This document shows, piece by piece, positions 1 through 64,000 of a DNA stretch of 64,000 nucleotides. Below the pieces are notes generated by a model, which ran no database searches, was not told where the DNA came from, and worked only from the letters and a program-made list of their open reading frames with translations. Location: positions 62,001-126,000 of IMG/VR virus record IMGVR_UViG_3300034158_000023. One strand, given 5' to 3'. Within the stretch, counting starts at the first letter, position 1; each line of letters starts with the position of its first letter. Made by a program: the position numbers and the translations under genes.

Positions 1-218
1 GGTTAGCAGGCCTCGAATTTATACCCATCGCGTTTGGTGGTACTAGAGCCGAAGCTTTAACTAAGTTAGAACTTAAATGTGCAAACTTTACCTATGACAC
101 ATATTCACAATTCCATTTCATTTTACAGAATTGGGATGTCTTCACTCGCAAAGTTCTACACAGAACACCTAGTGAAATCAGTGACTACCTAATCCAGTTC
201 CGTCAAGAATTCATGTAA
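1..218 (+). CDS. 3' end of a hypothetical protein (starts before window)
   Basis: Open frame from position 3 (LAGLEFIPIAF...RQEFM) to TAA at 216-218. Confidence 0.65.
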   Translation, partial: LAGLEFIPIAFGGTRAEALTKLELKCANFTYDTYSQFHFILQNWDVFTRKVLHRTPSEISDYLIQFRQEFM

Positions 219-233
219 AAATAAGGAGGACTT

Positions 234-770
234 ATGTCCCAATCGCTACAAGTAAAACTTAATGCTCTTTGTGCAATCCACGTGCACGTACAGCAGTTCC
301 GAACTCAGCGTGGTATTCAACACGCGATGCAAGTGCTAAAGACCATAAGCTCTAGTTCCCCTAACCCAGTGGAAATCCCCCCTACAGGATTAGCACCCAA
401 TGAGTTAGTGCTCTTAGCCTTGGTGGATGGCGGAAGTCTGGCATTTACTGTAGGTGGTATGCAAGCAATTGCTGATCATTGGTTTAACTTCGCGTCGCGT
501 CTGGAATCCCCAGATAACGAATACACCCTACTCTGTGCTACTTTACTGCGTATCTCTGCTGAGTTAGAAGAGCAAGCCCCAGATAAAGATGTGATGCAAG
601 TGTATCAAAAGTTGTCAGGTGATATGTTGCTAAGTGCACTGAACATGAGCGATTTATCTTTAGACTTCATTGATCAGTTATTAAATGCGTATCAACTGAC
701 CTACCCAGATGAAACATATCCTAAAGCTCTAGAGCATCTAGACATTTTAGTAACGGCTTTGCTAAAGTAA
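234..770 (+). CDS. hypothetical protein
   Basis: 178-aa ORF, SD AAGGAGG. Confidence 0.8.
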   Translation: MSQSLQVKLNALCAIHVHVQQFRTQRGIQHAMQVLKTISSSSPNPVEIPPTGLAPNELVLLALVDGGSLAFTVGGMQAIADHWFNFASRLESPDNEYTLLCATLLRISAELEEQAPDKDVMQVYQKLSGDMLLSALNMSDLSLDFIDQLLNAYQLTYPDETYPKALEHLDILVTALLK

Positions 771-842
771 CCGCGCTACAATTATACAACATTGCAAAAG
801 TTTTATTAACTATCCCGCACGTAAAATAAAAGGAAGATTACC

Positions 843-1763
843 ATGATCGACATTATTAAGAACCGTACGTTAGATGCAAACTTTAAGAAACTGAAGTTGA
901 TCACTAACGAAGAGTTAAAAGATTATCGCGTACAACTTAACGGTCCCTCTACATATATTCCGCATGTAGTAAATAAGAACACTGGTGAACCTGTCAGTGA
1001 CACGCATGTGGTTTTGTTAGATACTGTAACTAATGAACTCCGTGTGTTTGAGTGGACATCACCACCACCTGTTAACCCTGGCGTTGCACCAATGTACTAT
1101 GGCGTCGCGCCAATACTAATGGATTATTCTGGGCGTTATGTAGTTCCCCCAGTGGCAATGCATCCATCGTATATGCCTAATGGTCACAACTCGCCGCGCT
1201 ACACGCAAGACGTTATGCCAGATGATACGTATATAACCATGTTTCAACCACATGGTCCAGATACCATCGAACCGATGTTATCCATCGAAGGGCAGGTATT
1301 AAAAGACCAAACCAAGCTGAACACAGTCACGTTCAAACGCGTAACTTTACAAAACCAAATGGATGGCAAAGGGGTAACTTGGCGCTTACTTAACAACTAT
1401 TTATGTATTGTGCAAGAGTCTAGTGTGTGGTATCACTCCAATGCGGGGATGGCTCCATTAACTATTGATCAAGCAATTGAAATCGGTTTAAATCCGATTA
1501 TCGGTTTGTGTGATGCAAATGGGCTGCATGGGTTGGAAAGTAAATGGATAGCTCATGTTCCAACGTATAACCCCCTGATAGCATCGGAGAACGTGGTGAT
1601 TCCCTGTGATGGTAGCGGTGCCAACCAGTATCACTATCCTCAACCAGCACATGCGTTTCAAGAGGTTTTCCCGCAACATTTTCCGCACCCTAATCAAGTA
1701 GTGTTTGGAGAAGGTCAACCAGCAAGACCTATGCCTAAAGGGTACAGACGCGGTAATTACTAA
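843..1763 (+). CDS. hypothetical protein, Pro-rich
   Basis: 306-aa ORF, AAAATAAAAGGAA leader, followed by terminator. Confidence 0.85.
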   Translation: MIDIIKNRTLDANFKKLKLITNEELKDYRVQLNGPSTYIPHVVNKNTGEPVSDTHVVLLDTVTNELRVFEWTSPPPVNPGVAPMYYGVAPILMDYSGRYVVPPVAMHPSYMPNGHNSPRYTQDVMPDDTYITMFQPHGPDTIEPMLSIEGQVLKDQTKLNTVTFKRVTLQNQMDGKGVTWRLLNNYLCIVQESSVWYHSNAGMAPLTIDQAIEIGLNPIIGLCDANGLHGLESKWIAHVPTYNPLIASENVVIPCDGSGANQYHYPQPAHAFQEVFPQHFPHPNQVVFGEGQPARPMPKGYRRGNY

Positions 1764-1769
1764 GATGTT

Positions 1770-1807
1770 AAAATAAGGGGTGGGGAGTTACTCCCCCCTT
1801 ATTTTTT
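1770..1807 (+). terminator. intrinsic terminator
   Basis: AAATAAGGGG-TGGGGAG..CTCCCCCCTTATTTT hairpin plus T tract. Confidence 0.8.
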
Positions 1808-1831
1808 GTATATTCAATTCATATGCAGGTA

Positions 1832-1839
1832 TATATTAC
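1832..1839 (+). promoter_or_regulatory. phiKZ-type early promoter motif TATATTAC
   Basis: Exact TATATTAC after a terminator and before a gene; recurs at 7374 and 23451, with variants at 12981, 18114, 20447, 50648, 56646. Confidence 0.7.
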
Positions 1840-1877
1840 CCTTGTAGTGAAACCTAATAATAAAAGGATTGTAGTAG

Positions 1878-2615
1878 ATGTTAAAGCTAGTTAAATTAAA
1901 TGCTGATTATGGTACAACTTTAAACATGGCTAACAAAGGCGTAAGAAAAGTTGTAAGAATCCCACTGAAGTATTGGGAACTAAGAGCAGCACTATTTCCA
2001 TATTCTTTAGATGGTGAATTTGCAGTAGTTGTAGAATTAGCTAGAGGGGGTAATCGGGATTTCATTAAGTGTAACAAAGAAGGTTTAATAGAACTAGGCC
2101 GTCCTTATGAAAGTCCTACGTTTGTGGTATTGTGGAACTTTAAGTGCGACTTTGATGATAGTCAGGATTTCTCTATGTATCAGTCATCACATAGTACCCT
2201 AGCTTATTTAGTGTTTCCTCATCATTTTAAACTCGATGACAACCCTAACAAACTAGACTTCAAACATGCTTATGGCATCCCTACTTCCGAGTTTGTTAAC
2301 ATGCAGCATATGCGCATAGACACTCTACGTCAAAAACTAGAGCGTTCGGAAACTAGTTGGGCGTATCGTACACAAGAACCCACCTCACCAGAGTGGAGAT
2401 ACTATCCTTTCTTTACTCCTGACGGTATCGTTATGTATAAAGCTATAATCACTCGGGGATTAACTGCTACTGAAGTTAAGAACCATTTACATGGTGGTTA
2501 TCCAGGGATAGTTAAAGTTCCCCTAGTTAAAGACACCATTCCTATGGAAAGCGATTATCTATATTGTTGCGCTACTTTAAACCAGGTTAAGCGCCTGTAT
2601 GCCTCAGCAAATTAA
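1878..2615 (+). CDS. hypothetical protein
   Basis: 245-aa ORF, AATAAAAGGA leader. Confidence 0.85.
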   Translation: MLKLVKLNADYGTTLNMANKGVRKVVRIPLKYWELRAALFPYSLDGEFAVVVELARGGNRDFIKCNKEGLIELGRPYESPTFVVLWNFKCDFDDSQDFSMYQSSHSTLAYLVFPHHFKLDDNPNKLDFKHAYGIPTSEFVNMQHMRIDTLRQKLERSETSWAYRTQEPTSPEWRYYPFFTPDGIVMYKAIITRGLTATEVKNHLHGGYPGIVKVPLVKDTIPMESDYLYCCATLNQVKRLYASAN

Positions 2616-2680
2616 AAAATATCTACACTACTTATGTAATGAGTAGCTGCTTACGATTACAACCACTCAAGTATAACCTC

Positions 2681-2713
2681 AAGCCAGCAGATTGCCCCTG
2701 CTGGCTTTTATGC
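2681..2713 (+). terminator. terminator hairpin followed by TTTTATGCTG
   Basis: AAGCCAGCAG/CTGCTGGCTT stem. Confidence 0.75.
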
Positions 2714-2736
2714 TGGTACAATAAAAGGAAACCGCA

Positions 2737-3501
2737 ATGCAATTACAAAATTTGTTATTTGGCCATTTTGAATACTCGGTATATAACGATCACTTTACCC
2801 CCATTATAGAAGCTAAGCTTAGAAAAATGGAAATGAATGGGTATGTGGTGTTACGTACTACTGTACCTGATTCACATCACGTGATTCGCGTTATGGGTAA
2901 AGAAGGAGTAGACGCAGACTTACTGATCGATTTGTTTTATCCAACCAATATGATACACCACATCCGGTTCGGCGTGTATGTTTTAGGAGGTGCGTTATGT
3001 TGTTGGGGAGGGTATAAACTAATGCAACTTGACAGTTTAGGTAATTGTAGTACTCCTAAGGAATTGAGTGAGTATTTACACAGAACTTTTGATGAGCATA
3101 GCAAATCCGATATAGTGCCACCTCCGTATGTATCGTTGGTCATCAGTGAACTGCGAACTATGACTAATCGTTTCTTGACTACCTTACCTAAAAAGGCAAT
3201 CCCTAGACGTGTCCATTTAGCGGCGTTCTTACGTGAGTTCACCACATGGCACAGATCACTTAATTCAGGATGGGCTTCGCAATACGCTGTTAAGTCAATC
3301 ATAGGCGAAGAACTTAAGCGTGTCTGGTCAAATCCAGCTGTTAAAAGCTTACGCACCGATTTCATTACCGATGTGTACTTCGACAGTAGGATGAATATTG
3401 AATGGCGTTATTTACAAAACTTGCACATTAACTATCTGACTACTCTAGTACGGAGGATAGAAGGTGTGTGGGATCCAGTAGCACAATGTCAGGGGATTTA
3501 G
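2737..3501 (+). CDS. hypothetical protein
   Basis: 254-aa ORF, AATAAAAGGAA leader. Confidence 0.85.
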   Translation: MQLQNLLFGHFEYSVYNDHFTPIIEAKLRKMEMNGYVVLRTTVPDSHHVIRVMGKEGVDADLLIDLFYPTNMIHHIRFGVYVLGGALCCWGGYKLMQLDSLGNCSTPKELSEYLHRTFDEHSKSDIVPPPYVSLVISELRTMTNRFLTTLPKKAIPRRVHLAAFLREFTTWHRSLNSGWASQYAVKSIIGEELKRVWSNPAVKSLRTDFITDVYFDSRMNIEWRYLQNLHINYLTTLVRRIEGVWDPVAQCQGI

Positions 3502-3503
3502 CT

Positions 3504-4142
3504 ATGCGCGAGAATACCATTATTTTCAAAGGTCCAGCGGTACAGCTACTTCCACCCATAACTCGGAAAGTAGTGCCTTTGTATCTAACAGATGTGTTAG
3601 GCGAGCATACTTCAGTGATGTTATCCAAACCAGCAGATGGCACTGTAACTTTTTCTAAGTCTGGTGACACCTTAGAAGGTAAAGTAGAGTTATTCCCTAA
3701 CAACCACATAACTTTACCTGACATGGATGAAGCTGCATTTCATATACGTGGTATCGATGAGACCATTGAGTGTGTGGTGTATCTACCTCATTCAGATATG
3801 GTCACTCTTACTAAGTTAGATGAAACAACCCCTGACCGTGGATGGAGTTCTTATTTTCCATTACTGTTAGCTTTAAAGGTTGCTCAGGCTACGGCTAATA
3901 TACCTATTGTCTTCACGGGTAAACCGTCGTATACAACTGATGGTATTCCTGAAGACGTTATAGTTGGCCGTGCTACTCTGATAGTTGAGGACAAGGCATT
4001 AAAAGCGTTGATCAATTATAAACCAGAACATGCGCACTTAGTAGGGCGTCGGGTTACTATGGGTGGTAGTAGCACCCTAGGTACTATTGACAACAAAAGA
4101 ACATGGGTTTGGGATGACCTGAACTTTTTATCACTAAGTTAA
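3504..4142 (+). CDS. hypothetical protein; C-terminal domain paralogous to the N-terminal extension of the ThyA ORF
   Basis: ORF 3468-4142; ATG 3504 preferred (SD AGGGGA, follows upstream stop). Confidence 0.8.
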   Translation: MRENTIIFKGPAVQLLPPITRKVVPLYLTDVLGEHTSVMLSKPADGTVTFSKSGDTLEGKVELFPNNHITLPDMDEAAFHIRGIDETIECVVYLPHSDMVTLTKLDETTPDRGWSSYFPLLLALKVAQATANIPIVFTGKPSYTTDGIPEDVIVGRATLIVEDKALKALINYKPEHAHLVGRRVTMGGSSTLGTIDNKRTWVWDDLNFLSLS

Positions 4143-4160
4143 TAATAAAAGGAATACGGT

Positions 4161-6080
4161 ATGACTACCACAGTACATAAATATTTATTTGCTCCCATTA
4201 ATGCTGCATACACATACAACGACGGTACGTGGATGTTACCTATGGCACTAGCTGTAAAGCTGGTTGCTGATACAGCCAGCGTGAAAAAACCTATTGCGGT
4301 TAGATGTAAAATGCAATGGGTTCTAGATGGCATTCCAGTTGAAAACATAGTAGGTGAAGTTCAATTCGTTATAGAGGACAACTATCTGTATGGCTTAGTT
4401 ACCTTTATGTCGCACTTTGAACACTCTGCTGAAATGCCCCTCCTGCATATGTGCGGCACAAAGAAAAGCTCTGCATTCTACGGTGAGTTGGGTGGTGCCT
4501 GGGAAGATATTGCATTCCTAGAAGCGTTTGGTGATCAAAAGCACGCTACACCTCGGTTTGAATTAGTTTCTCCAGTTGCTGACGCATCTATCGACCTAAC
4601 TGATAGTGAACGTCGTATTTATTGGAGTGATAAAGTAAGCATATACAACCCCCTACAGGAAAAAGGTACTATGCAACAGTATAAAGATTTAGTAGCTAAC
4701 GTTTACAAAAATGGTCGCGTTAAGAGCGACCGTACTGGGACTGGTACTTTAAGTGTATTCGGTGCACAGATGCGTTTTGATTTAACTAAAGGTTTCCCTT
4801 TAAACACTTTAAAGTCAACTCCTTTATATCTGATTGCCAATGAACTGATTTGGTTTTTAAGCGGTTCTACTGATGATCGTGATCTAGCACGAATGGATCG
4901 CATTCACCGTGAAGCTGTTAAAACTTCTAAGGAGCGTGCTAAAGCTGACGAGGTTGGTCAACTTACATTACTACAATATTTCTTCGGTTGTATGCCGAGA
5001 GATGCCTCCGTTGAAACACAGCAACAAACCCTGGCTTGTTTCTATGTGCTCCATCCTCAGTATAACAAACCCCACGTGGAATTAACTTTACGTGTAATCG
5101 GTGCAGTGATTCGCTACCTAGTTAGTTGTGACCTATACGTTTGGTTGTATGAGTTAGCCGACAAGCCTACGATTTGGGATGAGTGGGCTACTTATAACAC
5201 CAACTACTGTCGTGAGCAATTATGTTGGGTAGTTAACCGCGCCGAAAATGCCCCTGATGTACAAGACGAGGTCGATGCTATATTAACCAAGTTTAAAAAT
5301 TGGGAAGGTACGGTTGCTGATAAAAATAAGTGGTTCTATAATGCTGTAGTCGGCATTTCAGATAAATACGCATTTGATGTAGGGGACCTCGTGCATAGAA
5401 GGTCGATTGGACCTATGTACGGGAAACAATGGCGGTCGTTTAGTGATTATGAAGTAGACCAGATCACTAACGCTATTAAGACTTTACGTAGCAATCCTAC
5501 TAGCCGCCGTATCTGTATTTCTGCTTGGGATCCTACGTTGCTACCTATGGACGGTTTTACCCCACATGAAAACGTGGATCGTGGTGATATGGCATTAGCG
5601 CCGTGCCATGCGTTCTTCCAGTTTAACGCAGAAGAGTTAACACGGGAAGAGTTGATGTCTATGGAAAAGGTGCAGTTAGAAACAGCTTACTGTGCCCCTG
5701 AAGCATTGGGTTCTTTTATTGCGGATAAACAACTGCAAGGTAAAATCCCTAAGTATCGTTTAAGTTGCCAAGTTTATTGTCGTAGTCAAGATTTGTTCTT
5801 GGGTACTCCTTTCAACATCGCTTCTTATGCTTTACTGACTCACATGGTAGCCGCTGAAGTAGGTATGGATGTTGGTGATCTTGTATGGACTGGTGGTGAC
5901 GTACACCTGTACTCTAACCACTTAGAACAAGTGCAAGAAATGTTAAGTCGTGACTGTGTAGCATTACCTACTCTGATTTTACATAAAGGGGATAGCGGGT
6001 ACATGGAACTACAATCGACCGACATGGAGTTGATAGGTTACAATCCACATCCTGCAATCTCTGCACCAGTAGCAATCTAA
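4161..6080 (+). CDS. thyA: thymidylate synthase with N-terminal fused domain and large insertions
   Basis: DRTGTGT, ELIWFLSG, GPMYGKQWR, SRR, MALAPCH (catalytic Cys), RSQDLFLGTPFNIASY, HLYSNH motifs; ThyA domain begins at ATG 4671. Confidence 0.95.
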   Translation: MTTTVHKYLFAPINAAYTYNDGTWMLPMALAVKLVADTASVKKPIAVRCKMQWVLDGIPVENIVGEVQFVIEDNYLYGLVTFMSHFEHSAEMPLLHMCGTKKSSAFYGELGGAWEDIAFLEAFGDQKHATPRFELVSPVADASIDLTDSERRIYWSDKVSIYNPLQEKGTMQQYKDLVANVYKNGRVKSDRTGTGTLSVFGAQMRFDLTKGFPLNTLKSTPLYLIANELIWFLSGSTDDRDLARMDRIHREAVKTSKERAKADEVGQLTLLQYFFGCMPRDASVETQQQTLACFYVLHPQYNKPHVELTLRVIGAVIRYLVSCDLYVWLYELADKPTIWDEWATYNTNYCREQLCWVVNRAENAPDVQDEVDAILTKFKNWEGTVADKNKWFYNAVVGISDKYAFDVGDLVHRRSIGPMYGKQWRSFSDYEVDQITNAIKTLRSNPTSRRICISAWDPTLLPMDGFTPHENVDRGDMALAPCHAFFQFNAEELTREELMSMEKVQLETAYCAPEALGSFIADKQLQGKIPKYRLSCQVYCRSQDLFLGTPFNIASYALLTHMVAAEVGMDVGDLVWTGGDVHLYSNHLEQVQEMLSRDCVALPTLILHKGDSGYMELQSTDMELIGYNPHPAISAPVAI

Positions 6081-6089
6081 ACGGCAAAC

Positions 6090-6118
6090 TAGGTAGAGGC
6101 TTCGGCCTCTACCTATGA
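6090..6118. terminator. terminator hairpin (TTCG loop)
   Basis: TAGGTAGAGGC-TTCG-GCCTCTACCTA then TGACC. Confidence 0.75.
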
Positions 6119-6143
6119 CCACTTAAAATAAAAGGAATAACGA

Positions 6144-7319
6144 ATGACCACGATTTGTTGGGATGGTAAATACTTAGCCTCTGATAGTCACGCTACGTCG
6201 GTAATTACTAATGAAATTAACGAAGCTATCAAAATACATTGCCCTAAGTTTGTTTACATTGGAGAAGATAAAATCTTGGCAGTGGCTTTTGCTGGACGTA
6301 TAGCGGCGATGCGAAAGTTTGCTGAGTTACTTACATCAGCTAATGCCAAAGTACAATTGCAAGATATCATGGACTTATGTGGGGTTATCAGATCAGGGGA
6401 AAAGTTCTCGGCTATTATCTTGACTGAAGGTGATGATTATATCCTAGAATACAGACATCACCGAGTTAAGGGATTCTCCGCAACCTTTAGTAGAATGGTT
6501 GTAACCAAGATCAAAAACAAATTACCTATGGTGATTGGTTCAGGTACTCGCACCCTAGGTAAATATTCTGGCTTGGGATTAACTGCGCCAGCAATGGTTC
6601 TTGTAGCGATTGGACTAGATGGTTTCAGCACAGGAGGAACCGTTAGTTATTTAACTAAAGATGATCTAGATTACAAGAATCGATCACACTTAACCGAAGA
6701 GGAGTACGCAAAAGTTGAGAAACTTTTGCGTACTTTGTTAGTAGGTACTAAACCTCATAAACAGGAACCACGATTAATTATCGAACCTGTGTACGAAGAA
6801 CGTCTAATCGATATAGTGGAAGAGGCTGGGAAGTTTTTTGAGAGAATGCAAGAAGCGACTAAACCAACCGTACTCAAAACGATTATCTCGTGGGGTAATT
6901 TCAACCTTGGGGAGCAGATAGATGGTAACGCAGAACTCGCAAAGTGGCTTAGTGCAAGTCCAGTCTTAGTGAAGCGGATATCTGAAGGACAGCTATATGG
7001 GGAGTGGATTAGTCCAGGTAGTCAGTCGCTCATAGAAATAGAGGAAGGTAAACGTTCCAAATACAACAATGATGAAACAACCGCTGGAATCTACTTCTTA
7101 GACCCTGACAAAATTTGCCTTAGGGTAGTGGAGTTTAGTTGGGTGGTTACCCAACAACCAGATGTGCAAGTTCTGAATATTATTGCTCACCTAACACCGT
7201 ATGGTCCGCATGCTGATAAGTTGACAGAACTAACTGTCGCTAAATGTAGGATGCGAGCATTTCCTAGAGTTGAACGCAACCAGGAACTTACTTACGTTAC
7301 TGTAGATTTAATATGTTAA
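6144..7319 (+). CDS. Ntn-hydrolase (HslV/proteasome-beta-like) domain fused to a degenerate prohead-protease-like domain
   Basis: N-terminal TTICWDGKYLASDS, K, AG, GSG, TGG pattern; C-terminal RISEGQLYGEW..P, LTPYGPHADKL. Confidence 0.65.
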   Translation: MTTICWDGKYLASDSHATSVITNEINEAIKIHCPKFVYIGEDKILAVAFAGRIAAMRKFAELLTSANAKVQLQDIMDLCGVIRSGEKFSAIILTEGDDYILEYRHHRVKGFSATFSRMVVTKIKNKLPMVIGSGTRTLGKYSGLGLTAPAMVLVAIGLDGFSTGGTVSYLTKDDLDYKNRSHLTEEEYAKVEKLLRTLLVGTKPHKQEPRLIIEPVYEERLIDIVEEAGKFFERMQEATKPTVLKTIISWGNFNLGEQIDGNAELAKWLSASPVLVKRISEGQLYGEWISPGSQSLIEIEEGKRSKYNNDETTAGIYFLDPDKICLRVVEFSWVVTQQPDVQVLNIIAHLTPYGPHADKLTELTVAKCRMRAFPRVERNQELTYVTVDLIC

Positions 7320-7323
7320 AACT

Positions 7324-7350
7324 AAGAAGCCTTCGGGCTTCTTTTTTTGT
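7324..7350 (+). terminator. intrinsic terminator
   Basis: AAGAAGCC-TTCG-GGCTTCTT plus T tract. Confidence 0.85.
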
Positions 7351-7373
7351 CCGTTCCCAGCACATTTTAAGTA

Positions 7374-7381
7374 TATATTAC
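7374..7381 (+). promoter_or_regulatory. early promoter motif TATATTAC
   Basis: Exact motif between terminator and gene. Confidence 0.7.
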
Positions 7382-7419
7382 CTTAGTGTTAACCACATTA
7401 ATAATAAAAGGAATACCCA

Positions 7420-7953
7420 ATGTCACCACGTAAATTACAGCATTACCTACCAGGGTTTAAATTAGTTAATTTAATCCAAGGAGTAGCTCCTTACTTTGTA
7501 GTACCTGTAGGAGGCAAGCCTCCAGAAACTATAGAGGAGATGACTAAGTGGCCTATCCACTATCAGTTCACTGTTAAAACCGTATACGCTGCTTACCCAG
7601 AAGTCCCACGTGTTAAAATGGATAAAGCTGTTTATCGAGGGTTGTCCGATTTAGAACTAATTGCTACCTTAAAACAAATGGGCATTCCACTACCTAAGAA
7701 GTTTGCGCAGATATGTGATTGGGATCGTACGTATTTAACTGAACGAGTAAACTACATAGAGTGCGCGTTCACCATTACCCACCGTATGTGTGCAGAGCGC
7801 TTTAGCTTCCAGTTCAGACATACGCTAGCTAGTTACCATAACGCTATGGTAAGTGCATTGAAGGTAAGAACTGTGCTTTCGTATACCTTCCACACTAAAG
7901 GAAAGTTAGACAACTTTGTGTTGGCAGACGATTTGCATACTAAGATCTGGTAA
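7420..7953 (+). CDS. hypothetical protein
   Basis: 177-aa ORF, AATAAAAGGAA leader. Confidence 0.85.
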   Translation: MSPRKLQHYLPGFKLVNLIQGVAPYFVVPVGGKPPETIEEMTKWPIHYQFTVKTVYAAYPEVPRVKMDKAVYRGLSDLELIATLKQMGIPLPKKFAQICDWDRTYLTERVNYIECAFTITHRMCAERFSFQFRHTLASYHNAMVSALKVRTVLSYTFHTKGKLDNFVLADDLHTKIW

Positions 7954-8024
7954 TTTATCTTAAATTATTGTAAGGGTTCATGTATGAACCCAATCTATCG
8001 TCAAACGCCTGTAAGGACTCCTGA

Positions 8025-8228
8025 ATGAAAACCTCTTATACTAAATTAGCCATTTCGTTTTTTCGTAATAACTACCCTAAAACAGAAGATGAATTGTTTT
8101 TTGATTGGACAGCCACTGTAACTCATAACGCCGCTGTTGCTGCTGGCTCTGAGAATATGACTGAAACTGACAAAGCTGAGTACTTAGCAGCACTTGCAGC
8201 ATTTGCCAAGGAGCATCCAAATGCCTGA
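8025..8228 (+). CDS. small hypothetical protein
   Basis: 67-aa ORF, SD AAGGA. Confidence 0.75.
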   Translation: MKTSYTKLAISFFRNNYPKTEDELFFDWTATVTHNAAVAAGSENMTETDKAEYLAALAAFAKEHPNA

Positions 8229-9354
8229 AGATAAAAAAGATGATTTAAACCCTATCCCCAACGAACCACCGTGTTTTAAATATGTGGATCTTGCCAAAAG
8301 AGAACCAGTGGAAGAAATGTTGTCTTTATACGCTGGTAATTGGGTAGACACTCCTAACACTTGGGCAGGTGACATAGATTTACTAAAGACACTAAAATAC
8401 CAGTCGCCCTTCCATAAGAGCGATGTTACTTACAACCCAGCATTTGGTGTAGTGCCAGATATAACCGAGATAGGAAAGCAGGCCCATGCGTCGGTATCTC
8501 AATTACCAGCCACTATACATTTCCCTAAACCTGAATTACGTGACCATATAGTTACTGCGGTAAGAGAAATGGCAGACAGAATGCTTACAGCAAGTAAGTA
8601 TAACCCACAAGACCTTGTGCTAGCTATAGGTCACCAACAACCAGCCATCGGTCAGTACACTCTAAGGATGCCAAAATATAGAGATCCAGTTGGTGTTCCT
8701 ATTTTTAATGTTGAGGAGACTGGAACTATTGCACAGTTTCTCTCTAACTGGATGGCGATGCTTTCTGACTGCGACACAAAGGTAGGAGAGCACATTTTAG
8801 ATGACTTCATTGAGGCACACAGTGAAGTGCTAAAAATAGTTACTACTGCTACGCCATATTTACGTCGGGGCAATTGGTACTTTCGTCAACAGTTTGGTCA
8901 TGGCAGCAGAGTAGAAATACACAATGCCCAATACGCCGGATGTAAGAAAAAGCGACATCATCGAGCTCTAGTCGTACGAGTGGAGTGTCCTAACATTCTG
9001 GAAGTGTGCGGAGATGAATTTGATGCTTGTGAACTTAAACTTGCAAGTCTCTTGAAAGGACTGCCAGCTAAAGTAACAGTATCAGCACACTACGGGGTGC
9101 TTCGTATTAAAATGCGTTGGAACCGCAACGTGCAGAACCTGTTTCTAAAAATGCTCGGTGTTTCGATACTCCCTGAGATCAACGATATGCTGCAAACCGT
9201 ATTACCGCCCCAACAAACCAAAGTCGTAGAGACGCCTAACCCAGAAGCGCTAGTGGGTAGAGGACTATCTGAACACTACATCCACTTAGACCCATGGGAT
9301 GAGATGGACTTTATTCCTAATATCGATAACCAAGAGACTGATGACAATGAATGA
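8221..9354 (+). CDS. hypothetical protein with terminase-like C-terminal peptide
   Basis: ORF 8194-9354; ATG 8221 has SD AAGGAG and overlaps the upstream stop. Confidence 0.8.
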   Translation: MPEDKKDDLNPIPNEPPCFKYVDLAKREPVEEMLSLYAGNWVDTPNTWAGDIDLLKTLKYQSPFHKSDVTYNPAFGVVPDITEIGKQAHASVSQLPATIHFPKPELRDHIVTAVREMADRMLTASKYNPQDLVLAIGHQQPAIGQYTLRMPKYRDPVGVPIFNVEETGTIAQFLSNWMAMLSDCDTKVGEHILDDFIEAHSEVLKIVTTATPYLRRGNWYFRQQFGHGSRVEIHNAQYAGCKKKRHHRALVVRVECPNILEVCGDEFDACELKLASLLKGLPAKVTVSAHYGVLRIKMRWNRNVQNLFLKMLGVSILPEINDMLQTVLPPQQTKVVETPNPEALVGRGLSEHYIHLDPWDEMDFIPNIDNQETDDNE

Positions 9355-10033
9355 TGCCAGATCAGACGTAGTGGTAATAGATCTAGAAACTGGATCAATG
9401 ACACCAGATGCTGTAATCTTTACCATAGGAGCAGTACGCTTTAACCCAGATGCACCGTATGCACCAACAGTTGTACACTTGCGTGAAACTGGTTTGTACA
9501 TGTACGTTAAGGTACCTAAGCAGTTAATTATGGGTCGTGTGACTGATAGCGACACAGTAGATATCTGGTGGCCTAATCAGTCTTCTGCGGCTCAAGCTGA
9601 GAAAGACAAAGCTTATAGCGATGAAGCCGTAGAGTTAAACGTAGCGTTACAAGTGTTATCTGATTACATCAAACCAGATGACCGAGTTTATGCGCGCGGG
9701 CAAGATTTTGAACGCGAGATACTAACTAGTGCATACAAGATGGTAGGTGGACGTTTCTTTAGACGTTACAATAAAATCTTTGATGTACGTAGTTGGATTG
9801 AAGCGTATGCGGGTAATAACTCTGGCATCTACGAGTTGTTAGATCACGTAGGGTTGGTATCTCATGTGTCTATAGATGACTGTATCCGTGATGCACTGGA
9901 AATGTATTTCAGTCGTAAAGAGTTCATGAATGCGGCCGTATCAGATCCAGATAATGTCAGAATGGTGTTGGAGTCATTAGGTGAAGTTATGGATGAGTTA
10001 GAAGAAAAGGAGCTAAGCGATGGAGGAAAGTGA
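9347..10033 (+). CDS. DEDD-family 3'-5' exonuclease/exoribonuclease
   Basis: IDLET, IGAV, ARGQDFE, FDVRS, HVSIDD motifs; start placed at 9347 (9341 also possible). Confidence 0.85.
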   Translation: MNDARSDVVVIDLETGSMTPDAVIFTIGAVRFNPDAPYAPTVVHLRETGLYMYVKVPKQLIMGRVTDSDTVDIWWPNQSSAAQAEKDKAYSDEAVELNVALQVLSDYIKPDDRVYARGQDFEREILTSAYKMVGGRFFRRYNKIFDVRSWIEAYAGNNSGIYELLDHVGLVSHVSIDDCIRDALEMYFSRKEFMNAAVSDPDNVRMVLESLGEVMDELEEKELSDGGK

Positions 10034-10589
10034 ATTAGGTAATGGTGGGTTTCATTGGTTTCCTAATCAAGGGCTGGATAGTCCTATTGATTTAAACCGA
10101 GGGGTTAGCTACGGGTATGCTAAAAATCGTACCTATATTGGTGTGCGTAAGATGCTTCCAGTTACTCATCGAACACACCCTTGGTTAGCTATGGCGTTTG
10201 ACACTATGGTTAACGACTGCGATGTAGTAGTTAACTATGCTGAACTTAAAGAAGGTGACAATAAGCGACACTGTTTAACTATTGGGGTATTGACACCAGT
10301 AGAGTTCAGACCGTTTATGCGAACTATGGCTGCTGATATGTCATCTAAGTTTAGTGAGCGCTTAGCACTAGGAGTTTTCTCGCCTAGAAGTTCTCTACGT
10401 TGTACCTACATAGGGGAAGAGCCGTATGTAGGCACGGTCGATCAATGGCACTTTAAATTCACTGGTAAAGTTAATGCCCAAGACAAAAACTTTCGTGAAT
10501 TAGCTCGGTTATTCCAGCACTCGTTTTACACGTTAGAAGATAAAACTAGAAAAGTAAGTACCAAAATTAATCATACAGGAAAATGGTAA
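10020..10589 (+). CDS. hypothetical protein
   Basis: 189-aa ORF, SD AAGGAG, overlaps upstream gene. Confidence 0.8.
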   Translation: MEESELGNGGFHWFPNQGLDSPIDLNRGVSYGYAKNRTYIGVRKMLPVTHRTHPWLAMAFDTMVNDCDVVVNYAELKEGDNKRHCLTIGVLTPVEFRPFMRTMAADMSSKFSERLALGVFSPRSSLRCTYIGEEPYVGTVDQWHFKFTGKVNAQDKNFRELARLFQHSFYTLEDKTRKVSTKINHTGKW

Positions 10590-10590
10590 A

Positions 10591-11997
10591 ATGGAAAAGA
10601 CTACCACATTCGTAGAAACGTTTATTGAACAACGTTTAGATTTAGCAGTTGCTGCTAATCCAGATATCACAAATTACCCAATGATGTCGTTACCGCAATT
10701 TATTCAAACTGTGGTTTCGCCTACGGCTACAAACATTGAGTTTAACTTGCGTTTCATGTTCGATGAAAAAGCTGAGTTAAACAGTAAGCGTGGCCAACGC
10801 ACCTTAGACTATTTAGCATCATTAGCGCAAGCTATTATGGGCTTTAGTCATGCACGTGGTGATTTAAGATGGGATAGTCTGGCTGTTACTGAGCACATCA
10901 AAAACACGGCTTGTTCTTTAGGGTTAGTCGAGATGGCTGAAGGTGGGTTTACCTTCGTTACTCGTCAGTACACGGAGGTAGCTAATACATATCTCCAAAA
11001 TCGTAATGACGATACTGCTCGCGCTGTGTTGGTTAGCTTTACTGAGTTAACAGTAGCATGTTTTACTCAACTGGTTAGATTTGCACAATATGCGGAAACC
11101 ACTGGCCGTGAAGATACTTTCCCTGCACCAGTGTATTTTGATCTGGCAGTAGGTAAGGCCAAGTTTAAAACTCTGGGTGAAGTTACCCATCATCAAGCGT
11201 ATGTGAAGTTACTTAAATGCGCCATTGCTGAAACTAGTAAGATTAACTCCATCGCTGGTAAACCACCGTTACCCCCAGTTACTGAGTTAACTCCAGAGGT
11301 CTTAGAAGAAATAACTAAGTTGTCTCTGGTGCAAATACCAATAGTGATTTCAGAAATGAATGAAGCTATCGTTTCCTTAAAAGCTGGTAACGTTAGTCCT
11401 TACAACTTTAGTGGGCTTCGTGACGATGTTCAAGACATCCTATTCACGGCTGCTGGCGGTATGGGTTACATTAACATACCAGGGCTAGAACCTAAACTTT
11501 GTTTTGAGAAGATCTGTAATGATGTTATCGATGTAAACTATTTACACGACGTTGAACGCATCATTTTCTTATTTGAAGCAATGTTAATCGACCTCAATGC
11601 GTTATCTGAAGATTTACCGAAGTGGAATGGTCCTAAGGGACTTGAAGTGTTGTACGGTATCTACTACACGCTGTTTATGGTAACTGCTGAGCTAGGGCGC
11701 TTATACGGCTATAGTGTTAACTCTGATTGGGAGGAAGTGTGTTGCTCTAACTACACTAAGTTTGATAGTGAGTTTGAAGACATCGGTCCTTCATGTAAGA
11801 AGTACATAGACAAAGGTATTGTCATAGTACCTACGTTAAGTCCTTGTGGTGAGTACTATGCGTACATCGTGCCTTACGATCAGTGCGTAGATGGTAAGCA
11901 TTATCCACAGGGTAAGTACCTCAAGTCACATAAGTTCCAAGAGCCAGTGTACAGTCGTCCTAAGATGCGTGCGATTCGTTCTACTATGGTTGGTTAA
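10591..11997 (+). CDS. MazG-like/all-alpha NTP pyrophosphohydrolase
   Basis: SEMNE..LRDDVQDILF, EVCCSNYTKF and GKYLKS..FQEP motifs typical of phage NTP-PPases. Confidence 0.7.
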   Translation: MEKTTTFVETFIEQRLDLAVAANPDITNYPMMSLPQFIQTVVSPTATNIEFNLRFMFDEKAELNSKRGQRTLDYLASLAQAIMGFSHARGDLRWDSLAVTEHIKNTACSLGLVEMAEGGFTFVTRQYTEVANTYLQNRNDDTARAVLVSFTELTVACFTQLVRFAQYAETTGREDTFPAPVYFDLAVGKAKFKTLGEVTHHQAYVKLLKCAIAETSKINSIAGKPPLPPVTELTPEVLEEITKLSLVQIPIVISEMNEAIVSLKAGNVSPYNFSGLRDDVQDILFTAAGGMGYINIPGLEPKLCFEKICNDVIDVNYLHDVERIIFLFEAMLIDLNALSEDLPKWNGPKGLEVLYGIYYTLFMVTAELGRLYGYSVNSDWEEVCCSNYTKFDSEFEDIGPSCKKYIDKGIVIVPTLSPCGEYYAYIVPYDQCVDGKHYPQGKYLKSHKFQEPVYSRPKMRAIRSTMVG

Positions 11998-12044
11998 TCT
12001 ATGGAGGGAGGGGTAACGCCCTCCCTGTATACCGGGAGTTTAAA

Positions 12045-12977
12045 ATGGATACAGTACAAGTAAAGATTGTAAAGATTATAGGTTATGCTAATGGAGTTGT
12101 GAAATTATTAGGAGTGAATGTAAATGAAGGGGGCGTTTCCATACAGTTCAGTTGTGTACCCCTAGCTACCCTGTCTATAGGTGATGTACTTACAGTGCCC
12201 AATCCAATGGAACAAGGTGCTGTGTTGCGCAACACCTTGATAGGTAACCCAGTGGCTATATATACGTTAGAACTTGCGCAGTTGGATCTAATGAGTAGAA
12301 GTACCGAGGGGTTTGATTGGGCGACTGCAACTTTAGCTAAGGAACGCGGAGAAGCTGAAAAGGGGATTGTCTCTTTGGTTATGGATGAATGTCCTTATAA
12401 TACCTTTATTTTAGGCTCTTTTAGTGACCCTGGAATGTGTGTGTCAGAACCAGGCATCTCCCTGGCTAACCCACATAAATTAAGTGCAGTAGCGCCTGTC
12501 AGTGAGGTACGACATCCCTATAGTCTTGGGGTACTTCGCGGCGAGGCTATGGTATTTGGTAAGGGTAATGCTGGTAGTGGTTCCATTCTCAATGACAACG
12601 CTAAAGCAGCTGTTATCCCAGAACCACCAGAAGTTGTCCACGGTTTAAAGGCATACATGGAAGCTTTTGGTATAGTTACCGCAAGACTCATTAAGATCAT
12701 TACAGACGACGTTGATCGTAATGTAACAGCTGCTGACCTGTTAACTTATATTAACTGGGGGACTCAGTTAATACAACAACGGTATAAGGTAGTACTTACC
12801 TCTAATACAATCCCATTTGGTTTGAACTTAATAGGACTTGATACGCTAAGACTACGCATACATGTATTTTTAGCCGATCCAAATGATTCTAATCTAGTGA
12901 GCATCGCCGATGAAATTCAAAAATTCATTGAACGTTTACCTCATGCCGAAGTCACTACACTTTCGAAACAAATCTAG
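12045..12977 (+). CDS. hypothetical protein; N-terminus resembles 13643 and 15229 products
   Basis: 310-aa ORF, SD GGGAG. Confidence 0.8.
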   Translation: MDTVQVKIVKIIGYANGVVKLLGVNVNEGGVSIQFSCVPLATLSIGDVLTVPNPMEQGAVLRNTLIGNPVAIYTLELAQLDLMSRSTEGFDWATATLAKERGEAEKGIVSLVMDECPYNTFILGSFSDPGMCVSEPGISLANPHKLSAVAPVSEVRHPYSLGVLRGEAMVFGKGNAGSGSILNDNAKAAVIPEPPEVVHGLKAYMEAFGIVTARLIKIITDDVDRNVTAADLLTYINWGTQLIQQRYKVVLTSNTIPFGLNLIGLDTLRLRIHVFLADPNDSNLVSIADEIQKFIERLPHAEVTTLSKQI

Positions 12978-13050
12978 CTATATATCACCATAGTGGATAA
13001 ACCCATAAGGGCTAACCGTTTTTACCATTATTATAAAAGGAGTTGTGACA

Positions 13051-13572
13051 ATGTTTAACACGTATAACCATATAGGAACAGTAACCAATATGTTCTTATC
13101 GGAAGCTATTAAAACAGCTCCAGTTAAAGGCATTGATGCTGACCCATTGGTACGTGAGTTATGTGAATGGATTTGTTATGAAACTAAAGGAGTTACAGTA
13201 TTTTCGTGTGAGGGACATGACCGACCTTACTCGGAAGGATATGTCATGATATCTTGGCCAACGATGTTGTCGTGTCCCCTTGTAGTAAGTACATTACAAG
13301 CAGCAATCGATACGCACTTAACCCCGTTGAAAAAGAAGAAACAACTATCTGCTTTCGTGGCTATGGCAGTAGACAATCGTATAGGTACGTCATCGGATTT
13401 CACATTCCGCTTTAAATACAAACACAATGACCGCACCTTTTCTATGCGTGCCATTTGTCGTGTATTGAAACAAGTGATGCAGGATATCGACGCGTTAGAT
13501 AACCCCGTGACTCCGGTAGAGTTAGATGAAGAAGTTGATGTCAATGTGTCTATGTATGACCTAGGTGCATAA
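13051..13572 (+). CDS. hypothetical protein with SCEGH motif
   Basis: ATG 13051 best spaced from AAAAGGAG; TVFSCEGH motif; early-type promoter at 12981. Confidence 0.8.
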   Translation: MFNTYNHIGTVTNMFLSEAIKTAPVKGIDADPLVRELCEWICYETKGVTVFSCEGHDRPYSEGYVMISWPTMLSCPLVVSTLQAAIDTHLTPLKKKKQLSAFVAMAVDNRIGTSSDFTFRFKYKHNDRTFSMRAICRVLKQVMQDIDALDNPVTPVELDEEVDVNVSMYDLGA

Positions 13573-13642
13573 AAGTTAAAAAATATTTCAACCATTAATT
13601 AAATGTAAGACCATCGTTCAATTATAAAAGGGAAAGTTTACT

Positions 13643-13945
13643 ATGTCTAAGAAATTCACTGTATTAAAAATCGCTGGTGTTAAAGGCGGTATGTTGTCTG
13701 TTGATTTAATTGCTCATGAGAAAGTCGGCGTTGAGATCAACGTACTGCTTGCTCCAGATGATGCAATCAAAGAAGGTCTGATCATCACTGGTGATTTAGC
13801 AGAAGGTAAAAAATACTCTGTCAAGTTGAAAGACGGCGAAGCTACCGTTACTGCGATCAAAGGTTATACTGCTGGTAAAGTAGTTAACGCTACAGGCGGC
13901 AATGGTTGCTCACAAAGCAAAGTTACCATGATGGATAACATGTAA
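13643..13945 (+). CDS. small beta-rich protein with C-terminal GxGC tail (cassette 1, gene 1)
   Basis: 100-aa ORF, ATAAAAGGGA leader, own terminator. Confidence 0.85.
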   Translation: MSKKFTVLKIAGVKGGMLSVDLIAHEKVGVEINVLLAPDDAIKEGLIITGDLAEGKKYSVKLKDGEATVTAIKGYTAGKVVNATGGNGCSQSKVTMMDNM

Positions 13946-13960
13946 GCACTCACCACATTA

Positions 13961-13985
13961 GAGAGAGGGTTACCTCTCTCTTTTT
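13961..13985 (+). terminator. intrinsic terminator
   Basis: GAGAGAGG-GTTA-CCTCTCTC plus T tract. Confidence 0.8.
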
Positions 13986-14014
13986 GCGCGTATAATAAAA
14001 TAAAAGGATGACGT

Positions 14015-14551
14015 ATGTCTGTAGTCATATTAGAGAACGGTAAGGTAATGTCTGATAACATAACCTACGTTACTGGCAGACGAACCACTGGCACTAAACA
14101 GTGGAAGAACGACCGACTAGTGATTGCAATGGTTGGTATGATACCAGGTAGAATCCTGGCTAAGAAAATGGTTGACTTCGCAGATGAGTTACTCACTAAG
14201 TATTACAGTGGTGAAGAAGTAAACTTTTTAGACCTGGCTTCAATGATGCCACTCCCTGCTCCTGATATAAAGCGCCACAATCTCCTCATCGTGTTAGGTA
14301 CTCACACTGACGTTTGGGTGATTGAGGTAATTAACGAAAAGGGTAAAATGATACCAACTGTATCAGAGTTAGAAATAGAAGCATTCTTTGCTGATGGTGC
14401 TGGATGCATACATGCTAATTTCATGCATCTCAACGGTATAGATATTGAAAAAGAGTTCCACCGTGCTACAGTCTATGAAATAGAAGTAGGTGGTATTACC
14501 CATGTTACTGATCTACGTGGTTTAGTGCCATTTGAGGGGGCGATATGTTAA
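14015..14551 (+). CDS. Ntn-hydrolase-fold protein with N-terminal Ser (cassette 1, gene 2)
   Basis: SVVILENGKVMSD..K..G..DGAG..VGG parallels 6144 and 15819 products. Confidence 0.6.
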   Translation: MSVVILENGKVMSDNITYVTGRRTTGTKQWKNDRLVIAMVGMIPGRILAKKMVDFADELLTKYYSGEEVNFLDLASMMPLPAPDIKRHNLLIVLGTHTDVWVIEVINEKGKMIPTVSELEIEAFFADGAGCIHANFMHLNGIDIEKEFHRATVYEIEVGGITHVTDLRGLVPFEGAIC

Positions 14552-15186
14552 TTTATAATGGGTACCTTATTACTGGTCACGTGTATCGCCAAATAAGTAA
14601 TGGGATAGCGTACGTTAACAAGACGGGATTAAGTCCCTCTAATGATGGCTTAGCGTTAGGGTTTAAAGCTGCTCTTGGGTACGTACATCCCCGCAACGGT
14701 TTTTCAGCCTCCCAACAACTTGGTTTCAGTAACATTGTAAGTCCAGTTTGTATGTTCCGACAGGTAAATGGTGCAGGTCGAACCACCACCGACATAAACC
14801 CCATATTACATGACGTCATATCTTTTGGTGCATCTAGAGGCAGTTTCCAAGATCTCTTTATGTTGGGGATAGAACTTAAGCTAGACATTCTAGATGTAGT
14901 TAAAACAGCGTACCTGGCGGGGGGAGATATGGTACAAGGTGTTAGCGTATTAGATCTTTTTGCCCATTTTGATAAATACCCTTGTGGGGAAATAGAGGCA
15001 GTTGGTGATGCTACATTTATAGCAAAGCACCAAGAGTTCCTAGCGCAAGTTAAAGCTAACCGTAAAACCTTAGGGTTAGATGTAAGTTGGGGTAATCTTG
15101 ACTCGGAAGGATATGTAATTGATCCTGAAGGCAAGAACCCCAAAGTGGCTGAAAGTAAGCCAAGTAAGAAAGCTCCAAAGCAATAA
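14545..15186 (+). CDS. partner protein, paralogue of 16370 (cassette 1, gene 3)
   Basis: Overlaps upstream stop; shared MLIYNGYLI, IVSPV, LDLFAHFDKYP blocks. Confidence 0.8.
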   Translation: MLIYNGYLITGHVYRQISNGIAYVNKTGLSPSNDGLALGFKAALGYVHPRNGFSASQQLGFSNIVSPVCMFRQVNGAGRTTTDINPILHDVISFGASRGSFQDLFMLGIELKLDILDVVKTAYLAGGDMVQGVSVLDLFAHFDKYPCGEIEAVGDATFIAKHQEFLAQVKANRKTLGLDVSWGNLDSEGYVIDPEGKNPKVAESKPSKKAPKQ

Positions 15187-15228
15187 AACAAACCATCCAA
15201 ACCACCATTAAATAAAAGGGACACTACA

Positions 15229-15750
15229 ATGTCTAAAACTACCATTAGCGCAACAATCGTTACAATCCTTGGTTTTTCATCAGGTGCTTTAACGGCACAA
15301 CTTAATGTCCCTGTCGAAGGTAGCGACGACAGGAAATATGTGGAACTTCAAATTAAGGCTGAACAAGAGTTCTCAGTACCTTTAGATGTAGTAATCGAAG
15401 AACACTTACTTAACAGTGAAGAAGTCTTAATACTGTCAGTCAATGAGTTCGGTACTTACCTATTAGAAACTGAAGCAGACATCGAAGCCCAATTTAAAGC
15501 CGATGATATCGCCATCCGAGAAGCAATGGCTTCATCTGGTGAAGCTGGTGCTCCGGCAACTGAGTCTACTGAAAAACCAGGTCTCTTGGGTAAAGCTGCT
15601 GCTGCCGTAGCAAGTGTCGCTACCGCTGTGGGCATTGGTACTAAAACAGCTGAAGCTAAAACTGAATCCCGCTCTGCGGCTGCTTCTACTGCAACTCCAC
15701 GCCGTGGTCAAGGCTGCGCTTATGCAGAAAAAGCTAAGATCAATTTCTAA
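15229..15750 (+). CDS. protein with Ala-rich linker and C-terminal GxGC tail (cassette 2, gene 1)
   Basis: 173-aa ORF, AAATAAAAGGGA leader, own terminator. Confidence 0.85.
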   Translation: MSKTTISATIVTILGFSSGALTAQLNVPVEGSDDRKYVELQIKAEQEFSVPLDVVIEEHLLNSEEVLILSVNEFGTYLLETEADIEAQFKADDIAIREAMASSGEAGAPATESTEKPGLLGKAAAAVASVATAVGIGTKTAEAKTESRSAAASTATPRRGQGCAYAEKAKINF

Positions 15751-15760
15751 GTCATAAACT

Positions 15761-15790
15761 GTGGGAGAGCTACGGCTCTCCCACTATGCC
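15761..15790 (+). terminator. terminator hairpin followed by TATGCC
   Basis: GTGGGAGAGC-TACG-GCTCTCCCAC. Confidence 0.75.
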
Positions 15791-15818
15791 ATTTACCTAA
15801 AATAAAAGGAATACTGTT

Positions 15819-16373
15819 ATGTCAGTCATTGCACTGCATCAAGGGGTTCTCCATGCTGACTCGTTAGCTCTGGTTGATTGCCACCCACATCAGATACAAA
15901 AGTTATACCAGACCAAACGTGTAGCGTTAGCGCACGTTGGGGAACTGTTAACTAAAGCAGAAGCGGATAAAATTTTAGCATTGTTCACTGATCAGATCCA
16001 ATACACTGGTACTATTGATGCTAAAGCACTGATGGAGACTTTAAATCGTAATCATTACATACACACAGATTTTATCTTGGTTACCCGAGATAAAGCCTTC
16101 CGAGTTAGTTTACACCATCCTGGACCACAGCCATCTGCATTTAATGTGGAAGGTGTACCTATTGGTATGGCTACTAACAATTTAGACGTACACTGTATCG
16201 AACTCTCTCCTATGGCTACCTACATGAATGGCAGCTGTGTGAGTTATTTAAAGGTGGCACTAGAGTTAGGGTATCCAGTAGTGGAAGCAGTTGCTAAAAT
16301 GAAACCATTTACCAGTTTAAATGGTCCTATTACTCATAGCGTGAAGTTATCAGAACTGGAGGCTATAGCATGA
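15819..16373 (+). CDS. Ntn-hydrolase-fold protein with N-terminal Ser (cassette 2, gene 2)
   Basis: SVIALHQGVLHADS..K..G..NGS..ALELG pattern. Confidence 0.6.
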   Translation: MSVIALHQGVLHADSLALVDCHPHQIQKLYQTKRVALAHVGELLTKAEADKILALFTDQIQYTGTIDAKALMETLNRNHYIHTDFILVTRDKAFRVSLHHPGPQPSAFNVEGVPIGMATNNLDVHCIELSPMATYMNGSCVSYLKVALELGYPVVEAVAKMKPFTSLNGPITHSVKLSELEAIA

Positions 16374-17035
16374 TTTTATATAAAGGGTTGTTGATCTACC
16401 CCATTAACTTTTTTAATTCTGGGTATGTTAGAACTAGACCTATCGCGCCAGTTGCTATAACTGAGTATGGTTGTGGTATGGGGATTTCCTACGGGGACAT
16501 TAAGAAACGCCTAGAACCTGTGGCACAGAAACCTAAGCCCGTACCAGATTTGTCCAGTCAGCCTGGTGGACCTACGTCATTTCCCCAACCTAACCCAATG
16601 AATGGAAATGGCGTGCCTGGGGTATATACTCCGTATCGGCATAGAACAGACCGACCAAGCGATATGTGGAACATGACCTTAATTACCAGTCCTGTAACTG
16701 TGCTAGCAATTAACAGTATGTCTAGTGATGGAGTTAAGTCTAGAAATCTTTTTTCTACGTTAGCAGACTTCTGGCATGAAACTGGTTATGAAGTTGAGTA
16801 CAGTTTGGCTTTAGGTGCTGATATAATGGATGCTGTTAAAGTTATCTGGCAGACGGACGAAATTGGTATAGTAGATTTAGTGCCCCACTTCGAACGATAT
16901 CCAACAACGAAAGTTTATTCTCCGTTAAGTGACTATGAACTTAAAATAGAACAAACTCTCATTTTAGACTTGCAACATGATGCCGTTCGAAACAAAATCT
17001 TGGAAGACTACAAAGACAGTGTTAAAATATTTTAA
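16370..17035 (+). CDS. partner protein, paralogue of 14545 (cassette 2, gene 3)
   Basis: ATGA overlap; MILYKGLLI, ITSPV, VDLVPHFERYP. Confidence 0.8.
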   Translation: MILYKGLLIYPINFFNSGYVRTRPIAPVAITEYGCGMGISYGDIKKRLEPVAQKPKPVPDLSSQPGGPTSFPQPNPMNGNGVPGVYTPYRHRTDRPSDMWNMTLITSPVTVLAINSMSSDGVKSRNLFSTLADFWHETGYEVEYSLALGADIMDAVKVIWQTDEIGIVDLVPHFERYPTTKVYSPLSDYELKIEQTLILDLQHDAVRNKILEDYKDSVKIF

Positions 17036-17080
17036 CCAGTAATGAAGTGTGGATCTAATAATAAAAGGAAGTTGTGGGAA

Positions 17081-17188
17081 ATGGAAGAAGAGTCGGCTAA
17101 AACGGAATTTGCGTGTTACGTCCACATGAGTGTGGCGTGCACAATCATTTTAGCATCGTGGTTTTTAATACTCACGGTAGCATTTTAA
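17081..17188 (+). CDS. 35-aa single-TM microprotein (not in ORF track)
   Basis: AATAAAAGGAA leader; MEEESAKTEFACYVHMSVACTIILASWFLILTVAF; fills the gap up to the next leader. Confidence 0.6.
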   Translation: MEEESAKTEFACYVHMSVACTIILASWFLILTVAF

Positions 17189-17206
17189 GAATAAAAGGAG
17201 TTCGGT

Positions 17207-17833
17207 ATGGAAAATTTTAACGAGATGCATAAACTGTTTGCTAAGGTAGCTACAGACTTTCTGCGTTTTTATGGACTAGTAGCTAAAGATGCCGTTGCTA
17301 AGAACTGGGATCCTGAGTTAAGTCTGTTACAAAACATCGACAAAGAAATTAACTCGCATGACTGTGGTTTAGCTGCTTTAGCTATGGCAATTAAATTATA
17401 CCACAGTTCCCCTAAGATAGGACATGAATTCCTAGATATCGGCAACAACGAAAATCATTGGTATATCAGTTGGTGGAATGGTATTGCCGCTGACAATACT
17501 CTATATTGGGATACGTCGGTAGCATTGTTGCCACCTACAGAGAATGCGACCTCCTTACGTGGATATCGAGAAGGGTGTGTGTTAGATGAAGACGACATTG
17601 AAGACGCGACTTACGCCATCTTAAATAACGATGGTTATGGTCAGGCTATTCTATACCAATGGCTGCACTTAAGTTGCCCAGACGTGGAATATGAAACCAC
17701 TGGTGATGACACTACAGATCTAATCAATTTGATACGTGCTATCTTTGATAATCCATTTATGTTCGCTGGTGCGTTTCCTAACTCTGAAAATAACGATTGT
17801 ATCTATAGTAACCGGGATAAGGTAAGAGCGTAA
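17207..17833 (+). CDS. hypothetical protein (HDCG and HWY motifs, possibly papain-like fold)
   Basis: 208-aa ORF, AATAAAAGGAG leader. Confidence 0.8.
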   Translation: MENFNEMHKLFAKVATDFLRFYGLVAKDAVAKNWDPELSLLQNIDKEINSHDCGLAALAMAIKLYHSSPKIGHEFLDIGNNENHWYISWWNGIAADNTLYWDTSVALLPPTENATSLRGYREGCVLDEDDIEDATYAILNNDGYGQAILYQWLHLSCPDVEYETTGDDTTDLINLIRAIFDNPFMFAGAFPNSENNDCIYSNRDKVRA

Positions 17834-18057
17834 TGCCATATAACCACTTTTGGTATCACGTTGGTGTATGTACACTTGCAATCATGGCAGTGCTTATAGC
17901 TATTATGGTTAGCATTGAAGTATATCGATATGGTATTTGTAGTGACCCTGATCGTTATGATAAATGTAAACGAATTAACACTAAACTGTACACGATCGCC
18001 TTAATCTTGTTACTAGTTAATGTTGGTGCACTTATGATAAGTCTTAGCTTAACATAG
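17833..18057 (+). CDS. small two-TM membrane protein
   Basis: 74 aa, two hydrophobic stretches, TAATG overlap. Confidence 0.75.
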   Translation: MPYNHFWYHVGVCTLAIMAVLIAIMVSIEVYRYGICSDPDRYDKCKRINTKLYTIALILLLVNVGALMISLSLT

Positions 18058-18158
18058 CTAAGCAGAAAGACCCCTTCTCAGGGTCTTTCTTTTTTTGCAA
18101 ACAAGGCTAAGCATATATTATCAAAGTAGTATAACACTCACAATAAAAGGTAAACCAC

Positions 18159-20395
<2,237 letters not shown>

Positions 20396-20398
20396 ACT

Positions 20399-20422
20399 AG
20401 AGGGCTTCGGCCCTCTTTTTTT
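20399..20422 (+). terminator. intrinsic terminator
   Basis: AGAGGGC-TTCG-GCCCTCT plus T tract; same hairpin at 44839. Confidence 0.85.
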
Positions 20423-20499
20423 GCTGTCTCCAAAAGGATGTAAATATATATCATCTTGGTGAACAATACCTGTTCTATAAATTATAAAAGGAATACCAC

Positions 20500-21489
20500 A
20501 TGTTCGGAATATGCCCAGATAAATTAGCACTAGTTGCTCGCTTGAAATCTTTAGATGTAACTATGTTCAGTAAGCACGAATGTACCACTATCAAATCTGC
20601 CATTACCTTTATTGCAGTTGAGTGTGTGATTCGCCCTCGTTCTGAATTGGCTCCTAGACTTCGTCAGATGCTGCCACTGAGCGACAAAGCTTTAGTTAAA
20701 GCCTTAGCTGGCTTTAACCTCAAAGTCTCCGCTATGGATCGTTTACGCGTTATGCGTGAACATGTAAAACACATGGATGGTTATTATCTTCCTAGCACTA
20801 AAGTGCTAAACGAGATGTATAACGATCTTAACATCCCAGATTACCCATTTGAGGATATCAACCAGATCCCTACAGAAAAGCAACGTGCTATTCTGATTAC
20901 CTCAGGGATTGCTGAGCAAGACATCAATTACGATCCTGCTAACGTAATGGGACCTGATGATTTGCATCCATCTATCAACATCGCTTTAGATGTGATTGAC
21001 AACATCTATTTCGAAAGTAACCCAGAAGACCAGCGCTTACGTAGTGCGTTAAAGAAAGCTAAACACCGCGTGTTGGTGTCTGGCATTCTAAACCCTAACA
21101 AAGCTATCCCAGGCTATTTCTTCCGTAACTTACGTGTTAAGAAAATGACTGAGATGATCAAAGCTGCTGAAGGATATGCTAACCATGCTAATGGCCATGA
21201 TGTTGCTAAAGTAATGGCAATCCATGTGGCTATGGCTGTTGGTTATACTACCCCAACTGCTCGCACTCACTCCACCGCTGCTCTGCAAACCTTGCAGTAC
21301 GATGTTAAGGATTTCGTAGATAACGTTTATCCTCTAACATCGCTATCTAAAATTCCTACTCAGGAACAATTAGATTGGCAAGCCAAGTACGGCTATGCTC
21401 AGAAGATCCAAACCCGCACTCCTAAAGTTTCTACTGGAGTAGAAGACAAGCTTGACAACAACGTACGTAAATTTGTACGTAAAGTGTAA
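20500..21489 (+). CDS. hypothetical early protein with internal repeat
   Basis: 329-aa ORF, promoter variant and ATAAAAGGAA leader. Confidence 0.85.
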   Translation: MFGICPDKLALVARLKSLDVTMFSKHECTTIKSAITFIAVECVIRPRSELAPRLRQMLPLSDKALVKALAGFNLKVSAMDRLRVMREHVKHMDGYYLPSTKVLNEMYNDLNIPDYPFEDINQIPTEKQRAILITSGIAEQDINYDPANVMGPDDLHPSINIALDVIDNIYFESNPEDQRLRSALKKAKHRVLVSGILNPNKAIPGYFFRNLRVKKMTEMIKAAEGYANHANGHDVAKVMAIHVAMAVGYTTPTARTHSTAALQTLQYDVKDFVDNVYPLTSLSKIPTQEQLDWQAKYGYAQKIQTRTPKVSTGVEDKLDNNVRKFVRKV

Positions 21490-21507
21490 TTACTTAAATA
21501 AAAGGAA

Positions 21508-21882
21508 ATGTCTATGCTAGCTACACCTATACTGATTATGGTTACTGTAATCAACCGAGCTGGTTGCCCAGCTTATCACAACGAATTTGGTTTTGGTATC
21601 GATTACACTGATAAAGAACTAGCCACTGCCTCTATCAGCTCAGTAATAAAAACTACTGAAACTTTACCTGTTCGTAACTTAACCTCTGTGCCTAAAGACT
21701 ATGTCGCAGATTTTAAACAGAAGTTTGAAGCATACGACTTTGAAAAAGCTATTGCCGAAGGTTGGGATAGTATTATTGAAAGTCCAGGGGAACATGTTGT
21801 AAAAGTCCAGATTGGTAATCTAGACATTATTCTAGAATACAATTATTCCCCTGTAGATGATTCCAACAAAGCGCTTCATTAA
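21508..21882 (+). CDS. hypothetical protein
   Basis: 124-aa ORF; start may be 21514. Confidence 0.8.
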   Translation: MSMLATPILIMVTVINRAGCPAYHNEFGFGIDYTDKELATASISSVIKTTETLPVRNLTSVPKDYVADFKQKFEAYDFEKAIAEGWDSIIESPGEHVVKVQIGNLDIILEYNYSPVDDSNKALH

Positions 21883-21905
21883 CATAAATGTAAAATGTGT
21901 TTTAT

Positions 21906-21928
21906 TTTACACAGAGTATCTATTATAT
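21906..21928 (+). repeat. 23-bp element identical to 63964-63986, probable promoter
   Basis: TTTACACAGAGTATCTATTATAT at both intergenic sites. Confidence 0.8.
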
Positions 21929-22040
21929 ACATCTTTACCTCTTGTAGCTCTGGCTCTAGGCGCTAGCCCATTTGCCGTAATATATAAAGAGAGATGTTTA
22001 CACTAGTATAATAGGGAGGGGATAAACCCTCCCGTTATGC
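21929..22040 (+). ncRNA. candidate small structured RNA
   Basis: No credible ORF between the putative promoter and the GGGAGGG/CCCTCCC terminator; ACATCT..CTCTT pairs with AAGAGAGATGT. Confidence 0.4.
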
Positions 22041-22073
22041 TGTCTTACTATTAAAATAAAAGGATTAAAGTAG

Positions 22074-23012
22074 ATGGAAAACACAAAAGACATATTGATG
22101 CATTCAATATTAAACCACCTGCCTACTGGTGTACCACTACTGGTATTAAGTGGAGGATTCGATAGTTCACTGATAGCACAGTTACTAGTGGAATCTAACC
22201 ATGTGTTCGATGTGGTGTACGTAGACTACGAGTCTACTGGTGCAAATAAACGAATTCGAGAAAAGAAAGCATACGAAACTATTTTAGCTAAGTATGAACA
22301 CAACATCAGGAATCACATCGTTCAGCCTATTGATGGGGTTTCAGCAAGAGCGGACATTAGGCTAAGGTATCAGCAACCATGGGCACACGCAACAGCTGCT
22401 GCTATAAATACTAAGCTAGATACTAGTTGTGTGTTAACTGGGATCCTCTTAACGGATGAGAACAAGTTCGATGACACTTTTAAGTTAGCGTACCTAGGAG
22501 CGTTACAAACCTTTCATCCGCAATACTGGTCTATGGACAATCATCCGAAGTGTTTATCTCCGCTTCGAAATGTAGAGAAAGCTAATGTCTTAGAAATGGT
22601 AAACCCCGACTTGGCTCAACACTTAACTTTTTGTGAGTCGTTTGGCGTAGATGACAATTGCGGGAAATGTAATTCCTGTAAAGCTTTCTACAGTACGCTT
22701 ATGAGAAAAACGATGCATACTCCCACTAAGGTAGTGTTGCTGCGTCAAGCTAACCGTATGGATGGGTTAATGCGTTATCTATACGCACTTAAACAGCTTG
22801 GGGATAACCTACTAATCGAACTAGGTATAAACCCTAACTGTAAAGCGTGGAAAGATATTGCCGATGAACATCTTAGTCGTCAGTTACCAGAAAAACCTCC
22901 TGAGGTTCACCCTGGGGATATAGGTCTACCAGCCGTAACTGACGTAATATTGGATAGAGCTCCGAAGGACTCTGCACTAGGAGAAGAATCATGCACGCCA
23001 CAATCCGTTTAG
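22074..23012 (+). CDS. QueC-like PP-loop ATPase (7-cyano-7-deazaguanine synthase family)
   Basis: LSGGFDS PP-loop and C-x8-CGKCNSC Zn cluster. Confidence 0.75.
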   Translation: MENTKDILMHSILNHLPTGVPLLVLSGGFDSSLIAQLLVESNHVFDVVYVDYESTGANKRIREKKAYETILAKYEHNIRNHIVQPIDGVSARADIRLRYQQPWAHATAAAINTKLDTSCVLTGILLTDENKFDDTFKLAYLGALQTFHPQYWSMDNHPKCLSPLRNVEKANVLEMVNPDLAQHLTFCESFGVDDNCGKCNSCKAFYSTLMRKTMHTPTKVVLLRQANRMDGLMRYLYALKQLGDNLLIELGINPNCKAWKDIADEHLSRQLPEKPPEVHPGDIGLPAVTDVILDRAPKDSALGEESCTPQSV

Positions 23013-23431
23013 TAGAACATATGCTAATGGCTCGTGTGCAGTATTGTGGTAACGCAATACTGTTAAGGGCATGCACAGACTCTCTGTATCGCCTCAGGAT
23101 GGATAGTATCATCACTCCTAAGCTTGCGGTACCAGATTACTTTTGCGAGGCTATAATCTCTTCTGATGATCAGCTGTTAAAAGAAGCTCATCGATACGTG
23201 TACAATGCAAATAAAGGACACGTAGTAATTTTAGTGAAGCGACATCTTAAATTAGTTGGGGTTCCTCAGCTAGCGCACAATTTAAAGTTGCCGCCCGCTA
23301 AATCCCCAGCCTTTGAAACTGGCTTAGGTATGTGGGGTATGTACCCTTTAACTCAAATGGTTAAAGACGTAGAACCACATCCAACTCAGATGCAGGTAGA
23401 CTTCCTGTATCAACATCGACTCATTGGGTAA
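22991..23431 (+). CDS. hypothetical protein
   Basis: 146-aa ORF, SD AGGAG. Confidence 0.75.
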   Translation: MHATIRLVEHMLMARVQYCGNAILLRACTDSLYRLRMDSIITPKLAVPDYFCEAIISSDDQLLKEAHRYVYNANKGHVVILVKRHLKLVGVPQLAHNLKLPPAKSPAFETGLGMWGMYPLTQMVKDVEPHPTQMQVDFLYQHRLIG

Positions 23432-23450
23432 CTCCAATGAAACGTAGTTA

Positions 23451-23458
23451 TATATTAC
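23451..23458 (+). promoter_or_regulatory. early promoter motif TATATTAC
   Basis: Exact motif in intergenic gap. Confidence 0.7.
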
Positions 23459-23503
23459 CTACGTGTATAAACATAACTAATCATATCTGCTTAGAGGGAC
23501 GCT

Positions 23504-23620
23504 ATGTCAAACCCGATTAGCCTTTATCCCAAGGATGAGATGTTTACATCTAACCTATTTGGAGCTCAGAATTATGCAACCATTACTAGCGACACAAACA
23601 CCCATGAACCACTCGGGTAA
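23504..23620 (+). CDS. 38-aa microprotein (not in ORF track)
   Basis: First ATG after the early promoter, SD AGAGGGA; MSNPISLYPKDEMF...EPLG. Confidence 0.45.
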   Translation: MSNPISLYPKDEMFTSNLFGAQNYATITSDTNTHEPLG

Positions 23621-24065
23621 ATATTTAAATGTATGCCAGGAAGTAGAAACTCTTTTAAAGGGAGTTAGATCAACTCCTAGAGTACCTGGCACCGTAAGTG
23701 TAAAGAAGATATCTACTGATATGCTTTACGCTGCACTAGACAGCTGCGATGCATTAGGCAACGGTGATCTGTATCATCGGGTAATGCAAACGCACAATGT
23801 ATTAGGATTTGAAAACCTAATAGTATACCACGGTATTATCTTAGGTAAAGAAGCTGACCTATCTCAGCTGCATGCGCCTAATGACCCTACGTCAATTCCG
23901 GTAAGGGGTATGATGATACCTAAAGGGTATGTTGTATACGCATTCATTCTGATCAAAGCTTTATTGCAACGATTAGAGTTAGTGAGTAATCGACAAACGT
24001 CAATCGTAGTTAAGATATTTCTGGGTAACACTTTATCCTACTTATCTTACTGCATAACTCAATAA
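23535..24065 (+). CDS. hypothetical protein (start uncertain, possibly 23604)
   Basis: 176-aa ORF. Confidence 0.7.
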   Translation: MRCLHLTYLELRIMQPLLATQTPMNHSGKYLNVCQEVETLLKGVRSTPRVPGTVSVKKISTDMLYAALDSCDALGNGDLYHRVMQTHNVLGFENLIVYHGIILGKEADLSQLHAPNDPTSIPVRGMMIPKGYVVYAFILIKALLQRLELVSNRQTSIVVKIFLGNTLSYLSYCITQ

Positions 24066-24144
24066 ACTGTAAAAAAATACTCACTCTCCTTATTACTTGA
24101 GTGAGTATTACTTTTGATACTCAAAATAAAAGGGAAACCGCAAC

Positions 24145-24618
24145 ATGTCTAAAGAATTAAGTCAAGAAGTAAAACTAGCCGCAGGTATTTTAGCAGAAGG
24201 TGTTACTGTTAATGCTGAAACTGGTGACGTTACATTCGCCAAAGAAGCCGTAGAAAAAGCTATCGAAGGTTTGTGTCTGACTGAAGCCTTAACTGTGTAT
24301 CAAAAGTCAATGCCTCTGCTGGTAGCTGCTGCTAAAGTCGCCACAGCTGAAAGTGCTAAGCCTGCGATGCAGTCTAATCCTGAATTGGCTGTAGCTGTTT
24401 CAAACATCAAAATGGGTACAGACACACTGAACACCAAGCTATATCGTTCACGTGAAAACTTTAACCCAGGCACTGGCACCAAAACAACTGCTCATTGGGG
24501 CACATCGTCATCCATTACCACAGTGGTGACTAAACCTAATGGTCAAAACAAACTCGCCGCAGCACACATCGCTGCAATGTATTCTGACATGGCTGCTGAC
24601 GTAACCATCGAAGCATAA
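24145..24618 (+). CDS. hypothetical protein
   Basis: 157-aa ORF, AAAATAAAAGGGA leader, own terminator at 24641-24671. Confidence 0.85.
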   Translation: MSKELSQEVKLAAGILAEGVTVNAETGDVTFAKEAVEKAIEGLCLTEALTVYQKSMPLLVAAAKVATAESAKPAMQSNPELAVAVSNIKMGTDTLNTKLYRSRENFNPGTGTKTTAHWGTSSSITTVVTKPNGQNKLAAAHIAAMYSDMAADVTIEA

Positions 24619-24682
24619 GTACAGGCGGTAATGTAAACTGAATAAAGGGGCTTCGGCTCCTTTATTTTTTTGGACTATCCCT

Positions 24683-25066
24683 ATGCGTTTATACACTTTA
24701 CAGATGGCAAAATGGCGTAAAGCTAAAGAGCTAGGCATTCCAGTTTTAGATACCACCGTTAAATCTGGAGAACTTACGTTTGCACCTAGTTGGCAAATAG
24801 TCAGAGCAGTTAAAGACGGCATATCGCTTAGTGGTATCCATGTATCACCAGAACAAGACTACATAGATCGGTATAAAGTACTGATGAATGAGAGTTGGCG
24901 TAACAACCAAGCCAGATGGTTAGAGGTTGCTGCGATGCCTGATGTGGCGCTTATGTGTTACTGTAAGGCAGGGGATTTCTGTCACCGTGTATTGCTTATT
25001 AAGTATTTTGAATCCCTGTGTGCCAAGTACGGAATCCCGTTCGAATACATGGGAGAGATACAATAA
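24683..25066 (+). CDS. DUF488-like protein
   Basis: FAPSW and LMCYC...FCHR motifs. Confidence 0.65.
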   Translation: MRLYTLQMAKWRKAKELGIPVLDTTVKSGELTFAPSWQIVRAVKDGISLSGIHVSPEQDYIDRYKVLMNESWRNNQARWLEVAAMPDVALMCYCKAGDFCHRVLLIKYFESLCAKYGIPFEYMGEIQ

Positions 25067-25098
25067 TATGTTAAACTACAACTATACGGGAAATAACC

Positions 25099-25656
25099 AT
25101 GACAAGTGATGAACTAAACTCCAGAATGGAATCACTGATTTCCGCCCTGCACGCTATAGAAAGTTCTAATATTGCAATCCCTTTGCGTCCTGAAGTGGAT
25201 TACGATGATGTAATTTTGATCGTAGCAGATAGCGATAATCGTCAATTACAAAGTTTAACGTTACTGAAAGAACGTTTCAGTAAATGTTATCGTGAGGATG
25301 TATCTATACCTGAAGTTATAGATTTCATTTCCTTGTTCGTGAATGCCTTGGATGTAGCGGCATTTTTAGGTAGTGAACTACTAGTCAATGGGGAACAACG
25401 ATTAGTGGCTTCTGCCGTGAAGAAATTGAAAGCTGCTGGGTTTACCATTGAGTCTCTTAACTGTATATTAGGGGAAGGTAAATCATACGTTGCTATCAGG
25501 ACGTCTAAAGGTTTAATCGTGGTACATTTAAACCATGAACACAACCACTCATACACCTCAGCGTTAGCGTGGAACGATGAACTCAACCAAGAGCGCATCC
25601 AACAACGAACTACGTGTGTAGGTTTCTGGGGTAAACTCCTGAACATGTTTAAATGA
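25099..25656 (+). CDS. hypothetical protein
   Basis: 185-aa ORF. Confidence 0.8.
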   Translation: MTSDELNSRMESLISALHAIESSNIAIPLRPEVDYDDVILIVADSDNRQLQSLTLLKERFSKCYREDVSIPEVIDFISLFVNALDVAAFLGSELLVNGEQRLVASAVKKLKAAGFTIESLNCILGEGKSYVAIRTSKGLIVVHLNHEHNHSYTSALAWNDELNQERIQQRTTCVGFWGKLLNMFK

Positions 25657-25765
25657 TACCTGTCATATCTGTAGGAGGTAGCCCTCCTACATATGCCGTC
25701 TCCAATCATTTGTAAATATATATAGTCATTGTGTTATAGAAACATAAAACAAAAGGAAATATGTA

Positions 25766-26395
25766 ATGAACGAAGCTATTCTTAAATTCGCCGCAACCTT
25801 TAAAGTAGCGGCTACCTCAGTAGATGAAGACGTAGCAGAGGATCGTGCAGCAGCCACGTTCCTAGGGTATGTGTTAGGTGACCCTGGTGCTATCGTAGCT
25901 AAACCGCCAGAGTATACTCCTCTGCAAACTATCCTGCGTGGGCTAAGATCTGCGTTGTTAATGCGTGTTGCACCGTTCTGCTTACACAAAATCGGTGATG
26001 GTCTATATGCTCATGCAACCGATACCAATGATGTACGTTTTTCTGAACTACACCGTTGTTGGGCTGATATGCGACAAGCCCTGTGGTTAAGCGCTCCTAA
26101 TGCCCCAGTGAAAATGTTAGATGCTGTGGCAGTAGAAGATGCGTTCCATCTGCTCTTCGATCTAATCTTTAATGATTATTTCATTGAAGAAGTCGATGAA
26201 GATGTATTGAAAGCGTTCCACAAGTATGCTGATGTAGCTAAAGAAATGGCCTATGACAACATGGGCGATATCGGGTTACAAGGCGATGCAGCAGAAGAGT
26301 TTGTAGAACAGCGTACTCGCGCTTTCAACACTCTGATGTTTATCTGTGAAAAAGAAGCAACCGCAGAACCAGTAAAAATGATGGACGCTAAGTAG
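25766..26395 (+). CDS. hypothetical protein
   Basis: 209-aa ORF, AAAACAAAAGGAA leader. Confidence 0.85.
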   Translation: MNEAILKFAATFKVAATSVDEDVAEDRAAATFLGYVLGDPGAIVAKPPEYTPLQTILRGLRSALLMRVAPFCLHKIGDGLYAHATDTNDVRFSELHRCWADMRQALWLSAPNAPVKMLDAVAVEDAFHLLFDLIFNDYFIEEVDEDVLKAFHKYADVAKEMAYDNMGDIGLQGDAAEEFVEQRTRAFNTLMFICEKEATAEPVKMMDAK

Positions 26396-26458
26396 TTAAA
26401 CTGTAGGGTCTAGGTATTAGACCCTATAACTGTGATTATTATTGAAAAGGAATTTATC

Positions 26459-26656
26459 ATGATTAACGTAACTGATTTTATCCGTCATCGTTTTAACCTG
26501 AGTGACTTCACTCAAATCCGTTTAGTAGAAGACAACATCATTGTACATGGTGTACGTATTGGTCGTATACATAACGCCCAAGATACTACATTGATAACAT
26601 TATCAGGTAGTGCCGAAGTAGTAGACTTAAACAAGTTCAGCAATTTATCCTATTAG
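26459..26656 (+). CDS. small hypothetical protein
   Basis: ATG 26459 after AAAAGGAA. Confidence 0.7.
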   Translation: MINVTDFIRHRFNLSDFTQIRLVEDNIIVHGVRIGRIHNAQDTTLITLSGSAEVVDLNKFSNLSY

Positions 26657-26672
26657 AATAAAAGGAAACTCC

Positions 26673-27251
26673 ATGAAATACCACGTATTAGATTTAAGCT
26701 TTTTAGAAGCACTTCAGTTAGGGATAGAACGTTATCTAACTTGCAAACGTAACATCACTCCAATTAATCTACTATCGCTGGATCCAGAAGTAGTAGAACG
26801 TGAGATGGCATTCACGTTGACGGAGTACCGTTTTAATGAAGATGTAAAAGCACCGTTCAATTACGTACTGTCACAGGTAATGAATAATACCTCTCGCATT
26901 GATGCAGGTAATGCTAATGTGATTGGGCAATTAATGTTAGCAGCGTTAAAAGCAGATGGTTGCTATGAACGCGATATCGAAGATGTGTACATGAGCAGAG
27001 TAGCAACTGCTGCAAGTTCAATGGCACATCTTTTAACTGGTGAGTCTAAGGAGTGCATGCGAGCGTGTATAATCTCCGAGGTTACCATTCGCACGTTATT
27101 TTCCTGTGGACTTAACAACACCCCTAAAACAGAAGACCGCTGCCATAAACACTTGGCGGTGTTTAATTTAAACGCAACACTAGATGCTGAAATCATGACT
27201 TCAGTTATGGATCGCATTGCTAAGATTGAAGCTATGTTTTTAGCCGAGTAA
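26673..27251 (+). CDS. hypothetical protein
   Basis: 192-aa ORF, AATAAAAGGAA leader. Confidence 0.85.
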   Translation: MKYHVLDLSFLEALQLGIERYLTCKRNITPINLLSLDPEVVEREMAFTLTEYRFNEDVKAPFNYVLSQVMNNTSRIDAGNANVIGQLMLAALKADGCYERDIEDVYMSRVATAASSMAHLLTGESKECMRACIISEVTIRTLFSCGLNNTPKTEDRCHKHLAVFNLNATLDAEIMTSVMDRIAKIEAMFLAE

Positions 27252-27260
27252 TATAAGGCG

Positions 27261-27298
27261 GCAAAAAGAGAGAGCTCAGGCTCTCTCTTTATTTTTTT
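27261..27298. terminator. bidirectional terminator between convergent genes
   Basis: AAAGAGAGAGC-TCAG-GCTCTCTCTTT with A tract and T tract flanks. Confidence 0.85.
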
Positions 27299-27303
27299 GC
27301 TTT

Positions 27304-28179
27304 TTATTGACTTACACGTTCATCTGCAATTTCACGTACAGAAGCAGCGTAACCGTTTTGAGCTTTGATATCAGCATCGATCTCACTGATAAAGGCTTCA
27401 CGGTTGTAAGTACTAACACCAGTTAATGAGATTTCATCCCATAGACGTTGTGCTAACAACTTAGGACCCATACCTACCTGCTGAATAGACGTGAATTCAA
27501 TACTGTGTTCAGTAGACTGACCAGCAGCAGTGATATCACGATCACCAATGTACTCACCAGAAGTTTTAGGCATCATGTTTGTAATCAAGAATGCTTTAAC
27601 AACTGTACGGTGCAATGGATCAAACTCAGCGTACAAGCAGCTAGCTGCTGTGTAGTCTGGTAACAAATCTGTAGGGCCACTACCGATATCGTAAAGTGAA
27701 GTAACTTCAGCAACACCAGTTTCAGCAACACCGATTAAATAGCGTACCCAACCATCGAAGAAAGCATGGATAGGCATACCGTATTTTTCGATGAACGTAT
27801 GCACAGGGATAGAACGTTCACGAGTAACTTTCGCGATATCTTCCTGCACTTCACCACCGGGGCCAATTTCGTTAGAAACGTATTCAACGTTCACGGTACC
27901 GTTCAAACCAGTAATCGTGCGTGAACCAGTTTCCATTAGCTTACGGAATGTGCGGTGCCATAAATCTGGATCAGGCAAATCGTTGAAACCACGTGGTGAG
28001 TTCAACACGAAGCACTGAAGCGGACGACGTACGTACGCAGAGTTAGATACATAACCTTTAAGGTCAGCAGCTAAACCCATTTGACCAGCTTTACTTCCGC
28101 CTACATCAACCGCTGGAGTGATCAGGGCACTACCATACCCAGTGCCAGGGGCTAACAGCGTATCTTGTAATCTACTCAT
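27304..28179 (-). CDS. tail tube protein (phiKZ gp30-like)
   Basis: 291 aa directly downstream of sheath; size and synteny fit phiKZ-like tube. Confidence 0.8.
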   Translation of the reverse strand: MSRLQDTLLAPGTGYGSALITPAVDVGGSKAGQMGLAADLKGYVSNSAYVRRPLQCFVLNSPRGFNDLPDPDLWHRTFRKLMETGSRTITGLNGTVNVEYVSNEIGPGGEVQEDIAKVTRERSIPVHTFIEKYGMPIHAFFDGWVRYLIGVAETGVAEVTSLYDIGSGPTDLLPDYTAASCLYAEFDPLHRTVVKAFLITNMMPKTSGEYIGDRDITAAGQSTEHSIEFTSIQQVGMGPKLLAQRLWDEISLTGVSTYNREAFISEIDADIKAQNGYAASVREIADERVSQ

Positions 28180-30230
28180 TATTTCAGATCCTCAAGACGA
28201 TGAGTGACAACTGTAGATGAAGCTACAGTTTTAGAATTGTTGCCATAGAAATGGATGCGGCAACTCCAGCTATAACCACGAGCATCATCAGCTGGCGTGT
28301 AGAATGTTTCAGGTATAAACACACCACGGCCATCAAAACGGAACTGGATGTACTGGTTAAGCAATTCGTTAGAACGCTTGATGAACTGATCGTTGGTTAG
28401 ACGAGCATTACCAGTTAAACGTTTCCACACTTGGAATGCAACAGTGTTAAGCTCACAGACGATCTGCATGTTGATGTCGTTGTTCAGGATAGAACTGTCA
28501 TCATCATAAACAGTTTGAACCGCAGGACAGAAAGCATCACGCGTATCAAAGTCTTCAAACCAAACAATACCGTTGTCCCAATCACGGTTACGTACGTTGG
28601 TAGGTTTATCTAAGTTCGTTAGATCCACCATGTACTTAACGCGGTTACCTGGATCCCCGTCATAAGCGTAGGCAGACTTCATCTTACCATCGCCAGCACC
28701 TAAGTACTTAGCACGCCAAATCGCAATCTCAAACACACCTGGCAAGAACTCTTCATAAGCTGAGTTAGCCAAACGACCTGCATGCGCAACTACGATACCA
28801 CGACAAGCGCTAGTACCGAAATAAGACGATTCAGGTTGAGAACGAATAGCCGCACGTAAACCGATACCTACAGAGGAGTCATCAGCAATACTGTTTAAAG
28901 GTGCGCCGAATGTCTGACAGGCTAAAGCAATGTGAGCGTTAGGACGCACAGCTAAGATCTTAGGGATCATAAGCTTAGTATCCATACCGAAGCCAGTGTC
29001 ATAGAACGCACTGAATGGGTAACGCGCTTTGTTGCCATACAGGTATTCACCTGAACCGAAGTTGCTTAACTTAGCAGCTACAGCAGCATCGAATGCTTCT
29101 AATGTAAGATCACCATCATTACCACCAGAGCAGTAATGGATTGATTCAGCATTCATGCTCACGCCACCATCTAACACGCCTTTAAGCACGAATGAGTGGT
29201 AAGCATAACCGCCAAGTGTACGACCTTGGAAAATGTCAGCTAAGAAAACATCTTCAGGAGCAGTGCTACCTAAATCAGATAATTCTTTTTCTGCATTGTA
29301 GATCAGACCAGAAACCATAGCTACGTTAGCATGGTAAGTGTAGATCGTTGAGAATGGACCAAACGCTGGAACACCAGTTGAACGATCTTTAAGATCACGG
29401 TAAGCTTTAAGCGCAACTTTATCAATAAACATTTCGCGATTAACACGAGCGTTTAATGTTTTAGGCTTAAGCATGAAATCTACAGAAGGAGCACCAGTTA
29501 AAGTGCGAACAACTACTGGTGAGGTACGTGGGTTAACACGTTCTACGATTTCCATGCGAACCAGCAAAGACTTCTCACTGATTACTAACTCTTCATCCAC
29601 AGGGCTAGTGCCAGTGTTATAAAGAGGATACATTTTAATACCGTAGTTGTCACCGAATTTACCGAATGAAGAAACTTCATATTCGAATAAAGGGATCAAA
29701 CGTGACTGTACTGCGCCATCAACTAAAGAACCAACAGTCTCTTGAGCAGTACCTAACGCGCCAGTTACTGGACGGATTACGTATTTGCCGACAAAACCTG
29801 GAACTGTAGTCCCAGTTGGAATTTTTGCTTTATCTGCATCTAACTCAAACGCACCAGATGGTAAACGTTGATAAGTTGGAACTTCAGTGGCTAACAGATC
29901 GATACACACTTGTAGTGTAGCTGTCTTAGCACCGTTGGGTTTGATGCGTTCAATCATACACGCGTTAGCGTTTTGATTCATTACATCTAACAAAGCTGTA
30001 GCGTGATTGTAGTAAGGGCTACTAGGATCAAATGTTTTTGCGCCTAGCATCACTTTCAAACCATCGCCATGTCCAATGAAAGGCGTTGTTTCACCACGTT
30101 CAGCGAGGGTGAAAATAAAAGGGGTGTGGATTGCGCGCGGTTCATCTACTGTTACAGGAGCGCGAGCAGAAACATCCTGCGTGCCTGTATAGTAGATGAA
30201 CGGCATTGCATTTTTAATATTGTCAGTCAT
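28179..30230 (-). CDS. contractile tail sheath protein (phiKZ gp29-like)
   Basis: 683 aa; YPFSAFYDTGF, TVYDDDSSIL, RGYSW motifs typical of phiKZ-type sheath. Confidence 0.88.
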   Translation of the reverse strand: MTDNIKNAMPFIYYTGTQDVSARAPVTVDEPRAIHTPFIFTLAERGETTPFIGHGDGLKVMLGAKTFDPSSPYYNHATALLDVMNQNANACMIERIKPNGAKTATLQVCIDLLATEVPTYQRLPSGAFELDADKAKIPTGTTVPGFVGKYVIRPVTGALGTAQETVGSLVDGAVQSRLIPLFEYEVSSFGKFGDNYGIKMYPLYNTGTSPVDEELVISEKSLLVRMEIVERVNPRTSPVVVRTLTGAPSVDFMLKPKTLNARVNREMFIDKVALKAYRDLKDRSTGVPAFGPFSTIYTYHANVAMVSGLIYNAEKELSDLGSTAPEDVFLADIFQGRTLGGYAYHSFVLKGVLDGGVSMNAESIHYCSGGNDGDLTLEAFDAAVAAKLSNFGSGEYLYGNKARYPFSAFYDTGFGMDTKLMIPKILAVRPNAHIALACQTFGAPLNSIADDSSVGIGLRAAIRSQPESSYFGTSACRGIVVAHAGRLANSAYEEFLPGVFEIAIWRAKYLGAGDGKMKSAYAYDGDPGNRVKYMVDLTNLDKPTNVRNRDWDNGIVWFEDFDTRDAFCPAVQTVYDDDSSILNNDINMQIVCELNTVAFQVWKRLTGNARLTNDQFIKRSNELLNQYIQFRFDGRGVFIPETFYTPADDARGYSWSCRIHFYGNNSKTVASSTVVTHRLEDLK

Positions 30231-30255
30231 CTGTTGAACTCCAGTGAAACTGCGG

Positions 30256-30290
30256 GTTATGGTATGGCCGTGCTAACACGTCATAGTATC
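30256..30290. promoter_or_regulatory. divergent late promoters (TATG type)
   Basis: TATGGTATG on + and GATACTATG on - between divergent structural genes. Confidence 0.45.
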
Positions 30291-30327
30291 TCTATACTAG
30301 TGGCACATTAATGGAGCGTAAAGAATT

Positions 30328-31245
30328 ATGTATTTAACCCCACAGAAAACCACTGCACTGAAAAACATGCAGTATGGGAAAGTAACACATGCATTAGAAC
30401 TGGCTAAAATCGGAGGTTCTTTAGAACCCCTTCCGCCGGGAGTTGCCCATGCAGATTTTAAGATTTTAGCTGTGTTTAACAAGACCGCTGCTACTAATCA
30501 AATCCCTCCATTTACGCAACCATTCGTGCTACATTCTGGTGAAGTCGTAATAGATCTAAGACCTTACTGGTCTCAAATCTCCAATTCGATTGAGTTAGGT
30601 AAAGCTATAACAAGTGGCCCAGCCAAAACTCTTATTGACTACACTAAATTGATGACACTCTGGTTAGAAAGTGAAAGTACACGCAACAGGTTACTCACCT
30701 TAGGTGATTTACCTATTCATACTTATTCTTACTGGCTCGGAGAATCTATCTCAAGAACTATCTCGGCTGACCCTATAACTCAAAGAGAGATAGTGGAGCT
30801 AGCGGCGTGGTTTTATCATTGTTTATTCCAAGATGAGAACGCTTCGTTATCTGAAGATTACGTTTATCGGATGGCTGGTAAAATCACCAGAATCTCTTGG
30901 GGTAACATAGAATCTGTAGTATCGATGATTAATACCGTCGGAGTACTGAAAGATTTGCATGCATTTAGCAACGCTGTGGTTGGTTTACAGAGCTTACGTA
31001 CTGACAAAGTTAACGTGGGTTTAATAGTGACAGCCATGATAGGTAGCTGGTTTGGTTCCAGTAGCGCTAAAGAAATCGCTGCGGTAGCAATTGAGTATCC
31101 ACCTGCTTTCTTAGCGATGTTGCATAGTGCATGTACCGATTCATTCTTCCGTAAGTCACCTTTGTTTGAAATTGCTAAACGTGCCGATAAAAATGGTAAG
31201 TTCTCAGAGTTTAGCCGAGTGTATTCGAATGTCTTACATAGATAA
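30328..31245 (+). CDS. virion/baseplate structural protein (phiKZ gp28-like)
   Basis: Divergent from sheath; VIDLRPY, AIEYPPAF; synteny. Confidence 0.7.
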   Translation: MYLTPQKTTALKNMQYGKVTHALELAKIGGSLEPLPPGVAHADFKILAVFNKTAATNQIPPFTQPFVLHSGEVVIDLRPYWSQISNSIELGKAITSGPAKTLIDYTKLMTLWLESESTRNRLLTLGDLPIHTYSYWLGESISRTISADPITQREIVELAAWFYHCLFQDENASLSEDYVYRMAGKITRISWGNIESVVSMINTVGVLKDLHAFSNAVVGLQSLRTDKVNVGLIVTAMIGSWFGSSSAKEIAAVAIEYPPAFLAMLHSACTDSFFRKSPLFEIAKRADKNGKFSEFSRVYSNVLHR

Positions 31246-31256
31246 GGAATTGACAC

Positions 31257-33971
31257 ATGCTCAAGTACCTCTTAAAGCACGCAATCGCTAACGTTTGGTG
31301 TAGCCCATTCCAAGACGATCAAGCGTTACTGTTGCTTTCTAGAGTCAGTCCTATAGAACGCTATCGTGATTACTATTACGATAGATGGGAAAGGGTGGCT
31401 CTTCCAACTTTGAAAGAAGATTACCACGTTTATCAGATTGGGCAGAACAACCAAACCCGACTGAACTTATCTACTAAGTTTAACGTTTGGGTAAATGCAG
31501 CTGAAATCTGTGCCACCAACTCAATGACAATTGAATTCTATTTGGGTACTGGGATACAGTTATGTCGTAGCAGAGTATGGATAATGCTGGGTGAGGATTA
31601 CAACTACACCGTGGCTATCCAGATGCAGGATACTATTGCAAACATAGACTATGTCGAAGTATTCATGCGTGTTTATAAGAACGCATACTTCGGTAGTGAT
31701 ATGGATACAGTGGGTGCTGTAAAGATTGCCTGTAATGGTGGATTAATTACCTCTAATGCGCAAGCCCTAGCGTTACAACAAGAATACCTAGGGTTTAAAG
31801 CCAAGCCTAAAGGTTTTGCCTATGCCTTTAATAATGGTTTCTACGTAGATAACTTCTTACCTGATCAAGTTAAGGTAGGGGATCACGTTGAGTACCTGTA
31901 CGATGCTAGTGTAGACGAGGTAGTGGATTTTAAAATCGATGACTTGTTAACATTCACATCTGAACTAGATGGGCAGTTAAAGTTCTTGCTACATCCACCT
32001 AAGAAATTAGACAGCATTGATTATCGCGATGATATCGATTTATGGATTATCAAGAAATCTAGTGGTGGTCGCTTTAAAGGTCGTTACTACAACCGTAATG
32101 CTGAGGTCAGCGTTAGGATGGTAACTCATCGTGATTGGTCTGTACCTACTAGCTTTGTGCAAGCAGTGATAGACAGTGAGCCAGAATGGTTAAATACAAC
32201 TGGTTTATATTTACGAGTAGTTATCCGTAAGGCAGGTTACAATCGTCCTCTAGTGGATGAGCATCACCGCATTAAAGAACTCTATAAGCTTACAGATGCT
32301 GCTATCATTAGAGCAATGATTGGTTTAGATTCTACTGTGGTAGAATGGACTGCGGCAACTTTAGAGAAATCGGCATATACTCGCATCATGCGGAGTTTCT
32401 TTAAAGACTTGTCTGCTGTGGAAGTGTTGTACGCTTATGGTTATAATGCTACAGCCAAACTGGTAGGTGATACCCCAGTGATGGTCAAGTATGGTTCTTT
32501 CAAAGTACCTATTGGTTATCAGTGGAAATCTACGGTTTATGAATACGATGAACAAGGTTTACTAACTGGATGGAGATATCACAGTAATGGTGATACTTAC
32601 TACCCAATGGTTAGCACTACTAAAATGGTAGAGTTTGTGGATGGTGAAGGTGGGCGCTTAGCTGACTTCCAATTATCCAAATCTATTTGTGTGGTGGATA
32701 AGCTAAGTTCGTATCGGTTCTATGTGAGTCCTATCAACGTTGCAGGTGTACCCTTTAACGACTGGAAAGACGTTACTGATGACCCTGACTACTACACGGT
32801 TGGCTCTAGTGGGATTGTGTCGTGGAAGATTGACCCTAGTGGTCAGTTAGGTGTGGTTAAAGGGAACTCTAAGTTTATTTCTTACGACTTAGATATTGCT
32901 GAGTACAACCACGTTTATAAGTTTACTCTGAACCACTCTAGTCAACAAGCGCAAGTGCTACACATTCCACCTGGTCGTTTAGACATTTGGATGAACGGCC
33001 GTGCTTTGGTAGAGAACATTGACTACTTCGTTAATTACCCAGAAGTTGTTGTATGTAACAAAGAGTATTTGAAAACTGGTAAACAGTCATTTACTATTCG
33101 TGGTTATCACTTCTGTAAAGAAGACATGACTAGAGAGCTTTCGTCTCAACGTGGTTACATCAAACACGGTTTCATGTCAGTGAATAACATCTACGACTTA
33201 CGTGATGACAAAGTGGTTCGTGTTGTAGCGGCAGGTAGAACTTTCCATAGAGATCAAGTTTCCTTTGCAGAAGATCAGCGCTTAGTGACAGCTAATGGAC
33301 TTACTAATGGTAGACCATATTTAATCCAAGATGTCATTGTTCCAGTTCGCGGGGTTATAGATTACGATACTTATCCATTAAGAGCGTCGTCAATAGACCT
33401 AGATGAACGTGTAAGCGATTATCTCACGTCAAAGCTACCTGAGCTTAACACAGATGGTGAATCCGGTATTATCAATCACTACGAGCTTTATAGCCCTACT
33501 ATGGGTAGATTGATATACGACATGGGTATGGGTTTAGTGTTACCTTTAATAGGGACAGCACCTGAATCTGAAGTTGCTAAACTGATGTTGCCTTATTTAC
33601 ATCTTTTAATAGCTGACCCTTGTCGTCAAGATATGGATTTCAGATATTTGTCTATACATCCACACCCATCTAAGTTTGTTCTGACAGTAACTCAAATGAC
33701 TTATGTGTTCTTACAGCGTATCAACATGCTGTATCTATACAACCGAGTTAATCTGAGTCACTTCTTAGCAATCGAAGGTGAAGGTGAGACAGTCCCTGAA
33801 GTACCACCACCACCAGTGATCCCTGATCCAGACCCTATTCCTGTCCCTCCTGCTAGAACCTTAATAGCAGATGAGACAGGGGTAGTACCTATAAGTGAAA
33901 TAGCTAACGTAAAAGTTTCTGTTACTGATACAAAAGTTTACGGGGCATTGGTGTCACTCACGCCATATTAA
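31257..33971 (+). CDS. baseplate structural protein (phiKZ gp27-like) with Pro-rich C-terminal extension
   Basis: NVWCSP.QD start, ~900 aa, synteny. Confidence 0.75.
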   Translation: MLKYLLKHAIANVWCSPFQDDQALLLLSRVSPIERYRDYYYDRWERVALPTLKEDYHVYQIGQNNQTRLNLSTKFNVWVNAAEICATNSMTIEFYLGTGIQLCRSRVWIMLGEDYNYTVAIQMQDTIANIDYVEVFMRVYKNAYFGSDMDTVGAVKIACNGGLITSNAQALALQQEYLGFKAKPKGFAYAFNNGFYVDNFLPDQVKVGDHVEYLYDASVDEVVDFKIDDLLTFTSELDGQLKFLLHPPKKLDSIDYRDDIDLWIIKKSSGGRFKGRYYNRNAEVSVRMVTHRDWSVPTSFVQAVIDSEPEWLNTTGLYLRVVIRKAGYNRPLVDEHHRIKELYKLTDAAIIRAMIGLDSTVVEWTAATLEKSAYTRIMRSFFKDLSAVEVLYAYGYNATAKLVGDTPVMVKYGSFKVPIGYQWKSTVYEYDEQGLLTGWRYHSNGDTYYPMVSTTKMVEFVDGEGGRLADFQLSKSICVVDKLSSYRFYVSPINVAGVPFNDWKDVTDDPDYYTVGSSGIVSWKIDPSGQLGVVKGNSKFISYDLDIAEYNHVYKFTLNHSSQQAQVLHIPPGRLDIWMNGRALVENIDYFVNYPEVVVCNKEYLKTGKQSFTIRGYHFCKEDMTRELSSQRGYIKHGFMSVNNIYDLRDDKVVRVVAAGRTFHRDQVSFAEDQRLVTANGLTNGRPYLIQDVIVPVRGVIDYDTYPLRASSIDLDERVSDYLTSKLPELNTDGESGIINHYELYSPTMGRLIYDMGMGLVLPLIGTAPESEVAKLMLPYLHLLIADPCRQDMDFRYLSIHPHPSKFVLTVTQMTYVFLQRINMLYLYNRVNLSHFLAIEGEGETVPEVPPPPVIPDPDPIPVPPARTLIADETGVVPISEIANVKVSVTDTKVYGALVSLTPY

Positions 33972-33985
33972 AAAAAGGATTAATT

Positions 33986-36925
33986 ATGCACAACCTAAGA
34001 CTCGAGGGTAGTGGTAAATTAATCGTTAAACGTAATGGAGTCGTCCGCGCTGAGAAGGCGGACGACAATATGCTGTTAAACGGTTTTTACACTAAGTTAA
34101 TTTTACAGCAACCTCATTTAGAATTAAAAGCTGCGGCTAAAGTAGGCATGGGTTACGATGCAGGTGTAGGTAGCATGACTGCTCTACAAACTGGACTACA
34201 ACCTACGTCAGGGTTATGGCCTACTGCATTTCTTACTCCAGATGGAGTCGCTCAGTTAATAGATGGTAAGTTGGTAGTTAAAGGGTTCTTTAACTTTACT
34301 TTTGAACCTGGGCAGATTGTAGGACCATTAGTAGAATACGGTATAGACTTGTCTGGCAATACCAGACCAGATATGTTTGACGTGGACACTCGTCTAGTCA
34401 TAATGTCTGGTGCTGACTTACCTCTACCTATGCAAATTACTGCACAAGACCAGGTCTTGATCTCGTACAAAATTACCCTGACTATAGATCTAGTTCAACC
34501 ATCAAAAACTATTTCCGTGGATTATGATGGGACACCAGTACAACATCAAGTAAAACTGAATATTAGTAAAGTCGGTGATATCATTGACTATATTAATATC
34601 TTAGGGTCGAAACCATCTAATGTAACTCCAAAGATTATGGTATCTCCTGAGACACCAACTGACCCATTAGTTGAGTTTAATCCAACTGAACAAGCTCTGG
34701 TAGGTGAGGCGATACTGACTAAAACTGCAACGGGTGCTTATGTGCCTGTCACGTTAGGAGACAACGTAACATTTGATGCAGGTGTGAACGTCGTCACGTT
34801 TACTGACAGCTGGTATCAACTAGTGTTTATCCCTCCGATAATGAAAACGGCTCAACAGAACGTTAGCTTCACTATTGGTCAAGGCATTTATGAAATTGAA
34901 GAACCTCCAGTGGTGGTTAACCAATCAATTAGTAAATGGAAGTTAGCTGGCAGTTCTCCATATATATCACTAGTGTATTTAATTGGTCACGATAGTACTC
35001 CAGCTTTAGATAACGGTGAAATGCAGATTGCACTTACCCATAGTCAAAACTCTAAATCTCCTGGGGGTACGACAATACCTCTATTGGAAACCGGGTTCTT
35101 TACTGCATGTAACTATGCCGACGACTATTTAGAGGATTTCTCAGTAGGGTTCGCATTTGCCAGCTTTGCTGGCAAACATGCAAGTTTTCTAGAGATAGCT
35201 GCTGAATACGACATTACTTCATATGTGCGGTATGGTGGGGGTGAATTGAAGTTAATTTATCTATGGGACAATGACTACGAAAGTCCAAGAGCATATATCG
35301 TCAATGCTGATGGGTCTGTAGGTGTACCGTATGAGAACTTAAACCATCAAAAATTATATAGGTTAGTGGGCTGGAACAGAGAATATGGAGGTGAGGCATT
35401 CCAGTTGGAAATTGCAAGTTTCGGAGAATCGCAACTTACAGAAAAACTACCATTGCTGAAAATATCAGAATTCCACGAGGGGGTTGCTCCAGAAATTGGA
35501 TACAAAACAACCTTTGGCTTCGGTACTTGGGGTTTAAATCTAACTCACAAAACTGACCCAGCTAAAAGTTTGAGCATGGAACACAACTTTTACATCACTG
35601 GTAACGTGAGTAGCTCGGGAATATGGAAACATAGCCAAGGCATTGGTAAGTTCATTGACACTCGTCCATTTGATAACAGTAACGTGGAGGTAGCAGAACT
35701 AAATGGAGTTCAATTGGCACTGGGCGTATATTTAGAATCAGTGTCAAACCCTACTTTAACCACTAGTTTATCTTTAGATAAAATGCACGTGGACACTATC
35801 CAAATGTTACTAACAGAAGGAGACGATGTTTATTTAGCATTTGGGGTAGGTGGCGAGACAACCGAAGATTTCGATAAATATGATTATTATATTTATGTTG
35901 GGATCGCAGACTCGCCAAACTTAGGAATAACATTAAAATGTGTAAAGAACACTAGCGGAGAGCTTAACTGGCACGCCATATATGGTTTTGGCGAAATGGT
36001 AAAATCACCAGAATCTATCGATAGCTTCACGCATGTTCAACATAGGGCAGGTGTGTGTGGTTTTAAAGTATCTGAGTGGTTAGCCGATACCATTGGGAAT
36101 TTTACTGATATACCCAAAGGTTTTGCAGGTAAACGACTAATTGAAACTTATGACATTAGAATATTTGCCAAGCCCAAAGTAACTACTACGAACCCCATGG
36201 TGATTGCCACTAAATTAAAACTAGTAGGTTCTCCTTATAGACATAATCCAAATGGTTGGATATTCGCGGAGGAGTATGGTCTTTATTGGTTTGGAACTGA
36301 CACCGATGTAGTTATGAATTCTAACGACTCGGCAGAAGTAGGTGTTTTGGTATTTCCGTATGACGATTATTCAGACGGAACTATGGTGCCGGATACTAGC
36401 CGTGAACGTGCGACTAGGATCGGCAATAAGTACGTCGTTCCTGGGCACAGGGCATATATTGCCGTTGCAGCGGACGTTTTTAGTTATTCTAAATACCCAG
36501 AAAAGAACATTCTAGAGTTGTGTGACGTGTTTTTAGAATTAACTTTATCAGATGGAGTGGTAAGAAAGTCTAAGTTTATAGCTACTAACAATAATTGGTA
36601 TTCTTTTGTTCCTGAATCCTCTACAAACCCTGGTACCTACCCTGAGCGAGATACATTTTACGAAGTTCCATTCCACGACCAAGGTGCTAATTCTGGTTAT
36701 GCCGCGGGTGGCCCAGTGTCCCTTCTAAACCAGATGGCGCTAGCTGAAACCCCATATCGTGAATTAGACTCTACTAGAACTTGGTTAGATAGCGCCTTTA
36801 TGGAATCTGGCAATTTACCAATTTCTCTAACTAGTGAGGTCATGACACTGACCGTTAAACTAATTTCCAAAGTTTACGATGTAGCAGACGTAGAGGTTAC
36901 TTCTGTCATTGAATTAACCGCATAA
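33986..36925 (+). CDS. tail-fibre-associated protein (gp131-like N-domain plus repeated C-terminal domains)
   Basis: N-terminal ~300 aa paralogous to 38065-42433 products. Confidence 0.65.
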   Translation: MHNLRLEGSGKLIVKRNGVVRAEKADDNMLLNGFYTKLILQQPHLELKAAAKVGMGYDAGVGSMTALQTGLQPTSGLWPTAFLTPDGVAQLIDGKLVVKGFFNFTFEPGQIVGPLVEYGIDLSGNTRPDMFDVDTRLVIMSGADLPLPMQITAQDQVLISYKITLTIDLVQPSKTISVDYDGTPVQHQVKLNISKVGDIIDYINILGSKPSNVTPKIMVSPETPTDPLVEFNPTEQALVGEAILTKTATGAYVPVTLGDNVTFDAGVNVVTFTDSWYQLVFIPPIMKTAQQNVSFTIGQGIYEIEEPPVVVNQSISKWKLAGSSPYISLVYLIGHDSTPALDNGEMQIALTHSQNSKSPGGTTIPLLETGFFTACNYADDYLEDFSVGFAFASFAGKHASFLEIAAEYDITSYVRYGGGELKLIYLWDNDYESPRAYIVNADGSVGVPYENLNHQKLYRLVGWNREYGGEAFQLEIASFGESQLTEKLPLLKISEFHEGVAPEIGYKTTFGFGTWGLNLTHKTDPAKSLSMEHNFYITGNVSSSGIWKHSQGIGKFIDTRPFDNSNVEVAELNGVQLALGVYLESVSNPTLTTSLSLDKMHVDTIQMLLTEGDDVYLAFGVGGETTEDFDKYDYYIYVGIADSPNLGITLKCVKNTSGELNWHAIYGFGEMVKSPESIDSFTHVQHRAGVCGFKVSEWLADTIGNFTDIPKGFAGKRLIETYDIRIFAKPKVTTTNPMVIATKLKLVGSPYRHNPNGWIFAEEYGLYWFGTDTDVVMNSNDSAEVGVLVFPYDDYSDGTMVPDTSRERATRIGNKYVVPGHRAYIAVAADVFSYSKYPEKNILELCDVFLELTLSDGVVRKSKFIATNNNWYSFVPESSTNPGTYPERDTFYEVPFHDQGANSGYAAGGPVSLLNQMALAETPYRELDSTRTWLDSAFMESGNLPISLTSEVMTLTVKLISKVYDVADVEVTSVIELTA

Positions 36926-36935
36926 GGACATTACA

Positions 36936-38054
36936 ATGATACCATTATTACCTAGCTGGGATGAAAATGATAACATGAGTGCTCCATATGTGGGGCCAAT
37001 AAAACGACCTGCCCCTAAGGGAGAATGGGAGAATGCGACATTCTCCCTAGGGCCCTTAAATTATGGAGCACCTGAACAACATTTAGCGCAAAGATGGTGG
37101 GCTATCTATTCTGAGATCCATGAAGGGGTAACCTACCTTTATATAGTTCCAGCTAACCTTGACGGTAGTGGATGGGGAAGACCTAGACGGATTCTTGATT
37201 TCTACTACGCTAGAATTATTATAGGTATTACCTTTGGATTTAATCACCGTGGCCTTGCCATAATTGGGTTACACCACAACGATAACTACGGTCCACCTAA
37301 TGCAACTTCAGTTTTCTATCCCGTTAAGGATAGTGCAGGAGCATATGCGGTAAGGATTATGTATTTAATGGATGCCAAAGGAGTAGTAATAGCGTGCGAA
37401 AAACCAGAGTATGTTGAAGGGGTAGAAAGAGTAACCTACCTTTTTTACAAGGATCCAAATAACGTATTAACTTACCTTACTGACAATGGTACTGAAAATT
37501 GGAGTAATACTAATGCAGTTAAAAGTAGAGAACTGGGCCCGTCTTGGGAAATTCTGCATGGGGGTTATCGCATAGACGGTAAGTTTCAATTAGCTTATCG
37601 ACATGATGCAAACGACCCATTACCACCAGATGTTCTACCTCCGGAAAGTTATACTTACGGGGAGTTGCTATCATCTCCTTATCCATATAAGGCTCCAGTA
37701 GAAATTAACCCTATCCCTAAAGCTAGTGTCTCTACTGCTACTGTGACAACAGTTACACCTACAGTGGAAACCGCAAACGTGGCTAGACCGATGGGTACGA
37801 TAACTGGCATTTTAATCACGGAACCGTTGATTAATTTACCTATAGTAGAACAGATACCAGTTGCTAAAGCTAAGATTGACTCGATGTCAGTAGAGAATAC
37901 GATTCTAGTTACTCCAGTGACTGAAACGTTACCTACTACATTACCATTGGCTATGGGAGTCAAGTTAACAACCACTAGGGTGGGCGATGAAGCAGTTAGT
38001 ACTACCACCATTGGCGTACCAACCATCAGTAACATAACCGTTACTAATCTCTAA
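36936..38054 (+). CDS. tail-associated protein, paralogue of 41793, with repetitive C-terminal tail
   Basis: LGP..L.QRWW, ITFGFNHRG.. blocks shared with 41793 product. Confidence 0.65.
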   Translation: MIPLLPSWDENDNMSAPYVGPIKRPAPKGEWENATFSLGPLNYGAPEQHLAQRWWAIYSEIHEGVTYLYIVPANLDGSGWGRPRRILDFYYARIIIGITFGFNHRGLAIIGLHHNDNYGPPNATSVFYPVKDSAGAYAVRIMYLMDAKGVVIACEKPEYVEGVERVTYLFYKDPNNVLTYLTDNGTENWSNTNAVKSRELGPSWEILHGGYRIDGKFQLAYRHDANDPLPPDVLPPESYTYGELLSSPYPYKAPVEINPIPKASVSTATVTTVTPTVETANVARPMGTITGILITEPLINLPIVEQIPVAKAKIDSMSVENTILVTPVTETLPTTLPLAMGVKLTTTRVGDEAVSTTTIGVPTISNITVTNL

Positions 38055-38064
38055 GGAGGTCAGG

Positions 38065-38973
38065 ATGTTTAACAATTTGAAAGCTACTGGTGCTGGTGTG
38101 TTAACCGTTAAAGGTCCCACCAAAGAAGTTAGCGTAAAGAGTGGTAATCACATCTTACAAAACTTCTGGACATTAATGGCTGATAATACCATGCGCTCTA
38201 CAGTGGTTGCTATGTGTAAAATTGGCACTGGTACCACAGCTACTACCTCTGCTACAGTAGGGTTAGCCAACAAGGTAACATTACTTAATGGTGCCCAACC
38301 AACCAGAAGCACTGAAGGGGAAACTGCTAAAACTTTAAACAGCGGTGCGCAGATAGAAGCTAAATTGATATTTAAGTTCACTTTCTCTGCTGGTAGTTAT
38401 CAGGGTAGCTTAACTGAGTACGGTTTAGACTTTACATCTAGTGCTAATAGCTCACTGACGCATACCCGTGTATTGATTGGTGAAACTGGCCCTATTGAGC
38501 AATTGGTAATTGGGCTAGAAGACAGTATGGAATTAGAGTACACGATTACTCTAGTTGCTGACACTGTTAGCGCTCCTATTGAGTTTCAGTTGATGATTGA
38601 TGGCACTCCTGTAACACATACTGCGGAATGGATTTGGAGTACGCTGAAGAAGTCTACTGCTTATTTGGAGTTGTTTGGTGGGAAGGATGGGTGTTCGTTA
38701 TACAAGTTACCAGCTAAACCTACCGCATTAGTTGATCCAGTACCTAGCGCTACTGCCTATGTTAGTTGTCCTTTTTCTAGGGCATACGACGGACAGGCTA
38801 AGAAATCGTCATTGACCTTTAAGCTTACACCTTTTGCAGGTAATGAACCAGGCGGGTATAACTATTTGCGTTGCTATAGTTCTAGTGTATCTACTGGTGG
38901 ATGGTATATCAATCCGCCAATCGCTAAAACTGGTCTACAGGAATTAGTAGTAACCCTAGAGGAGTTATCATGA
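38065..38973 (+). CDS. tail-fibre-associated paralogue
   Basis: N.IL..F, KIGTGT, LTEYGLD, HTR, PPIAKT motifs. Confidence 0.65.
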   Translation: MFNNLKATGAGVLTVKGPTKEVSVKSGNHILQNFWTLMADNTMRSTVVAMCKIGTGTTATTSATVGLANKVTLLNGAQPTRSTEGETAKTLNSGAQIEAKLIFKFTFSAGSYQGSLTEYGLDFTSSANSSLTHTRVLIGETGPIEQLVIGLEDSMELEYTITLVADTVSAPIEFQLMIDGTPVTHTAEWIWSTLKKSTAYLELFGGKDGCSLYKLPAKPTALVDPVPSATAYVSCPFSRAYDGQAKKSSLTFKLTPFAGNEPGGYNYLRCYSSSVSTGGWYINPPIAKTGLQELVVTLEELS

Positions 38974-39911
38974 ATTTACCGCAATGGGAAATCCTAGGTA
39001 CAACTAAGGCTAAGGTCATCCATGAAGATGGTAGCGTGGATGTAAATGTTTATAACAATAAAATATTAAATAGTTTTTATAATTGGATCGTATCTAAACA
39101 AAACGTATACCAATTAAATCCTACATTGAAGTTAGGTACTGGCACCAGTGAAACAGACTTAGGGATGAGTGGGTTAGAAAGTCTTATCACTTTGACTAGT
39201 GGTAGTTGGCCAGCTATCCCTGTAACTGCTGGTACCACGGTGGGAGATTTTATTGAGAATGATACCGTGGTTTCTATAAAGACCACGTTTGTATTCATTT
39301 TCAAGAAAGGTCAGGTGGTAGATACGCTATCTGAATATGGGATGTCTATGGCTGCCGCTGGTGGTTCTCTAGTAGACACTCGTGTTAAGGTAACTGACAG
39401 TCAAGGTAATCCAGCGACAATAACCGTGTTGGGTACAGACCAGTTAGTAATTGAGTACACGTTAGAATTACGTGCTCCAAAAGTCGTACCTCCATTTGTA
39501 GTGCCAGTAGTTACTAACGGCGTATCAGTTGACCACACCTTCCAATTCGTGTGGGGTCCTTGGAGGAACTTTGCTGCTTACCTGAATATGGTAGGTGGTT
39601 ACATGAATGGTGGTTCCTCAGCGGCCTCTATGTTGACGGCCAACGTAAGCAGTTTTGCAGCAGACTTTGCATCACAAACTGCTTATGGTACTACCGCAGG
39701 ATTGGTATCAGTTGTGCAACAGAACGCAACTGAATTGTTTATCGACTATACCTTTGGTAGTACTAAAGGTAATCAGGCGTCTGGAATTAACTACCTTTCC
39801 GCAAATGCGTACAGTGGTGAATGGTGGAGATACAACATTACGCCACCTATAGCTAAAGCTGAAGGACAAGAGTTAAAATTCAGACTATCTATGGCTAAAA
39901 GGGGAAGTTGA
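38970..39911 (+). CDS. tail-fibre-associated paralogue
   Basis: NKILNSF, KLGTGT, LSEYG, DTR, PPIAK motifs. Confidence 0.65.
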   Translation: MNLPQWEILGTTKAKVIHEDGSVDVNVYNNKILNSFYNWIVSKQNVYQLNPTLKLGTGTSETDLGMSGLESLITLTSGSWPAIPVTAGTTVGDFIENDTVVSIKTTFVFIFKKGQVVDTLSEYGMSMAAAGGSLVDTRVKVTDSQGNPATITVLGTDQLVIEYTLELRAPKVVPPFVVPVVTNGVSVDHTFQFVWGPWRNFAAYLNMVGGYMNGGSSAASMLTANVSSFAADFASQTAYGTTAGLVSVVQQNATELFIDYTFGSTKGNQASGINYLSANAYSGEWWRYNITPPIAKAEGQELKFRLSMAKRGS

Positions 39912-40864
39912 TTATGTTTAGTACCCCAAAAGTAATACAAATGGGAGGAGTGTTCTCTGTCGGTAAAATCGCCGACGGGGAATGTTTACCACCGTGCGAA
40001 GTTGCTCATAACGCACTACTTAGTAACTTCTTAAATTACTTGATCACTAGCGATCTTTTTACTGGCGATCAACATTGCATTAAAATAGGCTACAGTGATT
40101 ACCCTAACGACGCTACTACGGTAAGTATTGTAGATGGGGTTCACTCTGCTAACGACTATGAAAACACTGGGGTAGAGGAATTACTATCTAGGAATGTTAC
40201 GTTTGACGGACTGACTCGGGTGATTACTATCCGTGAAATCTACCGCAGACGCTTTAATGAGGGTTTAATAACTAAACCCATCAAAGAAATAGGGGTAGAT
40301 CTATTTAGACCTAATGCTGGCTCCAGAGTGTGCGCCAGAACAGTTTTAGCTACCCCTGTGATTGTTGAACCAGGAGAAGGGATATACGTTGATTACGACA
40401 TTACCTGTCTATTACAATTACCTCCTGAGTCTTCTACGGTAGTAGTTACCCAAGGCGAGACCACTACAGAACACACAGTTCTTTTCAGAGTAGAGGATAT
40501 CCCAACTCTGTCTATCTTTAAGGCACTAGTGTCTGCTGGATCTAGTAATAGTGAAGATGCCGCTATGGGATGGAATGACTACGAGACATTTAATCTGAAT
40601 TTTGTTAAATGGATTTTCCCTGGTTACTTTAACTACCCATTGGAAAAGCCAACATTAACTAAAACCGTAGTCAATAAAGTAGTTACCTCCAAATGGGCAT
40701 TCTCCCCAAGTCAAGCTAATGGCGCTCCTGCTAAGGGCTACATTTCAGTTGTGCAGACTAACAAGAGGTTTACTTACATCTTCCAGCCAGGCATCCCTAA
40801 GAACTCTAACATTAAGGTAGAGTTTACTTTTGTGGATGACTACAGTGGTATCCAAACACTCTAA
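39908..40864 (+). CDS. tail-fibre-associated paralogue (start may be 39914)
   Basis: NALLSNF, IKIG, IKEIGVD, PGIPK motifs. Confidence 0.65.
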   Translation: MIMFSTPKVIQMGGVFSVGKIADGECLPPCEVAHNALLSNFLNYLITSDLFTGDQHCIKIGYSDYPNDATTVSIVDGVHSANDYENTGVEELLSRNVTFDGLTRVITIREIYRRRFNEGLITKPIKEIGVDLFRPNAGSRVCARTVLATPVIVEPGEGIYVDYDITCLLQLPPESSTVVVTQGETTTEHTVLFRVEDIPTLSIFKALVSAGSSNSEDAAMGWNDYETFNLNFVKWIFPGYFNYPLEKPTLTKTVVNKVVTSKWAFSPSQANGAPAKGYISVVQTNKRFTYIFQPGIPKNSNIKVEFTFVDDYSGIQTL

Positions 40865-40873
40865 GGAATAAGT

Positions 40874-41782
40874 ATGTTATTAAAAGCCCCCAAAGTGGAA
40901 ATGGTTGCGTATGCAGACGTATCTATCTTGGGGTCACCCGACCCCAAGATACGTGTTCACAATAGTCTTCTGCCAGCTGGTCTAGCTTACCTAATGTCTG
41001 ATGCAATTTCGGTATCTAGTACCCCGTATATTAAGTTTGGCACCAACAACACCCCTAACGCTCCAGGAATGACTGGATTGCAGGCAATTATCTCAGCTAA
41101 TAACTACGCTCAAGATGGGCGTGCCACGTATGTGGAAGTTAAGTCGTATGTCGATAATGGAAATGGTACTTCCACTTCTAAAATCACATATAACGTAGTA
41201 ACTGGCATGGGTAAGGTTTTAGGTGAGGTTGGTGAACTAGGTATAGATTTTGCTAGAACCGATGATGCAGTAGTACACACTCGTTTAGCTCTAGCAACTA
41301 AACTAAACGTTACTGCTGAAAATCAAATTCGTGTAGAGTACACATTTGAGATGACCTACCCTAATACGCCATTAGTGGAAACTATCGATATGGATATTGA
41401 CGGAGTGATCACTCAGATTACTGCTACCCATACGTTAGTTAACCTTAGTATCATGGAACCAGTATTCTTAATGTGTCACTGCCTTATAGCTGGCAATAAC
41501 TGGCGTGTAACTGGGTCTGTACCTACTGATAAAACTGCGTATCAGACGATGGTAACTACTACACCAGTGAAAACTACTGAAGTGGCAGGGAAACTAAGTA
41601 TAGTGAAGGTTACCTTTCACTTACAAGACTGTAACTACGTTGGAGGTATTAAGCACGTGCAATATGGGTATAATTCTAAACCCTTTGCAAGTGTCCAGTT
41701 CTCTACCCCTATTCCAAAAGACAACACTAAAGAACTAGAATTAAAATTCATTAAAGACTTTAGTGGATTCCCTGTTCTATAA
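40874..41782 (+). CDS. tail-fibre-associated paralogue
   Basis: NSLL, IKFGT, VGELGID, HTR, TPIPKD motifs. Confidence 0.65.
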   Translation: MLLKAPKVEMVAYADVSILGSPDPKIRVHNSLLPAGLAYLMSDAISVSSTPYIKFGTNNTPNAPGMTGLQAIISANNYAQDGRATYVEVKSYVDNGNGTSTSKITYNVVTGMGKVLGEVGELGIDFARTDDAVVHTRLALATKLNVTAENQIRVEYTFEMTYPNTPLVETIDMDIDGVITQITATHTLVNLSIMEPVFLMCHCLIAGNNWRVTGSVPTDKTAYQTMVTTTPVKTTEVAGKLSIVKVTFHLQDCNYVGGIKHVQYGYNSKPFASVQFSTPIPKDNTKELELKFIKDFSGFPVL

Positions 41783-41792
41783 AGGAGCGAAT

Positions 41793-42413
41793 ATGTTACC
41801 TTCACCTGGCACATGGACATCTAACCCGACCAAGTTACCTATGGTTGGAGGAAATACAGATTTGCCGATTTTAGTAAATCGTACGTTAGCTAACACTTGC
41901 TTAGGACCAGTTGACGTCAATGTGAGTGATGGCGATCTAACGAAAAGAGTTTGGGGGATTAAAATTGATGATGGTGAATTCATCGCGATATTAAGAACCG
42001 CAGATGAAACTGGATGGGAAAAAGAAGTGTCGTTATTTACAACGACTGGGGACTGTTTGTACCCTAGCTTAACCTTTGACCAACTAGGGAAACCTTTAGT
42101 TACATTCATGCGTGGTGGTCATGGGTGGCTGTGGTGGTTTAACCCAATTACTGCTACTAACGAAGTTAGAGATATGGGAGCCGTGGATTCCATTACTATT
42201 GCTATCGATTACCCATATGCAAACTTATCAGCGGAAACTGATGTCACTATTTTCACTTTAAGTGCTGGAGCTTTAAGTTACCGCATTCAACGTGATCGTT
42301 ATGACGTTATATACGACGGTAATGCAGACCTACCAGGAGCCATACTGTTTGGTGGTGGTTTACGGTCTGATAACACCTTCCGGTTACTCTACGGTGTACC
42401 TGTTGTGAGCTAA
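41793..42413 (+). CDS. tail-associated protein, paralogue of 36936
   Basis: ATG 41793 after AAAGGAG; LGP, LTFDQLG, QRDRY. Confidence 0.65.
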   Translation: MLPSPGTWTSNPTKLPMVGGNTDLPILVNRTLANTCLGPVDVNVSDGDLTKRVWGIKIDDGEFIAILRTADETGWEKEVSLFTTTGDCLYPSLTFDQLGKPLVTFMRGGHGWLWWFNPITATNEVRDMGAVDSITIAIDYPYANLSAETDVTIFTLSAGALSYRIQRDRYDVIYDGNADLPGAILFGGGLRSDNTFRLLYGVPVVS

Positions 42414-42432
42414 TGCCTATTCGGAGATAAAG

Positions 42433-44817
42433 ATGAACATAGAAGCACCTGTAGGTAAATTCGTTGGTCGTCCTACGTTAATTGTAACCCACGCTGATGG
42501 AAGCGAAGAATCCAGAACGGTTACCAATGCACCACTTAAGAAAATCTTTGATGCTATCTTAGCTGGTACAAGTTTTTTAAGTATCTACCCAATCATTAAA
42601 GTGGGCGTAGGTACTACTCCAACCACAGCGTCAACCTCGTTTATGGAATTACCCATAAAACCAGCTGGCGCTAACTATAACCTTAACTCTACAAAATCGG
42701 CGAATGTTAGTCCTAAGGTGTATTCCCCTGATGGTAAGACACTATCATACACGTATACATACGTTCAAACATTTAACCTTGGTGCTATCGTTGGTCTTAT
42801 CACTGAAGTAGGGTTAGATACCAGAAGTAAAAACAACACCGGAGAAGTAGATTTTAGAGCAGTGTTAGACAGCGGTGTTAACGTGTATGCGGACAGTCAG
42901 TTAAAAGTATTCTACGCATTTGACATTAGTGTCACCATAGGTGCACCTTTTGTAATGCCTATCAGTGTTGGCGGCGTGTCCACTGATTTCACCATCACTC
43001 CCACTTTTATGCAAGGCACCACGTTAGACATTAATCAAATACTAACACCGCCGTCATCAGTGTGGGTGGAAGACCTAGATACAATTGCATCAGGAGCTCT
43101 GTGGAGATCTGCTCAGTCCATGAATGTGTCCTCTGGACATGGGGTTTATGAATTTATTCCAGACTCTTCTAAGATAGCAGTTAAGTTTAACTCTACTGGT
43201 AGCAAGTGTAACACCACGTCTGCAACAATTAAATGGATCGCATTTAATGACCAACGCCCATTAGTTGGGTATAAAATAGAACCGCCGTTACCCAAGTCTA
43301 CCCTTCAAGCCTTGAAGTTGAAAGTGACCTTTGACTACGACGCAGTTAACCCATGGTACGATTCACCGTTACCTCCAGATCCAGTAGATCCTCCTGAGGA
43401 CACCCCAGATGTAATCCCTATGGATTTAGTGGATACTGCTGATACTGGACACACTCTGGAATCACTCGGACAGTACGGCTTAGATTATCCTAATCAGATA
43501 GTTAGAGCCAACGATGAGTTAGAGATAATGTTCTATGCAGGGGCTCCCTCATTTAAGGACAACTCTCATGTGGCAATGGAAGGAAAAGAAGCATGGGTAA
43601 GTAGTACCCTATCGTCAATTGGTTTTGGTTTCGGTATGTGGGGACTTGATCCAGCCACGGATAACATGTTAGCTCGTTATAACTGTTACGTGGAATTAAC
43701 TGATGGGGCAACCACTAAGCGCGCCAAGTTAGTAATTAATGAAGACCCTACTGATCCAGCATTTAAGTGGTATACGTACGCTAAAGAAACTTCCCCTGGG
43801 ATGTTTTCTAAAACTGACTACCTCACTCCTGAGTACTCAGATTTTTACAATGAGTACATCAATGATGGGGGTGGTTTGCAATACGCATTTGGTAGCGGTT
43901 TACCAGCTGTGGATGATACCTACTATGGTACTAATCCTGATGCCCTATGGTTAATATCTATTTTCTATCCTAATGCAGCAGAGTGGCCTGTAGCTATCAG
44001 TGGAAGAACTCTAGCCTTCCGCATGAAAGCTATACCTAAGAATGTAGCTAAAACTCCAGTGCAGTTAACTATGGATGTACACTTCGATATCCCTAAACCT
44101 GTAGAACCTGAAGTTCCAGCAGAAGGGGTGGATACCGTTGATACCAATCGTATATGGGGGGCATCTAATTTTGTAGACGCCGCGCACATGGAAGTTCGGA
44201 ATAACGACGAATTGGAATTGATGTTTGCTTTAAACCGTGGAGCAACTGGAGACAACGGTTCAGAACCGTTTGCACCTACGGTTAAGAATGGTAACACTTG
44301 GACAGCTAATGGTTCTGCTTCAGAAATGTATTTAGGTTTCAACATGTATCAGAACTTTGATATCACAACCCAAGACATCACTGATCGCTACGACCTATAT
44401 GTTGATTTGCTACATTCCACTGGCAACAAAACTGCTAAGTATGTGCGCATAGTAGAAGAAACCTACCCAGGTCTGTATCTACAATGTCCAGATGGGCAAG
44501 GTGGGTACTCCAACGATTCATTAAATGCAGCCGAACAAGGTTTTTACGATACCCACGAGGTTAACCCCACTACAATTAACTTTGCTGGCTTCCAAGAAAA
44601 CATCATGTTTATATACCCACCAAATGTTGGAGAACCAGACCCCGAATTAAATCCTGTGGAATTTATGGCAAGGGTAGTTCGAACGTTCTATAGATCTACT
44701 GGAGTAGTTCCGTTTGACCTTTCCAACGCAACTATACAAATTAGATTGCGAGCTGTTCCTAAGGATACCGCTAAGGCAACTGTGCAGTTTACGGCAACGG
44801 TTAATCTGACGGCTTGA
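42433..44817 (+). CDS. tail-fibre-associated protein (gp131-like N-domain plus two C-terminal repeats)
   Basis: N-domain as in paralogues; repeats RANDELEIMF / RNNDELELMF. Confidence 0.65.
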   Translation: MNIEAPVGKFVGRPTLIVTHADGSEESRTVTNAPLKKIFDAILAGTSFLSIYPIIKVGVGTTPTTASTSFMELPIKPAGANYNLNSTKSANVSPKVYSPDGKTLSYTYTYVQTFNLGAIVGLITEVGLDTRSKNNTGEVDFRAVLDSGVNVYADSQLKVFYAFDISVTIGAPFVMPISVGGVSTDFTITPTFMQGTTLDINQILTPPSSVWVEDLDTIASGALWRSAQSMNVSSGHGVYEFIPDSSKIAVKFNSTGSKCNTTSATIKWIAFNDQRPLVGYKIEPPLPKSTLQALKLKVTFDYDAVNPWYDSPLPPDPVDPPEDTPDVIPMDLVDTADTGHTLESLGQYGLDYPNQIVRANDELEIMFYAGAPSFKDNSHVAMEGKEAWVSSTLSSIGFGFGMWGLDPATDNMLARYNCYVELTDGATTKRAKLVINEDPTDPAFKWYTYAKETSPGMFSKTDYLTPEYSDFYNEYINDGGGLQYAFGSGLPAVDDTYYGTNPDALWLISIFYPNAAEWPVAISGRTLAFRMKAIPKNVAKTPVQLTMDVHFDIPKPVEPEVPAEGVDTVDTNRIWGASNFVDAAHMEVRNNDELELMFALNRGATGDNGSEPFAPTVKNGNTWTANGSASEMYLGFNMYQNFDITTQDITDRYDLYVDLLHSTGNKTAKYVRIVEETYPGLYLQCPDGQGGYSNDSLNAAEQGFYDTHEVNPTTINFAGFQENIMFIYPPNVGEPDPELNPVEFMARVVRTFYRSTGVVPFDLSNATIQIRLRAVPKDTAKATVQFTATVNLTA

Positions 44818-44876
44818 TAATAGTTTGAATAGCACACAGAGGGCTTCGGCCCTCTTCTTAATTTCAGGAGCATGGC

Positions 44877-46553
44877 ATGGCCGAAATAATGCAAGGCACT
44901 GTTCCAGTATTTTCGCCTAACCAAGGTTATAGACAGTGGTTAATGAGTGAGATCTTTACTGGTCCAAATGGCAAAGGTAATATGGTTCCAAACGTAGATG
45001 ATACTATCATGGATTATACCCGTGGTATCCTACGTGTTATAACCTCTGATCCTACAACTGGTTTATCTACTTGGGTAGACTGGAAAGTTCCTACCTCAGG
45101 TGAGTATGACCAAGAAGATGTTCTGTTAGGCATTGGCCCCGGTCCAGATTATGAGTTGGCCAGATGTTACATTAACCAATCTGTTACACCGCATACGTTG
45201 GCGGTTAATACCCATCTACACACTTACGGTAGCCGTACCAAGTATTGTAAGATTTTCTTAGGTACTGATATTACGTCTGGCAATGCCCGTGTGATCTCAG
45301 CGATGTATAATCAATCTGGTCAGTACGTCAGTGAAAACATCCCAATGGTGTTAGCTGAACATAACGAAGTCACTAACTACACTAAGCAGGCTCCTGCTGT
45401 AGGTTATACCAACGATAAGCTGAAAGATGGTGAAACGGTAACGATCGTGTTCTATAACGATCTAGCTGGTGTGGTTGGTTACAATAAACTGATCGTAGCT
45501 AATACCCAGTTTATCCGTAAAGCAGAAGCCAGTCAGTTGTACATCACTGACATCAGTTTAGAAAGTCCATTCTTAGCTGATAGTGAAGCCAACACTTTGT
45601 ATGCGCCATTGAACTTACCTGTAGAAGCACTAACCTTAACAGGTCGTGTACATTACAGTAACGGTTCTATCATGGACGTACCTATCAACAAAGGTAAGAT
45701 GCAGCTGTATGGTTTAGAAAACTACATAGCTACGATCATCGGACAACCTGCGCCATTAAGTTTAATCTACAACCTAGATGCCAATGAAGCATCTTTAAAT
45801 GTGTTAGGTGATACTACTAAACACATAGAGAAGAAATACACTATTCGTACCACAGATGTTGTAGGTGCTTACAGTGTTAAACTTTTTGTTGTGCCTAAGT
45901 GGGTGAATCCAGCGAGTGGTTGGCGTTTAGAGTATATCCTGTATAACTTAGACCGTGGTGATTTCTACTACGCTACTCCATTCGTGGAAGCTGGTATTAA
46001 CTCTGCTGTTTATGATCCATTGTTATACGGTGTATCTCAGAACTTAGTAGTGGCTGTAGACCTTAACAAGGTAGACCCTCGACTAAAACCGTTCCGCCAT
46101 GTGCAGAGCTTTAAGATTGCATTGATGAACAATGGTATAGCAGACGCTACGCCGTATCTGTTAGCCTATGACCCTGGTCAAACCCCAGAATATGGTGCTA
46201 ACTTAAGTGCGCGTTTAAAACTTATAGCCATCTCACAATGGCAAATGGACATTTCTCAAGGTAAGTTATCTTTAGCAGAATGGTTGAGTGTTGTGTATAA
46301 CCCAATCAAACCGCTATATGACCCAACGACAGAAAGTGGTCCATTAGTTCCCACTCACTTCGTGACCAGCATTAACGGTATTAGAACTGAATATCCTATC
46401 GGCGATTGGAACAAACAACTCCCATCACAAACAGGTGGTGTGATTGGTGCTCCGGTAATCATTGAGTGGGTTAGAAAGACAGCAGGTGCTACATTGCAGT
46501 TAGGATGTAGTGGTCTTAAGATTTTCCAAATCCTTAATGCGGGACCGCAATAA
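44877..46553 (+). CDS. virion/baseplate structural protein (phiKZ gp26-like)
   Basis: 558 aa directly upstream of terminase; synteny. Confidence 0.7.
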   Translation: MAEIMQGTVPVFSPNQGYRQWLMSEIFTGPNGKGNMVPNVDDTIMDYTRGILRVITSDPTTGLSTWVDWKVPTSGEYDQEDVLLGIGPGPDYELARCYINQSVTPHTLAVNTHLHTYGSRTKYCKIFLGTDITSGNARVISAMYNQSGQYVSENIPMVLAEHNEVTNYTKQAPAVGYTNDKLKDGETVTIVFYNDLAGVVGYNKLIVANTQFIRKAEASQLYITDISLESPFLADSEANTLYAPLNLPVEALTLTGRVHYSNGSIMDVPINKGKMQLYGLENYIATIIGQPAPLSLIYNLDANEASLNVLGDTTKHIEKKYTIRTTDVVGAYSVKLFVVPKWVNPASGWRLEYILYNLDRGDFYYATPFVEAGINSAVYDPLLYGVSQNLVVAVDLNKVDPRLKPFRHVQSFKIALMNNGIADATPYLLAYDPGQTPEYGANLSARLKLIAISQWQMDISQGKLSLAEWLSVVYNPIKPLYDPTTESGPLVPTHFVTSINGIRTEYPIGDWNKQLPSQTGGVIGAPVIIEWVRKTAGATLQLGCSGLKIFQILNAGPQ

Positions 46554-46572
46554 CTATTAAGCCGAGGTACTC

Positions 46573-48771
46573 ATGATTCTTTTCAAAGAAGATTGGGCTA
46601 GATTCCCCTCGGCTGTTGTAGACTATGGTACTACTAACAAATCGTTTTTAGAGTTTGCTGCACTCCTAGATAAAATGGGAGTGCAGAATAGTACTTTTGC
46701 CCTTAGTCTCATGCAGCCGGAATTGTCAGGGGTTGACATCTACAATCCCAACATTACCACCGAACAAAAAATGATGGTCATTAGAGAAGTACCCTACAAC
46801 GTATGGTATTTTCTAAGGGAAGTAGCTAGAGTACCTCCTATTGCTGGTATTGATCCTGTACAGTTCAGAGCCAACCGTGCGAACATTTCCATGGTCTGGT
46901 CTTTCTTTAACCAAGTGGATTATGTATTAATCCAACCACGACAAACCGGTAAGTCTGTATCTACAGACTGTTTATCCACTTACTTGTATTTGTTCAAAAT
47001 GTATAACTCGCGTATGATGTTGTTGACTAAAGACGACACCCTACGTAGCGATAACGTTGCGCGTTTACGTAAGATGCGTGGGTATTTCCCACCATGGTTA
47101 GTACTGGATGATAAGAGCGATGCTGCCAACACTACGACTGTAACCTACAACTTAAGGAAGAACGTTTACAGAACAGCAGTTGGGCAGAACAGTGAAGATG
47201 GCGCACTTAAAGTTGGTCGTGGTGCTTCTGTACCTTATTACCACGATGACGAAGGCCCATTCCGTCCATTTACAGATATCACAGTACCAGCAGCAGCATC
47301 AGCGATGGATGCCGCGATAGATGAAGCAAGACGTAACGGTATCCCTAATGGTAAGATCTTTACAACTACTGCTGGTAAGATTAACAGCCGTAGCGGTAAT
47401 TACTATTACAACAAAATCTTCAGACCTGCTGCGAAGTGGGATGAAATGTATTATGATTTACAAAACCGTGATGAGCTACATCGTGTAATTAAGTCTGCTT
47501 CTAAAAGACGTCAGATGGAAGATGGTGTTAACGAGAAAGATGTGTACCCTACATTGACTATCGCTGGCGTGTTTTCACATAGGCAGTTAGGTTATACAGA
47601 TGCTTGGCTATACGAGAAAATCGTTGCAGCTAGATCTGATGGCGACGCAGCCGACCGTGACTACTTCAACCGCTGGACATACGGTGGTTTGACTTCACCC
47701 TTTACAGCAGACGTTACACAGAACATTCTGCACTCAGAACGTCCTCATGACTGGGTAGAGATTACTGACTCAGGGTTTGTCATCAGGTGGTATAAACCTA
47801 AAGAAGGGTTTGAACAATATCTAGCCAACACTCACTTAGCCCTAGGTTTAGATACCTCAGATGCTATCGGTCGAGATGGTGTTTCATTAGTGTATGTAGA
47901 TCAACAAGACTTAGCGGTAGTAGGTGTGGCTAGTATCAACAATGCTAGTATCCCTAAGATTGCTACGTTTGTGGCTAAACTGTTATTGAAGTATCTTAAC
48001 ACCACTCTAGTGATTGAGAAAAAGTCTTCTGCTCAAACGTTTATCGATACCTGTATTAGTTTACTAGCTTCTGCTGGTATAGATCCACTTACACGTATTT
48101 ATAACCGAGTAGTAGATGAGAAATCGGTTCGTTTAAACGATTGGGACTTACTGAAGAAAACTCCTAACGCTAGACGTAATGATAGCTTCTATGACAAATG
48201 GCGTTCATCTTTTGGTTTTAATACCACAGGTGCATCACGTGATTTATTATACTCAACTGTATTGGTTAGTGCTGCTAAACACTCAGCGTCATTGATTGCT
48301 GACTCTACGTTATCTGAAGAACTACGTTCTCTAGAGATTCGTAATGGTCGTATCGATCACGCTAGCGGCGGTCACGACGATACTGTAATCGCATGGTTAT
48401 TGTGTCACTGGTTCTTTATGTATGGTAAGAATCTAAGTCACTACGGTATTGATACTCGTAAAATGTTACTCAAAGTTGGACGTAACGGTGAAGTAGCAAC
48501 TCCTGAAGTAATCAAAGCTCGTGAGAGACAAGAATATCTAAGGGAAGAGCTCGACAGAGTGTCAGAAGAGTTAAAAAATACTACAAGTCCTTATTTATTA
48601 GTAGGACTTGAGCTGAAAGTTGCTAAAATACTTTCAGAGCTAGACACCGAAGGATCAGATATCACATTGGATGGTATCTTAGCCAAAGCTAAAAATGAAA
48701 GGGCGCTACGTCGTAATACTACACGTAAGTCGTCTATACAAAGAAACCACAGGAGTTCCCCATGGAATTAG
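46573..48771 (+). CDS. terL: terminase large subunit
   Basis: Walker A QPRQTGKS, Walker B YHDDEG, TTT coupling motif, nuclease GLDTS and GHDD. Confidence 0.93.
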   Translation: MILFKEDWARFPSAVVDYGTTNKSFLEFAALLDKMGVQNSTFALSLMQPELSGVDIYNPNITTEQKMMVIREVPYNVWYFLREVARVPPIAGIDPVQFRANRANISMVWSFFNQVDYVLIQPRQTGKSVSTDCLSTYLYLFKMYNSRMMLLTKDDTLRSDNVARLRKMRGYFPPWLVLDDKSDAANTTTVTYNLRKNVYRTAVGQNSEDGALKVGRGASVPYYHDDEGPFRPFTDITVPAAASAMDAAIDEARRNGIPNGKIFTTTAGKINSRSGNYYYNKIFRPAAKWDEMYYDLQNRDELHRVIKSASKRRQMEDGVNEKDVYPTLTIAGVFSHRQLGYTDAWLYEKIVAARSDGDAADRDYFNRWTYGGLTSPFTADVTQNILHSERPHDWVEITDSGFVIRWYKPKEGFEQYLANTHLALGLDTSDAIGRDGVSLVYVDQQDLAVVGVASINNASIPKIATFVAKLLLKYLNTTLVIEKKSSAQTFIDTCISLLASAGIDPLTRIYNRVVDEKSVRLNDWDLLKKTPNARRNDSFYDKWRSSFGFNTTGASRDLLYSTVLVSAAKHSASLIADSTLSEELRSLEIRNGRIDHASGGHDDTVIAWLLCHWFFMYGKNLSHYGIDTRKMLLKVGRNGEVATPEVIKARERQEYLREELDRVSEELKNTTSPYLLVGLELKVAKILSELDTEGSDITLDGILAKAKNERALRRNTTRKSSIQRNHRSSPWN

Positions 48772-49304
48772 TACAAGTAACGTTTGACGATGTTAAAGCA
48801 CAGGCAGAAGCGGAAAAGAATTTCATTGCTAACATCATTGCAGCAAATGAAATCCAAATTGACTGGATGAAACATAGTCCCTCTTTTGATATGGAAACCT
48901 TCCCACTTGGTTTTGACATAGAAGGTTGGTTAGCTGAAGTAGAGGCCAAAACTCCTGAAGGTCAGGCGTTACCAGGCAGTGAAGAGTTTGAACTGTTTGC
49001 TCGTGCTTTAACTCTAACTGCTATTACTACCCGTTTAACAATTCCAGAAAAATACGTATTGTTAGATCACTACGTATCTGCTGCTGCTAGAGCATTGGTG
49101 GTAACACACGAAGCTGTAGAAAAAGCTAAGGCTGAATTGGTGGCAACTAAAGTCGCACAACAAGGCCAAGGTTTTAACGTGATGACAAGTCCTATAGTGG
49201 ATGATACAACACAGTTAATCCGTGAGTGTCATGAAGCTACGATGGCTAAGCTCAATGCAATGCCAGCTACGGTTGATATTCCAGTATCGGCACAAGTAGA
49301 ATAA
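48762..49304 (+). CDS. hypothetical protein
   Basis: 180-aa ORF, SD AGGAG, overlaps terminase end. Confidence 0.8.
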   Translation: MELVQVTFDDVKAQAEAEKNFIANIIAANEIQIDWMKHSPSFDMETFPLGFDIEGWLAEVEAKTPEGQALPGSEEFELFARALTLTAITTRLTIPEKYVLLDHYVSAAARALVVTHEAVEKAKAELVATKVAQQGQGFNVMTSPIVDDTTQLIRECHEATMAKLNAMPATVDIPVSAQVE

Positions 49305-49318
49305 AAACCAGCATAAAC

Positions 49319-49340
49319 GAGGAGCTCCTAGGAGCTCCTC
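49319..49340. terminator. bidirectional palindromic terminator
   Basis: GAGGAGCTCCTAGGAGCTCCTC between convergent genes. Confidence 0.75.
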
Positions 49341-49347
49341 TATGCCG

Positions 49348-50589
49348 TCATCTATAGTGGGACATAGTAAGTGTCCTAAGTACTATGTAAAGTATCACAG
49401 CGGTGCGCTCAGGACGTGTGGGTACTGAACTCTTACGACCACTCCCTTCCTTAACTACTTTATCCCCCAGTTTCCTTAATAAAAGAACCTTAGACTCGTT
49501 TACTCGAGAACCTACTAGCATGGCTTTTAACTTCTCGATCACCAAACCTAAATCTTTAGTAGAGATTTTATTTTTAGTTAAGAAATCAAACGCATACAGA
49601 ATAGTTTCAGATAGTAACTGATCGATGTACGCTTTACGTTTATCGCGGATGTTATTACAAATCCATTCTAACGTAGACTTAACAGCTCTTGGATCAGCAG
49701 AGTTAATACCATTACAGATGATATCAATCAACTCTTGTTTGATGAATGAACTAGGTTCTTCAGTTAAGTCGTACAAGTACCGATGATACTGAGTGAAAGA
49801 ACGAGAGATGTCTTTAATAACAATCCCATCTTCAATCTGCATAATCTGTGAAGTGGTAATAGTTTTACCGTTAGCATCCCTAACTAAATAGAATACTTTG
49901 GTTTGTGCTTTCACTACGTTACGGATACGAGTTTGTACGTCAGATAAGAAATAAGCCTGAGCATCAAAAGGTAATGTAAGTAAACCTTTTCTGTGTACGC
50001 TTGTATGACCTACAGCATCCACTGAGCGAGCATGTATCAATGCGCCCCATGTACCTAACTGCTTAATCATGAACTGCATGCTAAGAGTGTTATAGGTGGC
50101 TTTAGCGATAGCTTCATTAGCAGGATACGCAAAGTAGTTAGACAGCAAAGAACTTAAGAACTTGTAATGCAACAACTTACAAATAACTACAGCACCTTCT
50201 TCACGCTGACTTTGTGATAATGATTTCTCAGTTAAGAATCTGTGGATCAAATACGACATAGCTAAGTTAATCGTACTAGATACAACTTTGTGGTCAGGGT
50301 TAATAACTGGCACTAGTAGACCTTTTTCATCAGGTATCTTAAGACTAGCTAAGTCACTCTGTAAGGCCACATCGTCAATCTCCATGATGTCATCAAACCA
50401 CTCATCACGGTCAGCATCTAACCACTTGATTGGGTACACACCTAACAGCCCAGAACCAAAGAAACTAATGTGGTCTGAGTTCTTAGTTACAAATTGTAGA
50501 TCTTTAGCTTTAATAGCCTTAAGTAATTTTGCGTCAATTTTCAACTTAACGCAGTGTGCATCAAACACCTCTTTAACTGCGAATGTCAT
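49348..50589 (-). CDS. conserved virion structural protein (phiKZ gp32-like)
   Basis: HISFFGSGLLGV, LYIVLR; late-type promoter upstream. Confidence 0.7.
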   Translation of the reverse strand: MTFAVKEVFDAHCVKLKIDAKLLKAIKAKDLQFVTKNSDHISFFGSGLLGVYPIKWLDADRDEWFDDIMEIDDVALQSDLASLKIPDEKGLLVPVINPDHKVVSSTINLAMSYLIHRFLTEKSLSQSQREEGAVVICKLLHYKFLSSLLSNYFAYPANEAIAKATYNTLSMQFMIKQLGTWGALIHARSVDAVGHTSVHRKGLLTLPFDAQAYFLSDVQTRIRNVVKAQTKVFYLVRDANGKTITTSQIMQIEDGIVIKDISRSFTQYHRYLYDLTEEPSSFIKQELIDIICNGINSADPRAVKSTLEWICNNIRDKRKAYIDQLLSETILYAFDFLTKNKISTKDLGLVIEKLKAMLVGSRVNESKVLLLRKLGDKVVKEGSGRKSSVPTRPERTAVILYIVLRTLTMSHYR

Positions 50590-50613
50590 TATAGGTACCC
50601 CAATTCAGTAAGT

Positions 50614-50624
50614 TACATACGATA
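50614..50624 (-). promoter_or_regulatory. late promoter TATCGTATGTA
   Basis: Identical 11-mer upstream of the - strand gene at 63936-63946; contains phiKZ late TATG core. Confidence 0.65.
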
Positions 50625-50712
50625 CTAACTGGAAAAGATTGTAGATATATATTGTTTTAGTAGTAAGAAAGCATAAAGCTTTCTAAATTTAAAACTATAA
50701 AAGGATTACATC

Positions 50713-51237
50713 ATGAACTTCAAAACAGATATGAACGTTGCTAGCTTACGTGTAAAAGCTCAAGCAGTAAATGAGTACACCGTTAGCATACGCAGCAAAG
50801 CGGTAGATTTGATCTCTGCGCTTTACAACAAAGATCCGGTTGCTGATCTACTCCCATCTCCTGATGATATCCTAGGATTCGTCATAGGCATGGAGCAACG
50901 CGCAATGTGCGTGTATACGGTTCGTGCTGACCTGGAATCAACAGTTGCTTCTGTGCCATTCCTAGTAATATCTGACCAGAAAGTATTAGAGAAAGGTATT
51001 GCAGTAATACAGAGCTATTGCGACATGTTGGAAGGGGAAGCTCATCCCAATCCAATGTTAGATCAAGCGATAGGCGGGTTAGCCTCAACGTTTTTCAAGA
51101 CACTACTTGAAGATGAAAATCTTAGCGTAGCTGACTTGAAAGAAGGGCTGGAGTCACAAGGTCTCCCACAGCACTTCATCACTGCTGTAATGCACAGACT
51201 AAACGTCGTGGTTGCATATTTAGCGGCTAACGCTTAA
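50713..51237 (+). CDS. hypothetical protein
   Basis: 174-aa ORF, ATAAAAGGA leader. Confidence 0.8.
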   Translation: MNFKTDMNVASLRVKAQAVNEYTVSIRSKAVDLISALYNKDPVADLLPSPDDILGFVIGMEQRAMCVYTVRADLESTVASVPFLVISDQKVLEKGIAVIQSYCDMLEGEAHPNPMLDQAIGGLASTFFKTLLEDENLSVADLKEGLESQGLPQHFITAVMHRLNVVVAYLAANA

Positions 51238-51299
51238 TATCTCACATTAGGATGGGGACGTCCCCATCCTTCCTTATTCAGTTCACAGGAGGTTCGGCC

Positions 51300-51833
51300 A
51301 TGGATAAATCTATCCAAGTACTACAACACAATCTTGGCGTTGTAGCTAGACGGTTAGGCGTTAAAGTGCAATTGACTGATGAGTCAGTGGCTAGAGCTGA
51401 CAAGCTCGCTATTGGACATGGTCTCTTTAGTGGTAACCGGAGCACTGCATTTGCTCTGGTAGCACTAAAGGTACTGCAACATAAGTTCGGTGCTAAGTTA
51501 GGCTTCGCTGAGCTTAACATTGTACTGAAGAGCCTCGCAGCTGCGCACGATAAGTGTGTGCTGGGCGATGAAGCTTTCCGCACGGTGGTTATAACTCACA
51601 CCGTCAGCTTAAGTAAGATGCACAGTTTACCCCCTCTAGGGTTGACTGAAGCCATCATGCGAGCTGAGGATATCATTGAGGTGTGTAAGGTTTATCATGT
51701 TGCACGTGCAACAGAAAAGACCCCACCACATAAAGTTGGTGTAAGTTTAGCGCAAGCTATTCTAGCCACCATGCGTCCTAAAGTCCTGGGGTTACAGCCA
51801 GGACGCGTCGATGACGAGTTAGGGTACATGTAA
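51300..51833 (+). CDS. hypothetical protein
   Basis: ATG 51300 after AGGAGG; upstream hairpin 51249-51270. Confidence 0.75.
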   Translation: MDKSIQVLQHNLGVVARRLGVKVQLTDESVARADKLAIGHGLFSGNRSTAFALVALKVLQHKFGAKLGFAELNIVLKSLAAAHDKCVLGDEAFRTVVITHTVSLSKMHSLPPLGLTEAIMRAEDIIEVCKVYHVARATEKTPPHKVGVSLAQAILATMRPKVLGLQPGRVDDELGYM

Positions 51834-51863
51834 AATAACCCCCTCTCAAGGGGTTATTTTTTT
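51834..51863 (+). terminator. intrinsic terminator
   Basis: AATAACCCC..GGGGTTATT plus T tract. Confidence 0.85.
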
Positions 51864-51884
51864 GTGTCTTTTTACAGAGACGGC

Positions 51885-52054
51885 ATAAAAAGCAGACCGA
51901 AGTCTGCTCGTTACGCCAGAGCTCATTCTGGTAAGGCAGTCGTATGACTTAGCGCGATAGTTACGTTATTGGTTTATGCCACTATGGACTACCGACGTAT
52001 CCGCGAATTGTTGCCTCTTAAGGAGCGTGTACTGATACTTACGGAGTAATGTAC
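51885..52054 (-). ncRNA. candidate ~170-nt structured RNA
   Basis: Late-type promoter TAATAGTATG|TAC, consecutive hairpins, own TTCG terminator, no ORF. Confidence 0.65.
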
Positions 52055-52125
52055 ATACTATTATATTAATTTACTCGTGTGCCTAATAGGTTGAGGTATT
52101 GTTTGATTACTTATAGGAGTTAACC

Positions 52126-52440
52126 ATGCATGAGCAAATTGAGTTAGGTCTAGATAGTCAGGCTAGTCAAAACACTACAGACCATTTTATATGTAGTACA
52201 AGCAATGCCCCAGAAGAGATTTATGTTACTACCGAGTACAACGGTAAAGACCCTATCATTGTACATGGCCCCTTAGAGTACCACATGGAAAACGGTAAGG
52301 TAATCGTTAGAATAGGAGAGTGTGTCATAGCTTCTATATATCGAATGCAAACTGTTATTAACTTTAAATTGTTCGGGGGACATAGTGCAGTGTCATTGTT
52401 AAATTTTTTAAGTGAGATAAGGAAAGATAATGATTTATGA
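52126..52440 (+). CDS. hypothetical protein
   Basis: 104-aa ORF, SD AGGAG. Confidence 0.75.
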   Translation: MHEQIELGLDSQASQNTTDHFICSTSNAPEEIYVTTEYNGKDPIIVHGPLEYHMENGKVIVRIGECVIASIYRMQTVINFKLFGGHSAVSLLNFLSEIRKDNDL

Positions 52441-52975
52441 CAGTATGTCAGTAAACCCACAAGGTGACGTATCATTTCATTTAGGTTCTCAGTTAGTAGC
52501 TGTAGCTGGCAGTGCGTATAACCTAAATGACTACGTGATTATCTGTAAGGTGAATGGTAAACTGGAACATCTATATATTCGAGTAGGTGCTGCTACGCAC
52601 AGTGTAGATGAAAAAACAGAAATAGCTAGAGCTATCCTTACTGCGTATCTAACCTATCTAGTGGGCAATGATAAGTTTACCTGTGAGTTTATAACGCAAG
52701 GATTTATTAAGTTAAATGAAGATCCTTTCTCACTGAATCAGCACATTACAATCAATTCTAAATTAATCGCATTAGTTATTAAATCGGATTATAGTAAAGT
52801 CCTTATAACCCCAACCACGGTTGCATTACAATCTACTATCGGTAGTGTCTATATGTTAGACATTATGGATGGTGAGTTAATAAATGCTTTAGGTGTAGAA
52901 CCCCTAGCATTAATAGCTACCGCGTCGTGGTTATGTATGGCTTACGAACAATGGAGAAACTCGTTATGCATTTAA
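52430..52975 (+). CDS. hypothetical protein
   Basis: 181-aa ORF, SD AAGGA, overlaps upstream. Confidence 0.75.
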   Translation: MIYDSMSVNPQGDVSFHLGSQLVAVAGSAYNLNDYVIICKVNGKLEHLYIRVGAATHSVDEKTEIARAILTAYLTYLVGNDKFTCEFITQGFIKLNEDPFSLNQHITINSKLIALVIKSDYSKVLITPTTVALQSTIGSVYMLDIMDGELINALGVEPLALIATASWLCMAYEQWRNSLCI

Positions 52976-54072
52976 AGAAACTAGGGCGGTTGTTAGTATT
53001 AGAACTGCTAAACCGTGAGAATGAAACTGAACTAACATTTGACGACGTGGTGTTTAAAACTCCCACTCCGTTAGTAGTTAATGAAGGTATTCGTAATACC
53101 TCGCTCACTGTAAGCCACGTGGTAGGTAGTAACTACCGTGAAGAACAAACCGTTAAATACTGGCGTTTAGACATAGGTAAAATAGTTACAGAACCATTTC
53201 GTGTTATTCCAGGTATTGGTGTAACTAGTACTAAAGATATCGTGAATCTTTTAAATGATTTCTATGATCTAGCGTTAGACCAAGAAGACATCATTTATGA
53301 AACTATCGATACTACCACTTTACCTGTGCAGTATAAGTTAAAGACTAACAGTCTCTCTTATGCGTATATAGGCACAGTTGATTTAGAGTTGTCTAATGAG
53401 TTAATTCCACTGCGAACTGTAGTGAGAACAAACGTACTGGATGACTATCTAACTGCCGTATTAGACGATACGCTAAAAGGTAATGTGATTGGTGCAATTA
53501 ATGGCGAGTTGCTAGATTTCAACTCAGTGCAAGATGTTAATTTCTCAGTTGCGGAGAATGGGGAAATCCAAACCGCTTTAGCTGTAGCTACTGGCACCGA
53601 CGTTAACGTAGGACCTAATGTTCTAAGTATTGCTCCAGTGATGAATATCCAAGTTGCAGAAACTGGTAACTGGGTATTACTATTCTGTACGTCGTTGCTC
53701 ACGACGAACCGCTTAGCAGACGATAGTAAGTTCACCGAGTTTGTTGATACTACTATCAAGATTACTCACCCGCAATCGACGCTAAGTTACGTGTACTCTT
53801 TGCAATACGATATCTTAAGCGGTAACTATGCATGGCTAAGTGATAAAGTTAATACTGCTTTAGTGCCTCAGGTAGTTAAGCGAGTAACTAATGCAACGTT
53901 GCACCATTTCTTAGACATGGAAGTTCTATTAACTAATCTGTTTGGTCCTTATGTAACCAGTACGGATTGGTCAGTGTTAGGCACCTTTGAGATAGAAGTT
54001 AAATGTGCCCCTAGGCTTGCTGGGTACATCAAACCGATTATTTATAACTTTACGGTAAACGCTACAGTTTAA
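52966..54072 (+). CDS. virion structural protein (phiKZ-type RNT/YxRLD domain plus C-terminal domain)
   Basis: LLNREN..LTFDDV..RNT..YWRLD pattern; ATG 52966 after GGAG. Confidence 0.65.
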   Translation: MHLKKLGRLLVLELLNRENETELTFDDVVFKTPTPLVVNEGIRNTSLTVSHVVGSNYREEQTVKYWRLDIGKIVTEPFRVIPGIGVTSTKDIVNLLNDFYDLALDQEDIIYETIDTTTLPVQYKLKTNSLSYAYIGTVDLELSNELIPLRTVVRTNVLDDYLTAVLDDTLKGNVIGAINGELLDFNSVQDVNFSVAENGEIQTALAVATGTDVNVGPNVLSIAPVMNIQVAETGNWVLLFCTSLLTTNRLADDSKFTEFVDTTIKITHPQSTLSYVYSLQYDILSGNYAWLSDKVNTALVPQVVKRVTNATLHHFLDMEVLLTNLFGPYVTSTDWSVLGTFEIEVKCAPRLAGYIKPIIYNFTVNATV

Positions 54073-54106
54073 ACGGCATAGAGAGGGAGCCTTAGCTCCC
54101 TCTCCT

Positions 54107-54943
54107 TTATCCGCCAAATGCTCCCACACGTAATCGAATATCTCTTTGCATTCTGCGAGTGTCTGCTAAGAATACTTGTTTACGCCACTTGGTAGTGTAG
54201 TACTCTTGGAATAACTCTTCTGCATCTCGGTATTCTTCAATGATTTCTTTGAACTTACCTAGTTCACGTCCACCATGTAAAACGCCCATATCCATTTCGA
54301 TTATGTAGAAGTTGTAGATGAATGCTTTTACAGCACGAATACACAACTGTGAAAAACTAGGCCAGTAAGGTTCAGGCACCATTGTAAAGTTAGCGTCATT
54401 CGACACATAACAGCGTAGGAAGCCGTTAATTACTCTGGGTAACCAACCCTCTATACAGATTACGTTCTCGTCTATAATCGACGTATAGGGGTTCTCAGTT
54501 TCAGCGATAGGTGACATACTGTTCATAGCTCGTTGAGCCATACCTAGCATAGGAGACATACCGTTTTGTAAGTTCTGGTTAGACATACCAAAACCTAACT
54601 GAGACAATGGACCGTTAGCATGACCATAGATCAATGACTCAACTGAAGTAATCCGTCTACCGTTGGTGTACGACTTAGGAATACGATAGATAGCGTTCCT
54701 AGGAGGCACCAGTTCAGGCTGTAACCCCATTAAGGATATCTCTACCAGGTTAGGGCCTGCTGCATCACACAGAGGTCTAACACGATCGTTAATAACTAAC
54801 GCTAAGATAGCTTCTCTGATGGCAACATCAGTTAAATAGAAACCTCTGGTGTTAGGTTCATAAACGGTAGAAAATACACGTTTTAAAATTTCAGGCGGGA
54901 TGGAGTGTCTGATTTCCCGCAATGCTGTTTCTATAGCACTCAT
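54107..54943 (-). CDS. conserved virion structural protein
   Basis: 278 aa, IPPEIL, AVKAFIYN, LHGG motifs; divergent from tubulin. Confidence 0.65.
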   Translation of the reverse strand: MSAIETALREIRHSIPPEILKRVFSTVYEPNTRGFYLTDVAIREAILALVINDRVRPLCDAAGPNLVEISLMGLQPELVPPRNAIYRIPKSYTNGRRITSVESLIYGHANGPLSQLGFGMSNQNLQNGMSPMLGMAQRAMNSMSPIAETENPYTSIIDENVICIEGWLPRVINGFLRCYVSNDANFTMVPEPYWPSFSQLCIRAVKAFIYNFYIIEMDMGVLHGGRELGKFKEIIEEYRDAEELFQEYYTTKWRKQVFLADTRRMQRDIRLRVGAFGG

Positions 54944-55026
54944 AATCTACCCTCGATCAAAAATTATTGGGGTTGGTTAATATATGTAAGAATATCTTTT
55001 TTCATAAAACACTAAAGGAAAATATC

Positions 55027-55998
55027 ATGACCCTAGAAAAAGCAGTAGGTACTTTACGCATTTATGGCTGTGGCGGCACTGGTGTAAAACGTGCTCATCC
55101 ATTTCAGAGACAGCCACATAACGAAGGCTTAGCAGACGTCTCCGTTACTTATGTTGATACCAGTATGTCCGACTTTGCAAAGGACATCGATTTAGAGGAC
55201 TGTTTCCTCACTGAAGATACTGACGGTAGCGGTTCTAAACGAAGCGCAAACCCACACATCATTAGCAGCGTGATCCGTCAGGTTCCTGTAAAGTTTGCTC
55301 CAGGTGACGTTAACGTGGTAATTATGTCAGGTAGTGGTGGTAGTGGTTCAGTGATCGGTCCTTTACTTTGTAAAGAGTTGTTGATGCGTGATGCGCCAAC
55401 TATTGCCATCGTGGTGCTCAGTACTGTTAGTCAGTTAGCAATCACGAACTGCTTAGATACCATCAAAACTTTAGCAGGCCAATCACGGTTAGCTAACAAG
55501 CCACTGATTGCTATTTTCCACAACAATGGTGCCAACACCGATATAGACGCTGTAGATGAAGCAATCTACAATCAAATCACAGCGTTGCAAATCCTAGCAA
55601 GTCGATCACATAGGGGTTTAGATACCGCTGACGTAGCTAACGTGTTGAACTACACCAATGTAATTGACTTAGAACCACAGTTGTCTACTATGGACATCGT
55701 TACATCAGTGGAAGAACTCGCTGAAGTGTCATACCCAGTAACTGTATGTACAGTAGCTAAGAAAGCTCCAGACTTGTCGTCTATCGGTATAGAGCACTGC
55801 TGTGATGGTATTATGCAACACACTTACAGCGATGTAGATGAGCTACACTTCGCAACTAGTATCACTGAACTACCTAATGTAGTCAAGATGCTAGAATCGG
55901 CATTACTTAGAGTCAAAGAGCGTACTGGTTCAAGACCTACCACTGTTAAACTGGTAGATGCCAATACACTCCCAGATGACGGTTTGTTTTTCAGCTAG
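55027..55998 (+). CDS. phuZ: PhuZ phage tubulin
   Basis: GCGGTG, VDTS, GSGSKR, SGSGGSGS tubulin signature, acidic DDGLFF tail; ATG 55027 after AAAGGAA. Confidence 0.92.
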   Translation: MTLEKAVGTLRIYGCGGTGVKRAHPFQRQPHNEGLADVSVTYVDTSMSDFAKDIDLEDCFLTEDTDGSGSKRSANPHIISSVIRQVPVKFAPGDVNVVIMSGSGGSGSVIGPLLCKELLMRDAPTIAIVVLSTVSQLAITNCLDTIKTLAGQSRLANKPLIAIFHNNGANTDIDAVDEAIYNQITALQILASRSHRGLDTADVANVLNYTNVIDLEPQLSTMDIVTSVEELAEVSYPVTVCTVAKKAPDLSSIGIEHCCDGIMQHTYSDVDELHFATSITELPNVVKMLESALLRVKERTGSRPTTVKLVDANTLPDDGLFFS

Positions 55999-56007
55999 GA
56001 GGCAACA

Positions 56008-56421
56008 ATGGCTAAAAGAGCAGCAAAGATCTTTTTGGGTGGTACCTGCAAAGGCGTCGATTGGCGCGCTGCGGTAATGCCAAAGATGATGAATGGTTAT
56101 TTCAATCCACATGTTACTGATCGTGAGTATCAAGAGTCTGACCGCGAAGAAGAGTTATTGCAACGCCGTTACGATTGTACCCACATGTGTTATGTTATCA
56201 CTAGTGGATCAGTTGGTTTCTACAGCGTAGCAGAAGCTACTGAAGATGTGGTATTACGACCTCACATCACGTACGTTTGTTTCTATGAAGATCCTGAAAA
56301 TCCATGGTCAGAGGAACAAAAGGTGTCTGTAGCCGCTACTAAAGCTATGTACGCTCAGTACACTAATAAAGTGTACGACGACCTAGAAGATCTAGTGGAT
56401 GCATTAAACCAAGTGCATTAG
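56008..56421 (+). CDS. nucleoside 2-deoxyribosyltransferase-like protein
   Basis: KIFLGGTC, WR, YFNP.V, YSVAE motifs. Confidence 0.7.
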   Translation: MAKRAAKIFLGGTCKGVDWRAAVMPKMMNGYFNPHVTDREYQESDREEELLQRRYDCTHMCYVITSGSVGFYSVAEATEDVVLRPHITYVCFYEDPENPWSEEQKVSVAATKAMYAQYTNKVYDDLEDLVDALNQVH

Positions 56422-56433
56422 TAGTAATGGTAT

Positions 56434-56511
56434 GTACTGACATGTGGTAGTCGGCACATTCCTTTTATTTAATCTAGCAATTTGCTTAGCCACCTTAGGG
56501 TGGCTTTTTTT
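56434..56511 (+). ncRNA. candidate trans-acting sRNA complementary to the early-gene leader/SD
   Basis: TATG late-type start, 5' hairpin, unpaired ATTCCTTTTATTTAA, terminator. Confidence 0.6.
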
Positions 56512-56686
56512 GCTCTTATTTAACCAGAAGCATTTTAAGCCACTTTTTATAGTTTTGGCTACCTATCTACTAGGTTTCCAATAAAGTTGCTTATGGTGTG
56601 TTATATTTTATTTAAACACCACATATATGAAAGACTATGCACACATATATTATCCTATTGATGGTACTATAATAAAAGGATTATCT

Positions 56687-57031
56687 ATGACTCCAAAAGT
56701 TGCATTAGACGCCCACTACTTTAATTTAGCAGAACCTTTATCTGAGTACGTTAAAGAACAGGGCTGCCAAGGTGTCACTAAAGAAATACTACAAAGTGCG
56801 CTATGCGAATCGTTAGATAGAACTAATCTAGTAGCTATTTATAACGACATTGTTTTATCTCCTGATGAAAATCGCATTGCCACTAGATTATCGCGGTACT
56901 TGGATAAGTTCTCCTACGGATTCCTGGAAGCCAATATACCTGCTGGCCAAAATGGATTAATTGATGTACACACGGTTAAGATGACAAGTGCGTACGGAGT
57001 TGTTTTAATACAGAGAATGGACAATGTCTAA
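56687..57031 (+). CDS. hypothetical protein
   Basis: Start moved to 56687: AATAAAAGGA at 56671 and promoter variant at 56646. Confidence 0.75.
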   Translation: MTPKVALDAHYFNLAEPLSEYVKEQGCQGVTKEILQSALCESLDRTNLVAIYNDIVLSPDENRIATRLSRYLDKFSYGFLEANIPAGQNGLIDVHTVKMTSAYGVVLIQRMDNV

Positions 57032-57545
57032 AATCGTCATATCCCACTGGGAATCAACTAGCATGATGATGCATGCTACTGGCTCATTTCTAAAGAAATA
57101 TGAAATACCTATTCTGGCTGTACCTAGATCTAAGGAGATTCTTGGCTTATTTGCAGTAGAGTTTGTGGATGGTATCCTACGCGAGATATCCAATTGGTTA
57201 CCTAGTCCAAAGGTTGATCCTGGGTTGTTAAGTTTGATGCGGCTGATGCCAGAGCTTAGACCGATTAGTGATCACCCGCTGTTCCATGATTACTCGTGCG
57301 ATGTGTTAGAAGCCTATCGTCAACAACTGCATGACGCTTTCATAGCTACTAATATTGATTGGGCTTGGGCGGAGTACAAAATCGTTAAGTTTGATGAACG
57401 TTCTATAACAGTTGAATATTTAGGGGATAGACGTATCCTGGAATGGGAACGTTCTAATAAAATAAAAGAAATTGCTCACGTGAGAGCTAATTATGCAGCA
57501 GGTAAAACAACAATATGTTATCCCAATGGATTTTTACGAGATTAA
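57024..57545 (+). CDS. hypothetical protein (PhuZ-DNA pol cluster)
   Basis: 173-aa ORF overlapping neighbours. Confidence 0.8.
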   Translation: MSKIVISHWESTSMMMHATGSFLKKYEIPILAVPRSKEILGLFAVEFVDGILREISNWLPSPKVDPGLLSLMRLMPELRPISDHPLFHDYSCDVLEAYRQQLHDAFIATNIDWAWAEYKIVKFDERSITVEYLGDRRILEWERSNKIKEIAHVRANYAAGKTTICYPNGFLRD

Positions 57546-57891
57546 ATTTACTGAGGTGATACACCAACACAGCAGAAGATTAAACTCCGTAATAGATTTC
57601 ACTACACACATAGGTGAAATACTTCGAGGGGTGTTTGGCTTAGAACCAAGAGAAGGGTTACGAGATGGAGACTTTAAATACGATTTAGTCGCTATGGGAG
57701 TCCCTCCAGTAACAGCTGATTTAATCATCATCAGCCTGCTCAGGTTCTTAGAACATGCCCTAGTAGATCTACTGGAAGAAAAAGCCCACTATGATAATTA
57801 TAGTTGGGAATATCATAAAAGTGGAATTTTAGTTATTACGAGCGTGGAATATGAAAACAGCAGTGATAAACCTCAGAGAGCACTTAGTTAG
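57493..57891 (+). CDS. hypothetical protein
   Basis: 132-aa ORF in coupled cluster. Confidence 0.75.
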   Translation: MQQVKQQYVIPMDFYEIKFTEVIHQHSRRLNSVIDFTTHIGEILRGVFGLEPREGLRDGDFKYDLVAMGVPPVTADLIIISLLRFLEHALVDLLEEKAHYDNYSWEYHKSGILVITSVEYENSSDKPQRALS

Positions 57892-58255
57892 GTGCGTAGG
57901 TTTACCGCTGGTTAGTGAGGTACCACTAGCTTTATTACTTAAATACGTTTGCACTTATCACAGTTACTTAAACTTAAGTGCCGATGTAGAAATGGCGTTA
58001 GATCAGTTCCACAACTACTTAGAAGTAGAACTGTCTGCACCTGTTAGTAATAAAGTTAGTGCTCTATCCACCTATGCCGTCGGTAAGCCTGATAGCTTCG
58101 TCAGAGATGTCAGAGTCTCCGTGCAAGTGTTAGCCAATAGGTTATATCCTGCACTGGAACAACTGTGTGTAGCTTCAGAAACCCCTAACTGGATGATGAT
58201 AGATTTTGTAGATTTTAACGTAACCAGTTGTAGTTTAGTCGTGAGGGTGAACTAA
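57851..58255 (+). CDS. hypothetical protein
   Basis: 134-aa ORF in coupled cluster. Confidence 0.75.
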   Translation: MKTAVINLREHLVRCVGLPLVSEVPLALLLKYVCTYHSYLNLSADVEMALDQFHNYLEVELSAPVSNKVSALSTYAVGKPDSFVRDVRVSVQVLANRLYPALEQLCVASETPNWMMIDFVDFNVTSCSLVVRVN

Positions 58256-58707
58256 TGTATGAACATCCTATTTTTATCTTCCAGATACCTATACAAGATA
58301 AAACACCACGAATAGATATGCTTCTAAGCAGTCCGTATATAGACAGAGAGTATATGTTATTCTATGTTTGTTACCTGCACATGACAGTGTATCAACGACA
58401 ACAACCCCTCCATCCAACATTAGTGGACATCAGTGCTAATCTATGTGATGAGTTGATTCAACATGCTCCTCCACCTAATTTGTTTAACAGTACCTACGCA
58501 GATGAATATACTGTTGAGGTAGAATGTTATCAATTTTGGTTTAAGGTAGCGGAAAGGTTAACTGAAACTATCGAGGATGTTAGAGAACTAATAGCACACG
58601 AACTTGGTAGCATCCCTTTAGGAATAGACGAGACTCATGTAGTCGATAGAGCGTATATAACTAGAGGTATACTAAACGTGGTGTTTAAGATGGGAGCAGT
58701 TATGTGA
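58255..58707 (+). CDS. hypothetical protein
   Basis: 150-aa ORF, TAATG overlap. Confidence 0.75.
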   Translation: MYEHPIFIFQIPIQDKTPRIDMLLSSPYIDREYMLFYVCYLHMTVYQRQQPLHPTLVDISANLCDELIQHAPPPNLFNSTYADEYTVEVECYQFWFKVAERLTETIEDVRELIAHELGSIPLGIDETHVVDRAYITRGILNVVFKMGAVM

Positions 58708-59105
58708 GAACAGTCTTAACGTTTTCAGCTTTAGATTTATTCCTTGAGGTAGAGTGTCATCTACATTCAATGAACTACGTCAGGTACTCGGCGGATGATT
58801 TTATCCACCTAACTTTGATGTCATATGAACACGACACCATAAGAGAACTTGAAGACGGTGACGTGGAGACGTTAGTGGATAGTTTGTTTTTGAATGCTGA
58901 GGATTGTCGGAATCAGTATTCAGGGGAAGTGCCACTGTACGAAGATATATTCTTAACGTCCGTGTTGTTCTGTAAAGTTAGGGAAAGACTTAATTTTGAG
59001 TTACAGGCACTGAATGATCTTAATTACATTGAGTTCTATCAGGTGTTTGTAGGCAGAGCTCAAATCACAATTGTATATGAAGCTCCACGAGGTTTATATA
59101 GATGA
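58704..59105 (+). CDS. hypothetical protein
   Basis: 133-aa ORF, GTGA overlap, SD GGGAG. Confidence 0.75.
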   Translation: MRTVLTFSALDLFLEVECHLHSMNYVRYSADDFIHLTLMSYEHDTIRELEDGDVETLVDSLFLNAEDCRNQYSGEVPLYEDIFLTSVLFCKVRERLNFELQALNDLNYIEFYQVFVGRAQITIVYEAPRGLYR

Positions 59106-59539
59106 CAGATCAAGTAAAGGTGCATATCACTTATGTTAGACCAGTGAAAGAACCAGTGTATTATAATCATAACAGGAAAGACCGTTTTATTAACGCCCTC
59201 CCTACGAACATACAAGAAGTTCGTGTGATAGATAGGGACTATAGTCGTGAACTGTTCATGCGATTAGTCTACGTTATGCGGTATCAAAATGATCACGTGT
59301 ATACGGAGTTTATGGCACAGGCAGTTTGCGACTTGTTAAACCATTCTAGGGGGCTCAGTCCATATCAACTACAACGAGCTTTAGAAATTGATGACACCAC
59401 AACCCTAGAACTATTGGAAATCTTATACCAGTTTGAACGCGACGTAGTGTCTACATTTGCTCCTAACGTACCTTTACGTGATGTGATGTATTATATAGAT
59501 CCTACGACTAAAACCCTGTTAATTATTGTAAGGCGGTAA
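59102..59539 (+). CDS. hypothetical protein
   Basis: 145-aa ORF, ATGA overlap. Confidence 0.75.
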   Translation: MTDQVKVHITYVRPVKEPVYYNHNRKDRFINALPTNIQEVRVIDRDYSRELFMRLVYVMRYQNDHVYTEFMAQAVCDLLNHSRGLSPYQLQRALEIDDTTTLELLEILYQFERDVVSTFAPNVPLRDVMYYIDPTTKTLLIIVRR

Positions 59540-59542
59540 CAG

Positions 59543-59953
59543 ATGAGCGAATTATTAAAATTGGGCGACGTAGTAAACTTTGAAGTTTACCCTACAGCCG
59601 TATTGGGTAACGATTTCAAAAACATGACAGTAGCAGCTATCTTAGATGCTGAGACTGCTCGTACTGCAATGCCTGGGGGCTTTGATGCTCAAGCTATGCA
59701 TGCTAACGTCTACAACACGTTACCTGAAGGCACCCCTAACAACTACACTCGTTACAACTACGTTAAACTGAAGTACCCTAACGGTTCGATTCGTATTTTA
59801 GGTATCCCTTGGATTAAACCTGAGTCGATCGTATCTAAAGTGGTAAGTCGTGGCGTGTTTACGATTGATGCGATAGGAGCTGCTGATGTAGCTATCATCC
59901 AACAAGCGATTGCTGGTGCAGGCTACAAAGTCAAAGAGTACGTGCTCGAATAA
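59543..59953 (+). CDS. conserved phiKZ-like core protein (gp49-like)
   Basis: VNFEVYP..LG..F, GIPWI; position just upstream of DNA polymerase. Confidence 0.7.
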   Translation: MSELLKLGDVVNFEVYPTAVLGNDFKNMTVAAILDAETARTAMPGGFDAQAMHANVYNTLPEGTPNNYTRYNYVKLKYPNGSIRILGIPWIKPESIVSKVVSRGVFTIDAIGAADVAIIQQAIAGAGYKVKEYVLE

Positions 59954-60002
59954 TAAAATATTTGAAGTATGTATATTATAGGACGATGCAGGGAGGTTAC
60001 AA

Positions 60003-60344
60003 ATGTCATTACGAAGAGCGTTAGTTATTTGTAGTGTAGGCCTTGCTCTTATGGGCGGCTCTAGTTACAGTAAAGCTGAAATGGTCTCCTTATTACCTGA
60101 ATTAAAATGTTATGACCATCCAACGTTGTTAGGTCGTAAGAGTTCAGATACGTTTAAAGACATTGTGTTACCTAAAGTGACTTTGAATGTTAGACTAATA
60201 AGAAAGCCAGGGAATGAACGTAGTGCACCCCCTACATCTAAAGAGCTCACCGAAGAAACCCTTGATATAACTCAGCGATTCGCCTTAGCCGACAGTTTTG
60301 GGCTGTCTAAGCTGCGATGCATCCAGAGCTATCAAGACAGATGA
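60003..60344 (+). CDS. possible signal-peptide-bearing protein; may be spurious or dual-function within the structured RNA
   Basis: SD GGGAGG and hydrophobic N-terminus, but SD/ATG are buried in a predicted stem. Confidence 0.35.
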   Translation: MSLRRALVICSVGLALMGGSSYSKAEMVSLLPELKCYDHPTLLGRKSSDTFKDIVLPKVTLNVRLIRKPGNERSAPPTSKELTEETLDITQRFALADSFGLSKLRCIQSYQDR

Positions 60345-60485
60345 CTCATGGTGAGAGGGTGCTGTATAGACACTTGTCAGAGAGCTTTGTGTTCATAGCG
60401 AGCACAAAGACGGTACGAGTGTCTATATAGGATTTATTTCGTCCACGGTTGTTCTTCTCGTATATCGTAGGGTATGTACGAATAT

Positions 60486-60516
60486 AAGCAACAGGGTTTT
60501 CCTGTTGCTTTTTTTT
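60486..60516 (+). terminator. intrinsic terminator
   Basis: AAGCAACAGG-GTTTT-CCTGTTGCTT plus T tract. Confidence 0.85.
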
Positions 60517-60581
60517 GCCCGTTTTGAATTATAATTTACTATAACCCAGTATAAGTTGTAGGAACATTTGCGGAGTTACAG

Positions 60582-62819
60582 ATGACCAGTTACGACGATA
60601 CGATACCCAGTTACGATGAACTGCCAACAGTATGGCAGATTATGGGGACTGACCCTGTAATAGAAACAGTTAATCCATTTATAATGCCTGACAGCTACTA
60701 TGTGCGTGATCTTAACATGGTTGGTAGCGCAGTAGCACAGGCGGCTTTATATCTCTCTAAACGGACTGGAGACCCTATAGAGAAGTGTTTAACTTTCATT
60801 AAAGAGGAGATGAAACCTGGCGGTAAGTTTCCTTATAAAGATCCACGCATCCAGTATCTGGATTCTACTAATGAAGGTAACCGTACTTTAAAAGAAGGTA
60901 CGATGAGTGAGTTCTTATTAGAGGTCACTGAAAAGAAATACACCTTAGCTGCTAACTTAACAGCATATAACCATCCTGATGATAAAGAATCATTTACTGC
61001 TATGTATGCAGTAGGTGAGTATGCTAACCGTAAAGCCAACAAAGATAAACAACATCACTACGACCTGCTAGGCGACTCAGTGATGAAAGGTATCTACAAC
61101 AATCGCCAGAACCGTAACAAAATAAAACTAAACAGTATCTCTGGTGCCCACAACACAACCTCTAGCGCGTTATTCTGTCGTTCTACTCACAGTACTTTAA
61201 CTAGTACTACTCGTTGTGGTACTTCTAACACTAACGCTATGTTAGAACGTTTATTAGCAGGTAACAGACATTATTACGACTTAAATGCCGTACTGAATAA
61301 CATCACCAGTATTATCCACCTAGTGGACTTAGAGTTAGTTCAGAAAGCTATGGACGAGTATGGATTAGTTTATCCTACTACTGATGATTGTTTTAATGTA
61401 ATCAAACGTTCTACTGATTTATACTGGCAATGTAAAGATACCTCAGCAGAAACTGAGATTCGTGCCTTGTTAGATGCATTGACTCCAGTAGAAAGAGCAG
61501 CGTATCTTTATAACTGCGACATGCATTCACTGCGTACTTTAAACGATACGTTTGTACGCAGACTGTTTAAATCGTTATTAACCATTCCAGACAAAACTAG
61601 AATTCCATTTAAAGGGGATTGGATCAAACGTTTATCTGGTGATGATAAAGCTTTCATCAGTGTTAACGCATTCAACGTGTTAACTACAAGTAACCTGAAA
61701 GAAAGTACAGACGATGATAAAGAGATTGTAGACGCTAGCGGTTATGGTATCTATGCTACCTTTACTTACTTCGCTACGTTCTTCCAGGCGTTCTGGGTTA
61801 CTAAAGCTATGCCGTTTGAGATAGCTAGCTTCCCTGATTCTATACGACGTGTAAGTATCGCTTCTGATACTGACTCAGCTATCTTCACTAACCAAGATTG
61901 GGTAGAGTGGTACTTCGGTAAGATGAACTTTGGTCATGAAGGTTTGTGTATGGCTGCTGCGACTACTTATCTGTGTTCTCAAGTAGCTCAGCATGTGTTG
62001 GTACAGATGACTAGAAACTTTGGTTGTGCTGATAGACACATACGCGAATTCCAAATGAAGAACGAATTCTTGTTTAAGTTCTTCTCGTTGACCACGATGG
62101 CTAAACATTATTTTGCGGCTAAGCACACCTGTGAAGGTATCGTGTATGACGTACCAGACTGGGAGATTAAAGGTTCTAACTTAAAGAACACGAAAGCTAC
62201 AGCTGAGTTAATGGAAAGGTCTGATGGTCTCATTAAAGAAATAGCCCACAAAGTTATGGCTGGTGAGAAGATTCAACTGATTCCTATCCTTAAGGAGATT
62301 GCAGATAAAGAAACTGAGATCATCAACAGTATCAGGTCAGGTAGTACAGAGTTCTTTGCTACAGGACAGATTAAAGACTTTAACAGTTATAAGCAGAAAG
62401 AGAATGCTCCAGCTTGGCATAATTACTTACTGTGGTTAGAAGTCTTTGCTCCTAAGTATGGACAGACTCCTCCTCCAGCTTATACTGCTATTAAGGTTAA
62501 CATCGAGTGTGATACTGGCGGTAAGATGAGAGCGTGGTTTGATGACATGCCTGATCAAGAGTTAGCTACTCGTTTCCGTGAGTTTATGCTTAGGTATAAG
62601 AAAACTGCAATGACTGCGATTTGGTTACCTTCTGATCACGTTGGTGCTCACGGTATGCCAGATGAAATCATGATGGTTGTAAACGTACGTAAGATGATTA
62701 TCGGAATGATGAAGAGCTACTACTTGATCTTAGAGTCTCTAGGGTTCCATATCCTTAACTCTAACGATACAAGATTGATCTCTGATGACTTAGCTGGGTT
62801 TACTAAGAAAGCGGCATAA
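60582..62819 (+). CDS. DNA polymerase, family-B-like polymerase subunit (phiKZ gp50-like)
   Basis: KIKLNSISG, HSTLTS, SDTDS catalytic motif, KHY, EIKG. Confidence 0.88.
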   Translation: MTSYDDTIPSYDELPTVWQIMGTDPVIETVNPFIMPDSYYVRDLNMVGSAVAQAALYLSKRTGDPIEKCLTFIKEEMKPGGKFPYKDPRIQYLDSTNEGNRTLKEGTMSEFLLEVTEKKYTLAANLTAYNHPDDKESFTAMYAVGEYANRKANKDKQHHYDLLGDSVMKGIYNNRQNRNKIKLNSISGAHNTTSSALFCRSTHSTLTSTTRCGTSNTNAMLERLLAGNRHYYDLNAVLNNITSIIHLVDLELVQKAMDEYGLVYPTTDDCFNVIKRSTDLYWQCKDTSAETEIRALLDALTPVERAAYLYNCDMHSLRTLNDTFVRRLFKSLLTIPDKTRIPFKGDWIKRLSGDDKAFISVNAFNVLTTSNLKESTDDDKEIVDASGYGIYATFTYFATFFQAFWVTKAMPFEIASFPDSIRRVSIASDTDSAIFTNQDWVEWYFGKMNFGHEGLCMAAATTYLCSQVAQHVLVQMTRNFGCADRHIREFQMKNEFLFKFFSLTTMAKHYFAAKHTCEGIVYDVPDWEIKGSNLKNTKATAELMERSDGLIKEIAHKVMAGEKIQLIPILKEIADKETEIINSIRSGSTEFFATGQIKDFNSYKQKENAPAWHNYLLWLEVFAPKYGQTPPPAYTAIKVNIECDTGGKMRAWFDDMPDQELATRFREFMLRYKKTAMTAIWLPSDHVGAHGMPDEIMMVVNVRKMIIGMMKSYYLILESLGFHILNSNDTRLISDDLAGFTKKAA

Positions 62820-62841
62820 AAGGAGCTCCTAGGAGCTCCTT
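62820..62841. terminator. bidirectional palindromic terminator
   Basis: AAGGAGCTCCTAGGAGCTCCTT between convergent genes. Confidence 0.75.
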
Positions 62842-62843
62842 GT

Positions 62844-63908
62844 TTATGAAAACAATCTGTTGTAGATGAAGTCCATCTTCATGTTTACTAATGTAGATAG
62901 GACAGAATCACTATACCAGTTCTCATTGTTTAGTCGTTTAAAGACACGCTCAAATTCTACTAAGTGTTTGGAGTTCTCTGGGTTAGGTTTACATGTCCCT
63001 AACAGAATCAGATAATCCATAGTAGTTAAGCAGGCCATTGCTTTACCTAACCTAGTCGGTGCAAAGTATGGAGTTTGTGCGTAAGCCAATCCAGTCGTGC
63101 CACTAGGTAAAGGTACAGAACTCAATACGTCTGCCCACTCGTAACTTTGCTCAGTGAACCTGTCTCGCATAGCTGTGAGAACGTCATGAGTAAAGGTCTC
63201 AGATGAGGATAAAGAAAATGGAATACGTTTTAAAGTATCAGCTGGTTTGGGATATGTACCTTCCAGTATTCTTGACAACCTGTTCAACCACGCTACGTCA
63301 TTGTGACTACGTATCATGTTTGGCAATACCCAGTTAGCTATAAACTGTCCAGTTGTTTGTGGGTTATCAGGATAAACTTTAAGTTGATACTGACGCCAGC
63401 AAATAAACATGTACATTAACATTGCTGCATCTATACCGATTACGGAGAAGCTCTCTTCGTTGGTATTAGGAACACCGTTCAACAAAGTGTAAGTGATGTC
63501 AGTTCTACCATGAGAGAAAACTTTTAATGGTTCTAACTCATACCAAGGTTTATTGCTAGTACGATCTAACTCTACGGAAAGTAATACTTCCTCGTAGCCA
63601 TAAAACCATCCTTTGCGAGCAAGTTTAGCGGAATGGATGGCTCCACCAATCTTAAGTGCGTTACATACGCTAGGAGATACGGAATCACAAATATCGAAGA
63701 ACCTTTCTTTATCACCTGACCATACCACGTTCATGGTGTTAATTAAAGTAACAAGAGGATGGTTAGATCGAACAGTCTCTCCACTAGCCCTATAATAGTC
63801 AATGGCTCGAATGGTGTTCTCGTTAATCCGTTTTTGCACATAAGACATTTTAGGAAACACTAGCGAGCGACGATTGGCATCTAGCTTAGTTTTAAATAGT
63901 TTAATCAC
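62844..63908 (-). CDS. conserved virion protein (phiKZ gp52-like)
   Basis: HPLV, VLPNM..SH.D..WLNR; convergent with DNA pol; late promoter upstream. Confidence 0.65.
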   Translation of the reverse strand: MIKLFKTKLDANRRSLVFPKMSYVQKRINENTIRAIDYYRASGETVRSNHPLVTLINTMNVVWSGDKERFFDICDSVSPSVCNALKIGGAIHSAKLARKGWFYGYEEVLLSVELDRTSNKPWYELEPLKVFSHGRTDITYTLLNGVPNTNEESFSVIGIDAAMLMYMFICWRQYQLKVYPDNPQTTGQFIANWVLPNMIRSHNDVAWLNRLSRILEGTYPKPADTLKRIPFSLSSSETFTHDVLTAMRDRFTEQSYEWADVLSSVPLPSGTTGLAYAQTPYFAPTRLGKAMACLTTMDYLILLGTCKPNPENSKHLVEFERVFKRLNNENWYSDSVLSTLVNMKMDFIYNRLFS

Positions 63909-63935
63909 GCTAATGTCCTCGAGGTTTAATGAATC

Positions 63936-63946
63936 TACATACGATA
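63936..63946 (-). promoter_or_regulatory. late promoter TATCGTATGTA
   Basis: Identical to 50614-50624. Confidence 0.65.
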
Positions 63947-63963
63947 GCTTTAACCTGTAATAA

Positions 63964-63986
63964 TTTACACAGAGTATCTATTATAT
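63964..63986 (+). repeat. 23-bp element identical to 21906-21928, probable promoter of the next gene beyond the window
   Basis: Exact sequence identity. Confidence 0.8.
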
Positions 63987-64000
63987 GTAACTAAACGAAT

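What the first reader, a model, noticed from the sequence alone, without database searches (positions are those of the whole stretch)
59981..60444. Large closed multi-domain RNA hidden under a weak ORF upstream of DNA polymerase
Seen: right after TATATTATA, GGACGA (59981-86) pairs with TCGTCC (60439-44) and encloses five nearly abutting domains. D1: GCAGGG/CCTTGC + TTACAAATG/TATTTGTAG (59988-60046). D2: TCTTATGG/TCGTAAGA + ATGGTC/GACCAT (60047-60141). D3: TACGTTT/GAACGTA + GACATT/AATGTT + GTTAC/GTGAC (60149-60222). D4: GCACCC/GGGTGC + CTCACC/GGTGAG + CTTGATA/TATCAAG + GACAG/CTGTC (60225-60362). D5: a 16-bp plus 10-bp rod (60362-60430). Departures from Watson-Crick pairing in these stems are G-U, which supports + strand RNA structure. 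The SD and ATG of the 113-aa ORF are buried in D1. No tRNA-like, tmRNA, RNase P or group I core recognised. Inference: a new large phage ncRNA, or a dual-function RNA.
Basis: partly seen in the sequence, partly recalled or inferred. Interest (0 to 1): 0.87.

Follow-up and report, generated by a model that had tools for sequence, protein, structure and literature searches.

The report
Small phage gene with structured tail
The proposed 464-base closed RNA is really a small, fast-evolving membrane-protein gene followed by a conserved 160-230 base folded RNA tail ending in a terminator just upstream of a jumbo phage's DNA polymerase gene; the tail is real and unclassified, and the five-domain RNA is not supported.

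Summary
The window is an uncultivated phiKZ-like (chimallivirus) jumbo phage. Region 59981-60344 (D1 to most of D4) folds no better than shuffles (z -1.46). Region 60345-60520 gives z -6.5 and is among the most stable stretches of the 64 kb.

Relatives recovered from public assemblies show three things.
- The 113-codon ORF is a real gene. It stays open in three lineages whose DNA has diverged about 60%, always with a Shine-Dalgarno site, an ATG and a basic-plus-hydrophobic N-terminus.
- The closing helix and D1, D2, D3, D4a and D4c are not conserved, and substitutions break them.
- D4d, the D5 rod, a further hairpin (60458-60481) and an intrinsic terminator (60486-60516) are conserved and covary: 14 pairs changed on both sides against about 4 in shuffles. 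This stretch diverges 0-21% where neighbouring synonymous sites diverge 45-70%.

Best reading: a promoter-to-terminator unit inserted between the SH3DP and DNA polymerase genes. It encodes an orphan signal-anchored protein and carries a conserved structured 3' UTR. Whether that tail acts in cis or as an sRNA is undecided. Moderately interesting, and a new member of a known kind.

The parts
59543..59953 (+). Upstream neighbour: SH3DP gene (SH3-fold protein associated with phage DNA polymerases)
   Evidence: Pfam PF20287, E 4e-35. Substitutions sit at third codon positions, 2/6/44 against L007.
59970..59983 (+). Promoter-like AT-rich motif (TGTATATTATAGGA), a degenerate copy of this phage's recurring early-type motif. 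The transcript start is inferred at about 59981-59987.
   Evidence: The motif TATATATTAC-N4-GT(G/A) recurs 40-60 nt upstream of at least 8 genes, usually just after a terminator. ATATTATAGGAC is identical in L008/L009 and L010. Jumbo-phage early promoters are roughly 10-nt AT-rich motifs centred near -10 (PMC7598289). No transcript data exist, so this is inferred.
59988..60046 (+).
   Evidence: A comparable hairpin occluding the SD and AUG appears in the separate folds of the window, L007, L008 and L010, but each is weak, z -1.0 to -1.8. Aligned pairs are not conserved. Inconclusive.
60003..60344 (+). CDS of a 113-aa orphan protein with a basic-plus-hydrophobic N-terminus (signal peptide or anchor) and the motif PGNxRxAPPTxKELTEE. 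In this genome the C-terminus is frameshifted.
   Evidence: The ORF is open in the window type (113 aa), L007 (102), L008/L009 (101) and L010 (97); chance per lineage is 0.0005-0.0017. A hydrophobic segment lies at residues 6-24 in all. There are no other relatives among 1.84 billion representatives and no Pfam or PHROG hit. AlphaFold2 gives pLDDT 44, with only the N-terminal helix formed.
60273..60310 (+). Frameshift zone and ancestral stop. The window type lacks 1 nt (between 60287 and 60288) relative to L008/L009. L007 carries a compensating +1 (between 60272 and 60273). The ancestral stop TAA is at 60308-60310.
   Evidence: The C-terminus RQFWAV-stop is shared by L007 and L008/L009 (KWFWVT in L010), and is readable in another frame of the window.
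60291..60307 (+).
   Evidence: L010 has AGTGG/TCACT in the same columns: 5 of 5 pairs kept, 4 of them changed on both sides.
60359..60433 (+).
   Evidence: Window against L008 shows U-A>C-G twice, and C-G>U-A with U.G as the intermediate state in L003 and L007. With L010 added, 9 of 18 outer-stem pairs changed on both sides and 96% of cells are paired. The apical 3 pairs of the inner stem are not conserved.
60434..60457 (+). Linker left unpaired in the consensus fold, pyrimidine-rich (contains GTTCTTC)
Evidence: It differs at 4 of 25 positions from L008, against 45-57% synonymous codon change in the adjacent genes. GUUCUUC recurs in L010 and UCUUCU in L012, read by eye.
60458..60481 (+).
   Evidence: It is in the alignment consensus fold. 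It differs at 1 of 24 positions from L008. L010 keeps it with 2 pairs changed on both sides.
60486..60516 (+). Intrinsic terminator: 10-11 bp stem plus a T8 tract
   Evidence: Found by the terminator scan. It is identical in L008 (0 of 37 differences). L010 has two A-U>G-C double changes.
60582..62819 (+). Downstream neighbour: divergent family B DNA polymerase
   Evidence: Pfam PF20286, E 1e-216. It is under 40% identical to the polymerase of any deposited phage; all best hits are chimalliviruses.

Best explanation
The interval is a self-contained transcription unit of about 535 nt, inserted between the SH3DP and DNA polymerase genes of a phiKZ-like jumbo phage. An early-type promoter motif at 59970-59983 would start an mRNA near 59981. 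It encodes a small, rapidly evolving, signal-anchored orphan protein (60003-60344).

Downstream lies a conserved structured 3' region: hairpin A at the ancestral stop, a 26-bp interrupted rod, a conserved linker that the consensus fold leaves unpaired, a second hairpin, and an intrinsic terminator at 60486-60516.

Shown by comparison: the ORF is maintained, the 3' hairpins covary on the + strand, and the 3' module is under much stronger purifying selection than the coding part.

Inferred: the module acts at the RNA level. My committed mechanism is a cis-acting 3'-end module. It stops the early transcript before the polymerase gene. Through the rod (which has the geometry of an RNase III-type substrate) and the terminal hairpins it sets the processing and stability of the mRNA, and it is recognised by a sequence-specific partner, given the conserved loops and linker.

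The descriptive part I hold at about 0.85, the cis mechanism at about 0.4. A trans-acting sRNA released from the same 3' end is nearly as likely.
For: Coding:
- The ORF is open in three lineages whose N-terminal halves differ at about 62% of bases. The chance of staying open is 0.0005-0.0017 per lineage.
- SD and ATG are present in all, and a hydrophobic segment at residues 6-24 in all.
- The shared motif PGNxRxAPPTxKELTEE shows 12 synonymous against 15 non-synonymous codon changes.
- L007 carries a compensating frameshift that restores the RQFWAV C-terminus.

Structure:
- z is -6.54 for 60345-60520 against -1.46 for 59981-60344.
- The 3' windows rank 2, 4 and 8 of 1276.
- The consensus fold has four helices.
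- A covariance model built from close relatives finds the L010 module at 60 bits, E 2e-15.
- On that alignment 95.3% of cells are paired, and 14 pairs changed on both sides against 4.2 +/- 1.6 in shuffles and 1-2 in slid controls.
- Hairpin A is fully compensated in L010.

Selection: window against L008, the rod differs 21%, linker 16%, HP2 4% and terminator 0%. Synonymous codon change is 45-57% in the flanking codons, and four-fold sites differ 50-70%.

Strand: G-U pairs and G-U intermediates occur, and the - strand scores 22.7 bits against 193.

Insertion-like nature: relatives at the same junction have spacers of about 180-200 nt with no ORF (L013, L017, L018).

Promoter and terminator: and PMC7598289.
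Against: - There is no transcript, probing or translation data, because the phage is uncultivated.
- Only five distinct haplotype groups exist, and the covariation count was made on an alignment fitted to the model.
- Among close haplotypes the ORF shows no codon periodicity (10/10/13 and 9/4/11 by codon position; 9 synonymous against 19 non-synonymous codons) and evolves at about the local neutral rate. In this genome its C-terminus is frameshifted, so the protein may be under relaxed selection here.
- The promoter motif is a degenerate copy of the consensus and lacks the usual GT(G/A) downstream.
- Conserved loops and the conserved linker are more than a plain stability element needs, which favours the sRNA rival.
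- The apical pairs of the inner rod stem and of HP2 are not conserved.
Confidence: 0.55

Rival explanations
1. The 3' module (about 160-230 nt, from hairpin A or the rod to the terminator) is released or accumulates as a trans-acting small RNA. The unit would then be a dual-function RNA, like 3'UTR-derived sRNAs that share the terminator of their parent mRNA. The conserved unpaired linker or the loops would be the seed.
For: - The architecture is stem-loop, single-stranded conserved stretch, hairpin, terminator with a U tail.
- Unpaired parts are conserved far above the neutral expectation.
- The module is more conserved than the CDS.
- L012, which has no ORF at this junction, still shows rod, CU-rich stretch, hairpin and terminator in a module of similar length, 163 nt.
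- sRNAs conserved by position are reported in phiKZ and 201phi2-1 (PMC11512511).
Against: - No internal promoter motif lies upstream of the rod.
- No processing site can be called.
- A duplex scan of the linker against the 64 kb and against the polymerase and own translation start regions gave nothing beyond background: -14 to -16 kcal/mol against a background of -11.1 +/- 3.5.
- The host is unknown, so host targets cannot be tested.
- Linker sequence is largely not conserved in L010.
Confidence: 0.28
2. The module is a cis-regulatory leader or attenuator of the DNA polymerase gene. Transcripts reading in from upstream either terminate at 60516 or read through, and the rod, linker and HP2 are the sensor for a protein, possibly the polymerase or SH3DP itself.
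For: - The module always sits 60-90 nt upstream of the polymerase ATG (window 65 nt, L010 72 nt, L012 86 nt), and is still there when the ORF is absent (L012).
- Spacers at this junction in L012 and Burkholderia phage FLC9 are long, have no annotated or called gene, and are strongly structured, z -5.35 and -4.25.
- Most sRNAs of 201phi2-1 arise by premature termination in 5' UTRs.
- From general knowledge, T4 and RB69 DNA polymerases repress their own translation through an RNA operator.
Against: - No alternative (antiterminator) pairing is evident.
- A conserved stretch between terminator and ATG (TGTAG, 25-30 nt before the ATG in all four lineages) suggests the polymerase has its own promoter.
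- Many chimalliviruses have only 40-180 nt at this junction.
- The terminator is strong (11 bp plus T8).
Confidence: 0.12
3. One reading: one closed non-coding RNA of about 464 nt with five domains, with the ORF spurious or incidental.
For: All the helices exist in the window, and the whole interval gives z -3.77. Among close haplotypes the ORF lacks codon periodicity and carries a frameshift. One compensatory change occurs in D2b of L007.
Against: - Region 59981-60344 has z -1.46.
- In L008/L009 and L010 the closing helix keeps 4/6 and 2/6 pairs, D1a 2/6 and 1/6, D2a 4/8 and 0/8, D3a 2/7 and 1/7, D4a 3/6 and 3/6, and D4c is deleted.
- Among close haplotypes, changed pair states are 9 kept against 9 broken.
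- The closing helix is absent from the window's own full-transcript fold.
- The ORF is retained in all lineages.
- There is no Rfam hit.
Confidence: 0.04
4. The conserved inverted repeats act at the DNA level, as a protein-binding site, an origin or a cruciform, rather than in RNA.
For: Long inverted repeats next to the replication genes. Sequence conservation includes the loops.
Against: Invariant and transitional G-U pairs would be C-A mismatches on the other strand. Folding is strand-asymmetric, z -3.77 against -1.6, and the model scores 193 against 22.7 bits. The last hairpin is a canonical terminator with a T tract on the coding strand.
Confidence: 0.03

Closest known systems
3'UTR-derived and dual-function bacterial sRNAs (for example CpxQ, DapZ, MicL; SgrS/SgrT, RNAIII/hld) - from general knowledge
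   Same: A single short transcript combines a translated ORF with a structured RNA part that ends in the mRNA's own intrinsic terminator. The 3' part is more conserved than the coding part. There is a conserved unpaired stretch between hairpins.
   Different: No processed species, chaperone binding or target is known here. The ORF is 100-113 codons with a signal anchor, longer than most small proteins of dual-function RNAs. It is phage-encoded in a nucleus-forming jumbo phage.
Phage morons (extra genes with their own promoter and terminator inserted between conserved genes) - from general knowledge
   Same: There is a promoter-like motif, a single small gene for a membrane or secreted protein, and a terminator. 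The unit sits between two functionally linked conserved genes (SH3DP and the polymerase), which in relatives lie about 40-200 nt apart.
   Different: This is a lytic jumbo phage with its own RNA polymerases rather than a temperate phage using host sigma-70. The 3' structured module may predate the ORF (L012, L017/L018).
sRNAs of chimalliviruses mapped by ONT-cappable-seq (phiKZ, 201phi2-1; PMC11512511)
   Same: Short terminator-bounded RNAs in intergenic or UTR positions of phiKZ-like phages, conserved by position next to a conserved gene, with a conserved predicted fold.
   Different: Those are under 250 nt, mostly 5'UTR-derived, and the conserved example lies upstream of a tail gene. None is reported at the SH3DP/polymerase junction in the passages retrieved. 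No sequence comparison could be made.
RNase III processing hairpins of T7 early mRNAs and the lambda sib retroregulator - from general knowledge
   Same: An irregular hairpin of about 26 bp with an internal loop, lying in a 3' or intergenic position of a phage transcript.
   Different: Cleavage is untested. Whether the unknown host's RNase III reaches these transcripts is also unknown.
Large ornate phage-associated ncRNAs (GOLLD, ROOL) and hok-type mRNAs closed by 5'-3' pairing
   Different: No Rfam model matches. The multi-domain part neither covaries nor folds better than shuffles. The 5'-3' closure is not conserved.

Membership tests
   The ORF with SD and ATG is retained in three diverged lineages, P about 0.001 each.
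   The closing helix, D1, D2, D3, D4a and D4c are not conserved. Changed pair states are 9 kept against 9 broken among close haplotypes. Only D4d and D5 covary.
   Rfam 15: nothing at gathering score in the 64 kb. In the region the best match is ncS54 at 25.1 bits against a cut-off of 43, over the stretch just before and including the terminator, 60446-60516.
Protein-coding gene | Open frame, start codon and ribosome-binding site kept in diverged homologues | tested here: met
Protein-coding gene | Substitutions concentrated at third codon positions (purifying selection on the protein) | tested here: inconclusive
   By codon position, 10/10/13 and 9/4/11 among close haplotypes, against 26/12/158 in the polymerase. 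In the conserved motif against L009, 11/11/20, with 12 synonymous and 15 non-synonymous changes.
Intrinsic (rho-independent) terminator | GC-rich stem-loop followed by a T tract on the transcribed strand, kept in homologues | tested here: met
   Region 60486-60510 plus T8. It is identical in L008 and has two compensated pairs in L010.
3'UTR-derived / dual-function sRNA | Conserved structured 3' part that shares the mRNA terminator and has a conserved unpaired segment | tested here: met
3'UTR-derived / dual-function sRNA | A discrete stable 3' RNA species and a base-pairing target | not testable with these tools
   No transcriptome exists for this uncultivated phage. An in-window duplex scan was uninformative.
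Moron-like inserted transcription unit | Own promoter and own terminator flanking a single accessory gene | tested here: inconclusive
   The terminator criterion is met. The promoter is only a degenerate match to the phage's recurring motif, though it is conserved in relatives.
Moron-like inserted transcription unit | Gene absent from the same junction in related genomes | tested here: met
   L013 (pEa_SNUABM_54), L017 and L018 have 180-200 nt spacers with no ORF, and L012 has 485 nt with no gene called. The protein family is confined to three lineages.
RNase III processing site | About 20 bp or more of irregular double-stranded RNA with an internal loop | tested here: met
   A 16-18 bp stem plus a 7-10 bp stem separated by an internal loop. 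Cleavage itself is not testable here.

The most novel reading that the evidence does not exclude
The rod, linker, hairpin and terminator module may be one member of a wider, undescribed class of structured RNAs placed directly upstream of the divergent family B DNA polymerase gene in a branch of chimalliviruses. The ORF-less, strongly structured spacers of L012 (z -5.35) and Burkholderia phage FLC9 (z -4.25), and the three-hairpin spacers of L017/L018 that share CGUAUAGAU with the rod, would belong to it. It would act as a regulatory RNA, either a trans sRNA or a polymerase-sensing leader, tied to replication. In the window's clade a small membrane-protein gene was inserted in front of it and now uses its terminator.
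Probability: 0.2. Interest if true: 0.65.

Novelty: new member of a known kind. Interest (0 to 1): 0.38.

Why it matters
Nucleus-forming jumbo phages run their own transcription, and only a few of their regulatory RNAs are known, all from cultured Pseudomonas phages. A covarying RNA module under strong selection next to the replicative polymerase gene is a concrete candidate for such regulation in an uncultivated lineage, and it is short enough to test on a plasmid. The case is also a caution. A long ORF-bearing stretch can give an impressive whole-region z-score and a hand-drawn closed fold when all the signal comes from one 3' hairpin cluster. Conversely, shallow comparisons can make a real but fast-evolving gene look non-coding.

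Tried and rejected
- Rfam at permissive E-value over 59500-60900 and at gathering score over the whole window: nothing.
- tRNA/tmRNA scan: none.
- blastn and tblastn of the junction and the ORF against 50,697 phage records: no match.
- IMG/VR scans with the ORF, SH3DP and a 24-nt 3'UTR word: only the source contig itself.
- The metagenome scan gave only relatives about 40% identical. Relatives of L018 in IMG/VR all had an identical SH3DP protein.
- Pfam and PHROGs for the ORF: nothing credible. The Rz-like spanin hit for L010 has E 0.18 and was ignored.
- Profile search of 1.84 billion representatives: only the three known lineages.
- AlphaFold2: pLDDT 44, so no fold search was run.
- Linker-to-target duplex scan: not above background.
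- Covariance model search of distant loci: L012, L017 and L018 give weak hits (E 0.03-0.2 over 39 kb) inside the SH3DP-polymerase spacer. I treat these as suggestive only, because any terminator attracts part of the model.
- Hok-like type I toxin mRNA was considered because of the end-to-end closure and small hydrophobic protein. I rejected it: the closure is not conserved, the protein is twice the usual size, and the only minus-strand sigma-70-like site points away from the ORF.
- A recent recombination tract as the cause of the 3' conservation was rejected: the flanking codons differ synonymously at 45-57% between the window and L008.
- Blastn with the FLC9 and L012 spacers against the phage records found no relatives.
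Full report
**Context.** The window is part of IMGVR_UViG_3300034158_000023, a 215-kb contig. The finding lies between a gene for the SH3-fold protein associated with phage DNA polymerases (PF20287, 59543-59953) and a divergent family B DNA polymerase (PF20286, 60582-62819). The polymerase is under 40% identical to that of any deposited phage, and all best hits are phiKZ-like jumbo phages. A relative's contig also carries tubulin-like and chimallin genes nearby. This is therefore an uncultivated chimallivirus.

**The observation.**
- The whole interval folds with z -3.77 on the + strand and -1.6 on the - strand.
- Split in two, 59981-60344 gives z -1.46 and 60345-60520 gives z -6.54.
- In a 200-nt sliding scan of the 64 kb, regressed on GC, windows 60251-60550 rank 2, 4 and 8 of 1276. 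Windows over D1-D3 and most of D4 are ordinary or worse than average.
- When the transcript is folded to its terminator, the closing helix drops out of the window's own minimum-energy structure. TCGTCC then pairs locally near 60350-60357.

**Relatives.** Nothing similar exists in deposited phages or IMG/VR. Protein look-ups in public assemblies gave:
- a near-identical group (L003-L006 and L020, about 95% DNA identity to the window over the spacer);
- L007 (92%);
- L008/L009 (65%);
- L010/L011 (48%);
- more distant loci with SH3DP 40-47% identical (L012, L016-L018).

**The ORF is a gene.**
- In all three deep lineages an ORF of 97-113 codons follows the same conserved leader, with a Shine-Dalgarno site and an ATG.
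- The first 200 bases of the coding part differ at about 62% of positions between lineages.
- Base-shuffled versions of each coding sequence stay open only 0.05-0.17% of the time.
- All versions start with basic residues followed by a hydrophobic segment at residues 6-24.
- The window type and L009 share the motif PGNxRxAPPTxKELTEE, with many synonymous differences.
- L007, L008/L009 and L010 end in RQFWAV or KWFWVT at a TAA that corresponds to window 60308-60310. The window, L003 and L020 lack one base (between 60287 and 60288) and so read a different, longer tail. L007 shares that deletion but has gained a base 15 nt upstream (between 60272 and 60273), which restores the old tail.
- The protein has no relatives outside these lineages among 1.84 billion representatives, no Pfam or PHROG family, and no confident predicted fold.

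Among the close haplotypes substitutions are spread evenly over codon positions (10/10/13 and 9/4/11) and occur at about the local neutral rate. This explains why the ORF looked weak. The protein evolves very fast, and in this genome it may be under relaxed selection.

**The five-domain RNA is not conserved.** Read down the alignment, pairs kept in L008/L009 and in L010 are:

| Helix | L008/L009 | L010 |
|---|---|---|
| Closing helix | 4/6 | 2/6 |
| D1a | 2/6 | 1/6 |
| D1b | 5/9 | 5/9 |
| D2a | 4/8 | 0/8 |
| D2b | 1/6 | 3/6 |
| D3a | 2/7 | 1/7 |
| D3b | 2/6 | 0/6 |
| D4a | 3/6 | 3/6 |

D4c falls in a deletion. D4b is invariant in the window type and L008/L009 (uninformative there) and keeps only 2/6 pairs in L010. 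Among the near-identical haplotypes, changed pair states in these helices are 9 kept and 9 broken. I judge that to be about what unconstrained substitution would give; no null was computed. Separate folds of each lineage do show a 5' hairpin covering the SD and AUG, but each is weak, z -1.0 to -1.8. I leave D1 as inconclusive.

**The 3' module is real.**
- Hairpin A (D4d, 60291-60307) is fully compensated in L010, with four of its five pairs changed on both sides.
- The D5 outer stem shows, between the window and L008, two U-A to C-G exchanges. It also shows a C-G to U-A exchange whose U.G intermediate is present in L003 and L007, plus wobble shifts.
- A covariance model built from the close sequences finds the L010 module at 60 bits, E 2e-15.
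- On the resulting alignment 95.3% of cells are paired. Fourteen pairs changed on both sides, against 4.2 +/- 1.6 in shuffles and 1-2 when partners are slid. The caveat is that this alignment is fitted to the model and holds only six distinct sequences.
- The consensus comprises the rod (60359-60433), a linker it leaves unpaired (60434-60457), HP2 (60458-60481) and an intrinsic terminator (60486-60516).
- Between the window and L008 these parts differ by 21%, 16%, 4% and 0%.
- By comparison, codons with unchanged amino acids differ synonymously at 45-57% in the directly adjacent parts of SH3DP and the polymerase, and four-fold sites differ 50-70%. This excludes a recent recombination tract and shows strong selection on loops and linker as well as stems.
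- G-U pairs and the strand asymmetry place the structure in + strand RNA.

**Transcription signals.** An AT-rich motif, TATATATTAC followed four bases later by GT(G/A), recurs 40-60 nt upstream of at least eight genes, typically just after a terminator. This fits the published description of jumbo-phage early promoters (PMC7598289). The copy at 59970-59983 is degenerate, but ATATTATAGGAC is identical in all three lineages. The transcript would then run from about 59981 to 60516, roughly 535 nt. This is inferred, not shown.

**Wider picture.** At the same junction other chimalliviruses have 40-250 nt and no ORF.
- L017/L018 have about 195 nt with three hairpins, the first sharing CGUAUAGAU with the rod.
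- L012 has 485 nt with no gene called there; a mechanical listing shows only one 74-codon frame, lying over its rod-to-terminator stretch. It folds with z -5.35 and carries a module of 163 nt with rod, CU-rich stretch, hairpin and terminator.
- Burkholderia phage FLC9 has an unannotated 536-nt spacer with z -4.25.

These similarities are weak (model E 0.03-0.2) and I could not find relatives to test them. They suggest, but do not show, that the RNA module is older than the ORF, and that the ORF with its promoter was inserted in front of it.

**Mechanism.**
- Shown: a maintained coding frame, a covarying and selected 3' RNA structure, and a canonical terminator.
- Inferred and committed (about 0.4): the module works in cis as the 3'-end element of an early transcript. 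It terminates transcription ahead of the polymerase gene and controls processing and stability. The rod has the geometry of an RNase III-type substrate, and a sequence-specific partner would explain the conserved loops.
- Nearly as likely (about 0.28): the module accumulates as a 3'UTR-derived sRNA, which would make this a dual-function RNA.
- Less likely (about 0.12): a leader or attenuator for the polymerase gene.

A scan for targets of the linker gave nothing above background.

**Verdict.** What is there is an orphan small-protein gene with a conserved, unclassified structured 3' UTR in an uncultivated jumbo phage. It is a new member of a known kind, of moderate interest.

Noticed in passing
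window 51330-51600 (+): This is the most stable 200-nt stretch of the whole window (GC-regressed z -3.9, rank 1 of 1276). The 271-nt stretch folds with z -4.80, with 0 of 200 shuffles as good. It lies inside ORF 51252-51833 (193 aa, no Pfam hit).
   Followed up: partly
window 1831, 7373, 12980, 18113, 20446, 23450, 25710-25725, 50647 (+): There is a recurrent promoter-like motif TATATATTAC-N4-GT(G/A), usually just downstream of a terminator hairpin and 40-60 nt upstream of a gene. Most genes also share the leader AATAAAAGGA just before the ATG, which ORF 60003 and the polymerase gene lack.
   Followed up: partly
L012 5397-5880; L014 (Burkholderia phage FLC9) 1965-2500: The SH3DP-to-polymerase spacers of two distant relatives are long (485 and 536 nt), have no called or annotated gene, and are strongly structured on the + strand (z -5.35 and -4.25). 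L012 carries a 163-nt arrangement of rod, CU-rich stretch, hairpin and terminator, like the window's module.
   Followed up: partly
L017 3264-3457; L018 3894-4090: These short spacers (about 195 nt) at the same junction hold three hairpins ending in a terminator. The first hairpin shares CGUAUAGAU...CUUGC with the 5' arm of the window clade's rod. Model R2 aligns all three hairpins, but at only 11-14 bits.
   Followed up: partly
window 57851-62819 against L003: Divergence is mosaic. The genes from 58255 through SH3DP are 0-3% different at third codon positions between the window and L003 (57851-58255, only partly covered, is 8%), while the ORF is 7% different overall and the polymerase about 10% different at third positions. 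Against L007 the first 100 polymerase codons are also less diverged than the rest. This suggests recombination breakpoints near the SH3DP/ORF junction.
   Followed up: partly
window 60272-60310: Paired frameshifts occur in the ORF's C-terminal region. A 1-nt loss is shared by the window type and L007, and it is compensated in L007 alone by a 1-nt gain 15 nt upstream, which restores the C-terminus RQFWAV found in L008/L009.
   Followed up: yes
window 60002-59975 (-): There is a sigma-70-like promoter match on the minus strand (TTGTAA-16-TATAAT, 10 of 12). It is the reverse reading of the same AT-rich motif and points away from the ORF, into the 3' end of SH3DP.
   Followed up: no
window 60552-60556 and the equivalent positions in L008, L010 and L012: The pentamer TGTAG lies 25-30 nt upstream of the polymerase ATG in all four lineages, despite otherwise diverged spacers. 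It may be part of the polymerase gene's own promoter or start site.
   Followed up: no
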